27,386 bases of DNA, from the IMG/VR virus record IMGVR_UViG_2648501669_000002, positions 1 to 27,386 of that record. One strand, written 5' to 3'. Both the position numbers and the translations under genes were made by a program. The DNA comes from a virus (taxonomy: Duplodnaviria > Heunggongvirae > Uroviricota > Caudoviricetes). The notes below the pieces were generated by a model. It searched no databases. It was given only the letters and a program-made list of their open reading frames with translations, and was not told the origin of the DNA. This document shows positions 1-27,386 of the stretch, piece after piece (positions within the stretch are counted from its first letter, which is position 1; every line of letters starts with the position of its first letter).

Positions 1-149
1 CGGGGACGTGGGGAGACCGTCATCCCCGGTTCAAAGCTCTGCTGAACAATTGCGATCTTTTCCTGTGTGGTACGCCGTCTGCGTTTCTCCGGCCCTAAGA
101 CATCAATCATCTGTTCTCCAATGACTAGTCTAAAAACTAGTATTAAGAC

Positions 150-169
150 TATCACTTATTTAAGTGATA
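150..169. promoter_or_regulatory. Operator-like inverted repeat TATCACTT-N4-AAGTGATA upstream of the 210..485 ORF
   Basis: Read directly: 8-bp perfect arms with 4-bp spacer, about 40 nt upstream of the ATG at 210; adjacent ACTAGT palindromes at 124-129 and 136-141. The TATCAC half-site resembles lambdoid repressor operators (from memory). Confidence 0.4.
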
Positions 170-209
170 CTGGTTGTCTGGAGATTCAGGGGGCCAGTCT
201 AGATTTATC

Positions 210-485
210 ATGAGCAACATCAAGAATGTCAAAGAAACAACAAACGGTACATGTACTGAAGATAACATCAAGCCCTACATTTATGCCGGCCTATGTACTG
301 ATGAAGAGTTGATTGATTTTCTGGAAGTCGTTGTAGCTGAATTGAAATGCCGCAACAGGTTACCACTAAGACAACAACAATTACGGCATGAATTAAAAAA
401 CTACCAAGCTGAAATAGATAGAAACAATGAGTTTCTTAATTCAGTCGTGTATCGGCAGGATAAAAATCCCAAGCAGAATCCTTAA
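210..485 (+). CDS. Hypothetical small protein (91 aa) in AT-rich insert
   Basis: First in-frame ATG of track ORF 174..485 (the track start is a TTG). Long ORF in AT-rich DNA, where chance ORFs are rarer. No clear SD; predicted coiled-coil-like C-terminus. 3' end overlaps the convergent gene 436..903 by 50 nt. Confidence 0.4.
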
Positions 486-903
486 AATGCAACAGACTTT
501 CATCTTCATAACTTAAATCAGGCACTGGAGATGAGAGCTCGTACTTATAAAGAATCTGGATACGCTCGGATACATGCTCTGGTATTACATATGCATTAAT
601 ATCATTCCAGAGAACAATAAGTATGTCATGGAGACACATATTTTTGGCATCAGACAATGAAACGCCCTTTTGGGTGAAAAGATAATGATAAAGCACATTT
701 TTCCCGAAGAGGACTACGCACTTGGAATCAATATTTCTTCGATACTCGACAAGTAACAAATCCAATTTAAGGAGAATCAATGCTCGAGTAGCAACAAATG
801 CTGAGTTGGCTGTTTCTTTATCCAGCACCTCACGATAGGTTTTAGCAACTCGCTCGTAGTGTTTTTCAAAAATTCGCAGACACACAGAAGCATCTAATTC
901 CAT
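436..903 (-). CDS. Hypothetical protein (155 aa) in AT-rich insert
   Basis: In-frame Met 51 of track ORF 436..1053 (MELDASV...) preceded on the minus strand by AAGGAG with good spacing. Visibly AT-rich compared with the rest of the window. No family recognised. Confidence 0.55.
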   Translation of the reverse strand: MELDASVCLRIFEKHYERVAKTYREVLDKETANSAFVATRALILLKLDLLLVEYRRNIDSKCVVLFGKNVLYHYLFTQKGVSLSDAKNMCLHDILIVLWNDINAYVIPEHVSERIQILYKYELSSPVPDLSYEDESLLHFKDSAWDFYPADTRLN

Positions 904-996
904 AACAACTCCTTTGTGGTTAGTTGAACACGCGCCCTTTACAGCCCCTTCAAGACTGCGGGCGGTGGAAAAATACCACAAAACCATGCGCCGGGC

Positions 997-1395
997 ATGG
1001 CTAAAACCCGGCACAAATTCGCAACAGCAGCAGGATATTTTTGTATGAAGCAACGACGTAATTCTTCACAGCAGCGATTCCGCAACGGGGCGGAACGCCA
1101 CGCTAACCGCTTCGCTACCAGTGCATCACGTAGCAGCTCTCGCTACAGCCTGAGCGAAACGCACGCAACACCAGACGGACACGCTGTAAAACAAATCGGC
1201 GAGCATACCTGGCTGATTGAGAAAGCTGGAATCGTGGTCCACAAATGCCCGCGCAATCCGTTTACCGGAAACCGCATTTTTGCTCTGAGCAGCGGCGACA
1301 ATCAGTTCGGGCAGGATTTCACATTATACGAAGCGCTTCGCACGGTTGATCGTCTGCTGCGTGGACAGAGTTTTATTAAACAGGCTGATTTATAA
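997..1395 (+). CDS. Hypothetical protein (start uncertain)
   Basis: Track ORF of 132 aa. N-terminal third is low-complexity and basic and no convincing SD precedes 997, so the true start may be internal (ATG at 1045 or a later GTG/TTG). The C-terminal half looks protein-like. Confidence 0.35.
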   Translation: MAKTRHKFATAAGYFCMKQRRNSSQQRFRNGAERHANRFATSASRSSSRYSLSETHATPDGHAVKQIGEHTWLIEKAGIVVHKCPRNPFTGNRIFALSSGDNQFGQDFTLYEALRTVDRLLRGQSFIKQADL

Positions 1396-1405
1396 CAGGT
1401 GCTTT

Positions 1406-1693
1406 ATGACTAAAGACCATACTCAAGGTGTATTTATCCGCTTTATTGATTTTCGCGGTGAACTGTTATTACGCGCATCCGCTATTGATGGAGTGGCTCC
1501 GGCGGGGAAAAACGGAGCCGACGAAGCCACTTACGTTTATCTGAACGGCACGCGACTGATCGTGGAACTTCCGTACCAGACCGTACGCGAAATCATTAGC
1601 GAAGCTGAAAAGGCTCGTCAGGTTAATGGCGATAAACCCTATATCGAAATTATCTGTATGGATTCAGAAGCTGAAATCCAGAAGGCAGATTAA
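1406..1693 (+). CDS. Hypothetical early protein (95 aa)
   Basis: In-frame Met 21 of track ORF 1346..1693 (MTKDHTQGV...), directly after the stop of the preceding ORF at 1395; weak SD (AGGTG). Confidence 0.45.
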   Translation: MTKDHTQGVFIRFIDFRGELLLRASAIDGVAPAGKNGADEATYVYLNGTRLIVELPYQTVREIISEAEKARQVNGDKPYIEIICMDSEAEIQKAD

Positions 1694-1703
1694 AGGGTGT
1701 GCG

Positions 1704-1946
1704 ATGGACAAAGAATATAAAGCTCTTGTCAACAAAGCACTTGAGCGTTTTTATTTTCGCTTAAACACATCAGGGGCCCAGGCAGAACACGCAGCCTATG
1801 ATTCATTAGCGAGGGCAATCAGAAGCCTTTATGACGTGGCCTTTTACGCTGACGATTTGGATGCGATTAACGAACTTTCCGAACTCGTCTGCGCTGCAGA
1901 ATGCGGGGATCGCATTGAACCATATAAACTGGGGAATATCGCATGA
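1704..1946 (+). CDS. Hypothetical early protein (80 aa)
   Basis: In-frame Met 27 of track ORF 1626..1946 (MDKEYKALVN...) with AAAGGG about 6 nt upstream, just after the stop of the previous gene at 1693. Confidence 0.5.
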   Translation: MDKEYKALVNKALERFYFRLNTSGAQAEHAAYDSLARAIRSLYDVAFYADDLDAINELSELVCAAECGDRIEPYKLGNIA

Positions 1947-2056
1947 GTATATTTATGTCATGGATTGTTCTGATTATTTCGGTGGCCTGCGCAATCGGGA
2001 TTATGCGAATTATTCATTCAGTGAAAAAGATTGAGCGTTTTTTCTCTGACGAATAA
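1943..2056 (+). CDS. Small hydrophobic peptide (37 aa, single predicted TM helix)
   Basis: Not in the ORF track (under 60 aa). ATG overlaps the upstream stop as ATGA (1943-1946). Translation MSIFMSWIVLIISVACAIGIMRIIHSVKKIERFFSDE has a hydrophobic core then a basic tail. Lies in a short AT-rich patch. Confidence 0.35.
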   Translation: MSIFMSWIVLIISVACAIGIMRIIHSVKKIERFFSDE

Positions 2057-2149
2057 CAGCACAAATAAAAAACCAGATTAAATAAGAAAACGTGAAAACC
2101 ATCCGAATTAACGGAGGCATTCACACACGTAAATAATGGAGATACAAAA

Positions 2150-2560
2150 ATGAACGCAAAAGAAAAAGGCATTGTAACTGCGCTAAAAAATATATCGAAG
2201 ACCGCAAACAGAGCCATTCAGGATGCAACAAATGCAGGAATGATTGGGCCTGCCACCACAGCCATGATGATAGCAAGAGTAACCGCCGAAGCAGCCGAAA
2301 TTATCGAAAAACATGATGCTGAACTAACGGTTCTCAGAACACAACCAGTCACCGGACTGGATTTGTCTAACACCGGACGCCTTATTTACACAATTGGCTC
2401 GGAGCCACAGCAATACACCATTATCGCCGGATTACAGGATAAATACCTGATCACTCCTCACCCCATAAGGGAATCAGAAATTCTGACAAATCTCCGCCTG
2501 ATAGAGCGCTCTCAAGTCGCATTCATTGATGACGCACAGCGCACCGTATTTAACGCATAG
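2150..2560 (+). CDS. Hypothetical protein (136 aa)
   Basis: Track ORF with GGAG SD about 8 nt upstream of the ATG; no family recognised. Confidence 0.6.
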   Translation: MNAKEKGIVTALKNISKTANRAIQDATNAGMIGPATTAMMIARVTAEAAEIIEKHDAELTVLRTQPVTGLDLSNTGRLIYTIGSEPQQYTIIAGLQDKYLITPHPIRESEILTNLRLIERSQVAFIDDAQRTVFNA

Positions 2561-2583
2561 GGTTACTGGACAAAGGGGGCGCA

Positions 2584-2787
2584 ATGGCAATTAAGCGTTT
2601 TTCCGTCATTCGTTTCACATCCAGAGGGCGTGAATACGAAGTTGACGAACGGCTGATTAAAACGCTCGACCGTCACCGTTCGCAACCTGACGCGCATCAC
2701 ATTTATCTCACTGACGACACTTACTTCTGCGCCACCAACGTGGTGCAGGTGAACCTTATCCGACAGGTACAGGAGTCACGCAGATGA
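2584..2787 (+). CDS. Hypothetical small protein (67 aa)
   Basis: Track ORF preceded by AAGGGGG; stop overlaps the next start (ATGA at 2784-2787). Confidence 0.5.
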   Translation: MAIKRFSVIRFTSRGREYEVDERLIKTLDRHRSQPDAHHIYLTDDTYFCATNVVQVNLIRQVQESRR

Positions 2788-3029
2788 CCATTCTGGACTA
2801 CATCACAGCCAATCCGGGTTGTAGCGGTGGAGAAATCGCCGCCGCGCTGAATACCCCAACCACAGCCATTAATGCTGAGTTGCGCCGACTCTGGCGTGAC
2901 GGCTTAGTCATCAGAGAAGAGCGCAAAACAGGCGGTCGGTTCTCTTACCAGGTAAACCCGATGCCGTTCGGGTGTGGCAACCCACTTACTCACATGTTTA
3001 ACCAGCTACTGAAGGAAGCCAGAGCATGA
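2784..3029 (+). CDS. Small winged-helix DNA-binding protein (81 aa)
   Basis: Track ORF. Segment GCSGGEIAAALNTPTTAINAELRRLWRDGLVIREERKTGGRFSY has the helix-turn-helix plus wing pattern of small wHTH regulators; translationally coupled to neighbours on both sides. Confidence 0.6.
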   Translation: MTILDYITANPGCSGGEIAAALNTPTTAINAELRRLWRDGLVIREERKTGGRFSYQVNPMPFGCGNPLTHMFNQLLKEARA

Positions 3030-3325
3030 GCACCATCAACCACCAGGAACTACGCGAACTGGCAACTGACCTGCAACGAATGGCAACGCATCAAAAATTA
3101 CTGGCGTTTCGCGCAATGCTCTCGCCATCTGCCGTGTTGGCACTACTGGATGAGCTGGAGCACGCCAGAACCACACCTCTCGCCATTCGCCTGACACTCC
3201 GCCATGAAATCGAGGATTTCTGCGCACCGCTGGAGTCACTAGGCGAACCAGAAACGCCGGAAGCAATGCAACAAGAGTTGCTGCAACGCATCGACAAGGT
3301 TTTTGATTTCTTCCTTAACCAGTAA
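3026..3325 (+). CDS. Hypothetical protein (99 aa), possibly Ead/Ea22-like
   Basis: Track ORF. The ELRELA...VLALLDELEHAR motif is reminiscent of prophage Ead/Ea22-like N-termini; this is memory-based and weak. Confidence 0.5.
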   Translation: MSTINHQELRELATDLQRMATHQKLLAFRAMLSPSAVLALLDELEHARTTPLAIRLTLRHEIEDFCAPLESLGEPETPEAMQQELLQRIDKVFDFFLNQ

Positions 3326-3336
3326 AGGACCTCGAT

Positions 3337-3540
3337 ATGAACAAAAAGACCTGGTTTCGCGCATACATGTGGGCGCTGGTATGCGTCCTCGTTTCTCTCA
3401 TTCTGTATGCAGGACTACTCCCCCGAATGATTTCATCAGACAGCTCCTTCCTGGTATTGCTGGGCATTTTCATTGCCATGCTGTACCCGGCAGGCGTTGT
3501 TCGCCTTTTCAGTAGGTACATCAAGGAAATCAAACAATGA
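3337..3540 (+). CDS. Small membrane protein (67 aa, two predicted TM helices)
   Basis: Track ORF with AAAGGA SD. Two hydrophobic stretches (WALVCVLVSLILYAGLL and FLVLLGIFIAMLYPAGVV). Stop overlaps the start of the SPFH gene (ATGA at 3537-3540). Confidence 0.55.
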   Translation: MNKKTWFRAYMWALVCVLVSLILYAGLLPRMISSDSSFLVLLGIFIAMLYPAGVVRLFSRYIKEIKQ

Positions 3541-4367
3541 AGAAATTCAAACTCTTTCAGATTCTCCCGCTTTTTGCTGCCATCCTGCTGGTTGGTTGCG
3601 ATCGCGTTGAGCCAGGTAATGTGGGCATCAAAGTCAACAAACTGGGCGACGACAAAGGCGTCGGTGAAGTGGTTGGCGTTGGACGCTACTGGACAGGCTG
3701 GAATACAGAGGTTTACATCTTCCCAACCTTCAAACAAATGAAGACCTACGATGAGCCGTTCAGCTTTCAGATGAGTGACGGCACAACCATCGGCTATCAC
3801 ATCGGTGTGGCCTACAAGGTTGATCCATCCAAAGTTACTACAGTGTTTCAGACCTACCGCAAAGGCGTGGATGACATTACCGACACTGACCTGCGCCAGA
3901 AGATCGCCGACGCACTCAACCGACTGGCCAGCAAAATGACCACCGATAAATTTATCGACGGTGGCAAGTCTGAACTGCTGGATTCAGCACTTAAAGACAT
4001 TCAGGAGGAAATGACACCTATCGGCATTCAGGTAATGAGCCTCTCTTATGTCGGTAAACCGGAATACCCACCAACCGTTATCGACAGCATTAATGCCAAA
4101 GTTACGGCAAACCAGAAAACCCTGCAACGCGAACAGGAAGTCAAGCAACGTGAAGCAGAAGCCAACATGTTGCGCGCAGAAGCTGCCGGACAGGCTGATG
4201 CCATTCGCACAAAAGCCCAGGCTGAAGCCGACGCCATTCGTTTGCGTGGTGAAGCTCTGCGCCAGAACCCCGGCGTTATGGAGCTGGAAGCAATCAACAA
4301 ATGGAACGGCACGCTGCCGCAATACATGACCAGTAATACTGCTGTTCCGTTTGTTCCGGTGAAGTAA
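3537..4367 (+). CDS. SPFH/band-7 (prohibitin/HflK-like) domain lipoprotein
   Basis: Track ORF of 276 aa. N-terminal signal peptide with lipobox (LLVGC). Central region plus a Q/E/A/R-rich coiled-coil tail (QREQEVKQREAEANMLRAEAAGQADAIRTKAQAEADAIRLRGEA) is typical of SPFH proteins. Confidence 0.7.
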   Translation: MKKFKLFQILPLFAAILLVGCDRVEPGNVGIKVNKLGDDKGVGEVVGVGRYWTGWNTEVYIFPTFKQMKTYDEPFSFQMSDGTTIGYHIGVAYKVDPSKVTTVFQTYRKGVDDITDTDLRQKIADALNRLASKMTTDKFIDGGKSELLDSALKDIQEEMTPIGIQVMSLSYVGKPEYPPTVIDSINAKVTANQKTLQREQEVKQREAEANMLRAEAAGQADAIRTKAQAEADAIRLRGEALRQNPGVMELEAINKWNGTLPQYMTSNTAVPFVPVK

Positions 4368-4434
4368 TTCAACCCGGCCAGTGAAACCGCTGGCCGAAAA
4401 TATAACGAATAAACAAAAAGCCAGAGGACAGAAC

Positions 4435-4581
4435 ATGCACAAAGCCTTTGAACGATGGATGCGCCAGCGTTACGGCAATCGCTATGACCTGACAAGGGAT
4501 GTTGATGGCTACTACTGCCGCGAAATTGTGAAACGAATGTTTGAAGTGTGGTGTCACGCTCACGGCCTGTACGCCGTGTAA
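4435..4581 (+). CDS. Hypothetical small protein (48 aa)
   Basis: In-frame Met 19 of track ORF 4381..4581 with AGAGGA SD 6 nt upstream; last gene of the rightward early block before a terminator. Confidence 0.4.
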   Translation: MHKAFERWMRQRYGNRYDLTRDVDGYYCREIVKRMFEVWCHAHGLYAV

Positions 4582-4719
4582 TCCATGTCACTGTCAGAAG
4601 ATTAACCCATGTACACACAAAAAAACCGCTTGCCATGCCGTAATCAGTCAGGTTACATTTCCGCTGCACCTCATAAAACGGGTGCCGGGTTTCGCAGCCT
4701 GCTGACAACCAAAGCGCAC

Positions 4720-4740
4720 AACCGCGCCAGCGGTTTTTTT
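4720..4740 (+). terminator. Candidate rho-independent terminator
   Basis: Read directly: stem AACCGC/GCGGTT with GCCA loop, followed by a 7-T run (AACCGCGCCAGCGGTTTTTTT). Confidence 0.5.
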
Positions 4741-4752
4741 GTGCGTACTGTA

Positions 4753-4781
4753 TTGCCACGTCTTTTTCGCACACGAATTAT
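4753..4781 (+). promoter_or_regulatory. Candidate sigma70 promoter (TTGCCA-17 nt-AATTAT)
   Basis: Read directly; predicted start site falls at the 5' edge of the structured GC-rich element. Not scored computationally. Confidence 0.35.
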
Positions 4782-4788
4782 GGCGGGG

Positions 4789-4850
4789 CGTACGGGGCCG
4801 ACTTCGGTCGGGCCGGGTTCTTTGGTTGCCGGTACTGCGAACCCCGTACG
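4789..4850 (+). other. GC-rich nested stem-loop element (possible structured 5' leader, small RNA or protein-binding site)
   Basis: 9-bp inverted repeat CGTACGGGG (4789-4797) / CCCCGTACG (4842-4850) enclosing a 5-bp stem with UUCG tetraloop (4798-4811) and CCGG-containing dyads; non-coding in any convincing frame. Confidence 0.3.
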
Positions 4851-4919
4851 TCTCGCCACCCACAGTTTCGCAGCTCTGGATGGTGAGTTTTCAAAACTTA
4901 CAACCAAAGAGGCCACCCC

Positions 4920-5150
4920 ATGGCAAACCGCAAACAGCACCGCGCTATCGCGGAGCGTCGTCACATCCAGACTGAAATCAACCGCAGACTTTCCCGCGCA
5001 TTCCGCGTCGCTAAAATCATGCACATCAATATGCTGCATGAGCGTAGCTGCGAACTTTCAAACCTCTATTCATCCGCTGTTTTCAGCTATCTGGCGGATG
5101 ATCTGCGCGAGCTTCAGCAGCTCATCCAGCAGCAAAACAAACTCCATTAA
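4920..5150 (+). CDS. Hypothetical small basic protein (76 aa)
   Basis: Track ORF with AAAGAGG SD 7 nt upstream; first gene downstream of the promoter and leader candidate. Confidence 0.45.
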   Translation: MANRKQHRAIAERRHIQTEINRRLSRAFRVAKIMHINMLHERSCELSNLYSSAVFSYLADDLRELQQLIQQQNKLH

Positions 5151-5222
5151 TTCCTGTTCCGGGCCTTTCCTGCACCTTGCGGCGGGAGGCCTTCGCACAT
5201 CTGTAGTAAAGAGAATTGCAGC

Positions 5223-5612
5223 ATGATTGACGCTCATGACTTCACAAGATGGGTGCGGACACAGGACACCCGTCTGGCTCCCGTTCTTCAGGGATTATTT
5301 GATCTTTACATCCGTGGTCGTGACAACAGAGCACGCACTACAAAACCGGAGAATGCGGACACCCTTTATTTCACAGTAGACGACTGCTACCGCGTGGACT
5401 TCACACCACACGGGCTGGCGTTGCACTGCCTGACACCACACGGCGAATCACTGCTGGCGTATTACGACTCCCCGGCCTCCGTATTCGCGGCAATGCTGGC
5501 GCATCGCACTGCTGGCGGGTGTGCCTCGCTGAGTGAATACACCGCTGAATTTAACCGCCTTTCCGCCATCTTCTCGCAGGAGTGGCAGCGCGTGACGGGA
5601 TACCAGCCATGA
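5223..5612 (+). CDS. Hypothetical protein (129 aa), translationally coupled to gpA
   Basis: Track ORF with AAAGAG SD; stop overlaps the ATG of the replication gene (ATGA at 5609-5612). Confidence 0.55.
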   Translation: MIDAHDFTRWVRTQDTRLAPVLQGLFDLYIRGRDNRARTTKPENADTLYFTVDDCYRVDFTPHGLALHCLTPHGESLLAYYDSPASVFAAMLAHRTAGGCASLSEYTAEFNRLSAIFSQEWQRVTGYQP

Positions 5613-8434
5613 GCGAGTTTGCATGGAGCTGGAATGAACCACGACCAGCCATTGATCCGGCCAGATTTACGGAGCGCAGGCAGGAAACTGAAACCGACCT
5701 GCAACGCGCCATCCGTTACTACCTTGAGGCAGACAAAAGGGCACAGGAAGAACAGGAAGCGAAGGAAGAAGCCTTTTTCGCACAATCCGCCATGGGTAAA
5801 AAACTCATGGCATCCCTTGAGGAAGCCGGACAGCGTGAAAAGCTGGCACAGAGCATCATCAGTAAGCGCCGGGCAACAGAACAAGACCCAGTAGCCCGTG
5901 CCTTTGCTACACTAAAGGCACTACCTGTTTATCTGCGTGAACCACTGAGCCGCCACCTCTCTTTCCTGCGCAAAAAACAGGAAGCCGATCGCCAGAAAGG
6001 CAAAAAGAGCTGGCAGGCGGAACGCTATGCACGCGGAACCCTGCGCAAAATATTCGAACGTCTGGATCGCACTGACGGACGCTGGCTGACACCGGGTTAT
6101 CGCTCCCTTGCCGGGCGCGAACGCCTGGACGATTTGCTTTACCTGCCGCAGCTCAACAAGCACCAGATACAGACGCTGGCCACCATGATCGCGGCGATGT
6201 TCAGCAGCACCTTCGAAACACTCTGCGATGGCTTTGGTGCCAGAGATGGCGAGCTGACCATGGATGTAATGTTGAAGGCTTACCGGATGCTGGCTCGTAT
6301 CGCATTACGCCTGCACATCATGCCGCCACATTACGAAGCCCTGAACAAGAGCGAACCGGATACGGAACTGCTGCCGGGTGCAATCCTTCGCCTGACCTGT
6401 GCGGACTGGTGGAAACGCAAACTGTGGCTGTTACGTTGCGAGTGGAGAGAAGAACAACTCCGCGCCGCCTGTCTGGTTTCCAGAAAAACATCGCCTTATC
6501 TGAGCCAGGACGCGTTAAGCGAGTTTCGCGCACAGCGCGAGAAAACACGCGATTTCCTGAAAAGTTTCATGCTGGAAAACGAAGACGGGTTCACGATTGA
6601 TCTCGAGACAGTGTATTACGCGGGAGTAAGTAACCCGGTTCACCGTAAGGCAGAAATGATGGCCACCATGAAGGGGCTGGAACTTCTGGCTGAAGCCCGT
6701 GGTGACAAAGCGGTGTTTCTGACTGTCACCTGCCCGTCAAAATACCACGCAACAACGGAGAACGGTCATCCGAATCCCAAATGGAACGGGGCCACCATGC
6801 GCGACTCCAGCGATTACCTGGTTAACACGTTTTTTGCGGCGGTCCGCAAGAAACTGAACCGCGACGGCCTGCGCTGGTATGGCATCCGCACGGTGGAGCC
6901 TCACCATGACGGCACCGTGCACTGGCATATGATGGTCTTTGCCCATCCGGAAGAAATCGACACCATTGTGTCCCACACCCGCGATATTGCCATTCAGGAA
7001 GATCGTCACGAGCTGGGCGATGATATTACTCCGCGCTTTAAGGCGGAGTATGTAGACGGCTCAAAAGGCACGCCAACCAGCTACATCGCCACCTACATCG
7101 GAAAGAACCTGGACAGCCGCGCCGTGGATGGCATCGACCCGAAAACGGGCAAGCCACGCGTTGACCACGAAACAGGAAAATCAATGGCCGAGAGCGTGGA
7201 GCGCGCCATCGGCTGGGCGCGCCTTCACCGGGTCCGCCAGTTCCAGTTCTTTGGCATTCCCTCCCGTCAGGTGTGGCGTGAACTCCGCCGCCTTGCCAGC
7301 CAGATGGCACGCAACCCGGAAGGCCAGCAACGGCTGAAGGATGACGCAATGGACGCGGTTCTTGCTGCCGCTGATGCCGGATGTTTTGCCACCTACATTG
7401 AGAAACAGGGCGGCGTACTTGTTCCACGCAAAGACTACCTGATTCGCACCGCCTACGACCTCGCAGATGAGCTGAACGATTACGGTGAACAGAGCGTACA
7501 GATTTACGGGATCTGGTCGCCGCTCATCGGGGAGTCTTCCCGCGTATGTACACATCCGGATAACTGGAAGCTGGTAAGACGCAAACCGGAAGCGGGAGAC
7601 AGCGCCCGCGAAAATGGTTTTGACCTTCAGGGCGGCCCTGCCGCCCCTTGGACTCATGGCAATAACTGTCCCCGTGTACAGGAAACAGGCAACAGCGGGA
7701 CAGAACTGTCGGAAGAGCAACCAACACCGTGGCCGCAGATCCCTGACAGCGTTGATGTGGATGAATGGATGCGCTCACTGAAACGGCACGAACGCCGGGC
7801 GCTGATGCGTTCGCTGCGTGACAAACAGGCAAAAAACAGCAGTGATGAAATGCAGAGCTGGACACAGAGCCGCAAACAGCCGCGACCTTTGCCTGATAAC
7901 CACGAGTTACTCGCTAAAGAATGGCGGGAGTCTGCTGAATCTCTCGGCCTGCATATTGGTGAACAGCAGATGCAGCACCTGTTACGGGGCGGCAGTCTGT
8001 ACGTTGACGGCAGCATCATTGCACCGCAGGGATTTGAAATTGTACGCAAACCGGATACCCGCCCGGACAGCCGAATCACGCAGCTCTGGCAGCGCCTGAG
8101 CCGTAATCACGGCGTAAGCAGCACGGAGATCCGCCATAACCCGGTCGCCAGTTATCTGGAACAGCTAGGGGCATCAGACCCCGAAGCCGCCGCACGCCTG
8201 GCATCCACACTTCAGCAAGACCAGAACACCATGAAAACACCCGTTACCGTGCTTTCTGACATGCTGCGCGCCATCCGTGACGCAGAGCACGCACAGAGAA
8301 TCAGTGAAACCACTGAACGCGCCCGCCGCAAAGCAAACCTGCTGCGGGGTGGCCTGACCAGTGGAAACAAAAAACAGACAGAAACGGGATTCACAAATCC
8401 CGTAAATGAGCAAAAAACGCGCCGCGATATATGA
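5609..8434 (+). CDS. A: Rolling-circle replication initiation endonuclease, P2 gpA family
   Basis: Track ORF 5582..8434 (GTG at 5582; ATG at 5609 coupled to the upstream stop is preferred). Contains the HUH-type motif VEPHHDGTVHWHMMVFAH and a paired-tyrosine segment TSYIATYIGKN, as in the P2 gpA endonuclease domain, plus an FLTVTCPSKYH motif. At 941 aa it is longer than P2 gpA (about 760 aa, from memory). Confidence 0.85.
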   Translation: MSEFAWSWNEPRPAIDPARFTERRQETETDLQRAIRYYLEADKRAQEEQEAKEEAFFAQSAMGKKLMASLEEAGQREKLAQSIISKRRATEQDPVARAFATLKALPVYLREPLSRHLSFLRKKQEADRQKGKKSWQAERYARGTLRKIFERLDRTDGRWLTPGYRSLAGRERLDDLLYLPQLNKHQIQTLATMIAAMFSSTFETLCDGFGARDGELTMDVMLKAYRMLARIALRLHIMPPHYEALNKSEPDTELLPGAILRLTCADWWKRKLWLLRCEWREEQLRAACLVSRKTSPYLSQDALSEFRAQREKTRDFLKSFMLENEDGFTIDLETVYYAGVSNPVHRKAEMMATMKGLELLAEARGDKAVFLTVTCPSKYHATTENGHPNPKWNGATMRDSSDYLVNTFFAAVRKKLNRDGLRWYGIRTVEPHHDGTVHWHMMVFAHPEEIDTIVSHTRDIAIQEDRHELGDDITPRFKAEYVDGSKGTPTSYIATYIGKNLDSRAVDGIDPKTGKPRVDHETGKSMAESVERAIGWARLHRVRQFQFFGIPSRQVWRELRRLASQMARNPEGQQRLKDDAMDAVLAAADAGCFATYIEKQGGVLVPRKDYLIRTAYDLADELNDYGEQSVQIYGIWSPLIGESSRVCTHPDNWKLVRRKPEAGDSARENGFDLQGGPAAPWTHGNNCPRVQETGNSGTELSEEQPTPWPQIPDSVDVDEWMRSLKRHERRALMRSLRDKQAKNSSDEMQSWTQSRKQPRPLPDNHELLAKEWRESAESLGLHIGEQQMQHLLRGGSLYVDGSIIAPQGFEIVRKPDTRPDSRITQLWQRLSRNHGVSSTEIRHNPVASYLEQLGASDPEAAARLASTLQQDQNTMKTPVTVLSDMLRAIRDAEHAQRISETTERARRKANLLRGGLTSGNKKQTETGFTNPVNEQKTRRDI
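8384..8403. repeat. Palindrome ACGGGATT-CACA-AATCCCGT (copy 1, inside the 3' end of gpA)
   Basis: Read directly: perfect 8-bp arms. Confidence 0.45.
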
Positions 8435-8456
8435 AGCGCGCACAAAACAGGCGAAA

Positions 8457-8476
8457 GCGGGAGTTCAGAATCCCGT
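8457..8476. repeat. Related imperfect palindrome GCGGGAGTTCAGAATCCCGT (copy 2, upstream of parM)
   Basis: Shares the GAATCCCGTAA half with copy 1; centres about 73 bp apart; 34 nt upstream of the parM ATG. Confidence 0.4.
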
Positions 8477-8509
8477 AACCGATTAATTAATCAACATAAG
8501 GAAATCGAC

Positions 8510-9469
8510 ATGAAAATTTGTATCGACGACGGCTCCACCAACATCAAGCTGGCATGGACTGAGAACGGCGAACGCCGCAACGCCATCAGCCCGAACAGCT
8601 TCAAGTCGGAATGGTCAGCGCCGTTCGGTGGCACGCAGCCCGCGAACTACATGCTTGATGGCGTGCGCTATGGTTTTGATCCGGTCAGCGATCGCTTTGT
8701 CCAGACGACCGACACGCAATACCAGTACAGCGATGTGAATGTTATTGCCATTCATCATGCGCTGGTCAAATCAGGCATCACACCACAGGAGGTGGATGTG
8801 GTTGTCACCCTGCCACTGAGCGAGTATTTCGATACAAACGCACAGCCGGACATGGCCAACATCAGCCGCAAAAAAGCGAACGTTATGCGCCCGGTGGAGT
8901 ACCAGAACGGCGAAGCATTCACTATCCGTAACGTGCGGGTTATGCCTGAATCCATTCCGGCAGGCTTTAAAGCACTGGCTGACATGAGTCCGTTTGAATC
9001 CCTGCTGATTGTGGATTTGGGCGGAACCACGCTGGATGTGGCAAAGGTTCAGGGGCAACTGGCAGGTATCAGCCAGGTGTTTTGCGATCCACACGTAGGC
9101 GTTTCTCTGATGGCCGATGCCGTGCTGTCGGTGATGGCCACCAACGGTATGCGTACCAGTCACCACATCGCTAATACCATTATCGAACATCGCCACGATG
9201 AAGCCTGGCTGCGCCAGCACATCCACAATGACGCGCATTACGCCAGCCTGATGGCAGTTATTCGTGAAAAGGAGGAAACACTGAAACAACGCGTGATCCG
9301 CGCGCTGGCGGGTTTTTCGGGTTACGGGCGGGTGATGGTTGTCGGTGGAGGGGCGGAGATTGTGGCACCCGCCATCCGCGAAGCCTGCGGAGTTAATGCG
9401 ACTTTCATCGCGGACGGGGTGCCACAGTTTGCTCTGGTTAATGGGCTGTACGCAATGGACAAGGAGTAA
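8510..9469 (+). CDS. parM: ParM-like actin-type segregation ATPase
   Basis: Track ORF of 319 aa. N-terminus MKICIDDGSTNIKLAW closely matches plasmid R1 ParM (MLVFIDDGSTNIKLQW, from memory), with further ParM-like segments (ISPNSFK, QYSDVNVIAIHHAL, DLGGTTLD). AAGGA SD. Confidence 0.85.
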   Translation: MKICIDDGSTNIKLAWTENGERRNAISPNSFKSEWSAPFGGTQPANYMLDGVRYGFDPVSDRFVQTTDTQYQYSDVNVIAIHHALVKSGITPQEVDVVVTLPLSEYFDTNAQPDMANISRKKANVMRPVEYQNGEAFTIRNVRVMPESIPAGFKALADMSPFESLLIVDLGGTTLDVAKVQGQLAGISQVFCDPHVGVSLMADAVLSVMATNGMRTSHHIANTIIEHRHDEAWLRQHIHNDAHYASLMAVIREKEETLKQRVIRALAGFSGYGRVMVVGGGAEIVAPAIREACGVNATFIADGVPQFALVNGLYAMDKE

Positions 9470-9473
9470 ACCA

Positions 9474-9785
9474 ATGACGACACCAACCAGACGGATAAGT
9501 TTCTATCTGAAGCCCGCCGCCGTCAAGAACGAAGGCGAAGCATGCGCCTGGCTGGACAGCCTTACACCAGAAGCCCGCAAAAGCGGCCAACGCGTGGCTT
9601 TTCTGGCCGGGCTGGCACTTCTGAAAATGAATCCGGCAGAGGCTTACCGACTGGCTGCATGGGCTGATGATGAAGCGTTATCAGTGACACAGACCAGGAC
9701 AGAACGCCCCGCATCACAGCCAGTATCAACCGCACAGATAACCAGCCAGATGGCCGGGAATATCCAGGCGTTATTTCCTGAATAA
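9474..9785 (+). CDS. parR: ParR-like centromere-binding adaptor
   Basis: In-frame Met 46 of track ORF 9339..9785, 4 nt after the parM stop. RRISFYLKP...LDSLTPEARKSGQRVAFLAGLAL parallels R1 ParR (RRTIAFKLNP...LDSIPQGERSRLNRAALTAGLAL, from memory). Confidence 0.7.
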   Translation: MTTPTRRISFYLKPAAVKNEGEACAWLDSLTPEARKSGQRVAFLAGLALLKMNPAEAYRLAAWADDEALSVTQTRTERPASQPVSTAQITSQMAGNIQALFPE

Positions 9786-9791
9786 CACAAC

Positions 9792-9813
9792 ATCAGGGCA
9801 TATTTGCCCTGAT
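9792..9813. other. Perfect hairpin (9-bp stem ATCAGGGCA / TGCCCTGAT, 4-nt loop) just after the parR stop
   Basis: Read directly; no trailing U-tract, so a regulatory or processing role is as likely as termination. Confidence 0.3.
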
Positions 9814-9848
9814 ATCCCCTCTCAAACAAGGCAGCAACAAACTGCCCG

Positions 9849-9876
9849 TTGAATAACACAAATTACATGTTATGAT
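9849..9876 (+). promoter_or_regulatory. Candidate sigma70 promoter (TTGAAT-16 nt-TATGAT) for the 9900..10660 cassette
   Basis: Read directly; the -35 overlaps the second copy of the 12-bp direct repeat TGAATAACACAA (9779-9790 and 9850-9861). Confidence 0.35.
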
Positions 9877-9899
9877 TAACTCATAAGTAACCCCCGTTT

Positions 9900-10286
9900 G
9901 TGTCTTACGTTATGAATGATCAAGATTATGGGCTTGATACCCTATTGGATATGCACGGCTACCAGCACCACATGGATAATGGCTACTGGTGGAAGATTGA
10001 AGCCTACCGGGTCAGCCCAAGCCCATTCAGACCCCACGGGATACGTTACAATCTGACATTACATGACCAGTACAATTCCCGCATATTTGGGATGGATAAT
10101 GCTCATGGAATAAAACCACCGAAGAAGGGCCGTTTCACAGGGAAATTAACTGTTTACGACCATGTGCACCGCACAACATTTGACAAAGGCTATCCCTATG
10201 AATTCATTTCTGCGGAACAGCTTTTATCTGACTTCTTCGATAACGTAGATCGCATCATTGACGAAATCACAAGGGGGAATCAATGA
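9900..10286 (+). CDS. Uncharacterised protein (128 aa), candidate toxin/effector of a two-gene module
   Basis: Track ORF (GTG at 9900; first ATG at 9912). AT-richer than flanking phage genes. His/aromatic-rich segments (HGYQHHMDNGYWWK, YDHVHRTTFDKGYPYEF). Stop overlaps the start of the next gene (ATGA at 10283-10286). Confidence 0.6.
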   Translation: MSYVMNDQDYGLDTLLDMHGYQHHMDNGYWWKIEAYRVSPSPFRPHGIRYNLTLHDQYNSRIFGMDNAHGIKPPKKGRFTGKLTVYDHVHRTTFDKGYPYEFISAEQLLSDFFDNVDRIIDEITRGNQ

Positions 10287-10660
10287 AAGCCCGTATCGGG
10301 ATTATCCCTGAAAATATCCTCCGCCAGCGGCTACTGGATGTCGCCAGAGGAAAACGTAAACCACTGCCAGATGAACCAAAAGTATGGTTTTCTTCACTGC
10401 ACGCTGTAGGGCAAGCTCTGAGTAACGAAAACATTGCTCTGTTACGTCTGATGGATGAAGAAAAACCTCAAACAATGACAGAGTTGGCAGAAATGTCAGG
10501 CAGGAAACTGAGCAATCTTTCAGTAACCTTAAAAATGCTGAGCGGCTACGGTTTTGTCAGCCTGGAAAAGAAAGGCAATACCATTCTCCCGAAAGCATTA
10601 TTCACCGATTTTGAAATCATCATTGATCCATCTGTCGGAACCACTCATCGGGCCGCCTGA
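10283..10660 (+). CDS. Winged-HTH DNA-binding protein (125 aa), candidate antitoxin/regulator
   Basis: Track ORF. Segment PQTMTELAEMSGRKLSNLSVTLKMLSGYGFVSLEKKGNTI has a MarR/wHTH-like helix-turn-helix-wing pattern; translationally coupled to the upstream ORF. Confidence 0.65.
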   Translation: MKARIGIIPENILRQRLLDVARGKRKPLPDEPKVWFSSLHAVGQALSNENIALLRLMDEEKPQTMTELAEMSGRKLSNLSVTLKMLSGYGFVSLEKKGNTILPKALFTDFEIIIDPSVGTTHRAA

Positions 10661-10850
10661 TCCCCACCAAACCAGGGCGATAATCACGCATCGCCCTGCT
10701 GCACAATAGTGCACAAAAAACGCGCTTTTTCTGCGCGCAGGTGACGGGGGAACAGTCCGCGCTTCAGGGGTAAATGGCACCTCCTGAAAGATGCCACAGC
10801 ATCATAATAGAATGAGCGTGTTGTTCACGACACACGCAAAAACAAGAAAA

Positions 10851-10891
10851 CCCGGAACGGGTGCGCAAATTCTTTGTGCGCCCGTTCTGGG
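10851..10891. terminator. Long hairpin, probable intrinsic terminator between convergent operons
   Basis: 19-bp arms (CCCGGAACGGGTGCGCAAA / TTTGTGCGCCCGTTCTGGG) with a 3-nt loop. The three mismatches are G-U wobbles in plus-strand RNA. On the minus strand the hairpin is followed by a U-rich tract (complement of AAAAACAAGAAAA, 10838-10850), 23 nt downstream of the ogr-like stop. Confidence 0.5.
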
Positions 10892-10913
10892 TTGGACAAG
10901 CGAAGCGCGTCAG

Positions 10914-11171
10914 CTATCCAGCCTGCAACAGCTCCAGCGCCATCTGTTTTTCTTCCGGGCGCATCCGTTCAATCAACAGCTTTAACACACCGTTATCCAG
11001 CCCGCTGGGCACCAGTGTGTGCGAGTAGGTCAGATTCATCACCCAGGTATGTCCGCACTCGAGACGGGTGCAACGGTAATACACATCAGCAAACTGATCG
11101 GTTTTCCAGGCTGTTTTCTCAATCACTGCACGAGCACCACAGCAATGACACCGCGCTTTCTGTCTGCGCAT
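10914..11171 (-). CDS. ogr: Ogr/Delta-family zinc-finger late transcription activator
   Basis: In-frame Met 24 of track ORF 10914..11240, preceded on the minus strand by GGGAGGTGGAAA. Cys pattern C-x2-C...(23 aa)...C-x4-C (CHCC...CTRLEC) matches the P2 Ogr zinc-finger topology (CPLC...CQNVNC, from memory). Confidence 0.7.
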   Translation of the reverse strand: MRRQKARCHCCGARAVIEKTAWKTDQFADVYYRCTRLECGHTWVMNLTYSHTLVPSGLDNGVLKLLIERMRPEEKQMALELLQAG

Positions 11172-11236
11172 TTTCCACCTCCCGGAACAACGTTTTACTG
11201 CTGCTGATTTTACCCGCTCCTTCTCCATGTCGCACA

Positions 11237-12271
11237 TCACTCCGTGGCTTCATTAAATTCAAGAATAAATTCCACCTGCCCCAGTCGCCTGATATCAGGG
11301 TCACTATTGATTCCCTCCATAATCAGGCGGCGCATCGGAATAACCTCATCTCTGTAATATGCCTCGCGGGATTTCAGCGGATCACCAAGCCCGGCCGTAT
11401 TTGCGGGAATGATGCCGGCAAGTCCGGGTGGAAAACGGTGCGCAACGAGCTGATCCTGGGCACTGATGGTTTTTATATTCAGGAATTCATCTTTTGTACC
11501 TGAATCCCCGATAGGGATCACCTTAACGCCTTCTTTGTCTCCGCCAGGTATATTGATAAACATGGATTTAAAATTGCCCGCCCCTTTTGACGCCTCTATC
11601 TTTTTACGGAATTCCGCCTCGAGCTCGGGATCCATGTCCGGGTCAGTGGAATACAGGATATAACCAAGATGTGCGCCGTTCTTGTAATACTTGCGGCGAA
11701 AGCGGGTGGCATCCACATTCAGCATGGCAGATTCCATCCCGTGAATATAATCCGGGACACCGTAAACCTGCTGTTGTGGGTCATAAATTGCCACGAACAC
11801 CACTTCGCCTGGCGGGTAAACGAGATCTTCCAGTGCCGCCTGCACAATCACCGTGCCACCTTCGTTGTTGCGTCGCAGGTACAGAGAAGGCAACGTATGC
11901 AGGCGCACCACCCGCCCGAAGCCATTGCGCACTTTAAGCAGCCCCATATCCCCGAATATCAGCAGATTGGTCACTGCTGCCGCCATGGCGGCGTGTGTCA
12001 TACCACCACCACCCCGAAAACCCTGCATGATCATATTCACGCGCGCACGCAATACCGCGCCGTGATACGGTGCGATATTGGACAACATGGCGAGATCCAT
12101 GCGCTCAATGGGCGGCGTGTACCAGCCGTTATAGCCATCCCAGAGCGAGCCGTAATAACAGCCCCATGCAGCGACCGGTTCCGGGTCACCAAATTCAATA
12201 AACGTCATTTTGCTGGCTGTTTTTTTTGCCACGCCATCGTGTAACACGGGGTATTTTTTCTTTTTACTCAT
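11237..12271 (-). CDS. Q: Portal protein, P2 gpQ-like
   Basis: Track ORF of 344 aa, the same length as P2 gpQ, directly downstream of and overlapping the terminase ATPase gene on the same strand, in the conserved P2 Q-P arrangement. Confidence 0.85.
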   Translation of the reverse strand: MSKKKKYPVLHDGVAKKTASKMTFIEFGDPEPVAAWGCYYGSLWDGYNGWYTPPIERMDLAMLSNIAPYHGAVLRARVNMIMQGFRGGGGMTHAAMAAAVTNLLIFGDMGLLKVRNGFGRVVRLHTLPSLYLRRNNEGGTVIVQAALEDLVYPPGEVVFVAIYDPQQQVYGVPDYIHGMESAMLNVDATRFRRKYYKNGAHLGYILYSTDPDMDPELEAEFRKKIEASKGAGNFKSMFINIPGGDKEGVKVIPIGDSGTKDEFLNIKTISAQDQLVAHRFPPGLAGIIPANTAGLGDPLKSREAYYRDEVIPMRRLIMEGINSDPDIRRLGQVEFILEFNEATE

Positions 12272-14051
12272 CTGACAGGATCCATGTTGATTTGCGCTTG
12301 TGCTTATAGTTCAGGGGTTCATTACTTGCGGCATGAGCTATGGCAAAGAAGATGTCAGCGTGCCCGGTTTCTTCGCTACGTTCGGCGGTGAAAGTGACTT
12401 TATTGCCGCTGTTGGTGGATTCCTGACGAATGGCCAGGAATGATGCCGGAATATCCGTGGCTTCCTCATCCCACTCAATACGGTTGGCGTAAACCAGATC
12501 CAGCATCTTCATCACCAGGCGGTTTTTGGATTCCACGCTGTAATGAATGGCCACTGTTTCACGGCGGGCAAATCCCTGAACCAGCTCAAAGACACCGTAG
12601 CCAAGACCGGTGACGTCGATGCCGATAAACGTCATGTTATAGCGCGCCTTAATGCCGCGGATACGCTCTGCCATAAACTGGAATGACATGCTGCGCCAGT
12701 GGTGTTTTTCCAGCACGCGGAATCGTTCTGCCGCAACCAGCGGCGGTGCCAGCACAACAAATGTGGCGTTATCGCCGGAGCGCGCAGGATCAAAGCCGCC
12801 CCACACCTCACGGTTACCAAATGGCATGGGCTCTTCCGGGTGAAAATCCTCCCACGTACTGACATCAACACCACAACGCACAAGATCATCGAATTTAAAG
12901 ACGCTCTCTTTGTCATCCACAAACACACACATAAACAGCATATTGAACGCTGTTTCGTTGTATCTCTCGCGCAGCTCGTTGATATCAGCAAGGTTAAAGC
13001 CGCCGGCAATGGCATCTTCCAGCGTAACCACATAGCGCCACTGACCATCCGGACATTCACGCCCACCATCGCGCAGCTCATCAAAGGATGGAAACTCAAC
13101 CCCTTTTCGTTTCGGATCGCCTTTGCGCCATTCATCGCCAGACCAGAACGGGTAGCCCTGGTGTGTTTTGGATGACGGCGTGGAGAAATAGGTAATACGC
13201 CAGTGTTTATGGGTGGCCATCCCTGATGCCACTTCATTGAGACGGCGAAAACCGGGGATCCACAGGTATTCATCAATATACAGGTGGCCGCTGTTTGACT
13301 GCGCTGTGTTACTGTTGGTCGCCAGAAAATACAGTTCAGCCAGATTACTTAACTTAACCGGATTGCCTTTAATGGGAATGCCAAACTCTGTTTGTGCAAT
13401 TTTTACAATATAAGTACGGAACACTTCGGCCTGACGTTTTGATGCCGATAAAAATATCTGTGTGTCGCCGGTTAATACTGCATCTTCAAATGCCTCAAAC
13501 GCGAAGTAATACGTCGCCCCAATCTGGCGGGATTTAAGCAGGTTGCGTACACGGCGGAATTTGTTTTCACGCAGATGCAACTGATAAGCAAACAACTTTT
13601 TCGTAAACGGCTCAAAACTTTCAGCAGTCAGTCCGGAAACGTCATTAGTTTTGCGGGGACGCTCTTTCTTACCTGCACCTTTTTCTCCGCGTTCTTCTTT
13701 TCCATAACGGCCAGGCTGGGGAATGTCCACTCCCATTCGCGCAATCTCAGCCATTCGTTCCGTGTGCTTGTTTCTGACCGACATCAGTTTGACGTGATGA
13801 CCAATCAGGCGATCAAGCTCATCGTGTTCTTCCTGGGTCTTATGGTCACGTTCCGCCAGTACAGCGAGACGCCGGGCGATAACATCTTCCACGCCTTCCG
13901 TATTGAGCTGCGTGTACCACTCAAACTTTGTCGCCCAGTAATAAACAATTCGCGGGCTGTTCAGTCCGAGTTTCTTTTGTATTTCTTTTGGTGTGTGCCT
14001 TTTCAGATAGAGTGATTTTGCTGCGGCAATAACTTCTTCAGAATAAGCCAT
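12264..14051 (-). CDS. P: Terminase large (ATPase) subunit, P2 gpP-like
   Basis: Track ORF of 595 aa (P2 gpP is about 590 aa), divergent from the scaffold gene; sequence is of the P2-type terminase ATPase family (recognised from memory). Confidence 0.9.
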   Translation of the reverse strand: MAYSEEVIAAAKSLYLKRHTPKEIQKKLGLNSPRIVYYWATKFEWYTQLNTEGVEDVIARRLAVLAERDHKTQEEHDELDRLIGHHVKLMSVRNKHTERMAEIARMGVDIPQPGRYGKEERGEKGAGKKERPRKTNDVSGLTAESFEPFTKKLFAYQLHLRENKFRRVRNLLKSRQIGATYYFAFEAFEDAVLTGDTQIFLSASKRQAEVFRTYIVKIAQTEFGIPIKGNPVKLSNLAELYFLATNSNTAQSNSGHLYIDEYLWIPGFRRLNEVASGMATHKHWRITYFSTPSSKTHQGYPFWSGDEWRKGDPKRKGVEFPSFDELRDGGRECPDGQWRYVVTLEDAIAGGFNLADINELRERYNETAFNMLFMCVFVDDKESVFKFDDLVRCGVDVSTWEDFHPEEPMPFGNREVWGGFDPARSGDNATFVVLAPPLVAAERFRVLEKHHWRSMSFQFMAERIRGIKARYNMTFIGIDVTGLGYGVFELVQGFARRETVAIHYSVESKNRLVMKMLDLVYANRIEWDEEATDIPASFLAIRQESTNSGNKVTFTAERSEETGHADIFFAIAHAASNEPLNYKHKRKSTWILSDE

Positions 14052-14100
14052 AAACTACCTGTGGAATTTATTTTAATGGGTTTTCATCTTTTTCCGGTTC

Positions 14101-14118
14101 GTTCCGTAGCGTTCCGTA
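14101..14118. repeat. Tandem direct repeat GTTCCGTA-GC-GTTCCGTA in the P-O divergent promoter region
   Basis: Read directly. Confidence 0.35.
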
Positions 14119-14174
14119 ATATCCCATTATTTGCCGCAGGCATTTTTTTAACGATTATCTGTTTTCGGTATTTT

Positions 14175-14196
14175 TCGGATATATGCGCATATCCGA
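14175..14196. promoter_or_regulatory. Near-perfect 22-bp palindrome TCGGATATATGCGCATATCCGA in the P-O intergenic region
   Basis: 8-bp perfect arms; lies in the 230-bp AT-rich divergent region where P2-type phages have Ogr-dependent late promoters (established for P2; assignment here is inference). Confidence 0.35.
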
Positions 14197-14281
14197 AAGT
14201 ACCGGAAATTAATCAGATGACGACGTTTTCATTTCTCCGTTAAATAACGCCAGTTTAATTTTTATCAGCGGATTAATTCAG

Positions 14282-15178
14282 ATGACGAAGCAGAAAACAG
14301 ACTGGGTTGTGGTTGCCACATCAGGCCCCACCATCGACGGTCGGGAAATTGATCCGAAGTGGCTGACGGATGCCGCCGAGGTTTACAACCCGGACGAGCG
14401 AGCCGCCATGCTCTGGCCATATCACGCCGATTCCGGATGGCGTGCCTTCACCAATAACTACGGCATTGTTGATGCCCTGAAAGTCGAAAAATTTGGTGAA
14501 AAGGTGCAGCTTAAAGCACGCCTGATCCCAAATCGCTTCCTGATTGAAGCCAATAAGGCCGGGCAGAAACTTTTTACCTCCATTGAAGTGCGGGAAAACT
14601 ATCTGGGCACGGGCAAATTCTTTGTGTCCGGTATCGCCGTGACGGATACCCCAGCCAGCATTAACACTACACGCCTGCAGTTTTCCATGGGGGAAGCCAT
14701 CCATATGGGCAACGCAGAGGCGCTGAATTTTACGCTGCAGCCTGATGATGAGCAGGCCAAGCGCAACTTCTTCTCCCGCTTCTTCTCATCTGACAATCAC
14801 CAACAGGGAATTTACCAAGCCATGAACGAAGAACAGTTCAGCCAGTTAATGGGTGCCATTAATAAAACCAGTGAACGCCTGGACGAGCTGGAAAAAAACG
14901 TCGCGCAGTTCAGCGCGAAGGATGCCCCGAAAGATACCGGTGATAACAAGCCGGAAGGCAGCACCGGCGATCAGGGGCAGGACAACGCAGAACAGAACAA
15001 CAAGGACGACAAAACCTTCACGCTGACCACCGAGCAGGGCGAAAAGCTGTTCTCCACAGTGAACGCCATCGCGGAGAAGGTTACCAGTATGGAAACCGCA
15101 TTTGCTGAACTCAGCAAGGACGCCACGAAGCTGCCGGGCAACAATCCGGCCGGTGGCGAAACTTTTAACCTGGTGTAA
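14282..15178 (+). CDS. O: Capsid scaffolding protein, P2 gpO-like
   Basis: Track ORF of 298 aa; N-terminal region (VVVATSGPTIDGREIDP...FVSGIAVTDTPAS) parallels P2 gpO; conserved position. Confidence 0.85.
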   Translation: MTKQKTDWVVVATSGPTIDGREIDPKWLTDAAEVYNPDERAAMLWPYHADSGWRAFTNNYGIVDALKVEKFGEKVQLKARLIPNRFLIEANKAGQKLFTSIEVRENYLGTGKFFVSGIAVTDTPASINTTRLQFSMGEAIHMGNAEALNFTLQPDDEQAKRNFFSRFFSSDNHQQGIYQAMNEEQFSQLMGAINKTSERLDELEKNVAQFSAKDAPKDTGDNKPEGSTGDQGQDNAEQNNKDDKTFTLTTEQGEKLFSTVNAIAEKVTSMETAFAELSKDATKLPGNNPAGGETFNLV

Positions 15179-15192
15179 CCGGAGAGAGCGCA

Positions 15193-16206
15193 ATGAATTT
15201 CACACCAGAAGCACAAAAGCTGGTTAATCGCTATATCAGCGAACTGCAAAAAACATTCAGTGACTGCGAACGCTCGAGCGATCGTTACTTTTCACTGACC
15301 GAACCGCGCAGCATTGCCCTGCGTAAAGCCCTGCTGGAAAGCACGGAGTTTCTGAGTTTCATCACCTGCATGGACGTTCCGCACCCGCAGGGGCAGGTCG
15401 TCACCGTGGGCGAATCCACACTGCGCACCGGTCGCGTGAAAAGCGGTCGTTTCGCTAAAGGTTCGGGCATCAAAGGCAACGAATTTAAACTCGTTGAAAC
15501 TGATTCCTGCTGCGTGATCACCTGGGAACAACTCGCCATCTGGGCGAATGCCGGCAGCCCGCAGGAATTTTTCAACCTGATGAACTCCGCCGCCGTCACC
15601 AACTTTGCGCTGGATATGCTGCGCATTGGCTTTAACGGTAAAACAGCAGCGGAAAACTCTGACCCGGAAAGTCATCCGAACGGCGAAGACGTCAACATCG
15701 GCTGGCATGAAATCGCCAAAAAGTGGGGAGAACAGCCCGGCAATACCTCCCGTATTCTGACAGACGCCGTTACCCTGGGCGAAGGCGGCGATTATGTCGG
15801 TCTTGATGCCATGGCCTCAGACCTGATCCGCACTTACATCCCGGCACAGTATCACAACGACCCACGACTTACCGTACTGGTCGGCGCAGACCTTGTGGCT
15901 GCTGAAGAACTACGCCTCTACAACAAAGAGGATAAGCCTACCGAAAAAGTGGCCGCACAGTTGCTGACAAAGAACATTGCAGGCCGCAAGGCTATCATTC
16001 CGCCGTTTATGCCGGGCAAACGTATGGTGGTGACCATGCTGCCAAACCTGCAGATCCTGACGCTGAAAGGCTCCCGCCGCCGCAAGGCAGAAGATGTGGG
16101 CGATCGCAAACAGTTCGAAAACTCATACTGGCGTTATGAGGGGTACGCCCTGGGCGATCCGGATTTATATGCTGCCGTGGATGAGTCTGCGGTCACCATC
16201 TCCTGA
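15193..16206 (+). CDS. N: Major capsid protein, P2 gpN-like
   Basis: Track ORF of 337 aa; segments LRIGFNGKTAAENSD, GEGGDYVGLDAM and DPRLTVLVGADL parallel P2 gpN (MAGFNGVKRAETSD, GKGGDYASLDAL, DPDLVVIVGRQL, from memory). Confidence 0.85.
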   Translation: MNFTPEAQKLVNRYISELQKTFSDCERSSDRYFSLTEPRSIALRKALLESTEFLSFITCMDVPHPQGQVVTVGESTLRTGRVKSGRFAKGSGIKGNEFKLVETDSCCVITWEQLAIWANAGSPQEFFNLMNSAAVTNFALDMLRIGFNGKTAAENSDPESHPNGEDVNIGWHEIAKKWGEQPGNTSRILTDAVTLGEGGDYVGLDAMASDLIRTYIPAQYHNDPRLTVLVGADLVAAEELRLYNKEDKPTEKVAAQLLTKNIAGRKAIIPPFMPGKRMVVTMLPNLQILTLKGSRRRKAEDVGDRKQFENSYWRYEGYALGDPDLYAAVDESAVTIS

Positions 16207-16223
16207 TAAACGGAGCGCACGGT

Positions 16224-16934
16224 ATGCCAACGCCAATGCAGCGACAACGTGCCCGACAGATGGATGAGCGCCGTGCGGCGCTCATGACCAGAACAGACGG
16301 GCGCGCCGTCAGCACAGAGAGTCAGCACATTAAGCTGCTGGCACTGGATAACGATGTCAGACAACTGCACAACATGGAGCTGCTGTCTGACAAGCTGGAA
16401 TTCAAGCGGAACACGCTGCTGCCCCGCTGGCTGCCACACGCACAGGCTTATCTGGAGGGGGAACGCGTCTATCAGAATCCCATTCTGGTGTACTGCATCA
16501 TCTGGCTGTTCGATACCGGGCAGTTTGAGATGGCGCTGCGGTGGGCTGACATTGCCATTGAGCAGGGGCAAAAGACGCCGGAGAACTTCAAAAGCGAGCT
16601 GCCAACGTTTGTGGCCCATTTCATTCTTGAATGGGCAGAAGCCGAAGCTGAACGCGGGAACAGTATCGCGCCATATTTTCAGCAGGTGTTTGAAAAAATC
16701 CGCGACAAATGGCGCGTGAATGAACGCCTTGCTGCCCGCTACTGGCGCTTTGCAGGCATCCTGCTGCTGCGCGGCGATGACGGCAAGCCACAGGCCAGCG
16801 CAATTAACGATCCGGAGAGACTGCAACAGGCCGACCAGTGCCTGGAACGGGCTGCCTGGCTGCATCCCAAAATTCAGGTGAAAACCCTGCGCCAGCGCAT
16901 TGCCGCAAGACTGCGCGCGTTGCAGGGCACGTAA
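16224..16934 (+). CDS. M: Terminase small/endonuclease subunit, P2 gpM-like
   Basis: Track ORF of 236 aa (P2 gpM is about 247 aa); conserved position after N. Confidence 0.8.
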   Translation: MPTPMQRQRARQMDERRAALMTRTDGRAVSTESQHIKLLALDNDVRQLHNMELLSDKLEFKRNTLLPRWLPHAQAYLEGERVYQNPILVYCIIWLFDTGQFEMALRWADIAIEQGQKTPENFKSELPTFVAHFILEWAEAEAERGNSIAPYFQQVFEKIRDKWRVNERLAARYWRFAGILLLRGDDGKPQASAINDPERLQQADQCLERAAWLHPKIQVKTLRQRIAARLRALQGT

Positions 16935-17032
16935 ACGACTCCCAACAACCGGGCGGGCGCGGTGGAGGTGTGCCGGTAAAAGCCATCAGCACACTGCGGA
17001 AACCGGTCAGCCCGCCTTTCCCCGGAGTGAGC

Positions 17033-17527
17033 ATGTTTGACGGGAAAAGCATTCACTATCAGCAGGCCATTATTCAGAACGATGGATTCTGGCCGGATAT
17101 TGATGCCGGCGATTTTGAAAAGAGCCGCAGCATCCCCGCCGTCACGTCACACGAAACGGTGCTGACGGCGCTGCTTTGCGCGGTAACAGAAATTAACACT
17201 GAACTGGCTGCACGCCGTGAATACTGGCAGGAACAGGGCCACACCCGGGCCGCCGATATTCCGGGTTACACCGTGTTGCAACCAGAACCGCGCAATACGG
17301 ATGCACAACCTGAACGGATGCAGAACCACATTACAGCACTGTACACCAAGGCTGTGTATGCCCGCGCAAAGGCCGATCTTTTGCCGGAATCTGCCAGCGT
17401 GGGGCGACGCGAGGCGCAGCCCTCATCAGAAGCCAGCGAGAGCCGCCGGACGTTGCTGGCTGAAGCGGCAATGGCGGTGCGAGCGCTGCTGGGCCGACCG
17501 CGTGCATCCATCGCGCTGATTGATTAA
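17033..17527 (+). CDS. L: Head completion/stabilisation protein, P2 gpL-like
   Basis: In-frame Met 66 of track ORF 16838..17527 with GGAG SD 5 nt upstream; 164 aa (P2 gpL is 169 aa); FWPDIDAGDF and the C-terminal GRPRASIALID resemble P2 gpL. Confidence 0.7.
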   Translation: MFDGKSIHYQQAIIQNDGFWPDIDAGDFEKSRSIPAVTSHETVLTALLCAVTEINTELAARREYWQEQGHTRAADIPGYTVLQPEPRNTDAQPERMQNHITALYTKAVYARAKADLLPESASVGRREAQPSSEASESRRTLLAEAAMAVRALLGRPRASIALID

Positions 17528-17536
17528 GGAAATGGT

Positions 17537-18010
17537 ATGACGCAACTCGCCAGCCTGACGGCATTCATTGAAAACAATCTGCCGGCACGCGCACACATTC
17601 CGTTCACCAGTGACATGGACGACATCACGCTCGTTCCGTTTACGAAGTCGCTGGGGCACGGGCAGTTATGTACGCAGGTCCGAAAATATACGGCTTTTCT
17701 GCGATGGGACGCATGGCCCTATCGTCAGCTCAATCCGGATTTGGTGTTTTCTCTGGTTGAAGCCTGGCTGGCAGACAACGGCGGCGACCTGCGCCAGCGC
17801 CTGGCACCGGATGCGCCAGCCGTTGACGTCGAAGTGGATGATGAAAATGAAGTTGCATGGCTGGAAATCAGTCTGCCGCTGGTTGATCCCATCACCCTGG
17901 TTGAGGACGAAAACGGCCCCATCCCCAGAGGCGGGAAACGTTATCAGCTGGAAAAGCCTGAAATCTGGGTGGCTCAGGCGCATCAGCTTCACTGTCAGGT
18001 GATGCCATGA
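17537..18010 (+). CDS. R: Tail completion protein, gpR-like
   Basis: Track ORF of 157 aa (P2 gpR is 155 aa); the EAWLADNGGD and ISLPLVDPITLVED pattern resembles P2 gpR. Confidence 0.6.
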   Translation: MTQLASLTAFIENNLPARAHIPFTSDMDDITLVPFTKSLGHGQLCTQVRKYTAFLRWDAWPYRQLNPDLVFSLVEAWLADNGGDLRQRLAPDAPAVDVEVDDENEVAWLEISLPLVDPITLVEDENGPIPRGGKRYQLEKPEIWVAQAHQLHCQVMP

Positions 18011-18720
18011 CGCGCCCCGTGATTAACGAGTCACAACTCCGGCAGGTTCGCCGCGCCATCAGAGAGGCAGAGCTTCCGCCGGCAAAGGCCAGAAAGCTGC
18101 TGGTTCGCATTGCGAAATACGGCCTGATACCGGCTGCACGACGCAATGTGAAAGCACAGCGAACACCGGAGGGGGTAGCCTGGGCACCACGAAAAAGACC
18201 GGATAAAGCCAGCGGCAGGTATAAAAACAAAATGCTGCTGGGGCTGCCGAAGCTGCTGGCCATCAGGGTTGACGGCAGCGGGAAAAGTGTCCGCCTTTTC
18301 TTCAAAAAAGGGGATTACAACACCGGCTCTCATGGTGGGGCGGTCGCGTGGGTGCAACAGCACGGCGCAACCATCAAAAGCCGCGCCACAAAACGCCGGG
18401 ACAGCGAAGCCATGCGCACCCGTCCCGCCACACGACGGCAGGCAGAACGCCTTCTTTCTCTGGGCTTTCGCGCCCCCGTCGGCGCAGTCAGCAAAAAAAC
18501 CGGACGCAGAGGACGCAGAAAGCCTTCTCTGAAATGGATTATGGAAAACATGAGTATGGCGCAGGCCGGACTGGTGATCAGCATTCTGAAAGGCGAGCAG
18601 AAAAAACGTGTATGGGAAATCAAAATCCCCTCCCGCGCATTTCTGGGAGCCAGCGATGCTGAATTTGCCCGCATTCTGGAAGCGCAGCTGCGCAGCCTGC
18701 ATTACGGCGGCACGAGATAA
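18007..18720 (+). CDS. Virion morphogenesis / tail completion protein, gpS-like, with extended basic C-terminal region
   Basis: Track ORF of 237 aa overlapping the R stop; the position matches P2 S but it is about 90 aa longer, so the family call is tentative. Confidence 0.5.
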   Translation: MTRPVINESQLRQVRRAIREAELPPAKARKLLVRIAKYGLIPAARRNVKAQRTPEGVAWAPRKRPDKASGRYKNKMLLGLPKLLAIRVDGSGKSVRLFFKKGDYNTGSHGGAVAWVQQHGATIKSRATKRRDSEAMRTRPATRRQAERLLSLGFRAPVGAVSKKTGRRGRRKPSLKWIMENMSMAQAGLVISILKGEQKKRVWEIKIPSRAFLGASDAEFARILEAQLRSLHYGGTR

Positions 18721-18739
18721 CAAAATCAGGAGACAAATT

Positions 18740-19888
18740 ATGACCTGGCCATCTGTCACAATTGAACAGTACAACACGTTCAGTAGCTCGCCGGACGGCG
18801 TGGAAAATACGCTGCTGTTTGTGGGCAATGCACAAAACAACAAAGGTAAGGTTCTGCCGGTTAATGCCAACAGCGATCTGGATGAACTGCTGGGAACAAA
18901 CGCCAGCCCGCTGAAGAACTTCCTTCGGTCTGCGCTGACCAATGCCGGACAGAATGCCTTTTTCTATGTTGCCGTTCTGCCGGAAGCCGGCAAAGGCAAA
19001 GAAGCGACGCCAGCCTGCCAGGTATGGCAGAACGCCATACTGGCGGCTCAGGAAACTGTTTCAGTTGAAGGCGTGGTGATCACCGAACCGGTCAGCACGA
19101 AGGATGACATCAACGCCATACAGGCGTTACGTCAGACCATCATCAATAAATATCAGCGCCGCATCTGGTTCATTCTGACCATTGCCGCCAATAACGGCAG
19201 CAAAACCTGGGCAGATTACGTTGCTGAACTGACCACGCTACAGGAAGGCATCGCCGCCCCGCAAATCATGCTGGTTCCGGAAATTTTTGGATTTGAACCG
19301 GGCGTTCTTGCCGGCCGTCTGTGTAACAGCGCCGTCACCATTGCTGATAGTCCGGCGCGTGTGGCAACCGGAGCGCTGTCCGCACTGAAGACCACGGAAC
19401 GCCCGAAAGACAGCGCAGGGCAGGCAATTGATCTCGACACTCTGCAGGCACTGGCAACCGCCCGCTACAGCGTGCCCATGTGGTATGCCGACTATGACGG
19501 CCTTTACTGGGCTGACGGTGTAACACTTGAGGTGGAAGGCGGGGACTACAACGTCATTGAGCATGTCCGCATTGCTGATAAGGTGGCGCGCCGCGTGCGG
19601 CTGATGGCCATCCCCAAGATTGCCGACCGCTCGCTGAACAGCACGCCGGGCAGCATTGCCGCACATGAAACGCTGTTTGCCCGCCCACTGCGTGCCATGG
19701 CGAAATCCATGCAAATTAACGGCATCACGTTTCCGGGCGAAGTGAAATCGCCCCGGAAAGGCGACGTAGTTATCACCTGGCAGGACGAAAAGACGGTCAG
19801 CATCAGCATTGTCGTCCGCCCTTACGCCTGCCCTAAAACCATCAAAGTGGGCATTCAGCTGGATAAATCTCTGGAGGAAAACGCATGA
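18740..19888 (+). CDS. Major tail structural protein, sheath-like (382 aa)
   Basis: In-frame Met 45 of track ORF 18608..19888 with CAGGAG SD 7 nt upstream; size and position (before a tube-like gene, chaperone and tape measure) fit a contractile-tail sheath. No clear similarity to P2 FI recalled. Confidence 0.5.
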   Translation: MTWPSVTIEQYNTFSSSPDGVENTLLFVGNAQNNKGKVLPVNANSDLDELLGTNASPLKNFLRSALTNAGQNAFFYVAVLPEAGKGKEATPACQVWQNAILAAQETVSVEGVVITEPVSTKDDINAIQALRQTIINKYQRRIWFILTIAANNGSKTWADYVAELTTLQEGIAAPQIMLVPEIFGFEPGVLAGRLCNSAVTIADSPARVATGALSALKTTERPKDSAGQAIDLDTLQALATARYSVPMWYADYDGLYWADGVTLEVEGGDYNVIEHVRIADKVARRVRLMAIPKIADRSLNSTPGSIAAHETLFARPLRAMAKSMQINGITFPGEVKSPRKGDVVITWQDEKTVSISIVVRPYACPKTIKVGIQLDKSLEENA

Positions 19889-20340
19889 CGACCCGCATTA
19901 ACGGCATGGCGTTTGACACTTTTATCGGTGGAACGGATATCCATGTGAAAAGCATCTCACTGGACATCAGCGATGAAAGCGCCGTTGCCAAAACCCGTGG
20001 CATCCCTGACGGCAAACTGCGCGGCCCTGTCAGTGCCGAAGGTGAAATCGAAATGAGTACCCGCAGCTTTAACCAGCTCGGGGAAGTGGCTGCTCAGGCG
20101 GGATCGTGGCGTGACCTGCCGCCAATGGATTTTGTGTTTTACGCCAATACGGGAACCGAAGAAATCCGCGTTGAAGCCTTCGGTTGTGAGCTGATGCTTT
20201 CCGGCCTGTTAAGCATTGACACCGAGAGCGCAGATCTGACCACGCACAAAATCAAGTACGTGGTGGCAAGCCCTGACTTTGTGCGTATCAACGGCGTGCC
20301 CGTTCTCTCAGAGAACGACGTGCGCGGACTGATGGGGTGA
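19885..20340 (+). CDS. Tail tube-like protein (151 aa)
   Basis: Track ORF overlapping the sheath-like stop (ATGA); size and position fit a tube protein. Family call by synteny only. Confidence 0.45.
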   Translation: MTTRINGMAFDTFIGGTDIHVKSISLDISDESAVAKTRGIPDGKLRGPVSAEGEIEMSTRSFNQLGEVAAQAGSWRDLPPMDFVFYANTGTEEIRVEAFGCELMLSGLLSIDTESADLTTHKIKYVVASPDFVRINGVPVLSENDVRGLMG

Positions 20341-20343
20341 ATC

Positions 20344-20640
20344 ATGCAGGAGCATGAGCGCACCATTATCACTCTGGGCATTCTGGGCGGAATCGCTGCC
20401 GCAAGTCGGGTGCTGGCTGGCGCAGAGCCGATTACGTTGCGGTTGTTTGTGGGCCGAACCCTGCTGGGGAGCGCGCTGGGTGTTTCTGCCGCTGCCCTGC
20501 TGGTTCGCTACCCGAACCTTGACCCACTGGCCATTGCCGGCGCAGGCACCGCAATGGGCGTTGCCGGTTACCAGATTGTTGAAATCTTCCTGCGTCATAT
20601 GCGCCGGAAGCTGGGCGAGAAAGAGAACAAAGAGGAGTAA
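20344..20640 (+). CDS. Putative holin (98 aa, three predicted TM segments and a charged C-terminus)
   Basis: Track ORF. Hydrophobic stretches (IITLGILGGIAAASRVLAG; LLGSALGVSAAALLV; LAIAGAGTAMGVAGYQIV) followed by RHMRRKLGEKENKEE; sits immediately upstream of the endolysin. Confidence 0.6.
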   Translation: MQEHERTIITLGILGGIAAASRVLAGAEPITLRLFVGRTLLGSALGVSAAALLVRYPNLDPLAIAGAGTAMGVAGYQIVEIFLRHMRRKLGEKENKEE

Positions 20641-20645
20641 CAGCA

Positions 20646-20753
20646 ATGCTGTCCCGCAGGGAACAAAAAGCTGCCGCCATTGCCTGGAAAATTATCCGGG
20701 CACTGTGGCACTGGCTGCACAAACCTCAACAACCCCGTAAGGAGCAAAAATGA
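20646..20753 (+). CDS. Possible small lysis-associated ORF (35 aa)
   Basis: Not in the track. ATG at 20646 with GAGGAG upstream; stop overlaps the endolysin ATG (ATGA). Translation MLSRREQKAAAIAWKIIRALWHWLHKPQQPRKEQK is amphipathic and basic. Could instead be untranslated spacer. Confidence 0.25.
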   Translation: MLSRREQKAAAIAWKIIRALWHWLHKPQQPRKEQK

Positions 20754-21091
20754 AACTCTCTGATAAACAACAAAAATTTACCGTCATGATCGGAAAACTC
20801 ATCCAGTTTGCCCATCAGCGCGGTTATGGCCTGACGTTCGGTGAAGCGTACCGCACGCCAGAACAGGCAAAACTCAACGCACAAAAGGGATCAGGCATTG
20901 CCAACAGCCTGCACTGTCAGCGGCTGGCCGTGGATTTTAACCTGTTTATTAACGGTGAATATCAGACCCGCACAGAGGCCTACCGCGAGCTGGGCGAGTA
21001 CTGGGAATCCCTTGGTGGCGCATGGGGCGGTCGTTTTAAAAACCGCCCGGATGGCAATCATTTCAGCCTTGAGCACGACGGCGTGCGCTGA
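20750..21091 (+). CDS. Endolysin, peptidase M15 (VanY-like zinc D,D- or L,D-peptidase) family
   Basis: Track ORF of 113 aa with AAGGAG SD. Zinc-ligand pattern H-x6-D (SLHCQRLAVD) and a C-terminal DGNHFSLEH as in M15 peptidase endolysins. Confidence 0.75.
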   Translation: MKLSDKQQKFTVMIGKLIQFAHQRGYGLTFGEAYRTPEQAKLNAQKGSGIANSLHCQRLAVDFNLFINGEYQTRTEAYRELGEYWESLGGAWGGRFKNRPDGNHFSLEHDGVR

Positions 21092-21098
21092 TTTTACG

Positions 21099-21128
21099 CT
21101 TAATAAGCCTTCCTGCAGGCTTATTAAG
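21099..21128 (+). terminator. Near-perfect 30-bp palindrome / hairpin after the endolysin
   Basis: 12-bp stem (CTTAATAAGCC.../...GGCTTATTAAG) followed by a moderately U-rich stretch; 8 nt downstream of the endolysin stop. Confidence 0.4.
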
Positions 21129-21155
21129 CCCTCTTATTCTTGACTTTAAAAGGAA

Positions 21156-21449
21156 ATGATGATGAACGATAAAAACACCCAGACTACCGCAGAGAACACC
21201 ATCACTTTGCAGGTCGGCGAGCATGAACTGACGTTTATCCCGACCGTTAAAGCCTACAACGATCTGCAGAACGACTTCATGCCGGATAACAAAATCGCGC
21301 CGCTGAAAAACTACCTGCGCCGCATCGTGATTAAAGAGCACCGCGATCTGCTGAACCAGTTGCTGGAAAAACCAGGAATGCCGGCCAGCCTGGCAACAGC
21401 CGTGAATAACGAGTTTGTGCCGGAAGTGGAAATCACCGTAAAAAAATAA
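21156..21449 (+). CDS. Tail assembly chaperone (P2 gpE / lambda gpG analogue)
   Basis: Track ORF of 97 aa immediately upstream of the tape measure gene; it ends in the A-run that forms the slippery site. Confidence 0.7.
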   Translation: MMMNDKNTQTTAENTITLQVGEHELTFIPTVKAYNDLQNDFMPDNKIAPLKNYLRRIVIKEHRDLLNQLLEKPGMPASLATAVNNEFVPEVEITVKK

Positions 21450-21637
21450 AAAGCCATCTGGGGGCCATTGATCGCAATGACCTTACCCGGATGCTGATCC
21501 TGCGCCGCCACTGGCTGCCCGGCGAGGATGACTCGCCGCAGTCACTGGCTGCCGCCGTCTGGCTGGATAACCACTACTGGGAAAATATGAGCATCGCCGT
21601 CAATAACGGCATTATCCGTGCTTTTAAGGGATCGTAA
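21156..21637 (+). CDS. Frameshift-extended chaperone product (gpE+E-prime / G-T analogue), about 160 aa
   Basis: Chaperone frame joined to the -1 frame at 21440-21446; the conserved position of this chaperone frameshift upstream of tape measure genes is established knowledge. Confidence 0.5.
21440..21446 (+). other. Programmed -1 ribosomal frameshift slippery heptamer A_AAA_AAA
   Basis: Read directly. The -1 frame stays open from the heptamer for about 64 codons to the TAA at 21635-21637, which overlaps the tape measure ATG (TAATG). Confidence 0.55.
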
Positions 21638-23733
21638 TGTCACAACAGCGCCTTGAATTACTTCTTGAACTGACAGACCGCCTGACAAGGCCGTTGCGTG
21701 CAGCCGGGCGACAGGTTCAGGGATTTGCTGCAACAAGTCGGGGAGCCTTTCGGGACATTGCTACCGGAGGCGCTGCGCTCTGGGGAGTGGGTGCAGCCAT
21801 TCAGGGGGCACTGATGCCAGCCATTGAAATGGACAGGGCGCTCGGTGAGGTGAAATCACTGGGCGTCGCAGAGTCCGGATTGCGTAAACTCAGCCGCGCC
21901 GCCGTTGATTTCACTATGGAATACGGCGGGGCTGCGCAGGATTTTGTGCGTGCTTCTTACGACATCCAGTCAGCCATTGCCGGGTTAACTGACGATGAGC
22001 TGTCCCGCTTCACCACCGCATCAGCAACGGTGGCAGCAGCAACCAAATCCAGCAGCCAGACCATTACCGCCTACATGGGCACCATGTACGGCATCTTTAA
22101 AGACCAGGCTGATGCCATGGGAAAAAGCAAATGGGTGGAGCAGGTCGCCGGGCAAACCGCCACCGCCGTGCAAATGTTTAAAACAACCGGCGATAACATG
22201 TCAGCAGCGTTCACCACGCTGGGTGCCAGTGCAAAAGCGGCCGGTATTGATGCGGCTGAACAGTTCGCCGTGCTGGGACAACTACAGGCCACAATGAGTG
22301 GCAGCGAGGCCGGGACAAAATACAAGGCATTTCTTGCCGCAGTAGGCAGCGCCCAGAAAAAGCTGGGGCTTAATTTCGTGAATAAAGACGGCACGATGAA
22401 AAGTGTTGTCGAGATCATGAAACTTATCAGGGGTAAATTTGGTGATCTGTCAAAAGTGGCTGATTCCGATTTGCTGAAAAGCGCCTTTGGCTCCGATGAA
22501 GCTGTGGCCATGATTAAATTACTCAATGCGGACATTGGCGGACTTGAAAAGAATATCGCCACGCTGGGCAATATCAAAGGTATGGATAAGGCTGTCGAAA
22601 TGGCGCAGGCCATGGCTGATCCATGGGAACAGGCCGCCGCAATTATTAACGGCATTCGCATCGAAATCGGCACGCAGTTGCTGCCTGTTCTGTACCCGTT
22701 TATCCAGAAAAGCAACGAAGGCGGTAAATCCTTTGTTGCCTGGTTACGTCTGTATCCCAATATCACACGGGCTATTGGTTTACTGTCTGCCGCCCTGCTG
22801 GGCATTGCCGCAGTGGGTGCCGTTGTCAACATTATGGTGGGTGTGGCGAAGTTTGTCTGGACAGGACTGCGGCTGGTCTGGCTGGCAGCAGTTGCACCCC
22901 TGAAGATTCTCATTCTGCTGAAACGCACACTGACGGCTACCATGTGGGCGTTCACTGTAGTTGCCCGAACGGTCAGGGCGCTGTATCTGGCCATGTCCAT
23001 TGCTATGGGAACATACAACGTCAAAGCAAAAATTCAGCTGGCGCTGCTGAAATTACAGCGCGCCGGACTCTGGCTTTATTCTGTTGCGCTGGGTGCCGCC
23101 GGCATAGCAATGAAAATCTACACCGCAGTCACCAGCGGAGCTGCAATTGCAACACAGTTACTTTTCAGCCCCATCACATTAATCATCCTGGCACTGGCTG
23201 CGCTGGGCGTGGGCATTTATTTCCTGATCACCCGCTGGGATGAGATTAAAGCCGCGCTGATGGATACCGCCGCCTTTCAGTGGGTGGCTGAAATGGTCGG
23301 CAGTATGGGGGCATGGTTCGGCAATGCATGGAACACAATCCAGGACGGCTGGAATGCACTGGTTAACTATTTTTCCACGCATTCACCTCTGGACGCCCTG
23401 AAGGATATCGCCGGCGGCATCCTGAACATTTTCAGTAACCTCTGGGAACTGGTGAAACAGTCCTTCAGTGATTCATGGGGCTGGATTGTAGGCAAGCTCA
23501 ACATGATCCCCGGCGTCAATATCGACACACCGGAAAGCACAGGAAGTGGCGAAGGCTCCGTATTAACCGGCGGCAAAGCCATCAGTGCGGGACCGGGCGG
23601 CATTGCGGCAGAGATGCAGAACAACAGCGAAAACCAGACCACCATCGACAACTCCCGTCGTGTGGTTAACGTCAATGTGCAGGATCCATCCCCTGCCCGT
23701 CTTAACGAGTGGATGGAGCTGCATGCATACTGA
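21637..23733 (+). CDS. Tail tape measure protein
   Basis: Track ORF of 698 aa; alpha-helical, Ala/Gly-rich sequence with hydrophobic segments in the C-terminal half; directly after the chaperone frameshift. Confidence 0.8.
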   Translation: MSQQRLELLLELTDRLTRPLRAAGRQVQGFAATSRGAFRDIATGGAALWGVGAAIQGALMPAIEMDRALGEVKSLGVAESGLRKLSRAAVDFTMEYGGAAQDFVRASYDIQSAIAGLTDDELSRFTTASATVAAATKSSSQTITAYMGTMYGIFKDQADAMGKSKWVEQVAGQTATAVQMFKTTGDNMSAAFTTLGASAKAAGIDAAEQFAVLGQLQATMSGSEAGTKYKAFLAAVGSAQKKLGLNFVNKDGTMKSVVEIMKLIRGKFGDLSKVADSDLLKSAFGSDEAVAMIKLLNADIGGLEKNIATLGNIKGMDKAVEMAQAMADPWEQAAAIINGIRIEIGTQLLPVLYPFIQKSNEGGKSFVAWLRLYPNITRAIGLLSAALLGIAAVGAVVNIMVGVAKFVWTGLRLVWLAAVAPLKILILLKRTLTATMWAFTVVARTVRALYLAMSIAMGTYNVKAKIQLALLKLQRAGLWLYSVALGAAGIAMKIYTAVTSGAAIATQLLFSPITLIILALAALGVGIYFLITRWDEIKAALMDTAAFQWVAEMVGSMGAWFGNAWNTIQDGWNALVNYFSTHSPLDALKDIAGGILNIFSNLWELVKQSFSDSWGWIVGKLNMIPGVNIDTPESTGSGEGSVLTGGKAISAGPGGIAAEMQNNSENQTTIDNSRRVVNVNVQDPSPARLNEWMELHAY

Positions 23734-24073
23734 TAAACCGCTTTACATTGATTTGCTCATCACCGGCCGCAATCTCACGCTGAACAGCGCCAGTGAGCCG
23801 GTGTTATGCAACAACAGGGAAAGTATTGCCCAGGACTGCCAGCACGCCATCATTGAGAGCGGACTGGCAACGCGCCTGCTGGCTGAAAAAAGCCCGACAC
23901 TTCGTGCTGACATCATGATGCAGATGACGCTGCTGATTGAAGATGATGAGCGCATCACACCCGGCACGGTCAGTGTGACAGAAGAAACCCCGCTTTCTGG
24001 TCGCCTGCTGATTAGCGCCCACACCGAAGATTTTTTTGAACCCCTGACTTTTACGGTATCTCTTGATGATTAA
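23723..24073 (+). CDS. Baseplate wedge protein, gpW/gp25-like (116 aa)
   Basis: In-frame Met 47 of track ORF 23585..24073, overlapping the tape measure end by 11 nt; length matches P2 gpW (115 aa); loose similarity to the gpW C-terminal pattern (from memory). Confidence 0.5.
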   Translation: MHTDKPLYIDLLITGRNLTLNSASEPVLCNNRESIAQDCQHAIIESGLATRLLAEKSPTLRADIMMQMTLLIEDDERITPGTVSVTEETPLSGRLLISAHTEDFFEPLTFTVSLDD

Positions 24074-25250
24074 CGGCAAACCCACCGCAGATTACGAGCG
24101 CATTCTGGCTGATAACGGCATGCCGGTAACCGAAGAACAGGCACGCGCTGAATTTGAAGCCATTGTCAAAGACGAAGGGCTTATCACCAACACATCCCGC
24201 ATGTCGCCGTTCTGGCGACTGATTACAGCTATCACCACAAAACCCGTGATGTGGCTGAAAGATGCGCTGGTTAATGTGGTGATGAAAAACCTGTTTCTGG
24301 CTGATGCCAGCGGTGTATTCGTTGATGTTTTTGCCTGGGCGGTAAACCTGCAACGCAAGGCCGCCACGCACGCAGCCGGCGTGATTCGTTTCACCAAAAA
24401 CGACATTGATCGCGCAGTTACCGTGCCGGCCGGTACGCAGATTCAGACAGAACGCATTAACGGCGTGATTTATACGCTGACCGTTGTCAGGGATACCGTT
24501 ATTCCGGCAGGAACACTCAGCATGAACATCGATGTTTCTGCAGAACAGGCCGGAGCCGGCTTTAACCTTGCGCCGGGATATTACCGCATCCTTCCGGTGG
24601 CGATTGATGGTATTGCCGGTGTTGAGAACGATGAAAACTGGCTGACCACACCGGGTGCCAACGAAGAAAGCGATGACGAGCTGCGTGATCGTGTTCGTAA
24701 TCAGTTTAATCTTGCCGGCGCTTATCACACCGATGCCGTTTACCGGGGATTAATTGCCGGCGTTGCCGGCATCAGTGCCGACCGCATCTATTTTCTGCAT
24801 GACGCACCACGCGGCCCCGGCACAGCAAATGCTTACATTCTGCTGGATACCGGCATCGCATCCGAACCGTTCGTTGATGCAGTAAACGCATTCATTAACG
24901 ATGAAGGTCATCACGGACACGGTGATGATCTGCGCTGTTTTTCCATGCCTGAAACACGCCACACCCTGACCGTGACACTCTGGTTATATGCAACGCTGAA
25001 CCTCAGCGATGAGGAAATTCAGACGTTATTGCGCAATGTGGAAAATCTGGTTCGCTGTGCATTTCGAGAAAACAGCGATTATGACGTTCAGAAAACATGG
25101 CCGTATAGCCGTTTCAGCATGTCCAGACTGGGCGAAGAGATCCACCAGGTATTTCCACAGGTGGAGTCGGTTACATTTTCTCTTCCGGATATTCTCAGTG
25201 ATCTGGCTGTTCCTCGTCTGGAATCCCTTACTGTGGAGGTGAGCGCATGA
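24063..25250 (+). CDS. J: Baseplate J-like protein (gpJ / gp47 family)
   Basis: Track ORF of 395 aa overlapping the W-like gene; position and general sequence character fit the baseplate J family. Confidence 0.7.
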   Translation: MMINGKPTADYERILADNGMPVTEEQARAEFEAIVKDEGLITNTSRMSPFWRLITAITTKPVMWLKDALVNVVMKNLFLADASGVFVDVFAWAVNLQRKAATHAAGVIRFTKNDIDRAVTVPAGTQIQTERINGVIYTLTVVRDTVIPAGTLSMNIDVSAEQAGAGFNLAPGYYRILPVAIDGIAGVENDENWLTTPGANEESDDELRDRVRNQFNLAGAYHTDAVYRGLIAGVAGISADRIYFLHDAPRGPGTANAYILLDTGIASEPFVDAVNAFINDEGHHGHGDDLRCFSMPETRHTLTVTLWLYATLNLSDEEIQTLLRNVENLVRCAFRENSDYDVQKTWPYSRFSMSRLGEEIHQVFPQVESVTFSLPDILSDLAVPRLESLTVEVSA

Positions 25251-25882
25251 AACTTCCGGAGATCCCTGAATTCCCGCTCCCCACCTGGATGAATAAAGGT
25301 GAGCCGTTAACGCTGGCACATTCATCGCATCGCTACTGGGAAAAGGTATACAGCTGGCTGACGTGGCCACTACAGCAGATTGATGTCGACACCTGCGCAG
25401 AGCCTTTACTTAACCTGCTGGCTTATCAGCGCAATATCACCCGATTTAAAGGTGAGCCGGTTTCATTATTTCGCTTAAGAGTGAAACACGCGTTTATTAA
25501 CGCTCAGGACTCTGGCGAACGCGCCGGCTTCGAACGCATCTTTAAGCGTCTTGGCGTGGGAGACGTTAAAACACTGGAACGGCAACTGCAGCATGACTGG
25601 GACGTTATTTTACTGCGCATTAATGACACCCAGTTAAGTGAAAACAACGCGCTGATGATGCAGCTCGTGCGCCAGTATGGTCGTACCTGCAGGCGCTATT
25701 TCTTTCAGGTAATCAATACAACCACTGCCCGGATGACAGCCGGCACATTCGATGGCCATTACAGGTATCACACAGCAGAAGCAACGGTGAGAAAGGACAC
25801 CATCTGGTTAACCGCTTCGCTACAGGCAGGACATTACGGCCTGTCCGTGGAACATTACACATTACAGGCAGATGAAGCATGA
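25247..25882 (+). CDS. I: Tail protein I-like (gpI family)
   Basis: Track ORF of 211 aa overlapping the J stop and the tail-fibre start; conserved J-I-H order. Confidence 0.65.
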   Translation: MKLPEIPEFPLPTWMNKGEPLTLAHSSHRYWEKVYSWLTWPLQQIDVDTCAEPLLNLLAYQRNITRFKGEPVSLFRLRVKHAFINAQDSGERAGFERIFKRLGVGDVKTLERQLQHDWDVILLRINDTQLSENNALMMQLVRQYGRTCRRYFFQVINTTTARMTAGTFDGHYRYHTAEATVRKDTIWLTASLQAGHYGLSVEHYTLQADEA

Positions 25883-27386
25883 GCACGATTATTACTGAAC
25901 AGTACGAACACTGGTGCGCAAATCAAATCATCAGCGGAAAAGCTGCGCGCCCGGATACATTTGTTTTTGCATATATTCCGGGACAGGATGAATCCGCAGA
26001 GATCCCCCGCGATGAGATACTCCCTGATGAATCCATGATTCAGTATCGTGCGCCGGTCACCCAGTACGGCCTCCTGTCGCCGAACGCGACCGCGTTTTCC
26101 ATCATTCTGGACACGACAGTCGGCGACTTCGAATACAACTGGATCGGTCTGCTGAACGAAGAAAGCGGCGTGCTCTGCATGATTGCACACACACCTCGTC
26201 AGCAAAAAATTAAAACAGCGAACGGCGTGCAGGGAAACAACCTGATCCGCACATTTTCCATGGAGTTTGACGGCGCAGCCGCAGCAATGCATATCGATGT
26301 CAGCGCTGATGTCTGGCAGATTGATTTCACTGCACGCCTTGCAGGAATGGATGAGGCCCGCCGGCTGCTGGCGTTTGATCACTACGGTGAAGCCGCTTTT
26401 CTGGGGGATGGTTTTCAGGTCAGCTATCAGGACGGTACCGCTACTGTTGCCGCCGGCGTGGGGTATGTGGGAGGTCTGCGCGTCAGTCTGCGCGAACCTT
26501 ACAGCCTGCCGGCTGCGGTCGGGGATACCCTCTGGATTGATGCAAGCTGGCAGGGATTTGTTACCGGCGAATGGAATACCGTTTTTACGTTCTGCGCCCG
26601 CCAGGAACATGCGTCTTATACAGACGGTAACGGCTTCCGACACTTTGTCGCGCCACTTGCAAAAATGACAGGAGACGGCCCACAGGACCTGCGCCCGGAG
26701 ACACCCGACGAAGAACAAAGCAATGCACTGGCAGAGCACGAAAAATCCCGCCATCATCCGGACGCAACACTGAAGGAGAAAGGCTTTGCGCAGTACAGCA
26801 ACGCCACCGACAGCGACGCAGAAGACCGCGCCGCCACATCAAAGGCAGTAAAAGCCGCAATGGATAAAGCAAAAGACGCTGTTGAGCGCGACGGCGACAC
26901 CATGACCGGGGAGCTGAAAATCCGTGGTGTTAATGCACTGAGGATTTTCAACGAAGCTTTTGGCCTGATTTTTCGTCGTTCTGAAGAGTGCCTGCATCTT
27001 ATTCCCACCCGGGAAAATCAGGGCGAAAACGGCGATATTGGCCCCCTGCGTCCGTTCACTATTAATTTGCGGACGGGTGAAATATCCATGTCGCATAAAG
27101 TGTCTGTTGGCGGTGGTTCTCAGGTCAATGGTGCGCTGGGTATCGGCGTTCAGAACGCGCTGGGTGGAAACTCAATTGCTTTCGGGGATAACGATACCGG
27201 CCTGAAACAGAATGGTGATGGCCTGCTGGATGTTTATGCCAATAGCGTGCATGTGTTGCGTTTTCAGGCTGGCAGTATCCAGAGTAATAAACCTGTAAAC
27301 GTTACCGGGCGGGTAACACCGTCAGACTACGGAAACTTTGATGCCCGTTACCAGACCAAATCAGGGGGCGTGCAGGATGTGCGTTA
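25879..27386 (+). CDS. H: Tail fibre protein, gpH-like (partial, continues past the window end)
   Basis: Not in the track because no stop occurs in-window. ATG at 25879 overlaps the gpI stop (ATGA); the frame stays open to 27386. Contains AEHEKSRHHPDATLKEKGFAQYSNATDS...ATSKAVKAAMDKA, matching the conserved P2 gpH motif (AEHEQSRRHPDASLTAKGFTQLSSATNS...ATPKAVKAAYDLA, from memory). Confidence 0.75.
   Translation, partial: MSTIITEQYEHWCANQIISGKAARPDTFVFAYIPGQDESAEIPRDEILPDESMIQYRAPVTQYGLLSPNATAFSIILDTTVGDFEYNWIGLLNEESGVLCMIAHTPRQQKIKTANGVQGNNLIRTFSMEFDGAAAAMHIDVSADVWQIDFTARLAGMDEARRLLAFDHYGEAAFLGDGFQVSYQDGTATVAAGVGYVGGLRVSLREPYSLPAAVGDTLWIDASWQGFVTGEWNTVFTFCARQEHASYTDGNGFRHFVAPLAKMTGDGPQDLRPETPDEEQSNALAEHEKSRHHPDATLKEKGFAQYSNATDSDAEDRAATSKAVKAAMDKAKDAVERDGDTMTGELKIRGVNALRIFNEAFGLIFRRSEECLHLIPTRENQGENGDIGPLRPFTINLRTGEISMSHKVSVGGGSQVNGALGIGVQNALGGNSIAFGDNDTGLKQNGDGLLDVYANSVHVLRFQAGSIQSNKPVNVTGRVTPSDYGNFDARYQTKSGGVQDVR

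Follow-up and report, generated by a model that had tools for sequence, protein, structure and literature searches.

An Escherichia coli prophage with an HP1-type tail module, whose close relatives carry the hub and spike genes after the fibre genes

The tail genes of phage P2 are split into two operons, V-W-J-I-H-G and FI-FII-E-T-U-D, with X and the lysis genes lying before R and S, and V, D, U and X are made as separate proteins. The tail genes of HP1-like phages are generally without similarity to those of P2 (PMC2771037), and the HP1 subgroup has a tail module that is a much older paralogue (PMC10612066). In HP1 the homologues of gpD and gpV are fused; both this fusion and the deep split between HP1 and P2 tails have already been published (PMC2771037, PMC10612066). 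Cronobacter phage ESSI-2 (Seongnamvirus), K139 and phiO18P share the tail gene order described below.

The DNA analysed here (the window, 27,386 nucleotides) very probably derives from an E. coli prophage, a temperate myovirus, and carries its tail module, which is that of the HP1 subgroup of Peduoviridae, a lineage with the hub and spike genes placed after the fibre genes. ORF listing and HMM scans gave, on the plus strand, the order R-like, S-like, sheath, tube, holin, M15 endolysin, chaperone, tape measure, W-like, J-like, I-like and fibre (Table 1), just as a first-pass annotation had read it; the span singled out there, 18740-25878, covers the sheath gene through the I-like gene. That annotation had also quoted the P2 order R S / V W J I H G / FI FII E T U D, in agreement with the P2 annotation, and this operon layout is absent from the window. 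As it had stated, no recognisable spike or hub gene lies between the tape measure and the baseplate genes: the tape measure and W-like ORFs overlap, leaving no space for an intervening gene, and neither Pfam nor PHROG gave a match to Phage_base_V, gpD or gpU among the scanned window proteins. The fibre gene is interrupted by the window end. It is whole (566 aa) in a contig that is 99.9% identical to the window (L007), and the copy in another E. coli prophage, L001, has Phage_tail_fib and Phage_fiber_2 domains. The RefSeq annotation of L001 (98.5% identical) places a P2-family head and packaging block of Q, P, O, N, M and L directly upstream of the tail genes.

Table 1. Features of the tail module, in window coordinates.
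Feature	Coordinates	Strand	Evidence
gpR-like tail completion / tail terminator, 157 aa	17537..18010	+	PF06891 E 4.6e-16; phrog_65 'tail terminator'; just 5' of 18740
gpS-like tail completion / neck protein, 237 aa	18007..18720	+	PF05069; phrog_26
Putative HP1-type contractile tail sheath, 382 aa, DUF2586	18740..19888	+	PF10758 E 2.9e-126; phrog_907 'tail sheath' E 6.8e-147
Putative HP1-type tail tube, 151 aa	19885..20340	+	PF10772 Phage_HP1_Orf24 E 1.1e-50; phrog_1182
Holin, 98 aa	20344..20640	+	PF04550 E 5.5e-28; phrog_175
Endolysin, M15 metallopeptidase, 113 aa	20750..21091	+	PF13539 E 3.2e-11; PHROG endolysin families
Hairpin, 13-bp stem, directly 3' of endolysin stop	21098..21129	+	top terminator-like site of consensus scan; T-run weak
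Tail assembly chaperone, 97 aa, P2 gpE counterpart	21156..21449	+	PF10963 Phage_TAC_10 E 1.6e-26
Slippery heptamer and -1 frame extension, putative P2 E+E' counterpart	21440..21637	+	sequence inspection
Tape measure, 698 aa	21637..23733	+	PF10145; phrog_28 E 2e-90
Sheath initiator, W-like, 116 aa, DUF2590; P2 gpW / T4 gp25 functional counterpart	23723..24073	+	
Baseplate wedge, gpJ / gp6-like, 394 aa	24066..25250	+	PF04865 (Baseplate_J) E 1e-31; phrog_6 E 2.7e-62
Baseplate wedge, gpI-like, 211 aa	25247..25882	+	PF09684 (Tail_P2_I) E 6.5e-5; phrog_1228 E 6e-82
Tail fibre, 502 of 566 codons within window	25879..27386	+	translation

The order matches HP1 orf21-orf31 gene for gene, and close relatives of the window add orf33-35. 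Among 85 related loci, all 58 that are complete have the succession R, S, sheath, tube, chaperone, tape measure, W-like, J-like, I-like, fibres, ORF33, ORF34 and ORF35; the truncated loci agree with the HP1-type order, and the gap between the tape measure and W-like genes has a median of -18 nt. Rather than a mosaic confined to one phage, this is the normal arrangement published for the HP1 subgroup as a whole. In tblastn searches, the proteins from the sheath to the I-like wedge, together with ORF33-35 of the relatives, share 25-67% identity with proteins of HP1, ESSI-2, K139 or phiO18P (ORF33 has no match in phiO18P), and from the sheath onward the tail proteins match HP1-type phages alone, not P2. 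The window encodes three Pfam families of HP1 type, Phage_HP1_Orf24, DUF2586 and DUF2590.

HP1 itself (Hpunavirus) has the same order and Pfam families, with 25-57% amino acid identity for the tail proteins that have a match (R has none); the sheath is 47% identical to HP1 orf23, the tube 51% to orf24 and the J-like wedge 55% to orf29. It differs in infecting Haemophilus rather than E. coli and in having a lysozyme as endolysin instead of an M15 peptidase. The window prophage also carries ParM-type partition genes, and its relatives have two pairs of fibre and fibre-assembly genes, the second of which is pseudogenised in L001. No spanin was recognised in the window prophage. The closest cultured relatives are ESSI-2 and its Escherichia, Salmonella and Yersinia relatives, which share the module order; identities to ESSI-2 are 55% for the sheath, 67% for the W-like protein, 61% for the J-like wedge, 59% for the capsid and 45% for ORF35. 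A megablast search against 50,697 phage records gave no nucleotide-level match beyond fibre fragments, which makes the prophage a distinct lineage at the species or genus level. It is a member of the HP1 subgroup that had not been described before. Of the 5,426 complete genomes of E. coli, 42 contain the lineage.

Where, then, are the hub and spike genes? The window stops within the fibre gene, which puts them out of view. Two E. coli prophages extend further. The identity of L001 to window positions 14138-27386 is 97.5% (98.5% over 17500-27386), and that of L010 to positions 15248-27386 is 97.6%. Both have orf33-, orf34- and orf35-like genes 3' of the fibre genes, the last encoding a fused hub and spike, in line with the earlier suggestion that these genes may lie downstream. 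ORF33 is 237 aa long; ORF34 has 191 aa and matches PF25759 ("HP1 ORF34 baseplate complex protein") with an E value of 2.5e-53; ORF35 has 565 aa and belongs to phrog_2258 'baseplate protein'. Since spike and hub genes of the HP1 branch normally follow the fibre genes, beyond the window end, their absence from the window is real but ordinary. Both the window and L007 end 5' of the orf33-35 position, so that extrapolation from the 97.5-97.6% identical relatives is what suggests the presence of these three genes in the genome from which the window comes.

Alternatively, the prophage could be defective, its hub and spike genes lost and functional tails impossible. The window does lack both genes, neither it nor L007 reaches beyond the fibre genes, and the pseudogenised fibre pair of L001 means that there is some decay in the lineage. 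However, the absence falls exactly where the window breaks off within a fibre ORF that is intact, every tail ORF of the window is full length relative to its relatives, orf33-35 are intact in the near-identical prophages, and they are present in 73 of the 85 related loci, the others being cut by contig ends. We consider a defective prophage very unlikely.

The structural predictions for ORF35 were made with the L001 protein and a 99%-identical representative (P0001). Its profile matches the β-helix of T4 gp5 (E 4.4e-5) and the OB domain of VgrG. In Foldseek searches, the AlphaFold model matched full-length VgrG-like spikes (AlgoCIS, 1e-17; PVC; Afp8; VgrG1), hub-only proteins (Mu gp44, 1e-9; pyocin R2 hub, 8.5e-5; T4 gp27, 5e-4) and the Mu gp45 spike (2e-3). 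Confidence is low in the C-terminal half of the model, including the β-helix part, with pLDDT <50 over residues 411-478. On the predicted fold, the orf35-like protein is a VgrG-like single chain that combines a hub of gpD/gp27 type with a spike of gpV/gp5 type (OB fold and β-helix). The same domain succession of gp27-like hub, OB fold and β-helix is found in VgrG, Afp8, Pvc8 and the AlgoCIS spike. Identity to these VgrG-type fusions is 10-15%, and ORF35 differs from them in being a phage tail component.

The orf34 gene lies directly 5' of the hub gene, mirroring U-D in P2, and a published HHpred match of ORF34 to gpU carries the flag 'uncertain'. Pfam reports PF25759 alone and not PF06995, hhalign to P2 gpU gives 0.2% probability, and no PDB relative was found by sequence. 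ORF34 may be a gpU-like adaptor joining hub and tube. No counterpart of the LysM protein gpX was recognised.

The W-like protein has a gp25-type α/β fold in 116 aa, and its gene adjoins that of the gp6/J-like wedge. Its only Pfam report up to an E value of 10 is PF10761 (DUF2590), GPW_gp25 (PF04965) not being matched; a PDB profile search found nothing, and hhalign to P2 gpW gave 0.1% probability. A gp25 fold without a gp25/gpW sequence match means the same fold and role in a separate sequence family. DUF2590 is thus a sheath initiator of gp25 fold and the counterpart of P2 gpW, an equivalence based on structure; the proposed structure check of this protein bore out the W-like label.

The sheath and tube are less directly placed. 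The sheath showed no similarity to P2 FI in hhalign, P2-type HMM or tblastn comparisons, nor the tube to P2 FII in hhalign, and neither has a PDB relative detectable by sequence. Annotation, synteny and published HHpred results suggest that the DUF2586 protein is the sheath and the Orf24-family protein the tube. In the chaperone gene, the heptamer A_AAA_AAA (21440-21446) stands just 5' of the stop codon (21447-21449), and the -1 frame stays open until a stop at 21635-21637, abutting the tape measure start at 21637. A slippery heptamer near the ORF end and a -1 extension reaching the tape measure gene are the sequence signature of chaperone frameshifts of the P2 E/E' and lambda G/GT type, and the chaperone is probably also produced as a -1 frameshift variant. 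An annotated DUF6890 ORF (21491-21637; PF21830, E 3.5e-24 on the 98.5%-identical L001 copy) sits inside the extension. Judging from its sequence, the hairpin after the endolysin gene is possibly a terminator or attenuator that separates the lysis genes from the chaperone and tape measure block.

How much of the module is related to P2? The overall set of tail functions is equal, and the Q-P-O-N-M-L block, replication gene A, R and S, and an ogr-type regulator are common to both; the tblastn matches that exist among them have 25-43% identity. The first-pass annotation had called the head and replication genes P2-type. This is correct as to resemblance, at 25-43% identity to P2, but the best HP1-type match is higher for every protein (35-59%); for the head and packaging block, tblastn identities are 31-59% to HP1-type phages and 25-43% to P2. 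In the tail, hhalign links the R-like protein to the P2 gpR family (94.5% probability), the S-like protein to gpS (98%, residues 11-126, with a C-terminal extension beyond P2 gpS), the tape measure to gpT (99.8%) and, weakly, the I-like protein to gpI (56%), the J-like protein to gpJ and the hub to gpD (9%, top-ranked). The R-like protein has no tblastn match in P2, its link being Pfam family and profile comparison, and none was found for any protein from the sheath to the I-like wedge or for ORF33-35 of the relatives. In a shallow profile-profile comparison, the sheath, tube, W-like protein, chaperone, ORF34 and spike all scored <3% probability against P2 FI, FII, W, E, U and V. The equivalences without a profile link rest on structure (W-like protein, hub-spike), synteny and published HHpred matches.

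The P2 families V, W, FI, FII, D, U and X gave no Pfam match even at E values up to 10. HMMs built from P2-type V, W, J, FI, FII, E, U and X had no match in six-frame ORFs of the window and 84 related loci, and in the same set the P2-type D HMM matched once, to a P2-type gpD ORF at the edge of one locus (L073). Thus, Pfam, PHROG and P2-type HMMs found no canonical FI, FII, V, D or U within the ORFs; in HP1-type tails, neither tblastn nor HMMs detected similarity to the P2 families of sheath, tube, W, V, D and U, and profile comparison gave weak similarity or none. It is extremely unlikely that the window carries a P2-type tail module with permuted operons and unchanged gene families: a relationship to P2 families can be recognised for R, S, tape measure, J and I (Pfam, hhalign) and P2-type order does vary somewhat (Mannheimia phage 587AP1 has the tape measure after S), but sheath, tube, W-like protein, chaperone and ORF33-35 show no HMM or profile similarity to P2 beyond the weak hub-to-gpD link, they belong to separate, HP1-named Pfam families, and an order that is constant across phages of Haemophilus, Vibrio, Aeromonas, Cronobacter and E. 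coli is ancient, not a local rearrangement. Of the suggestion that the tail is "from a different lineage or rearranged", the first half therefore stands, given the HP1-type matches and the lack of P2 tblastn matches, and the second does not.

In the HP1-type module, R and S would act in tail completion and termination, the DUF2586 protein would form the sheath and the Orf24-family protein the tube of a contractile tail, and tail length would depend on the tape measure together with the chaperone and its -1 frameshift variant. The DUF2590 initiator of gp25/gpW type and the J-like and I-like wedges would build a baseplate rim bearing the fibres. The orf33-, orf34- and orf35-like genes, which come last in the module, behind the genes for fibres and fibre assembly, would encode the central baseplate parts.

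An expectation of P2 layout leads to HP1-type prophages being wrongly flagged as devoid of spike and hub genes. With P2-based annotation, DUF2586, DUF2590, the Orf24 family and ORF33-35 keep labels such as 'unknown' or 'hypothetical', which is the case in RefSeq here. HP1-type tail proteins also form a structural gap, being without a solved relative detectable by sequence. Two assignments are confirmed in the E. coli lineage, DUF2590 as a sheath initiator of gp25 fold and, from its model, the orf35-like protein as a fused hub-spike. We tentatively raise the possibility that the HP1-type tail is a deeply diverged contractile lineage with an unusually economical baseplate, consisting of the hub-spike chain, DUF2590, the J-like and I-like wedges, ORF34 and the lineage-specific virion protein ORF33, with no recognisable LysM protein (gpX/gp53). 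If ORF33 and ORF34 are new structural ways of connecting tube, tape measure and hub, HP1-type tails would add a distinct minimal baseplate architecture.

The tail genes of the window form a tight array on the + strand from 17.5 kb to the window end, according to ORF listing and HMM scans (see table). The first-pass annotation had described a tail module running from the tape measure directly into a W-like gene, with no recognisable gpV, gpD or gpU gene. Its gene description and coordinates are correct: the W-like gene starts before the tape-measure gene ends, which leaves no room for a gene between them. The P2 gene order it quoted for comparison also agrees with the P2 annotation. Three Pfam families of the window's tail genes take their name or definition from phage HP1, and exactly the same gene succession is found in the annotated genomes of HP1, ESSI-2, K139 and phiO18P. 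In HP1 it reads orf21 (R), orf22 (S), orf23 (sheath), orf24 (tube), hol, lys, orf25, orf26 (chaperone), orf27 (tape measure), orf28 (DUF2590), orf29 (J), orf30 (I), orf31 (fibre), orf32 (assembly), orf33, orf34 and orf35.

Predicted tail and lysis genes of the window, and the genes that follow the fibre genes in two close relatives (L001 and L010)
Gene	Position	Strand	Family or annotation
gpR-like	17537-18010	+	PF06891; phrog_65 'tail terminator'
gpS-like	18007-18720	+	PF05069
sheath	18740-19888	+	DUF2586; phrog_907 'tail sheath', E 7e-147
tube	19885-20340	+	Pfam Phage_HP1_Orf24
holin	20344-20640	+	PF04550; phrog_175
M15 endolysin	20750-21091	+	PF13539
tail chaperone	21156-21449	+	Phage_TAC_10
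tape measure	21637-23733	+	PF10145; phrog_28
W-like	23723-24073	+	DUF2590
J-like	24066-25250	+	Baseplate_J
I-like	25247-25882	+	Tail_P2_I-like
fibre	25879 to window end	+	translation; fibre domains found on the L001 copy
orf33-like	after fibre/assembly genes in L001, L010		237 aa; phrog_1677
orf34-like	after orf33-like in L001, L010		191 aa; PF25759 'HP1 ORF34 baseplate complex protein', E 2.5e-53
orf35-like	after orf34-like in L001, L010		565 aa; phrog_2258 'baseplate protein'

Using an alignment of the I-like protein, we gathered 79 further loci from IMG/VR; a family profile was then made for each gene and mapped. The order R, S, sheath, tube, chaperone, tape measure, W-like, J-like, I-like, fibres, ORF33, ORF34, ORF35 was found in each of the 58 loci whose length allowed a complete module, and every shorter locus was a contiguous piece of the same order, apart from an undetected S match in two otherwise complete loci. 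The gap between tape measure and W-like gene has a median of -18 nt in the related loci, and orf33 starts 1.5-7.2 kb past the I-like gene, a space filled by fibre genes. One locus, L073, contains a P2-type gpD ORF at 36-1124 (E 1e-150 with our own P2 gpD profile), ~9 kb upstream of its I-like gene; the ORF probably belongs to the edge of a neighbouring P2-type prophage or to a hybrid.

Of 5,426 complete E. coli genomes, 42 carry a prophage that matches the window over 80% or more of the queried 9.9 kb, and phage records gave no nucleotide-level matches beyond fibre fragments. In the E. coli prophage of NZ_LR778147 (L001; 97.5-98.5% identical to the window) and in IMG/VR contig L010 (97.6%), orf33-, orf34- and orf35-like genes come next after the fibre and assembly genes. 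The suggestion that hub and spike homologues might lie downstream of the window is thus borne out in these two relatives, with the orf35-like protein as hub and spike. From L001 and L010 we infer, rather than see, orf33-35 in the window's own source genome, because the window and the most window-like contig (L007, 99.9%), which ends 1.4 kb past the window end, both stop before that position. Between the first fibre pair and orf33, these relatives have another fibre gene, of 679 aa, and a DUF4376 assembly-like gene (L010 12894-15505, L001 25641-28268); the second fibre gene of L001 is broken into pseudogene fragments. The stretch of L001 between orf35 and host flk (32046-33806) encodes a Hok/Gef toxin, a Com-like regulator and a DNA methyltransferase, the latter two resembling the mom/com pair of Mu.

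Searched against PDB sequences, an orf35-like profile built from 32 homologues matched the C-terminal β-helix of T4 gp5 over positions 409-507 (E 4.4e-5) and the VgrG OB domain over positions 312-345; phmmer of the protein against the PDB returned nothing meaningful. In the AlphaFold model, residues 1-240 are confident (pLDDT 80-94) and the β-helix is poor, as expected because a monomer of a trimeric spike was modelled. Foldseek against the PDB retrieved full-length VgrG-like spikes (AlgoCIS, 1e-17; PVC, 6e-17; Afp8, 1e-14; VgrG1, 1e-13), hub-only proteins over about 300 aligned columns (Mu gp44, 1e-9; MuSo2 43-kDa protein; pyocin R2 hub, 8.5e-5; T4 gp27, 5e-4) and, more weakly, the Mu gp45 spike (2e-3). 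Profile and model together identify the orf35-like protein as both hub and spike. ORF34 lies directly upstream of the hub gene, mirroring the U-D adjacency of P2. Its hhalign probability against P2 gpU is 0.2%, with a shallow P2-side alignment, and the published match is flagged 'uncertain'; the ORF34 profile has no PDB match. ORF33 has no Pfam family, but its homologue in ACA1 was found in virions by mass spectrometry. A gpX/LysM counterpart was not recognised.

By tblastn, the replication, portal, terminase, scaffold, capsid and head-completion proteins of the window are 25-43% identical to P2, values exceeded in each case by the best match among HP1-type phages (35-59%). Of the tail proteins, S alone has a match in P2 (31%); R and all proteins from the sheath to ORF35 have none. 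Against HP1-type phages the latter proteins are 25-67% identical, with matches absent for R in HP1 and ORF33 in phiO18P. P2-type HMMs for V, W, J, FI, FII, E, U and X found nothing in any HP1-type locus, and the reciprocal search likewise; strong cross-matches were limited to S and the tape measure. The locus search with P2 FI gave only relatives of 85-99% identity, and more diverse P2-type genomes were therefore added by accession. When profiles from 85 HP1-type and 87 P2-type loci were compared with hhalign, probabilities were 94.5% for R, 98% for S, 99.8% for the tape measure, 56% for I and 29% for J. The N-terminal part of ORF35 ranked gpD first (9%, 185 columns). Sheath/FI, tube/FII, W-like/W, chaperone/E, ORF34/U and spike/V scored below 3%, a negative that carries little weight given the shallow P2 side (9-19 sequences) and the lack of secondary-structure terms. 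The tail modules of the HP1 and P2 subgroups have been reported to be paralogues of ancient divergence (HHpred identities, 10-19%; PMC10612066); a full-text literature search for the DUF names returned one incidental mention. Given the low similarity to P2 and this published divergence, the tail belongs to a lineage different from P2's, as the first-pass annotation had proposed. Its alternative of a rearranged P2 tail was rejected, as was a defective prophage. The whole phage is an ordinary member of the HP1 subgroup, not a recent chimera.

DUF2590 is not linked to GPW_gp25 in Pfam, and its profile finds no relative in the PDB. Its model (pLDDT 86.5) has a clear gp25 fold, and the top Foldseek match is a 126-residue T4 baseplate chain (TM 0.62), presumably gp25; the label 'W-like' is apt in fold and function, for a separate sequence family. 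Neither sheath nor tube has a solved relative detectable by sequence in the PDB (phmmer with the sheath, profiles of both), and their predicted roles rest on PHROG and RefSeq annotation, synteny, the contractile morphology of the HP1-containing subfamily and published HHpred results. The S-like protein has 237 aa, compared with 150 aa in P2, and aligns to gpS over residues 11-126; its basic C-terminal half also occurs in HP1 orf22. K139 has a short S-like gene (orf22, 166 aa) followed by a separate small ORF (orf23).

A slippery heptamer, A_AAA_AAA (21440-21446), lies directly 5' of the chaperone stop codon, and the -1 frame after it continues to the stop at 21635-21637, where it meets the tape-measure start. 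Within this extension lies an ORF annotated by RefSeq as 'DUF6890 family protein', which, judging from the sequence, is most likely the chaperone's frameshift extension (21440-21637) and not an independent gene; the P2 counterpart of the pair is E/E'. A hairpin with a perfect-looking 13-bp stem and a weak T-tract (21098-21129), between endolysin stop and chaperone start, may be an attenuator or terminator dividing the late genes into two transcription units. The lysis cassette (20344-21156) consists of holin and M15 endolysin. No Rz/Rz1-type spanin was recognised around the endolysin, unlike in HP1, ESSI-2 and phiO18P, and PHROG gave no match for two overlapping ORFs in alternative frames (20354-20740 and 20841-21143).

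Elsewhere, the window encodes a ParM-type partition ATPase (8510-9785; L001 6437-7715; phrog_691, E 7e-90) adjoining a 'plasmid partitioning/stability' gene, both next to the replication endonuclease. Partition genes are unusual cargo for an integrated P2/HP1-like prophage and might point to an episomal phase or to a role in stabilisation. In its distal part (26849-27386), the fibre gene shares 87-91% nucleotide identity with those of unrelated phages (phiP27, Rac-SA53, Actinobacillus phage pPE4), which indicates horizontal exchange of the receptor-binding end.

The genes would together specify a complete contractile tail. Tube length would be set by the tape measure and the chaperone pair, with tube and DUF2586 sheath polymerising on a baseplate whose rim of DUF2590, J-like and I-like proteins would bear the fibres. 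A trimeric hub-spike with ORF34, and probably ORF33, would occupy the baseplate centre, and R and S would cap the tail and connect it to the head. The non-P2 order noticed in the first-pass annotation is real and was, in essence, rightly interpreted. It is explained by the HP1-type organisation, already known, and by a window boundary that falls within the fibre gene. Within the HP1 subgroup, this E. coli prophage is a member not described before.

Follow-up and report, generated by a model that had tools for sequence, protein, structure and literature searches.

The window analysed here, a stretch of 27,386 nucleotides from a virus of the Caudoviricetes, harbors at positions 20344-21091 a holin gene of the PF04550 family, an ORF of 35 codons (p35) and a gene for an M15 endolysin, which lie between the tail tube gene and the genes for the tail chaperone and the tape measure protein. 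The original prediction had placed three lysis ORFs on the plus strand with the coordinates and flanking genes listed in Table 1, as we also find, and regarded the module as a non-canonical arrangement in a P2-type element. The locus raises the question whether it is the position or the composition of the module that sets it apart. We consider it a late lysis module of the HP1/ESSI-2-like type in the usual slot, with a PF04550 holin and an M15 endolysin that would act as their family membership suggests, from which Rz/Rz1 are absent and in which a spacer hairpin and p35 are present (probability about 0.85).

Table 1. Lysis module and surrounding features, with positions in the window.
Feature	Position	Strand	Evidence and remarks
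Tail sheath gene (DUF2586)	18740..19888	+	PF10758, E 2.9e-126; PHROG_907 'tail sheath'; two genes upstream of the lysis module
Tail tube gene (HP1 Orf24 family)	19885..20340	+	PF10772 Phage_HP1_Orf24, E 1.1e-50; PHROG_1182; left border of the lysis slot
Holin, 98 aa, PF04550 'Phage holin family 2' (Phage_holin_3_2)	20344..20640	+	Pfam, PHROG_175
Shine-Dalgarno sequence GAGGAG of p35	20632..20637	+	within the terminal codons of the holin gene, 8 nt from the ATG at 20646
p35, 35-aa ORF encoding MLSRREQKAAAIAWKIIRALWHWLHKPQQPRKEQK	20646..20753	+	between holin and endolysin; start signal, stop overlap
Endolysin, 113 aa, M15 zinc peptidase	20750..21091	+	PF13539, endolysin PHROGs
Hairpin, 13-bp stem GCTTAATAAGCCT-loop-AGGCTTATTAAGC, then T-rich run	21098..21129	+	terminator-like scan
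Tail assembly chaperone (PF10963)	21156..21449	+	PF10963, E 1.6e-26; right border of the lysis slot
DUF6890 ORF	21491..21637	+	PF21830, E 3.5e-24; own frame open from 21410
Tail tape measure protein	21637..23733	+	PF10145, E 7.5e-29; PHROG_28, E 2e-90

Source element and position of the module

Judged by its sequence, the source element is an intact-looking HP1/ESSI-2-like Peduoviridae prophage of Escherichia, with ESSI-2-like phages, Yersinia YenM324, Salmonella SI7, Pasteurella F108 and Haemophilus phages as its best phage matches. In view of these matches and of the Pfam family of the tube protein (Phage_HP1_Orf24), the element is not of the P2 type in the narrow sense; the earlier assignment should be replaced by the HP1/ESSI-2-like branch of the Peduoviridae. 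An E. coli prophage copy that is 96-99% identical has a full complement of head, tail, replication and regulatory genes, and the start of the sheath gene was taken from the RefSeq annotation of an E. coli prophage with 98.9% identity. The window ends inside the tail-fibre region, and about 5.5 kb of the element lies beyond it. A tailocin or T10SS-like secretion system as the origin of the spanin-less cassette was discarded, given the presence of genes for portal, terminase, capsid, replication and integrase. The clade of the window comprises 23 loci of the survey described below, 41 E. coli genomes, E. albertii and one divergent metagenome contig. No member was found among 50,697 deposited phage records, so that virion production is undocumented for this clade.

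A survey of 100 loci, anchored on the tail tube gene, showed that the lysis genes occupy the slot between tube and chaperone in every locus of sufficient length for a judgement, with a single exception. The gene order of the window, with the lysis module between an HP1 Orf24-family tube and the PF10963 chaperone and tape measure genes, is that of the late region of HP1-like Peduoviridae. In HP1, a P2-related myovirus, the genes for sheath (orf23), tube (orf24), hol, lys, the Rz-like orf25, orf26 (PF10963 chaperone) and orf27 follow each other in this order, with the late-transcribed lysis module in the same slot before the tape measure gene. Esposito et al. are said to have described the HP1 lysis module as hol-lys-orf25 in 1996. 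The components differ: HP1 has a PF16080 pinholin, a SAR muramidase (Phage_lysozyme) and the Rz-like protein, whereas the window encodes a PF04550 holin, a cytoplasmic M15 peptidase and p35, and no spanin. Yersinia phage vB_YenM_324, Salmonella SI7 and Cronobacter ESSI-2 possess a homologous PF04550 holin, a homologous M15 endolysin (~80% identity) and the same flanking genes in unchanged order, which in YenM324 and SI7 gives tube-holin-endolysin-spanin-chaperone-tape measure. The location of the HP1 lysis module in this slot was stated explicitly by Adamczyk-Poplawska et al. (2020, PMC7312051), and the slot between tube and chaperone also appears in PMC10612066. Since HP1, YenM324, SI7, ESSI-2 and the survey loci share it, the placement is the norm of the family and long known. 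It is ordinary for the HP1-like group, not new, and as a textbook layout of these phages of no import.

The proposed non-canonical placement is therefore true only in comparison to P2. As the original prediction held, the P2 lysis genes are located outside the FI-FII-E-T block: Y-K-lysA-lysB-lysC is flanked by L/X and R/S and precedes the tail-completion genes; its holin and endolysin belong to other families, and it includes the LysB/LysC spanins. That P2 carries Y-K-lysABC between its head-completion genes and R/S is the point in favor of a module that was relocated to an atypical site within a P2-type element, creating a new genome architecture. This explanation can hardly be maintained, as exactly the slot seen here is published and is used by HP1, YenM324, SI7, ESSI-2 and nearly all of the ca. 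100 surveyed relatives. P2 resembles the window in belonging to the same virus family, in its late-operon lysis module followed by an attenuator and in the E/E+E' frameshift chaperone that precedes the tape measure gene; the DUF6890 ORF is probably a -1 frameshift extension of the chaperone like that of P2.

Holin and endolysin

The 98-residue protein aligns to positions 1-85 of the 86 positions of the PF04550 profile (E 5.5e-28, 97.7 bits, cut-off 25) and to PHROG_175 'holin' (E 1e-32). Three transmembrane segments had been predicted, and hydrophobic segments are indeed present at residues ~7-27, 34-56 and 61-83, the third being marginal on the Kyte-Doolittle scale; the AlphaFold2 model has helices at 2-24, 29-55 and 61-97 (mean pLDDT 74). 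With its charged C-terminal tail (RHMRRKLGEKENKEE) the protein has the features expected of PF04550, i.e. a small polypeptide with multiple transmembrane segments and a charged end. A dual-start motif was not found in the holin. The holin dN/dS within the clade is 0.04. A 128-aa ORF in an alternative frame (20354-20740) that overlaps the holin gene was rejected because the variation sits at the third codon positions of the holin itself (5, 2 and 40 variable sites at codon positions 1, 2 and 3). By analogy to its family, the three-helix holin would gather in the inner membrane and open holes at a set time.

The endolysin scored 44.1 bits against PF13539 Peptidase_M15_4 (E 3.2e-11, cut-off 25) and also matches the endolysin PHROGs 1768, 465 and 2649, in agreement with the M15 peptidase gene proposed earlier. 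Residues H55, D62 and H104 fall in SxHxxxxAxD and DGxHF motifs in the H-x6-D ... H arrangement of zinc ligands. Together with D101 they align to SRHLHGLAVD and DGVHF of the solved L-alanyl-D-glutamate endopeptidase 8q2g_A, which came from a PDB sequence search with a whole-sequence E of only 0.07 and was used for motif alignment alone; the residues that we take to be zinc ligands in this fold are those of the T5 endolysin. The protein is most similar to L-alanyl-D-glutamate endopeptidases. An N-terminal signal or SAR segment was not found in the sequence, by which the endolysin is classified as cytoplasmic. It is 66-90% identical (most 74-88%) to lysins of spanin-bearing relatives, with a within-clade dN/dS of 0.07. 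Family membership suggests that the signal-less M15 zinc endopeptidase would leave the cytoplasm and cut peptidoglycan cross-bridges.

Spanin genes and the spacer hairpin

In all of the 64 more distant survey loci that have the holin and the M15 lysin, Rz with an overlapping Rz1 follows the endolysin gene. YenM324, SI7 and ESSI-2 likewise carry Rz with an embedded or overlapping Rz1 directly after the endolysin, without a hairpin spacer. In the window, as the original prediction had noticed, a two-component spanin of the Rz/Rz1 type is not found after the endolysin gene, from which only 64 bp separate the chaperone gene. Rz/Rz1 are absent throughout the clade, and all 23 of its survey loci combine the presence of p35 with the absence of Rz. 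Searches with 142 Rz/Rz1 queries matched neither the window nor the entire prophage copy L004. A screen for a lipobox and an N-terminal transmembrane domain, which recovered Rz/Rz1 in control phages, yielded nothing credible here, and no credible unimolecular spanin (T1 gp11 type, with an N-terminal lipoprotein signal and a C-terminal transmembrane domain) was seen among ORFs of 25-200 aa. A canonical lysis cassette was not found elsewhere in the window either, and no other lysis family turned up among 20 further ORFs. The only lipobox-like ORF (21012-21143, in an alternative frame) was rejected as not conserved: L005/L006 lack its start, and L017/L018 have only a truncated form.

It is very unlikely that spanins exist but were missed, either because they are encoded elsewhere in the element, possibly outside the window, which ends among the tail-fibre genes, or because they have an unconventional topology. 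Separated or atypical spanins can escape detection (Kongari et al., PMC6139136), and the early region encodes an SPFH lipoprotein and a 67-aa membrane protein (3337-4367). This pair was rejected as an atypical spanin on the basis of size (276 aa), domain content, with no periplasmic domain like that of an i-spanin, and early-region position; it also occurs in L004. Moreover, homology and feature screens of this complete copy were negative, and its annotation lists no spanin.

Within the spanin-less clade, where DNA divergence reaches 10%, the genes for tube, holin, lysin and chaperone have dN/dS values of 0.04-0.14; against the divergent relative L119 the values are 0.04-0.10 at dS 0.45-1.4. 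The lineage thus has persisted under selection in the absence of spanins. As far as the genomes reveal, the missing Rz/Rz1 pair, and not the placement, is the real anomaly of the module, the lineage having lost these genes. Such a spanin-less variant could matter to research on phage lysis.

In place of Rz/Rz1, the clade has the 64-bp spacer with its conserved hairpin (RNA fold -21 kcal/mol, z = -3.5). The hairpin occurs in each of the 64 p35-type entries, a number of which represent one contig more than once, and in no locus that has spanins. In L119 the upper stem is altered on both sides, from CCT/AGG to GCC/GGT. It is possible that the hairpin is an attenuator or terminator, comparable to the attenuator annotated at the end of the P2 lysis genes, or an element for RNA stability.

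The p35 ORF

The 35-aa ORF had been described as possibly coupled. Its TGA stop overlaps the ATG of the endolysin as ATGA and its Shine-Dalgarno sequence lies within the holin gene, an arrangement by which p35 is predicted to be translationally coupled to both neighbours. An A-run at the junction prompted us to consider a programmed frameshift that would join p35 to the endolysin. This was rejected since the relative frame is -1 in the window and +1 in L119, and p35 ends two codons earlier in three loci. The predicted peptide has a net charge of +7, three Trp residues, a hydrophobic fraction of 0.43 and one amphipathic helix (hydrophobic moment 0.5-0.7; residues 4-24 in the AlphaFold2 model, pLDDT 76). 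No transmembrane segment was found in p35.

In all searches, p35 occurred in this genomic context only. Homologues were not detected by tblastn among the 50,697 phage records at E up to 10, a search of 5.8 billion proteins returned just seven near-identical clusters, and a full HMMER scan of 1.84 billion representatives added one relative (P0012, 61% identity) besides three repetitive false positives. The repeat search with P0012 found only P0012 itself, and pattern scans of metagenome and viral contigs recovered the same clade only. None of the 64 other survey loci, which bear spanins and have a holin that is 54-83% identical to that of the window or to a reference holin of the family, contains p35; in YenM324, SI7 and ESSI-2, the holin and endolysin genes are directly adjacent or overlapping. 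Close relatives thus split cleanly into those with Rz/Rz1 and without the peptide and those with the peptide and without Rz/Rz1, and the sister phages form a natural control. As a point against the role proposed for p35 below, its link to the loss of spanins goes back to a single event in the evolution of a single lineage.

The start codon and the helix-coding part of p35 are intact in 36 of 36 clade sequences. Four of these have premature stops, at codon 28 or 34 and in both cases past the helix, and the indels are -3, +9 and -9 only. Substitutions within the clade (12 synonymous, 20 non-synonymous and 2 stop) are not different from neutral (P = 0.15), and no third-position bias was found there. 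Against L119, in which the ORF is open with a good start signal at dS ~0.9, the helix core shows a pS of 0.60 and a pN of 0.17 (Fisher p = 0.006). Six synonymous changes lie in the helix and the Pro-Gln stretch, and a change of CGG to AGA keeps Arg. This comparison points to significant purifying selection on the helix core versus L119, which is undetectable within the clade. Residues of the hydrophobic face change to hydrophobic residues only, except for W23R in one sequence, and a test for preservation of amphipathicity was only suggestive (P = 0.09).

A small cationic peptide in a spanin-less lysis module is reminiscent of Escherichia phage phiKT, likewise without spanins, where the gene for such an amphipathic helical peptide, gp28, lies between those for the endolysin and a PF04550 holin. 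The function of this disruptin was shown experimentally by Holt et al. (bioRxiv 10.1101/515445), according to whom gp28 has no homologues, and it is the only disruptin named in the phage-lysis literature that we found. Disruptins are a functional class and not a sequence family. In the working definition of Holt et al., they are shorter than 80 aa, have a net charge of at least +4 and a predicted amphipathic helix, and have their genes in the lysis cassette of a phage without spanins; p35 shows each of these features. Both peptides share the net charge of +7 and the hydrophobic fraction of 0.43, without sequence or profile similarity between them (BLASTP, hhalign). The holins of the two phages are both PF04550 members (29% identity over 75 aa with phiKT gp29, pairwise E 3e-12). 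Differences concern the length of the peptide (56 aa in gp28), the reversed order endolysin-gp28-holin, and the phage itself: phiKT is a virulent podovirus with a lysozyme endolysin, the window stems from a temperate myovirus with an M15 endolysin.

We tentatively propose that p35 functionally replaced Rz/Rz1, an explanation that is quite possible at less than even odds. Once translated, p35 would fold into a cationic, Trp-rich amphipathic helix that destabilises the outer membrane after the wall has been cut, in the manner of gp28. It would then represent a second family of disruptins, unrelated to gp28 and without precedent in a temperate myovirus. Whether disruptins occur in further spanin-less phages is described as still open in a 2026 paper. 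If the proposal is true, a Trp/Arg/Lys-rich peptide of only 35 residues would also merit attention as an antimicrobial lead.

Somewhat unlikely, yet to be taken seriously, is that p35 is a leftover, i.e. a 108-bp remnant of an earlier insertion into a junction where foreign DNA is often acquired, with an ORF that is not made or has no role. The clade would then lack an outer-membrane step, and its cells would be ruptured by shear or osmotically after degradation of the wall, or lyse poorly. Spanin-null lambda lyses in shaken culture without added Mg2+, so a replacement of spanins may not be strictly needed. The near-neutral substitutions and premature stops within the clade agree with a leftover, as do the missing annotation of the ORF in RefSeq (at least 41 complete E. 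coli genomes) and the occupation of the same holin-endolysin junction by a DNA methyltransferase gene in L092 and by a 56-bp scar in L094. No spanin is identifiable in about 13-15% of phages of Gram-negative hosts (about 13% in PMC6139136). What argues against a leftover is the ORF being open in L119 at its considerable divergence with pN well below pS, the indels being multiples of three only, both premature stops sparing the helix, and the exchange of hydrophobic for hydrophobic residues on the apolar face, save for the single W23R.

Rather improbable is a role of p35 in lysis timing, in which it would act on the holin from the cytoplasmic side, either like an antiholin or by assisting the holin, with the loss of spanins being unrelated. 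T4 RIII, P2 LysA and Lcc6 of Shewanella phage LambdaSo may serve for comparison, the last being a documented case of a small accessory protein at the holin step. The position of p35 directly after the holin gene and its coupling to it would suit such a role, and the absence of a dual-start motif from the holin makes a separate regulator plausible. Most antiholins and Lcc6 are membrane proteins, however, unlike p35, and p35 is confined to the spanin-less clade, with no occurrence at the 64 spanin-bearing loci that have a homologous holin. 

Downstream of the module, an A7 slippery run is found at the end of the chaperone gene (21440-21446), where the -1 frame is open, and locus L013 has a fused version of the DUF6890 ORF.

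Composition and placement of the lysis module

The original prediction placed a holin and M15 endolysin cassette inside the tail gene cluster. This was confirmed, with parts and coordinates as predicted, in the plus-strand gene order at 18740-23733 listed below. On the three points named beforehand as decisive, the analysis found three hydrophobic segments and three predicted helices in the holin, zinc-ligand motifs in the lysin and, in the screens described below, no second cassette. The M15 protein retains H55, D62 and H104 within SxHxxxxAxD and DGxHF motifs, which align with the solved L-alanyl-D-glutamate endopeptidase 8q2g_A. It carries no secretion signal, so that by established holin-endolysin biology its release would depend on the holin.

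Genes in and around the lysis module of the window
Feature	Position	Strand
Tail sheath, DUF2586	start 18740	+
Tail tube, Phage_HP1_Orf24	between sheath and holin	+
Holin, 98 aa, PF04550	20344-20640	+
p35, 35-aa ORF	20646-20753	+
Peptidase_M15_4 endolysin, 113 aa	20750-21091	+
Tail assembly chaperone, PF10963	directly after lysin spacer	+
DUF6890 ORF	between chaperone and tape measure	+
Tape measure protein	end 23733	+

The proposed non-canonical placement did not hold: it is unusual only against P2, with which the comparison had been made instead of HP1. In P2 the lysis genes (L-X-Y-K-lysA-lysB-lysC-R-S) lie apart from FI-FII-E/E'-T, whereas in HP1 hol and lys are located between ORF24 (tube) and ORF25 (PMC7312051), in the order sheath (orf23)-tube (orf24)-hol-lys-orf25 (Rz-like)-orf26-orf27, with orf26 belonging to the same PF10963 family as the chaperone of the window. 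The order in Yersinia phage YenM324 and Salmonella phage SI7 is tube-holin-endolysin-spanin-chaperone-tape measure. A survey anchored on the tube protein, chosen independently of the lysis genes, covered 17 loci from species-representative genomes and 80 from IMG/VR; the tube-to-chaperone slot is ordinary across HP1/ESSI-2-like relatives and holds lysis genes in all but one of the loci of judgeable length. Its contents differ, with a PF16080 pinholin and SAR lysozyme in HP1 and another lysin type in loci L081-L088. The slot, constant in position and varied in contents, is therefore a conserved locus in which lysis modules can be exchanged, an arrangement long known, and both cassette and position are ordinary and already known for this phage group.

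The sole exception, the IMG/VR locus L062, has a tube-chaperone gap of ca. 300 bp (4454-4767) without lysis genes, which must be elsewhere or missing. In relatives the junction between holin and endolysin is a hot spot for insertions, occupied in L092 by a DNA methyltransferase gene (4752-5498) and in L094 by a 56-bp remnant (4752-4807); the annotation 'M15 | DNA-methyltransferase' appears in several E. coli prophages. Downstream, an A7 run (21440-21446) lies at the 3' end of the chaperone gene just ahead of the stop codon, and the DUF6890 frame (-1 relative to the chaperone) is open from 21410 (region 21410-21637). The two genes look like a chaperone/chaperone-extension frameshift pair, as P2 E/E+E'; in L013 a natural deletion joins them into a single 96-aa product.

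Absence of spanin genes

As originally noted, no spanin pair follows the endolysin; the gap to the chaperone is 64 bp. In the outgroup, all 64 loci with holin and M15 lysin have an Rz homologue starting from a few to ca. 55 bases past the lysin stop, with an overlapping Rz1 homologue (64/64) and no p35-like ORF (0/64). In the clade of the window, defined by tube identity of at least 91%, p35 is present and Rz/Rz1 absent in 23 of 23 loci. With 142 Rz/Rz1 survey sequences as queries, neither the window nor a 40-kb stretch spanning the entire E. coli prophage copy gave a match. A lipobox and N-terminal-TMD screen that recovered Rz and Rz1 in YenM324 and SI7 gave only alternative-frame artefacts in the window, the lysin-adjacent one not conserved, and PHROG scans of 20 additional ORFs yielded no further lysis genes. 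That a pair exists but escaped detection is very improbable. For tube, holin, lysin and chaperone, dN/dS is 0.04-0.14 within the clade and 0.04-0.10 against the divergent metagenome contig L119 (dS up to 0.45-1.4). These values indicate an old lineage under selection, and the spanin-less state is therefore stable and no recent defect. This stable variant, with its unannotated cationic peptide gene, is an unreported feature and a modest, directly testable lead.

The former spanin position, in the spacer replacing Rz/Rz1, is occupied by a hairpin at 21098-21129 (13-bp stem, -21 kcal/mol, z = -3.5, followed by a T-rich run), found in every p35-type locus and in no spanin-bearing locus; in L119 the upper stem is altered on both sides. 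Since an annotated attenuator closes the P2 lysis genes, a similar role is plausible for this candidate attenuator.

The p35 ORF and its possible role

p35 (MLSRREQKAAAIAWKIIRALWHWLHKPQQPRKEQK) lacks RefSeq annotation. A GAGGAG Shine-Dalgarno sequence lies 8 nt upstream of its start, and there is overlap between its stop and the ATG of the lysin. All 36 clade sequences retain an undamaged start codon and helix-coding part, and indels among them are limited to -3, +9 and -9. L119 has the same gene order, likewise without spanins, and a 39-aa version (60% identity) overlapping both neighbours. Comparison of the window with L119 gives pS 0.60 vs pN 0.17 for the helix core (codons 8-27; Fisher p = 0.006); among the changes there, CGG to AGA alters two bases yet still encodes Arg. 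The termini are unconstrained. This helix-core constraint argues against p35 being a functionless remnant; the contrary signal comes from the main clade, where 12 synonymous, 20 non-synonymous and 2 stop changes do not depart from neutral (P = 0.15), third-position bias is absent, and 4 of the 36 sequences have premature stops (codon 28 or 34, both past the helix). An amphipathicity-preservation test was suggestive at most (P = 0.09). From these sequence patterns we consider p35 probably a real gene (roughly 70%), constrained in the helix but free at both ends.

The peptide has a net charge of +7, three Trp and a hydrophobic moment of 0.5-0.7; AF2 places a helix at 4-24, and there is neither a transmembrane segment nor a signal sequence. 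These properties are the working criteria applied to disruptins, the class founded on phiKT gp28, a 56-aa peptide of net charge +7 that complements a lambda spanin defect (bioRxiv 10.1101/515445). The phiKT order is endolysin-gp28-holin, and its PF04550 holin gp29 is homologous to that of the window. Sequence dissimilarity is expected among disruptin-type peptides; p35 and gp28 share no similarity, and the link is therefore purely one of analogy. p35 and spanin loss coincide without exception, yet the pattern reflects a single lineage. A disruptin function may tentatively be proposed, with a functionless remnant nearly as probable; a holin-timing factor is distinctly less probable than either this or a remnant.

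The prophage and its relatives

The closest relatives are HP1/ESSI-2-like Peduoviridae. The window is a prophage, and one in E. coli CFIAFB20180511, between selD and a split topB, is 96-99% identical to it over aligned stretches. A prophage of E. albertii NBRC 107761 encodes an identical tube protein, and all query proteins from the lysis/tail region have 100% matches in one IMG/VR contig, L039. In the closely related E. coli copy L004 (NZ_CM143727.1) the prophage interrupts topB (DNA topoisomerase III), adjoining selD, leaving two fragments annotated as pseudogenes (3385-3768 and 39177-40001), with a Hok/Gef toxin gene between the final prophage gene and the topB remnant. The window encodes a ParM-type actin and a partition protein (8510-9785), and the prophage is chromosomally integrated in related strains; a plasmid segregation system is unexpected in an integrating P2/HP1-like element. 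In the early region (3337-4367), a 67-aa ORF (PHROG_1130 'membrane protein' match, two long hydrophobic stretches) directly precedes a 276-aa SPFH-domain lipoprotein gene (signal ending LLVGC); they look like a moron pair unconnected to lysis. For the central part of the tape measure gene (22786-23414), the E. coli copy, elsewhere 96-97% identical, offers no nucleotide match, and in several clade loci the match to this gene covers only part of its length.

What the first reader, a model, noticed from the sequence alone, without database searches (positions are those of the whole stretch)
21440..21637. Tail chaperone -1 programmed frameshift at A_AAA_AAA
Seen: the chaperone ORF ends ...TVKK-stop at a run of seven A (21440-21446); the -1 frame is open from there for about 64 codons and terminates in TAA overlapping the tape measure ATG. 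Established: a conserved translational frameshift yields two chaperone isoforms upstream of tape measure genes (lambda G/GT, P2 E/E+E-prime).
Basis: partly seen in the sequence, partly recalled or inferred. Interest (0 to 1): 0.5.

Follow-up and report, generated by a model that had tools for sequence, protein, structure and literature searches.

The report
Phage tail chaperone -1 frameshift site
This is a real but ordinary example of a well-known phage trick: a run of seven A's at the end of a tail-assembly chaperone gene lets a few ribosomes slip back one base and add a 63-residue tail domain, which databases currently mislabel as a separate protein of unknown function.

Summary

- **The site.** The chaperone ORF (21156-21449, Pfam Phage_TAC_10) ends GTA AAA AAA TAA. 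The A7 run (21440-21446) is in the X_XXY_YYZ phase. The -1 frame is open from 21410 to a TAA (21635-21637) that overlaps the tape-measure ATG.
- **Conservation.** In 139 of 142 related loci the downstream segment lies in the -1 frame. Of 119 distinct junctions, 117 have A_AAA_AAA or A_AAA_AAC at this position directly before the stop, and the other two keep A_AAG. In 51 of them the zone where both frames are open is only 10 nt.
- **Coding evidence.** Codon periodicity switches from frame 0 to frame -1 at the heptamer. dN/dS in the -1 frame downstream is 0.18.
- **No separate start.** In 51 of 119 junctions the extension has no start codon before its conserved core. The ATG that RefSeq uses (21491) has no Shine-Dalgarno sequence.
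- **Chaperone identity.** The predicted fold of the chaperone part matches the HK97 tail assembly chaperone.

This is a new member of a known kind (lambda G/GT, P2 E/E+E'). It belongs to the HP1-like family, where one GenBank record (phage ACA1) already annotates the shift.

The useful by-products are that Pfam DUF6890 and phrog_7050 are the frameshift-encoded domain, and that the 3' hairpins differ between clades.

The parts
21156..21449 (+). Tail assembly chaperone gene, the 'G-like' product. It is 97 aa from the first of three ATGs. RefSeq relatives start at the third ATG (21162), giving 95 aa.
21440..21446 (+). Slippery heptamer A_AAA_AAA, with zero-frame codons GTA AAA AAA.
   Evidence: Phase checked. 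A_AAA_AAA (29) or A_AAA_AAC (88) occurs at the same position in 117 of 119 distinct junctions. The codon before it is always NNA although the residue varies: GTA 69, ATA 23, CTA 11, GCA 5.
21447..21449 (+). Zero-frame stop codon TAA directly after the heptamer.
   Evidence: A stop follows the heptamer immediately in all 108 aligned junctions: TAA 74, TGA 22, TAG 12. It is maintained by the rare codons CTA (65) and ATA (21), or CTG (22), in the -1 frame, and never by CTC, CTT, ATC or ATT. This is not universal: in ACA1 and phi3 the stop lies 21 nt downstream.
21410..21449 (+). Zone in which both the zero frame and the -1 frame are open. Any shift must occur here.
   Evidence: The -1 frame is closed by TAA at 21407-21409. 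In 51 of 119 relatives this zone is only 10 nt and holds little beyond the heptamer.
21446..21637 (+). -1 frame extension, the 'T-like' domain. It has 63 codons (IKSHLGAIDRNDLTRMLILRRHWLPGEDDSPQSLAAAVWLDNHYWENMSIAVNNGIIRAFKGS) followed by TAA.
   Evidence: Pfam PF21830 DUF6890, E = 8e-24. phrog_7050. dN/dS is 0.18 and third-position periodicity is in the -1 frame from +10 after the heptamer. RefSeq annotates only 21491-21637, as a separate 'DUF6890 family protein'.
21452..21495 (+). Predicted irregular 17-bp hairpin starting 5 nt after the heptamer. It is a candidate 3' stimulator.
   Evidence: MFE is -18.4 kcal/mol. The 91-nt segment gives z = -3.33, with 0 of 200 shuffles as stable. In its clade 92% of cells are paired against 31-45% when slid, but there is only one compensatory pair and four sequences break pair 33:61. 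Support is weak to moderate.
21626..21631 (+). Shine-Dalgarno sequence AAGGGA of the tape measure gene. It lies inside the conserved FKG codons at the end of the extension.
   Evidence: Duplex energy with the anti-SD is -5.2 kcal/mol, 5 nt before the ATG at 21637.
21637..23733 (+). Tail tape measure gene, whose ATG overlaps the extension's TAA.
   Evidence: Pfam PF10145. phrog_28, tail length tape measure protein, E = 2e-90.
18608..20340 (+). Tail sheath gene (DUF2586, phrog_907) and tail tube gene (HP1 Orf24-like, 19885-20340). These are the upstream context of the tail module.
   Evidence: A holin gene (20344-20640) and an M15 endolysin gene (20750-21091) lie between the tube and chaperone genes, as in HP1 and ESSI-2.

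Best explanation
The window carries the tail module of an HP1/ESSI-2-like (Peduoviridae) E. coli prophage.

Most ribosomes translating the chaperone gene terminate at TAA 21447 and make the short chaperone (95-97 aa). A small fraction slip back one nucleotide on A_AAA_AAA (21440-21446) and read AAA AAA ATA AAA AGC... in the -1 frame. They terminate at the TAA that overlaps the tape measure start. The result is a 158-160 aa fusion: the chaperone plus a 63-residue DUF6890 domain.

By analogy with lambda G/GT and P2 E/E+E', the shared N-terminal part would coat the tape measure protein. The rarer extension would recruit the tube protein, so the shift sets a fixed ratio of the two forms.

The hairpin 5 nt downstream probably raises the efficiency on this heptamer, which responds to stimulators.

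What is shown and what is inferred:
- **Shown:** the sequence anatomy, its conservation, selection in the -1 frame and the chaperone fold.
- **Inferred:** that slippage is ribosomal, its efficiency, the role of the hairpin and of the adjacent stop, and the function of the extension.
For: - **Anatomy.**
- **Family assignments.** Phage_TAC_10 plus DUF6890, directly upstream of the tape measure gene.
- **Frame conservation.** The extension is in the -1 frame in 139 of 142 loci. Two of the three exceptions have indels elsewhere in the gene, and the third has a 1-nt insertion after the heptamer.
- **Heptamer conservation.** It is conserved and phased in 117 of 119 junctions, and the other two keep A_AAG. 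The two-frame zone is only 10 nt in 51 of 119.
- **Distant members.** The same site occurs in HP1, K139, phiO18P and YenM324 (A_AAA_AAC), ACA1 (A_AAA_AAA) and phi3 (A_AAA_AAG).
- **Nucleotide-level constraint.** The preceding codon is always NNA although the residue varies.
- **Periodicity and selection.** Third-position entropy switches from frame 0 (1.59) to frame -1 (1.58) at the heptamer. dN/dS is 0.18 downstream in the -1 frame. The other frames contain stops in 31-39 of the 39 representatives.
- **No independent start.** There is no ATG, GTG or TTG before the conserved LRR core in 51 of 119 junctions, including ESSI-2. ATG 21491 has an SD energy of -1.1 kcal/mol, against -5.2 to -9.3 for real starts.
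- **Published efficiency.** In E. coli reporters, A_AAA_AAA gives 0.4% -1 shifting alone and 24.8% with a strong pseudoknot (PMC4066793 Table S3).
- **3' structure.** The 70 nt after the heptamer are more structured than control segments across 39 clade representatives (mean z -1.44 against -0.24, p = 4e-6). In the ESSI-2-like clades a stem covaries, with pair 35:51 as A:U in 12 sequences and G:C in 9.
- **Precedent.** GenBank OR438928 (phage ACA1) annotates a joined CDS at the homologous site.
Against: - There are no protein data. Neither the two products nor their ratio has been observed.
- A_AAA_AAC, used by most relatives, is a poor shifter in E. coli reporters (0.16-0.74%), so efficiency may be very low.
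- Several clades (2, 5, 6, 19) show no 3' structure. The window clade's hairpin has only one compensatory pair and several disruptions, so a stimulator is not established.
- A stop placed directly after a heptamer reduced shifting in a bacterial reporter (PMC4373837). The conserved adjacent stop therefore cannot be called a stimulator.
- No sequence homology to lambda or P2 chaperones was detected, so the function of the extension rests on analogy.
Confidence: 0.85

Rival explanations
1. Transcriptional slippage. RNA polymerase inserts one extra A on the A7 run. Ordinary translation of the A8 transcripts then yields the same fusion protein.
For: The window has an uninterrupted A7 run. AAAAAAA is under-represented in E. 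coli genes in all three phases, which the authors suggest may be due to transcriptional slippage or to a high rate of indel mutation (PMC4066793). The protein outcome would be identical.
Against: - Efficient bacterial RNA polymerase slippage is documented for runs of about 9 A or T (PMC5009743).
- 88 of 119 relatives have only A6 followed by C, and phi3 has A6G.
- The run is always in the exact X_XXY_YYZ phase, with the preceding codon forced to NNA. Ribosomal re-pairing requires this; polymerase slippage does not.
Confidence: 0.08
2. Two independent genes, as RefSeq annotates them. On this reading, the DUF6890 ORF is translated on its own from ATG 21491 as a 48-aa protein, with no frameshift.
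For: PGAP annotates a separate 'DUF6890 family protein' in E. coli genomes. Pfam holds DUF6890 as a stand-alone family.
Against: - ATG 21491 has no Shine-Dalgarno sequence (-1.1 kcal/mol, weaker than the background mean of -2.7).
- The start PGAP chooses moves between relatives, giving products of 29 to 63 aa.
- 51 of 119 junctions have no ATG, GTG or TTG before the conserved LRR core, and 91 of 119 have no ATG. ESSI-2 has none.
- The 15 codons between the heptamer and 21491 are under purifying selection in the -1 frame.
- The -1 frame is closed just upstream of the heptamer in every case.
Confidence: 0.04
3. The -1 ORF is a non-functional by-product or a decaying remnant. The A run is incidental and no long form is needed.
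For: An A7 run and a 65-codon open frame are each unremarkable by chance in this window. Some copies are visibly decayed (L026, L046, L092, P0081).
Against: dN/dS is 0.18 across 39 diverged representatives. The segment matches Pfam and PHROG families at E = 8e-24 and 8e-29. The heptamer and the frame relationship are conserved from Haemophilus to Vibrio and Pseudomonas phages.
Confidence: 0.02

Closest known systems
Phage P2 E / E+E' (-1 frameshift at T_TTT_TTG in the FETUD tail operon)
   Same: Both are in Peduoviridae. Both have a small chaperone gene directly upstream of the tape measure gene, a -1 extension of about 50-60 residues that ends at the tape-measure start, and similar product sizes (91 and 142 aa in P2, 97 and 160 aa here).
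   Different: - The Pfam families differ: Phage_TAC_7 plus Phage_P2_GpE in P2, Phage_TAC_10 plus DUF6890 here.
- No homology is detectable by profile comparison (probability 0.03-0.3%).
- The heptamer differs (T_TTT_TTG against A_AAA_AAA).
- In P2 the zero frame runs on for 6 more codons after the heptamer before its stop (LSPNSVQ*), and P2 is reported to lack a hairpin (PMC3091744).
- Here the stop is adjacent and a hairpin is predicted.
Phage lambda G / GT (G_GGA_AAG; conserved G/T frameshift of long-tailed phages, Xu, Hendrix and Duda 2004)
   Same: The logic and gene position are the same. The short form is abundant and the long form rare, about 30:1 in lambda. Neither is in the virion. 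The -1 domain binds the tail tube subunit (PMC5009743).
   Different: Lambda is a siphovirus with a different heptamer and no sequence similarity. The ratio and binding partners are unknown here.
HP1 orf26, K139 orf30, phiO18P gp36/37, ESSI-2, and ACA1 gp36/gp36a (HP1-like Peduoviridae)
   Same: These are true homologs: the same two Pfam families, with the heptamer at the same V-K-K/N position. The ACA1 record annotates a joined CDS with a 'projected programmed frameshift analogous to that in phage P2'.
   Different: The window uses A_AAA_AAA, whereas HP1, K139, phiO18P and ESSI-2 use A_AAA_AAC and phi3 uses A_AAA_AAG. In ACA1 and phi3 the zero-frame stop is 21 nt downstream instead of adjacent. 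Most of these records, and all the RefSeq E. coli copies I examined, do not annotate the shift.
IS1 insA-insB' (A_AAA_AAC) and IS3-family transposase frameshifts (for example IS600, A_AAA_AAA); E. coli dnaX (A_AAA_AAG)
   Same: They use the same A-rich lysine heptamers read by E. coli tRNA-Lys. A_AAA_AAA and A_AAA_AAC are used naturally by IS elements despite their modest efficiency (PMC4066793).
   Different: The genes and purposes are unrelated. dnaX has a defined upstream SD and a downstream stem-loop. Here the upstream SD-like signal is weak and confounded with coding.

Membership tests
G/GT-type tail assembly chaperone pair with programmed -1 frameshift (Xu et al. 2004 class) | The gene pair lies between the major tail (tube) gene and the tape measure gene, directly upstream of the latter. 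| tested here: met
   The order is sheath, tube, holin, endolysin, chaperone, extension, tape measure. The extension's stop overlaps the tape-measure ATG. The lysis genes interposed here are also present in HP1 and ESSI-2.
G/GT-type tail assembly chaperone pair with programmed -1 frameshift (Xu et al. 2004 class) | The second ORF overlaps the end of the first in the -1 frame and has no initiation signals of its own. | tested here: met
   It is in the -1 frame in 139 of 142 loci. There is no start codon before the conserved core in 51 of 119 junctions. There is no SD at ATG 21491.
G/GT-type tail assembly chaperone pair with programmed -1 frameshift (Xu et al. 2004 class) | A slippery X_XXY_YYZ sequence, in phase, lies within the overlap and is conserved among relatives. 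| tested here: met
   A_AAA_AAA is at 21440-21446. A_AAA_AAA or A_AAA_AAC occurs in 117 of 119 junctions, and the overlap is 10 nt in 51. Distant phages agree.
G/GT-type tail assembly chaperone pair with programmed -1 frameshift (Xu et al. 2004 class) | The upstream product has the tail-assembly-chaperone fold. | tested here: met
G/GT-type tail assembly chaperone pair with programmed -1 frameshift (Xu et al. 2004 class) | Two proteins with a common N-terminus are made in a fixed ratio, and both are needed for tail assembly. | not testable with these tools
   This needs western blotting or mass spectrometry and genetics. Only purifying selection on the -1 extension (dN/dS 0.18) speaks to it indirectly.
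G/GT-type tail assembly chaperone pair with programmed -1 frameshift (Xu et al. 2004 class) | The shared part binds the tape measure protein and the -1 domain binds the tube subunit. | not testable with these tools
   This is inferred from lambda (PMC5009743). No interaction data exist for this family.
Pfam PF10963 Phage_TAC_10 | The score is above Pfam's gathering threshold. | tested here: met
   92.7 bits against a cut-off of 25.7, covering profile positions 1-82 of 82.
Pfam PF21830 DUF6890 | The score is above Pfam's gathering threshold. | tested here: met
   83.6 bits against a cut-off of 23.6, covering profile positions 1-44 of 44, on the -1 frame translation.
P2 E/E+E' family (PF10109 Phage_TAC_7 plus PF06528 Phage_P2_GpE) | There is sequence or profile homology to P2 E and E'. 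| tested here: not met
   P2 E+E' hits PF10109 and PF06528, and the window protein hits neither. hhalign gives probability 0.03% for the fused profile against P2 E+E' and 0.33% for the DUF6890 profile against the E' profile. The two work alike but are not demonstrably the same family.

The most novel reading that the evidence does not exclude
In the HP1-like lineage the recoding signal would be a distinct module: an A-rich heptamer held directly against the zero-frame stop, plus a 3' hairpin that has been replaced repeatedly.

- **Adjacent stop.** It is kept by rare CTA or ATA codons in the -1 frame, in 86 of 108 junctions.
- **Hairpin turnover.** At least four non-homologous stems occur, each starting about 5-11 nt after the heptamer, and some clades have none of these four.

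On this reading the ratio of the short and long chaperone forms is tuned by competition between release factor and slippage, and it is re-tuned lineage by lineage.
Probability: 0.3. Interest if true: 0.45.

Novelty: new member of a known kind. Interest (0 to 1): 0.27.

Why it matters
The biology is textbook: a conserved -1 frameshift in tail chaperone genes. The value is practical.

- **Annotation.** Pfam DUF6890 and PHROG phrog_7050 are both labelled 'unknown function'. They can now be assigned as the frameshift-encoded C-terminal domain of Phage_TAC_10 chaperones (phrog_1214, also 'unknown function').
- **Gene models.** RefSeq PGAP calls the extension as a separate small gene with arbitrary internal starts, giving products of 29-63 aa in the E. 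coli copies examined. These should become joined CDS features. The chaperone family has at least 655 members in public data.
- **A natural series.** The family has one site with three heptamers (A_AAA_AAA, A_AAA_AAC, A_AAA_AAG), with the stop adjacent or 21 nt away, and with different 3' hairpins or none. It could be used to study how -1 frameshift efficiency is tuned in bacteria.

Tried and rejected
1. **Homology of DUF6890 to P2 E'.** A shared 'HW.P' motif (RRHWLPGE against IFHWPPSE) looked suggestive. Profile-profile comparison gave probability 0.03-0.33%, so I rejected it as evidence of homology.
2. **L026 as a switch to stop-codon readthrough.** Its extension lies in the zero frame after TGA. 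Alignment with close relatives shows a single extra A 11 nt after the heptamer, so it is an indel or a sequencing error.
3. **L046 and L092 as 'in-frame' cases.** Both have indels upstream in the chaperone gene body, and their junctions are normal.
4. **The adjacent stop as a stimulator.** I recalled this from memory. The source says a stop after the heptamer lowered -1 shifting in a bacterial reporter and made it sensitive to release factor (PMC4373837). I make no claim of stimulation.
5. **An upstream SD-like stimulator.** The signal differs statistically from controls (-3.4 against -1.7 kcal/mol, p = 4e-10). It is one homologous site overlapping the conserved P-E-L/V-E/D-I codons, and it is weak (-4.0 kcal/mol in the window). 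Inconclusive.
6. **A single conserved 3' RNA structure for the whole family.** The partners of the 5' arm differ between clades, so I built no family-wide model.
7. **Rfam.** No match at E ≤ 1.
8. **PDB by sequence.** Only spurious helical hits to ATP synthase subunit b.
9. **Literature.** No paper mentions DUF6890. The P2 E/E' paper (PMID 12426340, PMC135442) is not held. I did not try to retrieve Xu et al. 2004, so I could not check whether HP1 was in their original list. HP1 is not named in the PRFect paper that re-uses that list.
10. **Open-frame length as a statistic.** It is uninformative, because 29% of random positions have 65 or more open codons.

Full report
**Observation.** The coordinates and the reading in the finding are correct.
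- The ORF 21156-21449 on the + strand ends ...EVEITVKK*, with zero-frame codons GTA AAA AAA TAA.
- The seven A's occupy 21440-21446, in the X_XXY_YYZ phase.
- The -1 frame is closed by TAA at 21407-21409 and is open from 21410 to TAA 21635-21637. The last base of that TAA is the A of the tape-measure ATG.
- A slip on the heptamer would add 63 residues, giving a 160-aa product. It would be 158 aa from the third ATG, 21162, which RefSeq uses and which has the best-spaced Shine-Dalgarno sequence.
- Neither an A7 run nor a 65-codon open frame is unusual in this window. The case rests on context and conservation.

**Context.** The window holds the tail module of an HP1/ESSI-2-like myovirus prophage of E. 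coli.
- The gene order is sheath (DUF2586, phrog_907), tube (HP1 Orf24-like), holin, M15 endolysin, chaperone (Pfam Phage_TAC_10), tape measure (PF10145, phrog_28), DUF2590 and baseplate J.
- The 601 bases around the junction occur at 95% identity or more in 41 of 5,426 complete E. coli genomes.
- The -1 translation is itself a strong match to Pfam DUF6890 (E = 8e-24) and to phrog_7050.
- RefSeq annotates that segment as a separate 'DUF6890 family protein'. Its start codon moves from relative to relative, giving products of 29 to 63 aa.

**Comparative test.** I collected 146 sequences holding this gene pair: the window plus 145 loci from E. coli genomes, phage records, IMG/VR and GTDB genomes.
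- The DUF6890 segment is in the -1 frame relative to the chaperone in 139 of 142 loci that have both parts.
- The three exceptions are damaged copies. Two have indels elsewhere in the chaperone gene. One (L026) has a single extra A 11 nt after the heptamer.
- Of 119 distinct -1 junctions, 88 have A_AAA_AAC and 29 have A_AAA_AAA at exactly this position, always directly before the stop. The other two keep A_AAG, the most shift-prone tetramer in E. coli (PMC4066793).
- In 51 junctions the zone where both frames are open is only 10 nt.
- The codon before the lysines is always NNA although the residue varies (GTA 69, ATA 23, CTA 11, GCA 5). This is a constraint on the nucleotide, not on the protein.
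- The same V-K-K/N site is present in Haemophilus HP1, Vibrio K139, Aeromonas phiO18P, Yersinia YenM324, Pseudoalteromonas ACA1 and Pseudomonas phi3. phi3 uses A_AAA_AAG.

**Is the extension translated, and from where?**
- Across 39 representatives under 85% identical, the most variable codon position switches at the heptamer. Upstream it is the third position of frame 0. From 10 nt after the start of the heptamer onward it is the third position of frame -1.
- dN/dS is 0.29 upstream in frame 0 and 0.18 downstream in frame -1. The other frames contain stops in 31-39 of the 39 representatives.
- This selection covers the 15 codons that precede the only plausible ATG in the window (21491).
- That ATG has essentially no Shine-Dalgarno sequence (-1.1 kcal/mol, against -5.2 to -9.3 for neighbouring genes).
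- In 51 of 119 junctions there is no ATG, GTG or TTG before the conserved LRR core, and ESSI-2 is one of these.
- Independent initiation is therefore very unlikely.

**Is the upstream gene really a tail assembly chaperone?**
- Beyond the Pfam name, an AlphaFold2 model built on 49 family members (pLDDT 76, pTM 0.62) is a β-hairpin followed by four helices.
- Sequence search of the PDB found nothing meaningful.

**Mechanism.**
- The parsimonious reading is tandem -1 re-pairing of tRNA-Lys on A_AAA_AAA.
- In E. coli reporters this heptamer shifts at 0.4% alone, 0.8% with IS911 stimulators and 24.8% with the IS3 pseudoknot. A_AAA_AAC gives 0.16%, 0.19% and 0.74% (PMC4066793 Table S3).
- The window has a predicted 17-bp irregular hairpin (21452-21495, -18.4 kcal/mol) starting 5 nt after the heptamer. 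The 91-nt segment gives z = -3.33.
- Family-wide, the 70 nt after the heptamer are more structured than control segments (mean z -1.44 against -0.24; 28% against 4.5% below -2; p = 4e-6).
- The structures are not homologous between clades. The 5' arm starts 5-11 nt after the heptamer, but it pairs with different 3' partners, and four clades have none of the four stems scored.
- In the ESSI-2-like clades the stem is 97% paired, against 3-40% when slid, and one pair alternates between A:U (12 sequences) and G:C (9).
- In the window's own shallow clade the support is weaker: 92% paired, one compensatory pair and several disruptions.
- The stop directly after the heptamer is maintained by the rare codons CTA or ATA, or by CTG, in the -1 frame, and never by their common synonyms. 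It is therefore selected in this lineage.
- Published data show that a stop in this position lowered shifting in a bacterial reporter and made it sensitive to release factor (PMC4373837). ACA1 and phi3 lack the adjacency. Its role is open.
- Transcriptional slippage is a minor rival. It needs runs of about 9 (PMC5009743), most relatives have A6C, and it would not demand the conserved phase.

**Comparison with known systems.**
- This works like lambda G/GT and P2 E/E+E' (PMC5009743; PMC3091744).
- It is not demonstrably homologous to P2's pair. P2 is Phage_TAC_7 plus Phage_P2_GpE, and profile comparisons give 0.03-0.33% probability.
- Its true family is the HP1-like group. There, one GenBank record (Pseudoalteromonas phage ACA1) already annotates a joined CDS with a 'projected programmed frameshift'.
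- The HP1, K139, ESSI-2, phiO18P and phi3 records, and the RefSeq E. coli copies I examined, do not.
- No paper in the library mentions DUF6890.
- The E. coli-wide heptamer survey of Sharma et al. lists five prophage clusters, none of which is this family.

**Verdict.** The finding is a genuine, strongly conserved G/GT-type -1 frameshift site, and it is a new member of a known kind. Interest is low to moderate. The main yield is a functional assignment for DUF6890 and phrog_7050, together with the correction of split gene models. There is also a modest lead on lineage-specific tuning through the choice of heptamer, the adjacent stop and hairpin turnover.

Noticed in passing
window 21315-21323 and 21500-21508: There is a 9-nt direct repeat, CTGCGCCGC. 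It encodes LRR in the chaperone (NYLRRIV, frame 0) and LRR in the extension (ILRRHW, frame -1). Deleting the 185 nt between the copies fuses the two ORFs in frame. This reproduces the architecture of a 96-aa Salmonella Montevideo protein (P0081) that carries both PF10963 and PF21830. It is probably a decayed prophage copy.
   Followed up: yes
L026 (IMGVR_UViG_2551306561_000001) about 1740-1770: In this one relative the DUF6890 segment lies in the zero frame straight after TGA. Compared with phiO18P-like relatives it has one extra A (GGCGCG-A-CGCC) 11 nt after the heptamer. The -1 product would therefore be garbled. This is an indel or a sequencing error, not readthrough.
   Followed up: yes
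window 21098-21129: A 13-bp perfect hairpin (GCTTAATAAGCCT TCCTGC AGGCTTATTAAGC) lies in the 64-nt gap between the endolysin and chaperone genes, followed by CCTCTTATTC. It is terminator-like but has a poor T tract. Relatives such as ESSI-2, HP1 and L005 carry Rz-like spanin genes at this place, and the window has none. It could be an attenuator, an mRNA-stabilising hairpin or a scar of spanin loss.
   Followed up: partly
window 21626-21639: The Shine-Dalgarno sequence of the tape measure gene (AAGGGA) is formed by the conserved F-K-G codons at the end of the extension. The extension's TAA overlaps the ATG. Only frameshifted ribosomes terminate at the tape-measure start, while unshifted ones stop 188 nt upstream. 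The C-terminal 'FKG' conservation may partly reflect the ribosome binding site.
   Followed up: partly
alignment A2 columns 23-82 (related loci L002-L143): At least four non-homologous stems follow the heptamer in different clades:
- Columns 28-35 with 51-58, in ESSI-2-like loci.
- Columns 28-35 with 59-66, in the window clade.
- A local GCGCG-GGTN-CGCGC hairpin.
- Columns 31-38 with 64-71, in Xenorhabdus.
A fifth clade has a long-range pairing to the LRR codons. Four clades have none of the four stems scored. This suggests repeated replacement of the 3' structure.
   Followed up: partly
window 20344-21091: The lysis cassette (holin PF04550 and M15 endolysin) sits inside the tail operon, between the tube and chaperone genes. 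This arrangement is shared with HP1, ESSI-2 and K139 and differs from P2.
   Followed up: no
window 18608-18745: The mechanical ORF for the sheath starts at GTG 18608, but the DUF2586 match begins at residue 47. RefSeq relatives start about 133 nt further in, near 18740 (from L001 coordinates; the exact base was not checked). The first 44 or so codons of the listed ORF overlap the end of the upstream gene, which ends near 18720 by transfer of the L001 annotation. They are probably not translated.
   Followed up: no
P0003-P0049 (E. coli and other Enterobacterales): PGAP treats P2's E' segment the same way as DUF6890. It is annotated as a free-standing 'GpE family phage tail protein' of 39-57 aa, not as part of a joined E+E' CDS. 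Splitting frameshifted chaperones into two genes therefore seems to be systematic in RefSeq.
   Followed up: partly
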